Shown here: positions 1-11,566 of the stretch, one piece after another
How positions within the stretch are numbered: position 1 is the first letter of the stretch
Layout: each line of letters begins with the position of its first letter
Assembly: GCA_016840405.1 (NCBI GenBank)
Contig: JAEOSK010000054.1
Span: forward strand, 1 to 11,566
Source: Candidatus Hermodarchaeum yapensis
GTDB lineage: Archaea > Asgardarchaeota > Hermodarchaeia > Hermodarchaeales > Hermodarchaeaceae
DNA: 11,566 bases
Direction of reading: 5' to 3'
Position numbers and translations under genes: made by a program
Notes under the pieces: generated by a model
Database searches by the model: none
Told to the model about the DNA's origin: nothing
What the model saw: only the letters and a program-made list of their open reading frames with translations

Positions 1-554
1 AGAGGACATTGGTCGCAGACGGTTTTGGGTTCGAGGCGGAATTCCTTGCCTTCGAGGAGACAGGTGACGAGTTCAGCGATGAGTTTGGGCGGTGGTGGGC
101 AGCCTGGAAGAACATAGTCAACTTTGACAAAATCGCTGATAGGGTGAACTTCTTCAAGAAGCGGAGGAACGACTTTGTGAGGAATCACACCTTTTGGGTT
201 GACCGTGCTTACTGTATCGATGTAGACTTCTTGTAAGAGTTCGTCCTTTGTGTGAAGGTTGGCGAGCCCGGGTATACCACCGAAGGCAGAGCAGGCTCCA
301 AAGGCGACAAGGATTGTTGAGCGCTCGCGCATTTTGTGGAGGAGTTCGACCTGTTCTTCATTGCGGACTCCTCCTGAGACGAAACCGACGGTGACGCCTT
401 CTTTGGGAGGTTCACGGAAGTCCATGAGGACTTGGATATATTTGAGGTCAATGGCGTCCAGTACACCTGGCAGAGCCTGGTGCAAGTCTAAGATGGCGAT
501 TTCACAGCCAGAGCAGATGCTGAGTGTCTCAACAGCGAGGGTTGGTTTGGTCAT
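1..554 (-). CDS. mvhG: F420-non-reducing [NiFe]-hydrogenase small subunit (MvhG/VhuG-like, group 3c), truncated by the window edge
   Basis: Not in the ORF track because it runs off the edge. Manual translation from ATG 554 gives MTKPTLAVETLSICSGCEIAILDL...VSGGVRNEEQVELLHKMRERSTILVAFGACSAFGGIPGLAN...VDYVLPGCPP...KTVCDQCP. This has the CxxC, GACxxxGGIPGL and PGCPP small-subunit motifs. A GGAGG lies upstream and the start is 1 nt after the mvhD stop. Confidence 0.93.
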   Translation of the reverse strand, partial: MTKPTLAVETLSICSGCEIAILDLHQALPGVLDAIDLKYIQVLMDFREPPKEGVTVGFVSGGVRNEEQVELLHKMRERSTILVAFGACSAFGGIPGLANLHTKDELLQEVYIDTVSTVNPKGVIPHKVVPPLLEEVHPISDFVKVDYVLPGCPPPPKLIAELVTCLLEGKEFRLEPKTVCDQCP

Positions 555-555
555 C

Positions 556-984
556 TTATTCAGGTCCTCCGTTTGCGAGCGGATTAGGTCCTAAAAGCTT
601 AATCTCATTTACGAATGCTTTCATGGTTTCTGCAAACTTTTGCCCTTCTGCAGCGGAAATCCATTCGAGGCGGAGTCTTTCGGGTTCGATTCCGATTTCT
701 TTAAGGTACTCTTTAAGAAGGGCGACTCGGCGAGAGGTTTGATAGTTCCCCGAGACGTAATGGCAGTCGCCAAAGTGGCAGCCAGCAATGAGAACGCCAT
801 CGGCGTTGAGTTTCAGGGCACGAAGAATGAAGTTGGGATCGACGCGTCCACTACAATTGACACGGATGACGCGCGCATTGGGCGGGTATTGGATGCGAGA
901 AGTGCCTGCCATGTCGGCACCAGCATAGCTACACCATCGGCAGGCGAAACAGACTATTTTTGGTTCCCAACTTTTGTTGGTCAT
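556..984 (-). CDS. mvhD: Hydrogenase/heterodisulfide reductase [2Fe-2S] adaptor subunit MvhD
   Basis: Contains [38 protein letters not shown] and [12 protein letters not shown] motifs. Start revised from 1074 to ATG 984, which is 2 nt after the hdrA stop with AGGAGG upstream. Confidence 0.95.
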
Positions 985-986
985 GG

Positions 987-2957
987 TTATTCTGCCTCCT
1001 TGAAGAGTGCGTCGAGTTGGGCAATAATTTGGTCCATAGTGAAGTGTTGGGGTGCGATGGCCTCGTTGGGACAAGCGGCTGCACAGGTTCCGCAGCCCTT
1101 ACATTGGGCTTCAGTGACCTGAGCGATATTGTCTACTACTTTGACTGCTCCGTAGGGACAGGATGCTTCGCAGATACCGCATCCAGCACAAAGATCTTCG
1201 TTGACGACAGCCGTATAAGGTTGGACTTTCACACGACCAGCAGCCACCATGGAGAGGGCACTCGCTGCAGCACCTTTTGCTTGAGCTACTGAGTCAGGGA
1301 TATCTTTGGGTCCTTGTGCGGCACCCGCTATGAAGATGCCGTCAGTGTTGGTCTCAACCGGACGCAACTTGGGGTGCGCTTCTAAGAAGAAGCCGTCGGC
1401 GCTTAGTTGAATACCAAAAATTCGGGCAAGTTCTCCTTGGTCTTTTGCCGCTTCGATGCCACAGGAGAGGACGACAATATCGACTTCAGTTTCTACAGGC
1501 TGTGCTAAGAAGGTGTCTTCCCCTCGAACCACAATCCGGTCCGATTCAAAGGAACCTCTGATTTCGGAGATGCGACCGCGAACAAAGTTGACGCCGTATT
1601 CTCGGGCGGTGGTTTCATAGAATTCTTCATAGCCTTTTCCGAAGGCGCGCATATCGATGTAGAAGATGGTGACCTTTATGTCGGGGTATTTCTCACGGAT
1701 TTGTCGAGCCTGTTTTAGTGCGGCCATGCAACAGACTCGGGAGCAGTAACTGTTGTAGCGTTCATTCCGTGAGCCTACGCATTGGATGTAGGCGATATGT
1801 TTGGGCTTTTTCATGGTTGAAGGGCGGAGTATTTTGCCTTCGGTGGGTCCTGCTGCACTGAGCATGCGTTCCATTTCTAGATTGGTCATGACATCAGGGT
1901 ATTTGCCATAGCCATATTCGAGTTGCCTCAAGGCGTTGAAGAGTTTGAATCCTGTGGCGACAATGATTGCACCGATATCGAGTTCGAGGATTTCAGGTTT
2001 CATCTCGTAGTCAATGGCTTCTGCTTCACAGGCGTCTTTACATTTACCGCAGGCAATTGGGGTCATGCCTAGGCAATGTTCAGTATCTATTACGTGAGCA
2101 TTGGGTACTGCTTGGGCAAAGGGGATGTAGATGGCTTTACGCCAACCGAGTCCAGCATTAAATTCGTCAGGGACATTAACGGGGCAAACTTCCACACAGT
2201 CATCGCAGGCAGTGCATTTTTCTTCGATGACGTAGCGGGGTTTCCGTTCGACTTTAACCTTGAAGTTGCCGACATACCCCTCAACCTCTCGAACCTCGCT
2301 ATAGGTGAGAAGTTCGATGTTGGGATGCTGTCCTATAAGGCTCATCTTAGGTGTTAAGATACAGCTAGAGCAGTCTAACGTGGGGAAGGTCTTATCGAGT
2401 TGGGCCATATGTCCGCCGATGCTTGGTTCTTTTTCAACGAGGTACACTTTGAATCCAGCATCTGCGATATCGAGGGCAGCTTGGATGCCTGAGATACCCG
2501 CACCAACCACCAACACGTTAGCTTTGACATCGACTTCCTTTTCTTGGAGGGGTTCTAGTTCGGCTGCTCGCGCGACAGCCATCTTAACTAGATCTTTGGC
2601 TTTTTCGAGGGCAGCTTCTTCTTCGTGGGTATGCACCCATGAGCAGTGTTCTCTGATGTTGGACATGTCGAAGAAGAAGGGGTTAAGCCCTATGCTTCCG
2701 AGGACGCGGCGGAAAGTGGGTTCGTGGAGCGTTGGGCTGCACGCCGCGACAACAACACGGTTTAGATCTTTTTCTCGTGCACGTTCTCGGATGAGATCTT
2801 GCCCTGGATCAGAACACATGTATCGGTAGTCTTCAGCTACGACGACGTTGGGGAGTGTCGCTGCGTATTCGACGAGGGTAGGTATGTCGATTACGCCTGC
2901 GATGTTGGATCCGCAGTGGCAGATGAAGACGCCAATTTTAGGTTGTTCAGTGGACAT
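987..2957 (-). CDS. hdrA: Heterodisulfide reductase subunit A (electron-bifurcating FAD/Fe-S subunit), 656 aa
   Basis: Contains the N-terminal CHCGSNI...CS...ACSP...NIREHCSW, the FAD motif [21 protein letters not shown], an inserted ferredoxin ([12 protein letters not shown]), QCVGSR...[22 protein letters not shown] and a C-terminal 2x[4Fe-4S] domain. Confidence 0.97.
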
Positions 2958-2964
2958 CGGTTTT

Positions 2965-3528
2965 TCACTTTGTTTTAGATGATTGTTCCAATGCTTCCTG
3001 TCCGAGTTTCATACCCTCGTCGAAAGCACGGAGGTTGAGTTCCCGGTATCGGGGGAATGCATTTGCAATGGCTTTCTGCATTGCCTCGGGGGTGACTATT
3101 TTGGTTATCGCCGTGAAAGCACCTAACATCACGACGTTTGTTACGAGGGGATTTTTCAGCACATTGTGTGCTGTTGTTGCAGCAGTCACTTGGTACACCT
3201 GTACACCGGGTTTAATTTTTCCCGCTTTTACAAGGTCTGAATCGATAATCGCAATGGCTCCCTCACCCAAATCGTTCTTGTATTTGTGGAATGCATCATT
3301 CGATAATGCTACCATTATATGGGGTGTTAGCACAAGTGGATAATCGACTGGCGTATCTGAAATTATGACTTCGGCTTTGCACGCGCTTCCTCGGGATTCG
3401 GGACCATATGAAGCCGTTTGTACAGCTTCTTTGCCATCATGAATGGAGGCGGCTTCACCGATGATGACTGCAGATTTTATAATGCCCTGTCCGCCTAAAC
3501 CACCGAGTCGAATTTCTGTACGGGTCAT
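2965..3528 (-). CDS. korC: 2-oxoacid:ferredoxin oxidoreductase gamma subunit (KorC-like)
   Basis: Contains EIRLGGLGGQGI, SYGPESRGSACKAEVIISD, NVVMLGA and NLRAFDEG motifs. Confidence 0.92.
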   Translation of the reverse strand: MTRTEIRLGGLGGQGIIKSAVIIGEAASIHDGKEAVQTASYGPESRGSACKAEVIISDTPVDYPLVLTPHIMVALSNDAFHKYKNDLGEGAIAIIDSDLVKAGKIKPGVQVYQVTAATTAHNVLKNPLVTNVVMLGAFTAITKIVTPEAMQKAIANAFPRYRELNLRAFDEGMKLGQEALEQSSKTK

Positions 3529-3534
3529 TGTCGC

Positions 3535-4386
3535 TTAATCACCTTTCTGGAGTTTTTTTCCATGTTCTTCGAGAAGATCTGAAAATTCAGGCTTTTCGGA
3601 GTCGACGAACTCGCCACAGACAATGCGGGTTCGATAGTCGATTTCTGCTTGCATAGGGTCGGAGAAGTTACGGATGACAGAGATTTCTCGATATTTTTTC
3701 ATTACTTCAAGACCGGTGCCGTGGCGGTTGTATCGATCGTATAAGGTGGGACAGGGAGAAACAACCTCAATGAATGTGAAACCTTTCTTTTGGAGGGCTT
3801 TTTCAATAGATTTTGTGAGTCGGCGGGCATGGAGGGCTGTCCATCGAGCGACAAAGACAGCTCCAGAAGCGGCCGCTACACTAACTAGGTTAAAGGGGTG
3901 CTCAATATTGCCATCAGGCGATGTGACTGTTATCGCAGAGACGGGAGTTGTAGGTCCCATCTGTCCGCCGGTCATGCCATAGTTGAAGTTGTTGACACAG
4001 AGGACGAGCATATCGACGTTGCGACGGGCTGCATGAATGAAGTGGTTTCCACCAATGGCGAACAAGTCACCATCGCCACTAATAACGACGGGTTTCAGTT
4101 TGGGATTCGCGACTTTGACACCAGTAGCGAAGGCAATTGCGCGTCCATGTGTTGTATGGTAGCTATCGGCTGCAAAGTACCCGCTTGCTCGTCCGGTGCA
4201 GCCAATCCCGCTAATGATTACCATGTTGTCCATATCATAATTTAGACTGCGGAGTGCGGTGGCAAATGATTGGAGAACCGTGCCAATACCACATGCACTA
4301 CAAAAGATGTGTGGGAGTCGATCACGACGAATATATTCAAGGATTGGATGTTCCTCAATTGTTGAGATTCGTGAAGTTTCGGTCAC
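3535..4386 (-). CDS. korB: 2-oxoacid:ferredoxin oxidoreductase beta (TPP-binding) subunit (KorB-like)
   Basis: Contains FCSACG, SGIGC, HTTHGRA, the TPP motif GDGD...NNFNYGMTGGQ and SPCP. Its GTG start overlaps the korA stop (GTGA). Confidence 0.94.
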   Translation of the reverse strand: MTETSRISTIEEHPILEYIRRDRLPHIFCSACGIGTVLQSFATALRSLNYDMDNMVIISGIGCTGRASGYFAADSYHTTHGRAIAFATGVKVANPKLKPVVISGDGDLFAIGGNHFIHAARRNVDMLVLCVNNFNYGMTGGQMGPTTPVSAITVTSPDGNIEHPFNLVSVAAASGAVFVARWTALHARRLTKSIEKALQKKGFTFIEVVSPCPTLYDRYNRHGTGLEVMKKYREISVIRNFSDPMQAEIDYRTRIVCGEFVDSEKPEFSDLLEEHGKKLQKGD

Positions 4387-5534
4387 TTAATTCGCCTCCG
4401 AATTTCTTTCATGAGTTCATCCGGCGTGTGGGGAGTTCCACACACACGAGGGATGAAGTGGACAGGGACTTCGTTTCGGATGATCCGTTCTACTTCACCT
4501 ACCAATTGACCATAGTTAAGCTCAGCAACAATCACCTGCTGAGCGTTGGCGGCGGCATCTTTCAATTGGTCTTTGGGGAATGGCCATACGCTGATAGGAC
4601 GGAATAATCCGATTTTCATCCCTTCAGCCCGAGCATCTTTGACAGCGCGCATTGCTGTTCGTGCCTCTCCACCATAAGCGACAAGTAGGATTTCAGCATC
4701 TTCGGTTTCGGTACTTTCGGCTTGTGTTATTTTGTCAGCGTTCTTTCGGATTTTGTCGCAGAGTCGTGGAACGAGTGCTAATTGGGCTTCATCTGTCATG
4801 ACAGGGTAGCCCTTTTGGTCATGAGTTAAGCCCGTGGCATAGAAATGATAACCTTCTCCAAATGTGGCCATTGGAGGTACAAGGTCGGTTTCGGGTTTGA
4901 ATGGGAGGTATTCTTCAGGTGGGACTGTAGGTTTTTTGCGATTGATTATTTCAAGTTCGTCCTCTGGAGGAATGATGAGGCGTTCTCGCATGTGTCCTAT
5001 GATTTCATCAGCAAGTACAAAAGTGGGAACCCGGTACTGCTCCGAGAGGTTGAAGGCTCTGATGGTGAGATCAAACATTTCTTGGACAGATGAGGGGATT
5101 AGGGCGATGATTTCGTAGTCACCATGACTTCCCCACTTGGCTTGCATAATATCACTTTGACTGGCTTCAGTGGGTTGCCCGGTTGAGGGACCACCACGCA
5201 TGACGTTTACGAGGACCATGGGGGCTTCGGTCATAGCAGCTAGCCCGATGGTTTCGTTCATTAAGCTAACACCAGGACCGGAGGTTGCAGTCATTGCTTT
5301 GAGACCGGAATAGGATGCGCCAACGACTGCGGTGCAGGATGCGATTTCGTCCTCCATTTGGATGTATCGACCTCCAATGCGGGGAAGTCGATATGCCATC
5401 CGTTCAGCAATTTCGGTGGCTGGAGTGATGGGGTACCCGGCGAAGAAGCGACAACCTGCTGCAAGCGCGCCTTCTGCTGCGGCAATGTCGCCTTGAGTGA
5501 ACATTTCCCCTGTAAGAATCGGCTTTTCCATCAC
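4383..5534 (-). CDS. korA: 2-oxoacid:ferredoxin oxidoreductase alpha subunit (KorA-like)
   Basis: Contains FFAGYPITPATE, QMEDEIAS, TATSGPG, RGGPSTGQPT, WGSHGDY and ELNYGQ motifs. Confidence 0.95.
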   Translation of the reverse strand: MMEKPILTGEMFTQGDIAAAEGALAAGCRFFAGYPITPATEIAERMAYRLPRIGGRYIQMEDEIASCTAVVGASYSGLKAMTATSGPGVSLMNETIGLAAMTEAPMVLVNVMRGGPSTGQPTEASQSDIMQAKWGSHGDYEIIALIPSSVQEMFDLTIRAFNLSEQYRVPTFVLADEIIGHMRERLIIPPEDELEIINRKKPTVPPEEYLPFKPETDLVPPMATFGEGYHFYATGLTHDQKGYPVMTDEAQLALVPRLCDKIRKNADKITQAESTETEDAEILLVAYGGEARTAMRAVKDARAEGMKIGLFRPISVWPFPKDQLKDAAANAQQVIVAELNYGQLVGEVERIIRNEVPVHFIPRVCGTPHTPDELMKEIRRRIK

Positions 5535-5815
5535 TTCTCACCCTTTTTTGACTTGGCGTTTTCTTCTACGTGGATGGCAAAGTCAGGACAAATGGCTTCA
5601 CAGAGCTTACACCCAACACATCGATCAATATTAGTTGCGACAGGAGGATAGTAGCCTTTGGTGTTGAATTTATCGGATTTTTCTAACACTTCGCGTGGGC
5701 AGAAGGTGTAGCAGAAGCCACAGCCTTTGCACCAGTCCTCGTTGACGACTATGCGCCACTTCATTTCGGATTCTTCTTCTGGTAGAATGGGTACTCGTTC
5801 CTGTCGCGTCAACAT
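5531..5815 (-). CDS. korD: 2-oxoacid:ferredoxin oxidoreductase delta subunit (2x[4Fe-4S] ferredoxin, KorD-like)
   Basis: Contains CKGCGFCYTFCP and CVGCKLCEAICPDFAI. The start overlaps the hdrB stop (TAATG). An alternative ATG lies at 5764. Confidence 0.9.
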   Translation of the reverse strand: MLTRQERVPILPEEESEMKWRIVVNEDWCKGCGFCYTFCPREVLEKSDKFNTKGYYPPVATNIDRCVGCKLCEAICPDFAIHVEENAKSKKGEK

Positions 5816-6708
5816 TACACGCTCATCCCAATTTTTTCCAAGAAGGGTTTCGTGGATATGTAGTGTTTATCTAACCCCATTTGTTTCGGAGTAAAGCCTT
5901 GGGCTAGCCCGAGGAGCTGAGTGTAATACAGAACGGGAACTTGATAGTCAGTTCCATATTGGTTGTTCAATTGCATCTGACCGACGTCAAATTGTAGATG
6001 GCAGAAATTGCACACATTGACTAAGGCGTCAACTTTGGCCCGTTGCATGGCTTCTATCTTTTCTCTGACCATATCATTGGAAACTTCCAGTTCAGCGGAT
6101 CGTAAACCACCACCAGCTCCACAACACATATCCTTGAGTTTGTAATCGACGGTTGTTCCACCAACGAGCTCAACTAGTTCGTCGACAAGCATGAAGTCTT
6201 CAACAAAGCCCCAAGGACGTATATCGGCTGGTTTGAGTAGATGACACCCGACGTGAATCGCAAAACGGGCATCAATTGGATTCACAACAGTTTCTTCGAT
6301 GGCTTCCTTCCCCACATCCATATAGAGCACTTCAACAAGATGCTTGGCAGTGATTGTTCCCTTAACTTGATGCCCAGTTCCTTTCAATATCTTGTTTACG
6401 CGTTTTCGTGTGTCAGGGTCTTTTAGTCCAGCAACGCCGGCAATTAACGTTCCATAACAACCGTTACATAGGACTAGAATGTCCAGCCCATTTTCTTCTG
6501 ATAAAGCAATATTCCGGGCAGTTAGTGCAAGCCATGTATCAATATCGAAAGATTTGATGACACCTGGCGCAGGGCAACATGAGGCTCCTTTCATCTCAAC
6601 AAGTTCGATGTCGAGTTTTGGAACCACGAGGCGTGTTGCTGCTTCAATTTGTGGAAGTCGATTAGGAATCACACAGCCAAGGAAGAAGCTGTACCTATGT
6701 TTTACCAT
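5815..6708 (-). CDS. hdrB: Heterodisulfide reductase subunit B (two CCG domains)
   Basis: Contains FFLGC...SCCPAPG...CNGC and HVGCH...CCGAGGG...CNFCHLQFD, so both Cys sets for the non-cubane clusters are intact. Start revised to ATG 6708 (GGAGG upstream). Confidence 0.95.
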   Translation of the reverse strand: MVKHRYSFFLGCVIPNRLPQIEAATRLVVPKLDIELVEMKGASCCPAPGVIKSFDIDTWLALTARNIALSEENGLDILVLCNGCYGTLIAGVAGLKDPDTRKRVNKILKGTGHQVKGTITAKHLVEVLYMDVGKEAIEETVVNPIDARFAIHVGCHLLKPADIRPWGFVEDFMLVDELVELVGGTTVDYKLKDMCCGAGGGLRSAELEVSNDMVREKIEAMQRAKVDALVNVCNFCHLQFDVGQMQLNNQYGTDYQVPVLYYTQLLGLAQGFTPKQMGLDKHYISTKPFLEKIGMSV

Positions 6709-7246
6709 CTTCTTTGCCCTCCTTGTAGTTGACGAGTTTATCAAATCCGGTTTTCTTGATGATATGTTGGACTTCTTTCACAGCCTTGGGATAGGAATGT
6801 ACGGTAGGAGGTAAGGGTGGAAGACCCAAGTCCTCACGCATCTTCTTCCATTTATCATCATCAATCGGAACCGCGTGTCCTGTTTCGATTAGTTTGTAAG
6901 ACACGCCTTTGTGTTGCGGTCGCATATAACCCGCCTCACAGGAAAGATTTCGTAAAAAGAGAATCGCTTCGGTGACATCAATTTTCCGAGGACACCGCTC
7001 CGTACAGGTTCCACATGTAGTACAAAGCCATAAATTTGGATCAGATAGTACTTCCTCTCGGAACCCAAGGAGCGCCTTCCGTATCAGTTGGCGCGTTCGC
7101 AAAGCAGTACGGCGTCCTGAAGGACAGGAACCTGTGCACGTTCCACATTGGATGCAGGAGCGAATACGATCCAGACCAGCTTTTTCCATTTCATCTGCTA
7201 GCTCAGGGTCGATTTTTGACCCATCAATTATCCGTCGATCTATCAT
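6695..7246 (-). CDS. hdrC: Heterodisulfide reductase subunit C
   Basis: Contains CIQCGTCTGSCPSGRRT, LWLCTTCGTCTERCPR and GHAVPI...LGLPPLPPTVH. A GGGGGTGA RBS lies at 7251-7258. Confidence 0.95.
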   Translation of the reverse strand: MIDRRIIDGSKIDPELADEMEKAGLDRIRSCIQCGTCTGSCPSGRRTALRTRQLIRKALLGFREEVLSDPNLWLCTTCGTCTERCPRKIDVTEAILFLRNLSCEAGYMRPQHKGVSYKLIETGHAVPIDDDKWKKMREDLGLPPLPPTVHSYPKAVKEVQHIIKKTGFDKLVNYKEGKEDGKT

Positions 7247-7292
7247 GAAGTCACCCCCGAGGATTTGGCGCCAAGCCTTTACGTTTGTAAAG

Positions 7293-7310
7293 GTATAAAG
7301 ATTTGCCTTT
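7293..7310 (-). promoter_or_regulatory. Putative BRE/TATA promoter of the hdr-kor-mvh operon
   Basis: The minus strand reads AAAGGCAAAT-CTTTATAC, an A-rich BRE-like segment followed by TTTATA, about 47 nt upstream of the hdrC ATG. Confidence 0.55.
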
Positions 7311-7347
7311 GACAGCCTTCATTTGGACGCTCTTTGCGAGCAGCAGG

Positions 7348-7356
7348 CTTATATTT
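7348..7356 (+). promoter_or_regulatory. Putative TATA box for the divergent 7-TM gene
   Basis: CTTATATTT lies about 50 nt upstream of ATG 7403. Confidence 0.4.
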
Positions 7357-7402
7357 CAAGAGGCAAAGAATCTTCTAGACAATACGTACGTGGGGACTGT
7401 TT

Positions 7403-8089
7403 ATGGCTTACGGAGTTTTCAATGCAATTGAAACGGTAATTATCGGTGGTTGGTTTGTTATCATCGGTTACTTCCTACTGCTGTTTGTCTATTTCCTACT
7501 TTTCCGGTTCAGAGAATCAAAGAATCCGTTTCATCTCGGGTTTGGACTATTCTTCCTCCTCTTGGGTGTTGCTCGGGTTTTTTACCTGATTTGGGATTAT
7601 TACCAACAGGATGTAATTTGGTGGATGTCAGCCACCGTTGTCTCGTGGTTAGCAATCTTCACCATTTTCCTTGCCCTAACCTTTCAGATTCTTGAAAGGC
7701 AATTCTGGCAAGTTATCCTCATTTCTTCTCCACCCCTCATCGTAGCGATTTTAACCCTCATTTTCCCCTACCTCTTCTGGTCACCTCAAATTGCCGGTGA
7801 TATTACTATTGGGTATGCTATCGCAAACTATGTGATTCTTCCTCTCTACGTGATCGTTTTACCTGCCCTCTTCTTCTATATTGGCTTACAGTTAACGGGT
7901 CAGTTACGTAGGAGTAACTTCCTGCTGGGCACTGGGTTCCTAATCTATTATGGGGGTCGTGTCATTCAACCGTTTTCATGGTTCTTGGACTCAATTTACC
8001 CATTTCTAGCCAACATTCTTGCGCCAATCCTTGTATTTATCGCCCTCATGCTCATCGCTCTGGGAGTATTACTTGAAGAGCGCGAATAA
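7403..8089 (+). CDS. Hypothetical integral membrane protein with about 7 TM helices and no soluble output domain
   Basis: 228-aa ORF with seven hydrophobic ~20-25 aa segments separated by short charged loops. GGGGA lies upstream of the ATG. Confidence 0.85.
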   Translation: MAYGVFNAIETVIIGGWFVIIGYFLLLFVYFLLFRFRESKNPFHLGFGLFFLLLGVARVFYLIWDYYQQDVIWWMSATVVSWLAIFTIFLALTFQILERQFWQVILISSPPLIVAILTLIFPYLFWSPQIAGDITIGYAIANYVILPLYVIVLPALFFYIGLQLTGQLRRSNFLLGTGFLIYYGGRVIQPFSWFLDSIYPFLANILAPILVFIALMLIALGVLLEERE

Positions 8090-8114
8090 CCCAGGCACCT
8101 GTACAAGAACGAAG

Positions 8115-8708
8115 TTACTTGATTAGATCGAGTTTGACAAGTTTATACAAGAGCACATCTACATCGTCTTGAGGGAGTCCGACAATTTGGGCAATTTCTC
8201 GGGGTGAATGTTTGCCATCACATTGTTTGGCAACGTTGTATTCCTGTTCGCTTATTTGCCCTAGTTTCACCATTAATCGTGGAAGCCCTCGTTTGAGTTT
8301 CGGAGCGGGTACGTCGTTTTTACCTATGAATCCATTATTGAGCAATTGATTGAGTTCAGGTGTGAAGGAGAAAAAGACCAACTTTCCATCCCATGTTTTG
8401 AGGGTTTCTTCATATTGGTCTGAAAATCGGTCGATTACTTTATCAAGCGCTTGGAGGACTTGGAGTCGATTGTCGTCCCTATCAACTACTGCAGCTACGA
8501 CAATGTAATCGCCAGCAGCGTAGGTGATGTAAAACTCACCCATCTCCACGATTCGGGCTTCCCCTTTTCCTTTGGATACCATGCGGGCGAATTCCCGGAT
8601 GGCAGAAAAGAAGCCTGCAACCAACGTGGAGTCGAGTTCTAGCTCTCCGAATTTTTGGTCTAGAAGACAGACCCCGCTTGGGTGCATAAGATAGACCACA
8701 TGTAGCAT
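8115..8708 (-). CDS. Longin-like domain protein with C-terminal winged helix (NPRL2-like architecture)
   Basis: The N-terminal ~125 aa follow the pattern of Asgard longin domains (VYLMHPSGVCLL...DSTLVAGFFSAIREFA...RFSDQY...WDG...F). The C-terminus CDGKHSPREIAQIVGLPQDDVDVLLYKLVKLDLI is wHTH-like. Domain calls are from pattern recognition only. Confidence 0.75.
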   Translation of the reverse strand: MLHVVYLMHPSGVCLLDQKFGELELDSTLVAGFFSAIREFARMVSKGKGEARIVEMGEFYITYAAGDYIVVAAVVDRDDNRLQVLQALDKVIDRFSDQYEETLKTWDGKLVFFSFTPELNQLLNNGFIGKNDVPAPKLKRGLPRLMVKLGQISEQEYNVAKQCDGKHSPREIAQIVGLPQDDVDVLLYKLVKLDLIK

Positions 8709-8762
8709 ATTTGGCGCCCCGTGGGATGGAAACCTGTATCATTGGCTAGGGAAAGCGTAGTC

Positions 8763-8767
8763 AAAAA
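8763..8767 (-). terminator. Possible oligo-T terminator downstream of the tRNA
   Basis: A TTTTT run on the minus strand lies 16 nt after the encoded CCA. Confidence 0.3.
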
Positions 8768-8800
8768 GGTAACGATGGGATAGTGGTGCGGGGGGAGGGA

Positions 8801-8826
8801 ATTTCGGAGCTCGCAGAACATGCTCT
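8801..8826 (-). other. tRNA intron at position 59/60 (26 nt)
   Basis: Perfect BHB: central helix TTCG/CGAA, bulges AA^A and AT^T, intron stem GAGC/GCTC, outer helix formed by the T-stem. Confidence 0.9.
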
Positions 8827-8857
8827 TTCGAACCCTCGAACCGCTGCCGGACAGGAT

Positions 8858-8878
8858 GTCTCCTAAGCATGGTTAGAT
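8858..8878 (-). other. tRNA intron at canonical position 37/38 (21 nt; register ambiguous by up to 2 nt)
   Basis: Relaxed BHB with CTC/GAG helix, 3' bulge AC^A and intron hairpin CTAA/TTAG. Removing it restores a 7-nt anticodon loop. Confidence 0.8.
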
Positions 8879-8885
8879 CTTGAGT

Positions 8886-8915
8886 TACGCCGTCAACCTG
8901 CAAAAGCAAGTGACT
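8886..8915 (-). other. tRNA intron at position 30/31 (30 nt)
   Basis: Bulges GG^A and TA^A. Central helix CGCA/GGCG has 3 bp plus an A-G mismatch. Intron stem is GTCA-CTTGC/GCAGG-T-TGAC. Confidence 0.85.
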
Positions 8916-8940
8916 CCTGCGCCGTTGACCATGCTTGGCT

Positions 8941-8962
8941 GTGGGGTCTACTCAGGGTAGAT
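8941..8962 (-). other. tRNA intron at position 8/9 (22 nt)
   Basis: Full BHB: central helix GGGG/CCCC, bulges GT^A and AC^A, intron stem TCTAC/GTAGA, outer helix TGGC/GCCA. Confidence 0.85.
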
Positions 8963-9040
8963 ACCCCCGCCACCGGTTAAGTGGCATAGACCCTTCGGAA
9001 GGGTCCCCCGCAGAGGGTATGAGTGATAGGGCAATCAGGA

Positions 9041-9058
9041 ACTTAAAACTGCTTCGGG
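9041..9058 (-). promoter_or_regulatory. Putative BRE/TATA promoter of the tRNA gene
   Basis: The minus strand reads CCCGAAGCAG-TTTTAAGT, predicting a start near 9017. Confidence 0.45.
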
Positions 9059-9290
9059 GTTCTTCCGAGCCAAAGTCAACTTTCTCTACTAATCAAGTCC
9101 TGAATTAGCTTTTGAGAAAGTGGACCATGCTTGATTACCGTTGTCCGAAACTTTTCCATCTGAAGTAGGTCTTCAGTGGAAATCGGTTCCTGCATCATTG
9201 ACAAGCACTGCCCCAAAGGGCTGTAACCTTCTTGTCTCAAGACAGCCGTTTAATGTTTCCGCCCAACTAGCGGCGACAACATTGTGTTTG
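9051..9290. ncRNA. Candidate structured non-coding RNA of unknown family
   Basis: The region has no long ORF and contains at least four consecutive stem-loops, a long-range GTTGTC/GACAAC pairing and K-turn-like motifs on the minus strand. Confidence 0.35.
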
Positions 9291-9350
9291 TAGAATTGTA
9301 TCAAAACGAACAGAATTTAATTTTCAGATCAATTGATTTGACAGAGCTAC

Positions 9351-9368
9351 AACTAAAGAGCTATATAG
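9351..9368 (+). promoter_or_regulatory. Putative BRE/TATA promoter of gcvH
   Basis: AACTAAAGAGC-TATATAG lies about 50 nt upstream of ATG 9419. Confidence 0.5.
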
Positions 9369-9418
9369 CGGAAAGAGTGAAACACGGAATCAGACAATTG
9401 TCTGGAGTTTTCAAAACC

Positions 9419-9811
9419 ATGACAAAAATTCCTGCGGAATTGCTCTATACGAAAGAACATGAATGGGTACGGCAAGAAGATGGTGTCGTACGGGTTGGTA
9501 TTACCGATTATGCCCAGGAGGAGTTACATGAAATTGTAATGGTGGAACTTCCTTCGGTGGGCACAGCAGTCGAAGCTGGTGAAGCTTTTGGCACCGTTGA
9601 CTCGGTTAAAGCTACTTCAGAGCTTTTTGCTCCCCTTTCAGGAGAAGTGGCCGAAGTTAATGAAAAACTTGAAGAAGCGCCAGAGCTTGTGAATAATGAT
9701 CCATATGGAGAAGGATGGATGGTGGCCATCAAAGTTTCTGATCCGAATAAGCTCAAGTCTTTATTAAGTGCCGATGATTACAAGAAATTCGTTGAAGAGC
9801 TAGGAAAATGA
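9419..9811 (+). CDS. gcvH: Glycine cleavage system H protein (lipoyl carrier)
   Basis: Contains YTKEHEWV, VGITDYAQ, the lipoyl-Lys motif VDSVKA, APLSGEV and NNDPYGEGW. Start revised to ATG 9419 (GGAG upstream), giving 130 aa. Confidence 0.95.
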   Translation: MTKIPAELLYTKEHEWVRQEDGVVRVGITDYAQEELHEIVMVELPSVGTAVEAGEAFGTVDSVKATSELFAPLSGEVAEVNEKLEEAPELVNNDPYGEGWMVAIKVSDPNKLKSLLSADDYKKFVEELGK

Positions 9812-9842
9812 GGACTCACTCAGAAAACGTGTGTGGTCGGTA

Positions 9843-9859
9843 CGAGAACTTTTTTAAGT
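9843..9859 (+). promoter_or_regulatory. Putative aglB TATA box; the T-run may double as the gcvH terminator
   Basis: CGAGAAC-TTTTTTAAGT lies about 47 nt upstream of ATG 9906. An AGGTGA RBS lies at 9896-9901. Confidence 0.45.
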
Positions 9860-9905
9860 ACACGGAATTATCAAGGCACCATTCTTCCTACACCTAGGTG
9901 ACCGG

Positions 9906-11566
9906 ATGCCATTACGGGATTCACTTCGATCCATTTGGTCTTTCCTTCGACGATACATACATGGTCCACGAATGGATATTTCTCGGGCTAATGTAATGGC
10001 AGCCGTAGGACTGATTGGTATCTGTGTTCTTGCCTTGATGATTCGGCTTCTTCCGACAATTGGTTTTCCAATTATTATACGAGCGTTTGACCCGTGGTAT
10101 AACCTTCGAGAGGTTGAATTCATTTTAGAGAATGGGTTCGCAGCTTGGTTTGGCTGGTACGATTGGAGTACGTGGGTGCCGTTTGGACGCAATATTCCAC
10201 AGACATCTTACCCTGGAATTCCCTTCTCTGCTGCCCTGTTACATTTAACCTTTCAAGCGCTGGGAATTCAAATTGATTTGATGACGACTGCGGTGCTTTA
10301 TCCTGCAATATTTGGGCTCTTTGGAGTTCTCGCCATCTATGTTCTTGGCTGTGAAATTGGATCGAAGGAAATCGGGCTTTTAGCAGCCTTCTTCATGGCA
10401 ATTATTCCAGCTTACACACAACGAACCGTAACCGGCTTCTTTGACAATGAAGCAATTGGAATTGTAGCAATCATCCTAACCTTGTTCTTCTTTGTTCGCG
10501 CCTTGCGAAAAGGATCAATTGCTTCAGCCATCTTTGGGGGGCTTTCACTTGGACTCCTCGCAGCGAGTTGGAGTGTTTATCTGTATATGTTTCAGATTTT
10601 CGCCATTTTTGCGTTAGTCATGGTGTTACTCCGTAAGTATTCGCGGAGGTTGTTTCTTGCCTATTCTGGTGTCGTTTTAACAGGGTTTCTCATAGCTATC
10701 TGTGTTCCCCGAATTGGCCCTGATTGGGTGACGTCTTCAACGGGACTAATACCTCTTGGCGTATTTGGACTCCTCTTGCTTATTGAAATCGTCCGAGTAT
10801 ATCGGGTGACAGAAATTGGCCTTCCCAGTAGGTTGGGTTCACTCTCCAGTCGGTTGCGACCATATCTAGCCTACATCTTTGGAGCTATGTGTGCTCTCAT
10901 CGTCGTCGGTTTGGGCTACTTGTATCAATCGGGCTTAATCGTCACTCTTTCAACGGCAACAGAAGGCATGGGTCTTTTTGGAGATATTCAAAGTAAATTC
11001 CTAACTGTAATTGATCCATTAATCCGACAACAAGCGTTTCTCCTCGCCTCAGTAGGTGAACACCTTCCTTCACCCTGGGCGACGTTTTGGTACAATCTCG
11101 GAATATTGGTTCTTCTCATGCCCTTTGGATTTTACATCGCCTTTCGCCGTGAAAGAGACTCTGACATTTTGCTCATCATCTTTGCACTTACAGCAATGTA
11201 TTTCACCGGCTCTATGATACGACTAACCCTTATTCTAGCCCCGGCCGCAGCGATTCTGGGATCTTATGGGCTCATGATGTCTATTCGTCCCTTCCGACAA
11301 ATCTTCTGGCAACGTCCAATTCTTACCCGACGCCGCCGCCGTATTACACCTCCAGCTACAAGGGGCTTTGCAACAATCTCCTACTTCTTCATCATCATCC
11401 TTCTTCTTGCTTCGACTTATACCGCTGTTGCAGCCACTGATAATATGGGTTCACCTGAAATTACCATAGGATTCCGAACGCCAAACGGAGATACTGAGGT
11501 ATATTACGATTATCTCGAAACGTTCGCGTGGATGCAACATCACACCCCACCAGACAGTATAATGAT
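9906..11566 (+). CDS. aglB: Oligosaccharyltransferase AglB/STT3, truncated by the window edge just before the expected WWDYG motif
   Basis: Not in the ORF track. Manual translation of segments in the same frame from ATG 9906 gives IIRAFDPWYNLR, WYDWSTWVPFGRNIPQTSYPG, RTVTGFFDNEAIG, ASVGEHLPSPW, YFTGSMIRLTLILAP and YDYLETFAWMQHHTPPDSIM. Many TM segments are present. Confidence 0.94.
   Translation, partial: MPLRDSLRSIWSFLRRYIHGPRMDISRANVMAAVGLIGICVLALMIRLLPTIGFPIIIRAFDPWYNLREVEFILENGFAAWFGWYDWSTWVPFGRNIPQTSYPGIPFSAALLHLTFQALGIQIDLMTTAVLYPAIFGLFGVLAIYVLGCEIGSKEIGLLAAFFMAIIPAYTQRTVTGFFDNEAIGIVAIILTLFFFVRALRKGSIASAIFGGLSLGLLAASWSVYLYMFQIFAIFALVMVLLRKYSRRLFLAYSGVVLTGFLIAICVPRIGPDWVTSSTGLIPLGVFGLLLLIEIVRVYRVTEIGLPSRLGSLSSRLRPYLAYIFGAMCALIVVGLGYLYQSGLIVTLSTATEGMGLFGDIQSKFLTVIDPLIRQQAFLLASVGEHLPSPWATFWYNLGILVLLMPFGFYIAFRRERDSDILLIIFALTAMYFTGSMIRLTLILAPAAAILGSYGLMMSIRPFRQIFWQRPILTRRRRRITPPATRGFATISYFFIIILLLASTYTAVAATDNMGSPEITIGFRTPNGDTEVYYDYLETFAWMQHHTPPDSIM

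What the first reader, a model, noticed from the sequence alone, without database searches (positions are those of the whole stretch)
8784..8970. A single tRNA-Leu(CAA) gene split by four BHB introns
Seen in the sequence: removing four hairpin insertions (22+30+21+26 = 99 of 187 nt) gives an 88-nt class II tRNA-Leu with fully paired stems and encoded CCA. Each junction fits BHB geometry (4-bp helix, 3-nt bulges, cut after the second bulge base), perfectly for 8/9 and 59/60 and in relaxed form for 30/31 and 37/38. One exon is only 7 nt. Established knowledge: multi-intron tRNAs are known mainly from Thermoproteales, and the maximum I recall is three introns per gene. Inference: this lineage has extreme tRNA fragmentation, which standard scanners would probably miss or call a pseudogene, and it needs a broad-specificity splicing endonuclease.
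Basis: partly seen in the sequence, partly recalled or inferred. Interest (0 to 1): 0.92.

Follow-up and report, generated by a model that had tools for sequence, protein, structure and literature searches.

The report
Four-intron leucine tRNA gene, Asgard archaeon
This is a real leucine tRNA gene of an Asgard archaeon cut into five pieces by four tRNA-type introns and conserved that way in 18 related species, but tRNA genes with four or five introns have already been published for other Asgard lineages.

Summary
The gene lies on the minus strand of window 8784-8970. Removing four inserts (22, 30, 21 and 26 nt, at tRNA positions 8/9, 30/31, 37/38 and 59/60) gives an 88-nt tRNA-Leu(CAA) with encoded CCA, which ARAGORN accepts. 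ARAGORN and Rfam find nothing in the raw DNA.

An unbiased search over intron combinations returns the same four introns as the best cloverleaf. The same interrupted gene occurs in 18 other species of two genera. Exons are almost invariant, and introns vary with compensating changes. One species lacks intron 1 exactly at the predicted junction, and a paralogue, Leu(TAA), has the anticodon arm uninterrupted.

The genome encodes a catalytic and a non-catalytic EndA subunit (Aeropyrum-like alpha2beta2 type) and RtcB. No second Leu(CAA) gene was found.

The organism is an Asgard archaeon; related records are titled Hermodarchaeota. The "maximum three introns" premise is outdated. Four-intron tRNAs are listed for Freyarchaeia and Atabeyarchaeia (2024), and a 2026 preprint reports five.

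Less expected features:
- A spare copy of the acceptor 5' strand sits in the leader and goes with the 8/9 intron. This scan had already noted it at two other loci of this genome.
- Introns 2 and 3 have overlapping splice motifs around a 7-nt exon.

Splicing itself was not observed.

The parts
8784..8970 (-). Whole interrupted tRNA-Leu(CAA) gene (187 nt pre-tRNA body, 88 nt after splicing, CCA encoded)
   Evidence: In-silico splicing plus ARAGORN. Unbiased solver. Orthologues in 18 species.
8963..8970 (-). Exon 1, GCGGGGGT (tRNA positions 1-8)
   Evidence: Invariant in alignment A1.
8941..8962 (-). Intron 1 (22 nt, position 8/9), strict hBHBh'. Central helix G3-G6:CCCC, inner hairpin TCTAC/GTAGA.
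   Evidence: Compensatory changes in the inner helix (AU to CG, CG to GC). Absent exactly at this junction in G002.
8916..8940 (-). Exon 2 (positions 9-30: D arm, G26, first four bases of the anticodon stem)
8886..8915 (-). Intron 2 (30 nt, position 30/31), relaxed BHB. Central helix 3/4 with an invariant A.G, inner hairpin of 9 bp.
   Evidence: four pairs of the inner helix change on both sides. The paralogue Leu(TAA) has this junction uninterrupted.
8879..8885 (-). Exon 3, the 7-nt micro-exon ACTCAAG (positions 31-37, carries anticodon CAA)
   Evidence: Invariant in 18 species.
8858..8878 (-). Intron 3 (21 nt, canonical position 37/38). Central helix is 3/4 here and 4/4 in 10 of 18 orthologues. 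Its middle pairs with the D-loop of exon 2.
8827..8857 (-). Exon 4 (positions 38-59: 3' anticodon stem, 14-nt variable arm, T stem 5' strand, TTCGAA)
8801..8826 (-). Intron 4 (26 nt, position 59/60), strict hBHBh'. Central helix TTCG:CGAA, with the T stem as outer helix.
   Evidence: The same position is interrupted in Atabeyarchaeia Leu(CAA).
8784..8800 (-). Exon 5 (position 60, T stem 3' strand, acceptor 3' strand, A73, CCA)
9005..9011 (-). Spare copy of the acceptor 5' strand (GCGGGGG) in the presumed leader, 41 nt upstream of the tRNA start
   Evidence: Present in all 17 orthologues that have intron 1 and absent in the one that lacks it. Only the three genes with an 8/9 intron have such a copy in this genome. 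Predicted to pair with the 3' acceptor strand, P 0.92-0.98.
8989..9004 (-). Leader hairpin directly after the spare copy (ACCCTT-CCG-AAGGGT)
   Evidence: The stem is kept through different sequences in relatives, for example CCCGT..ACGGG and CCTGT..ATAGG.
8971..8988 (-). Leader linker. Its last bases (..GGTG) can extend the outer helix of the intron-1 BHB onto C12 and A13.
   Evidence: Read from the sequence. fold, alignment.
9042..9048 (-). TATA-like box (TTTTAAG on the minus strand), about 31 nt upstream of the spare copy
   Evidence: TTTTAA/TTTAAA conserved at the same distance in orthologues. Promoter function is inferred, not shown.
8763..8767 (-). T5 run 17-21 nt after the CCA, a likely archaeal terminator
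   Evidence: GTTACCTTTTTGAC kept in 16 of the 18 orthologues, with one base different in G004 and G008. Function is inferred.

Best explanation
This is the working, and apparently only, tRNA-Leu(CAA) gene of an Asgard archaeon. Related records are titled Hermodarchaeota.

It is probably transcribed from a TATA-like box as a precursor of about 230 nt. That precursor carries a leader, five exons (8, 25, 7, 31 and 17 nt) and four introns at positions 8/9, 30/31, 37/38 and 59/60. Each intron folds with its neighbouring exon bases into a bulge-helix-bulge motif. An alpha2beta2-type splicing endonuclease (one catalytic and one structural EndA paralogue) cuts the motif, and RtcB joins the exons. The product is an 88-nt class II tRNA with A73 and an encoded CCA.

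Shown here: the gene anatomy, its conservation, and the presence of the enzymes.

Inferred:
(a) The leader's spare copy of GCGGGGG holds the 3' acceptor strand. That leaves the real 5' strand free to form the intron-1 motif.
(b) Intron 2 is removed before intron 3. Their motifs use the same exon-3 bases, and the 7-nt exon would otherwise be released.
(c) RNase P then trims the leader.
For: Anatomy:
- The spliced product is called tRNA-Leu(caa) and spans all 88 nt.
- The solver, ranked only by cloverleaf quality, returns the same four introns.

Conservation:
- The gene is found in 13 further species of the same genus with all four introns. One more has three, and one is cut by a contig end. Four species of a sister genus also have it.
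- An exact-pattern scan of 185,579 species' genomes finds 18 records, all Asgard-type MAGs.
- Exons are nearly invariant and introns vary. 93% of BHB cells pair, against 37-49% when partners are slid. Seven pairs change on both sides.

Natural junction controls:
- G002 reads GCGGGGGT|AGCC without intron 1.
- Leu(TAA) has the contiguous anticodon arm GCAGGACTTAAGATCCTGT and an intact T loop.

Enzymes:
- EndA alpha is 186 aa with Y/H/K. EndA beta is 198 aa with His replaced by Thr. RtcB is present.

Other support:
- No other Leu(CAA) gene in this assembly, and no uninterrupted CAA anticodon arm in it or in the 12 congeners searched.
- The DNA is present in at least 10 metagenome runs from at least 9 studies. 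In one of them three overlapping contigs with 0-1 differences cover the whole stretch laid.
- Leader model: spare copy in 17/17 orthologues with intron 1 and 0/1 without. In this genome 3/3 genes with an 8/9 intron have it, against 0 of 42 others apart from one hit that is a neighbouring tRNA. Predicted probability of the intron-1 central helix is 0.05 or less without the leader in all 17. With the leader it is 0.8 or more in 11 of 17.
Against: - No spliced junction or circular intron was seen. The metatranscriptome contigs that touch the locus (from close relatives, 90-97% alike) carry unspliced sequence, and DNA carry-over cannot be excluded.
- One RNA-library contig runs about 60 nt beyond the proposed start site. 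This does not fit a transcript that begins at the spare copy.
- Introns 2 and 3 have only 3 of 4 central pairs in this genome.
- The spliced product was scored with ARAGORN and a home-made cloverleaf score, not with a covariance model or tRNAscan-SE.
- The assembly is 86% complete, so a second Leu(CAA) gene cannot be excluded.
- With the leader, the intron-1 helix is still predicted weakly in 6 of 17 orthologues.
- Two of the three genes with a spare copy are paralogues, so there are only two independent cases.
Confidence: 0.92

Rival explanations
1. It is a decaying pseudogene: a former tRNA-Leu gene that has collected insertions and is no longer used.
For: ARAGORN and Rfam do not call it. 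Two of the four splice motifs are imperfect. No spliced RNA was seen.
Against: All five exons are almost invariant in 18 species of two genera, while the inserts diverge and keep their helices by compensating changes. It is the only Leu(CAA) gene found. The promoter-like and terminator-like flanks are conserved.
Confidence: 0.02
2. The gene is real but has a different intron count or different boundaries. For example, three introns with one long insert spanning the anticodon region, or a fifth intron between the upstream GCGGGGG and the second copy.
For: The solver gives ARAGORN-positive three-intron products, such as a 'Ser(act)' of 89 nt, when ranked by fewest introns. The 7-nt direct repeat allows a formal 228-nt reading.
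Against: The four-intron product has the best cloverleaf score and the right identity: A73, a 14-nt variable arm, and sequence close to Leu(TAA). G002 and Leu(TAA) show three of the four junctions uninterrupted. Checked by hand with the cut placed after the seventh base of the repeat, the 41-nt stretch between the two GCGGGGG copies forms no BHB: the central helix fails at the second pair (sequence).
Confidence: 0.04
3. It is an assembly or binning artefact: a chimeric contig or a collapsed repeat.
For: The source is a metagenome-assembled genome, 86% complete and 4.4% contaminated. The window is a whole short contig.
Against: The same architecture is assembled independently in 18 other species. 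The stretch is held at 0.54-0.93 of sampled words in 10 runs of 9 studies. In one run overlapping contigs with 0-1 differences cover the whole stretch laid, the gene included.
Confidence: 0.01

Closest known systems
[quoted passage not shown] 2024, PMC11291895; Freyr-/Jordi-/Atabeyarchaeaceae census, bioRxiv 10.64898/2026.10.13.758758)
   Same: Asgard host, several BHB introns per gene at non-canonical positions, and genes missed or under-called by standard finders. Four-intron genes are listed there (Arg TCT, Ile2 CAT and Leu GAG in Freyarchaeia; Trp CCA in Atabeyarchaeia-2, and a Lys TTT row with 4 called by tRNAscan-SE but 3 after curation). The preprint gives up to five. Atabeyarchaeia Leu(CAA) also has an intron at 59/60.
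   Different: This is another lineage: relatives are titled Hermodarchaeota, and 'Hermod' does not occur in the preprint's main text. Three of the four positions (8/9, 30/31, 37/38) are not interrupted in Atabeyarchaeia Leu(CAA), which instead has introns in the D loop and the variable arm. This genome's average load looks lower, roughly 1 to 1.3 per gene in my lower-bound census against the 2.2 reported for the focal families.
Multi-intron tRNA genes of Thermoproteales (Sugahara et al. 2008; reviewed in PMC4033280)
   Same: BHB introns at many positions including 30/31 and 59/60, an (alpha-beta)2 EndA with a specific loop, and relaxed motifs tolerated.
   Different: The maximum reported there is three introns. 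The phylum is different.
Aeropyrum pernix heterotetrameric EndA (PDB 3P1Z, 3AJV)
   Same: The alpha subunit aligns over its full length (161 bits) with Tyr, His and Lys kept. The loop motif VEKPRG corresponds to IRKPKS, so the lysine is kept. I recall that lysine as Lys44 of the Crenarchaea-specific loop. A second paralogue lacks the His.
   Different: The beta-like subunit is closer in sequence to Methanocaldococcus and Methanopyrus EndA than to A. pernix beta. Assembly and specificity are untested.
Split tRNAs of Nanoarchaeum equitans, where leader sequences build the splice motif
   Same: Sequence outside the mature tRNA is used to make a splice site usable.
   Different: In Nanoarchaeum two transcripts anneal through complementary leaders that form the BHB itself (PMC4033280). 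Here a cis leader copy of the acceptor strand is proposed to occupy the 3' strand, and it is not part of the motif.

Membership tests
Archaeal BHB (EndA-spliced) tRNA intron | [quoted passage not shown] | tested here: met
   Introns 1 and 4 have 4/4 central pairs. Intron 2 has 3/4, with an invariant A.G. Intron 3 has 3/4 here and 4/4 in 10 of 18 orthologues. The two 3/4 cases fit the published 'relaxed' class only.
Archaeal BHB (EndA-spliced) tRNA intron | At least one flanking helix (h or h') of 2 bp or more | tested here: met
   Outer/inner helix lengths are 2/5 for I1, 2/4 (9 with a bulge) for I2, 6/1 for I3 after I2 removal, and 5/4 for I4.
Archaeal BHB (EndA-spliced) tRNA intron | Removal restores a complete cloverleaf | tested here: met
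   ARAGORN calls tRNA-Leu(caa) over [1,88]. Stem pairs are 7/3/5/5, equal to the other Leu genes of the genome.
Archaeal BHB (EndA-spliced) tRNA intron | Spliced RNA or circular intron observed | tested here: inconclusive
   Four runs were laid. RNA-library contigs show only unspliced sequence and no joints. Such libraries rarely capture mature tRNA.
Archaeal BHB (EndA-spliced) tRNA intron | Splicing endonuclease and RtcB ligase encoded | tested here: met
   PF01974 and PF02778 each hit twice. PF01139 hits at 510 bits.
Class II tRNA-Leu | Leu anticodon, long variable arm, discriminator A73 | tested here: met
   Anticodon CAA, 14-nt variable arm with a 3-bp stem, A73, encoded CCA. The mature sequence is 92.5% identical to Leu(TAA) over positions 9-48.
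Heavily interrupted Asgard tRNA genes | Host is an Asgard archaeon | tested here: met
   Orthologous loci lie in records titled Candidatus Hermodarchaeota or Promethearchaeota. Three carry other labels: Odin-, Thor- and Woesearchaeota. The two complete Atabeyarchaeia genomes appear as same-phylum relatives.
Heavily interrupted Asgard tRNA genes | Under-called by tRNAscan-SE | not testable with these tools
   tRNAscan-SE is not available here. ARAGORN and the Rfam tRNA model miss the gene.
(alpha-beta)2 heterotetrameric EndA | One catalytic subunit with Tyr/His/Lys and one structural subunit without the full triad | tested here: met
   The C14 protein (186 aa) keeps Y, H and K in alignment with 3P1Z_B. 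The C36 protein (198 aa) has Thr where M. jannaschii EndA has His125.
(alpha-beta)2 heterotetrameric EndA | Specific loop with a lysine that widens substrate range | tested here: met
   IRKPKS aligns with A. pernix VEKPRG. That this lysine is the functional Lys44 is from my memory of Hirata et al. 2011 and was not checked in a paper here.
(alpha-beta)2 heterotetrameric EndA | The subunits assemble as a heterotetramer and cut relaxed motifs | not tested
   No complex prediction or assay was run.

The most novel reading that the evidence does not exclude
Splicing this gene may depend on RNA folding aids outside the classic motif.

(1) A leader-encoded decoy copy of the acceptor 5' strand pairs with the tRNA's 3' strand. 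Only then can the real 5' strand build the splice motif of the intron at 8/9.

(2) The motifs of introns 2 and 3 overlap on the 7-nt exon, so the cell must cut and rejoin intron 2 before intron 3. In this genus a helix between the D loop and intron 3 holds the pieces in place.

This would be a programmed, ordered folding pathway for an archaeal pre-tRNA, and a rule for how introns can persist inside the acceptor region.
Probability: 0.4. Interest if true: 0.75.

Novelty: new member of a known kind. Interest (0 to 1): 0.55.

Why it matters
The result adds a further Asgard lineage to those where tRNA genes carry four introns. It also shows that the only gene found for reading UUG with a CAA anticodon needs eight precise cuts and four ligations.

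For annotation, it is a concrete case that the two finders tried here miss, so Leu(CAA) would probably be scored as absent in these genomes.

The leader spare strand and the overlapping motifs give testable ideas about how an endonuclease that reads only local shape can handle a crowded precursor. They also bear on why introns can settle at an awkward site such as 8/9. [quoted passage not shown]

Tried and rejected
- ARAGORN (with and without intron mode) and Rfam at gathering threshold on the raw window found nothing. My first splice, by plain index on the plus strand and then on the minus strand, gave no tRNA.
- Metatranscriptomes: four RNA runs hold small shares of the stretch. The three laid gave contigs 88-97% alike over 8843-8990 and 8926-9075, with introns still in place. 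There were no joints, and no cover over 8725-8842. This neither shows nor excludes transcription or splicing, and DNA carry-over is possible.
- A fifth intron between the two GCGGGGG copies was rejected. With the cut placed after the seventh base of the repeat the central helix fails (hand check on the sequence).
- Ranking solver output by fewest introns gave false products such as Ser(act). It was replaced by a cloverleaf score with class II restricted to Leu and Ser anticodons.
- The exact boundaries of the two D-arm inserts of the 199-nt Pro(CGG) gene could not be fixed. Several placements score equally.
- The anchor census with introns allowed in the T loop was far too noisy (606 candidates) until filtered for G53/C61, TTCRA, U8 and a GC-rich acceptor. 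It misses genes with introns in the acceptor or T stems, so all counts are lower bounds.
- The supplementary tables of the 2026 preprint are not held, so I could not check whether this family was in its panel.

Full report
WHAT IS THERE. Window 8784-8970 was read on the minus strand. It begins GCGGGGGT and ends CCCCCGCACCA. Removing 22, 30, 21 and 26 nt after mature bases 8, 33, 40 and 71 (Sprinzl positions 8/9, 30/31, 37/38 and 59/60) leaves 88 nt. ARAGORN calls this product tRNA-Leu(caa) over its full length, with a 3-bp variable-arm stem, A73 and CCA. The raw DNA gives no ARAGORN or Rfam hit. The exons are 8, 25, 7, 31 and 17 nt, and the 7-nt exon ACTCAAG carries the anticodon.

IS THE PARSE UNIQUE? 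I scored every possible excision for bulge-helix-bulge geometry. The criteria were four exon bases before a 2-base overhang pairing with the four intron bases before its last two, plus outer and inner helices. I then ran a beam search over successive removals. Central/outer/inner scores are 4/2/5, 3/2/4, 3/6/1 and 4/5/4. Ranking by fewest introns gives poorer products with wrong identity.

Nature supplies three controls:
- Species G002 has the gene without intron 1 and reads GCGGGGGT|AGCC.
- The paralogue tRNA-Leu(TAA) on contig C36 has only the 8/9 intron. Its contiguous anticodon arm equals the spliced CAA arm except for the anticodon base, and its T loop is intact.
- Other Leu genes of the genome have the same mature layout.

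CONSERVATION. A search of relatives finds the locus in all 14 other species of the genus and in 4 species of a sister genus. Seventeen full-length orthologues align with it. An exact-pattern scan of one genome per species across GTDB finds 18 records, all Asgard-type MAGs, mostly titled Candidatus Hermodarchaeota or Promethearchaeota.

Exon columns are almost all invariant, while intron loops differ freely. On the BHB structure of introns 1, 2 and 4, 93% of cells pair, against 37-49% when partners are slid. Seven pairs change on both sides, all in inner helices. The A.G mismatch in intron 2's central helix is invariant. Intron 3's fourth central pair is A-U in 10 of 18 species and A.G in this genome.

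The stretch is held by at least 10 metagenome runs of at least 9 studies. In one of them overlapping contigs with 0-1 differences cover the whole stretch laid. It is therefore not an assembly artefact.

MACHINERY. Two EndA paralogues are encoded. The 186-aa protein aligns end to end with the catalytic subunit of the Aeropyrum pernix heterotetramer (3P1Z_B, 161 bits). It keeps Tyr, His and Lys, and the lysine of the loop VEKPRG/IRKPKS. That this is the specificity lysine is from my memory. The 198-aa protein has Thr in place of the catalytic His. This is the alpha2beta2 pattern, which is known for broad substrate range (PMC4033280). RtcB is present.

IS IT THE ONLY LEU(CAA)? None of the following finds a second gene: ARAGORN with introns, the Rfam tRNA model, BLAST of the mature sequence and my census. 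A search for an uninterrupted CAA anticodon arm in this genome and 12 congeners also found none; all 1-mismatch hits are Leu(TAA). The assembly is 86% complete, so this is 'not found', not 'absent'.

HOW FRAGMENTED IS THE GENOME? All tRNA genes encode CCA, except one without it on contig C2. I therefore anchored on acceptor pairing plus T arm plus CCA and found 45 genes. Thirteen are compact. About 19 have one intron, 4 have two and 3 have three. Two have four: this gene and a 199-nt Pro(CGG). Four are unresolved. This is a lower bound and an approximate parse. It supports 'intron-rich', roughly at the level of Thermoproteales and below the 2.2 per gene reported for Freyr-, Jordi- and Atabeyarchaeaceae.

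EARLIER NOTES. Earlier notes of this scan on other pieces of the same genome report BHB introns in Leu(TAA), His, SRP RNA, 16S rRNA and three protein genes. I re-derived the Leu(TAA) and His anatomy. I did not check the rest.

THE LEADER. Upstream of the gene lie a TATA-like box, then a second GCGGGGG 41 nt before the real one, a hairpin, and a linker. All 17 orthologues with intron 1 have this layout, and the hairpin stem is kept through different sequences. G002, the one gene without intron 1, has neither the spare copy nor the hairpin. Its TATA box sits at the usual distance from the tRNA itself.

In this genome exactly the three genes with an 8/9 intron (His, Leu TAA, Leu CAA) have an upstream 7-mer that can pair fully with their own 3' acceptor strand. 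None of the other 42 does, apart from one hit that is a neighbouring tRNA. The idea that this copy makes the site spliceable came from the earlier notes.

Here I tested it by folding. Without the leader, the normal acceptor stem forms (P 0.81-1.00) and the intron-1 central helix does not (P 0.05 or less) in all 17 orthologues. With the leader, the spare copy takes the 3' strand (P 0.92-0.98). The intron-1 helix then reaches P 0.8 or more in 11 of 17, 0.28-0.49 in 4, and 0.06 or less in 2. This is in-silico support only.

ORDER OF SPLICING. The outer helix of intron 2 (G48, G49 with C87, T88 of the precursor) and the central helix of intron 3 (bases 87-90) use the same exon-3 bases. Intron 3 gains a proper outer helix, the anticodon stem, only after intron 2 is gone: outer length is 1 before and 6 after. 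I infer that intron 2 is cut and ligated first. This would also keep the 7-nt exon from being set free.

In this genus the middle of intron 3 pairs with the D loop of exon 2 over 7-9 bp, with two compensating changes (CCTGG:CCAGG to CATGG:CCATG, and U-A to C-G). In the sister genus intron 3 has its own hairpin instead.

WHAT IS KNOWN. Valentin-Alvarado et al. 2024 found 92-95% of tRNA genes interrupted in three complete Atabeyarchaeia and Freyarchaeia genomes. Their Supplementary Data 4 has columns for four introns, with four-intron rows for Arg TCT, Ile2 CAT, Leu GAG, Trp CCA and Lys TTT (the Lys row has 4 called by tRNAscan-SE but 3 after curation). A preprint of October 2026 reports up to five per gene.

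I fetched the two Atabeyarchaeia Leu(CAA) genes. They have three introns, in the D loop, the variable arm and at 59/60, so only the 59/60 site is shared. I found no paper on tRNA introns in Hermodarchaeia.

VERDICT. As a kind of thing it is already known, so it is a new member in a further Asgard lineage. The leader spare strand and the overlapping motifs are the parts a specialist would find fresh. They rest on comparative and folding evidence only.

Noticed in passing
G000:C3:71703-71901 (minus strand): A 199-nt gene that parses as tRNA-Pro(CGG) with about 121 nt of inserts. There are probably four introns: two in the D arm with uncertain boundaries, one at 37/38 and one at 59/60. If so, this genome has a second four-intron tRNA gene.
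   Followed up: partly
G000:C36:7588-7771 (plus strand): A 184-nt tRNA with anticodon CAT and three introns (32, 49 and 26 nt, at about 31/32, 37/38 and 59/60) in the solver's best parse.
   Followed up: partly
window 8916-8940 with 8858-8878 (minus strand): The D loop of exon 2 is complementary to the middle of intron 3 over 7-9 bp in all 14 species of the genus, with two compensating changes. The sister genus lacks this and has an intron-internal hairpin instead.
   Followed up: yes
G000:C36:10691-11287 (minus strand): The non-catalytic EndA paralogue sits inside a cluster of tRNA genes on contig C36: Leu TAA, Met/Ile2 CAT, Thr GGT, Arg CCT, Tyr GTA and one more at 13526-13633.
   Followed up: no
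G000:C74:10768-11895 and G000:C61:3858-4367: RtcB matches fall on two contigs that cover profile positions 1-365 and 263-426. This could be two copies, a gene cut by contig ends, or an interrupted gene.
   Followed up: no
G000:C2:18-92: This tRNA-Glu(TTC) is the only intact tRNA gene in the Rfam list without an encoded CCA, and it sits at a contig start. It may be contamination.
   Followed up: no
G000:C36:2728-2796 (minus strand): A second Leu(TAA)-like copy with the same anticodon arm. The Rfam match starts only at tRNA position 9 and scores just under threshold (28.9 bits). I did not check whether it has a usable exon 1.
   Followed up: no
window 8716-8783: About 70 nt downstream of the tRNA are conserved across the genus beyond the T run (for example CCACGGGGC). 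This may be the promoter or leader of the next minus-strand ORF (8115-8708), or another small RNA.
   Followed up: no
L002 (G002:C12), around 1750-1800 of the locus: In the one species without intron 1, the sequence just before the tRNA (..CTCCCGT) and the TATA spacing resemble what precedes the spare copy in other species. The spare copy, hairpin, linker and intron 1 appear to have been lost together.
   Followed up: partly

Follow-up and report, generated by a model that had tools for sequence, protein, structure and literature searches.

It is generally held that a BHB intron can be accommodated at any site where its motif folds. The locus described here raises the question of how far this tolerance goes: can such an intron sit between U8 and A9 of a tRNA, with a central helix taken from the acceptor stem itself, and how could it then be removed? 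We analyzed a DNA stretch of 11,566 nucleotides from Candidatus Hermodarchaeum yapensis (contig JAEOSK010000054.1 of assembly GCA_016840405.1), referred to as the window. The gene neighbours of the locus encode an HdrA-like protein, 2-oxoacid:ferredoxin oxidoreductase subunits, GcvH and an STT3 homologue (AglB-type). The closest named relatives, with 91-96% protein identity, were MAGs labelled Hermodarchaeota or Promethearchaeota, which places the source among the Asgard archaea.

The raw window was searched with ARAGORN, with the intron option on or off, and with an Rfam gathering search. Neither found a tRNA in it. When four inserts were cut out in silico, ARAGORN returned an 88-nt tRNA-Leu(caa) with a perfect cloverleaf. 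The raw gene had been invisible to both tools because the four inserts interrupt it. It encodes a type II tRNA-Leu(CAA) in five exons and four introns, CCA included (Table 1). On the minus strand, GCGGGGG-U is followed by a 22-nt insert, A-GCC-AAGCAUGGUCAAC-GGC, a split anticodon arm, a long variable arm, a split T loop and finally CCCCCGC-A-CCA. No second Leu(CAA) gene was found elsewhere in the window's genome.

Table 1. The tRNA-Leu(CAA) gene, its exons and introns, and the elements upstream of it (window positions).
Feature	Position	Strand	Basis or remark
tRNA-Leu(CAA) gene	8784..8970	-	ARAGORN after splicing; exon versus intron column conservation
Exon 1, G1-U8 (GCGGGGGU)	8963..8970	-	G3-G6 double as the 5' side of the central helix of the BHB
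Intron 8/9, 22 nt: A, UCUAC CCUGA GUAGA, CCCC, AC	8941..8962	-	strict hBHBh', covariation, absent in G002
Exon 2, A9-G30	8916..8940	-	G10-A13 pair with leader/G1-C2 as helix h of the 8/9 BHB
Intron 30/31, 30 nt	8886..8915	-	relaxed BHB, A.G mismatch in central helix
Exon 3, A31-G37, anticodon CAA	8879..8885	-	ARAGORN after splicing
Canonical intron 37/38, 21 nt	8858..8878	-	alignment and ARAGORN after splicing
Exon 4, A38-A59 with long variable arm	8827..8857	-	ARAGORN after splicing
Intron 59/60, 26 nt	8801..8826	-	strict hBHBh' UUCG/CGAA, AA^A, AU^U; h=5, h'=4
Exon 5, U60 to CCA, 3' acceptor strand CCCCCGC	8784..8800	-	ARAGORN after splicing
Spare 5' acceptor strand GCGGGGG	9005..9011	-	putative leader start, 41 nt upstream of G1
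Leader spacer, two hairpins	8971..9004	-	stems kept as sequence diverges; MFE structures
BRE/TATA-like box (CGAAGCAG TTTTAAG)	9042..9056	-	ends 30 nt before the spare copy; distance fixed in orthologues and paralogues

The inserts were analyzed with a BHB scanner, whose geometry was a 4-bp central helix, two 3-nt bulges and a cut after the second base of each bulge. Two motifs ranked far above the others, those of the 8/9 insert (8962..8941) and the 59/60 insert. The 8/9 motif, top-ranked in the region, has the central helix GGGG/CCCC and the bulges GU^A and AC^A. Its helix h' (UCUAC/GUAGA) is 5 bp long. Its helix h (UGGC/GCCA) is 4 bp long and consists of two leader bases and G1-C2 pairing with G10-A13. 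Across the genome, 1290 motifs with h of at least 4 and h' of at least 5 were counted among 5.4 M positions. This rate of 2.4e-4 per position corresponds to about 0.05 motifs per 200 nt, and the 8/9 BHB occupied the single position that restores U8-A9.

In gene orientation, G1-C2-GGGG(3-6)-G7-U8 (8970..8963) leads into the insert, and A9-GCC (8940..) follows it. A sequence-only reading of this DNA had proposed a complete BHB between U8 and A9 at 8941-8962. The scanner agreed and scored it as a strict hBHBh'; the coordinates are exactly those of the insert, and the proposed motif was right, written in gene orientation (minus strand). That reading had also derived the central helix from acceptor bases 3-6 and expected it to compete with the acceptor stem, and it was correct on both points. 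Acceptor bases 3-6 do form the central helix, so the BHB and the true acceptor stem are mutually exclusive.

In bulge geometry and flanking helices the insert agrees with archaeal BHB tRNA introns, and a canonical tRNA is left once it and the three other inserts are removed. The host encodes a splicing endonuclease, putatively of a type able to cut non-canonical sites, and a ligase. The insert is not a canonical 37/38 intron, since it sits between U8 and A9 and a separate 37/38 intron is present. Nor is the gene split or permuted: its five exons are colinear, span 187 nt of one strand and are preceded by a single promoter-like box.

Orthologues of the gene were then compared. tRNA-Leu(CAA) was present in all 14 genomes of the genus and in 4 genomes of the sister genus. 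Most of them also held a paralogous tRNA-Leu(UAA), the sole interruption of which was the same 8/9 insert. Twenty-six distinct genes retained the motif geometry (Leu-CAA orthologues from two genera, along with Leu-UAA paralogues); such orthologues and paralogues are non-independent within a lineage, and the analysis as a whole compared three independent lineages. Across the 26 genes, central-helix pairs were G-C, or G-U where the intron side had changed, and the bulges were GU^A/U and AC/AU/AA/UU^A. Compensatory changes, which the sequence-only reading had suggested looking for in orthologous loci, were found in h' (A-U to C-G and C-G to G-C). Pairs with one exon side showed only G-C to G-U changes. 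For 22 sequences, 94.8% of the cells were paired, versus 23-46% in slid registers. Ten cells had changed on both sides, and none of 500 shuffles matched the covariation score. In helix h of the same sequences two pairs were invariant, and the two others were present in 14-17 of the 22.

Nature also supplied a gene without the insert. The orthologue in genome G002 is 97% identical, is syntenic on both sides and precisely lacks the 8/9 insert, reading GCGGGGG-UA-GCC. Its homology to the window ends exactly at A9. In all orthologues the first intron base was A or U, the last was C, U or A, and A9 was invariant. Given these variable intron ends and the invariant A9, the 8/9 position alone is compatible with all genes, unlike 7/8 and 9/10.

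The insert forms a stable hairpin, and the 22 nt might in principle be retained, so that the mature tRNA would carry an additional hairpin between acceptor stem and D arm. Nothing further speaks in favour of this, and we give it next to no chance. A retained hairpin would break the U8-A14 and 9-23 core geometry, and G002 manages without the insert. The conserved 3-nt bulges and 4-bp spacing are an endonuclease signature that a simple hairpin does not need.

Scarcely more credible is a tRNA pseudogene at this locus, disrupted or in decay, from which the insert is never removed. The failure of standard finders at the locus and a degenerate partial Leu-UAA copy elsewhere in the genome would be in line with decay. 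Among 17 CAA orthologues, however, 79 of 85 exon columns were invariant, compared with 28 of 99 intron columns, and the inserts varied while keeping their pairing. All four inserts lie at BHB motifs, and the cloverleaf left by their removal is perfect. The gene is the only Leu(CAA) gene found, and its promoter is conserved. Comparison at the sequence level thus confirmed the 8962..8941 segment (minus strand) as a genuine, conserved BHB intron at position 8/9 of a four-intron tRNA-Leu(CAA) gene.

The other inserts were assigned in the same way. Placing the cut of the 30/31 intron at 31/32 yields an identical product. Its hairpin GUCA..UGAC covaried to GUCG/CGAC and AUCG/CGAU in the orthologue alignment. 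The central helix of the 37/38 intron (CUCA/GGAG) has three of four pairs here, and most orthologues have all four, as CUCA/UGAG. A third high-scoring BHB (8931..8899), with a cut in the D loop, was rejected, as its removal leaves no possible anticodon stem. The source of this spurious match is a near-copy of the D-arm 3' half inside the 30/31 intron. The near-copy reads GGUUGACGGCG (8899..8886) and the exonic half GGUCAACGGCG (8930..8916), both on the minus strand. A second anticodon loop candidate, CUUAGGA (UAG), was also discarded. It left 4 bases unexplained and was not conserved.

A separate pairing was seen between the D loop and the 37/38 intron. The D-loop segment AAGCAUGGU (8936..8928) is perfectly complementary to ACCAUGCUU in the intron (8873..8865), both on the minus strand. 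In other species of the genus the two sides had changed together, to GCCUGG in the D loop and CCAGG(U/C) in the intron. The sister genus is without this pairing. Where present, it may serve as a second means of keeping the D region open while splicing takes place.

The sequence-only reading had taken 8/9 for an unrecorded site. A 2014 review names sites from 20/21 to 59/60 "etc.", with 3/4 as the extreme, and leaves 8/9 unnamed (PMC4090602). A 2026 Asgard census preprint pools a few acceptor and junction inserts as "other". A record nevertheless exists. Supplementary Data 4 of Valentin-Alvarado et al. 2024 contains a Freyarchaeia tRNA-Thr(CGT) that starts at 1545409 on the minus strand, with its first intron at 1545401..1545376, i.e. 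8 nt into the gene (PMC11291895). The Freyarchaeia genome that we examined is evidently the tabulated one, and its Thr(GGT) gene has matching coordinates. The Thr(CGT) locus in it reads GCCUCGG-U ^ U-CCUC-...-GAGG-CGAG-AA ^ A-GCUC, which is a strict hBHBh' at 8/9, and removal of the three published introns gives tRNA-Thr(cgt). The claim of novelty for the site itself therefore fell. In Jordarchaeia, tRNA-Thr(GGU) carries an 8/9 mini-intron of 14-22 nt. Discussion of 8/9 was absent from the searched parts of both Valentin-Alvarado et al. 2024 and the 2026 Asgard preprint. The 8/9 site is rare and undiscussed, yet recorded and recurrent in Asgard archaea, and further 8/9 records are possible. 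Genome-wide scans that looked permissively for 8/9 BHBs together with a matching 3' strand gave only noise, and an Rfam-anchored search was used instead.

The 4-bp central helix of the 8/9 BHB faces competition from a 7-bp, all-G-C acceptor stem, and the first exon is 8 nt long after cleavage. Every intron-bearing Leu gene had a spare GCGGGGG upstream, one of them with 6 of the 7 bases. In 26 genes, pairwise identity was 98.9% for the spare copy, versus 56% for the adjacent spacer. A conserved BRE/TATA-like box ended 30-31 nt before the copy in all orthologues and paralogues. For ordinary tRNA genes of the window's genome, the box ended 26-36 nt before the mature 5' end in six of the seven recognised. 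Since the two spacings are alike, the spare copy should open the precursor, which would most likely start a few bases before GCGGGGG.

Two types of box occurred upstream of the spare copy (L001-L019, L104-L111), at equal distance to it. CGAAGCA(G/A)TTTTAAG was found in the closest relatives of the window, the sister genus and all UAA paralogues, and ACAAACGTTTAAAAC in other species of the window's genus. In G002 (L002, G002:C12), a 409-nt stretch matching window positions 8941-9349 is replaced by 90 unrelated nt. This 90-nt stretch upstream of the tRNA carries the ACAAACGTTTAAAGC box, like more distant species. A search of the window's genome gave no match for the source of the replaced 5' region.

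The spare copy accompanied the 8/9 intron. None of the 36 other tRNA genes of the window's genome had a copy of its own first 7 nt within 80 nt upstream. The copy was also absent from two other Leu genes that have the same acceptor and no 8/9 intron, from the intron-less G002 gene, and from an outgroup-family Leu(CAA) gene (L020) with introns only at ~31 and 59/60. In Jordarchaeia Thr(GGU), a GCCCCGG copy is followed by 4-6 nt and then GCCCCGG-U, and the copy is exact in four of five genomes. In Freyarchaeia Thr(CGU), the order is GCCUUCGG-UGA-GCCUCGG-U, with GCCUUCGG as the copy for the acceptor GCCUCGG. Both Thr copies lie 25-27 nt after a TATA-like box, and the intron-less Thr(GGU) of Freyarchaeia has none. 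Each 8/9-intron gene examined, whether Leu, Thr(GGU) or Thr(CGU), thus has a promoter-proximal copy of its own 5' acceptor strand. The searched parts of the Asgard tRNA papers (Valentin-Alvarado 2024; the 2026 preprint) do not mention a spare acceptor strand in the leader. Unlike the site, which is already known, this element is undescribed within the reach of our literature searches.

With the promoter at a normal distance from the distal GCGGGGG, that copy might itself be the true tRNA 5' end, and the 41 nt to the proximal copy would then be a fifth intron. This is highly improbable. Both central-helix strands of an in-register 41-nt intron would come from the same G-rich repeat and cannot pair. 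The scanner found no BHB for such an intron, its only nearby match being one base out of register. The base after the distal copy was A or C and not U8, whereas the proximal copy was always followed by U. Moreover, it is the proximal copy that helix h' adjoins. For want of an in-register BHB and of a U8 after the distal copy, we rejected a fifth intron between the GCGGGGG copies. We retained the reading of the distal copy as a spare strand in the leader.

The effect of the leader on folding was predicted with RNAfold. When the leader was left out, G3-G6 paired with the 3' acceptor strand (P 0.83-1.0). When it was included, G3-G6 paired with the intron, with P of 0.70-0.99 for the window's genus and of 0.04-0.45 for the sister genus, and in the MFE structures the spare strand took the 3' acceptor strand. 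The leader was predicted to form two hairpins, GACCC..GGGUC at 9005..8989 and GCCAC..GUGGC at 8985..8969. The latter ends in G1-C2 and competes with helix h in the MFE structures. In one Jordarchaeia gene the freed strand was predicted to pair elsewhere. Mutation of the spare 7-mer alone, in silico, brought the acceptor stem back in the sister genus only, apart from a partial effect in Leu(UAA). In the window's genus the mutant did not behave as a simple decoy model predicts, so the folding evidence is only partial. A helper role of the spare strand would draw mainly on the comparative evidence.

These predictions bear on a further reading, in which the intron is real and the spare GCGGGGG was left behind by a local duplication, or by whatever event gave rise to the intron, and is unneeded for splicing. 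The BHB was still favoured in the window's genus after mutation of the 7-mer, and a leader of 6 nt already favoured it in the window's gene. The copy adjoins the intron, and linkage alone could explain their joint loss in G002 as one event without a functional link. We nonetheless consider a relic unlikely. A neutral one should decay like its surroundings, and the copy has stayed nearly identical in the 26 genes while the spacer diverged. In two other lineages and tRNAs, corresponding copies fit different acceptor sequences. A target-site duplication would be expected to flank the intron, and the copy does not do so; the other tRNA genes of the window's genome have none.

In our judgement, the best explanation of the locus, and a probable one, is a functional tRNA-Leu(CAA) with a genuine 8/9 BHB intron that is spliced with the help of the spare strand. 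The leader copy, which the sequence-only reading overlooked, probably lets an acceptor-like stem form while the BHB exists. We infer the following route. The spare GCGGGGG would pair with the 3' acceptor strand CCCCCGC. The true strand would thereby be freed, G3-G6 pairing with the intron CCCC, and G1-C2 together with two leader bases pairing with G10-A13. UCUAC would pair with GUAGA, and two 3-nt bulges would be exposed to the splicing endonuclease, which would cut after U8 and before A9. The spare strand would tether the 8-nt first exon, which carries the leader, until ligation by RtcB. Once RtcB has joined the ends, the true strand would displace the spare one from the acceptor stem, and RNase P would finally remove the 41-nt leader. 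Splicing ahead of RNase P processing, as the sequence-only reading had supposed, is plausible. Looking across Asgard archaea, we lean somewhat towards the leader acceptor copy being a dedicated cis element that makes 8/9 introns spliceable, accompanies acceptor-proximal tRNA introns there in general and has arisen at least three times.

The enzymes for such a route were searched for in the window's genome. Two EndA homologues, of 186 and 198 aa, were found, each with N- and C-terminal domains. The first was closest to the catalytic alpha subunit of Aeropyrum pernix (E 2e-46). The second also matched the structural beta chains of A. pernix and Nanoarchaeum. RtcB and the RNase P RNA were both present. 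According to literature reports, in the part of the source consulted, non-canonical introns are cut only by heteromeric (alpha-beta)2 and epsilon2 endonucleases (PMC5829648). Judged by their homology, the two EndA proteins would fit the heteromeric type. The second homologue is located at G000:C36:10730-10990, on a tRNA-rich contig, about 3.4 kb from the Leu(UAA) gene.

The 8/9 intron resembles the non-canonical BHB introns of crenarchaea (Thermoproteales and others), which have the same hBHBh' and are presumed to depend on a heteromeric endonuclease and RtcB (PMC4090602). As in those genes, the introns are small, occur several per gene and are placed wherever a BHB can form. The window's gene differs from them in the 8/9 position, the acceptor-based central helix and the acceptor copy in the leader. 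It is like the published Asgard tRNA introns in its Asgard host, in having up to four introns per gene and in many sites missed by annotators (PMC11291895). Unlike the Freyarchaeia tRNA-Thr(CGT) case (PMC11291895), it belongs to a Hermodarchaeota-like class and to tRNA-Leu. Split and permuted tRNA genes (Nanoarchaeum, Caldivirga, Thermofilum and Cyanidioschyzon) likewise use sequence absent from the mature tRNA to pair with the precursor, and their extensions let the BHB form and hold the exons together until ligation (PMC3218864, PMC4090602). Those extensions pair mutually, across two transcripts or permuted ends (PMC3218864, PMC4090602). The window's leader, by contrast, is a cis copy of an exon strand that would pair with the gene's own 3' strand, as a stand-in outside the BHB.

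An intron that borrows the acceptor strand shows how far this tolerance can extend, as the tRNA has to be held unfolded for splicing with a first exon of only 8 nt. If the proposed route is true, the spare strand of the leader is a new kind of cis-acting processing aid and imposes an order of maturation in which splicing precedes RNase P cleavage. The failure of tRNA finders to detect such genes in Asgard genomes would then be explained as well, and annotation would gain a simple signature: promoter, acceptor copy, acceptor, U8 and BHB.

The tRNA set of the window's genome (G000) is clearly under-annotated by standard tools. ARAGORN called 36 tRNA genes in it, and 23 full-length Rfam matches were obtained. 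Mis-called or truncated genes included a Leu 'aag' on C3, a Leu(cag) on C17 with its start inside the gene, and a Lys(UUU) on C17 with inserts in the D loop and at 37/38. Contig C36 holds a second, degenerate tRNA-Leu(UAA) body at about 2728-2830 on its minus strand, in which an intron-like hairpin was observed. It has no intact 5' acceptor strand and lies 4.6 kb from the intact gene (C36:7305-7405). Either a pseudogene or an att-type duplication beside an inserted element could account for this copy.
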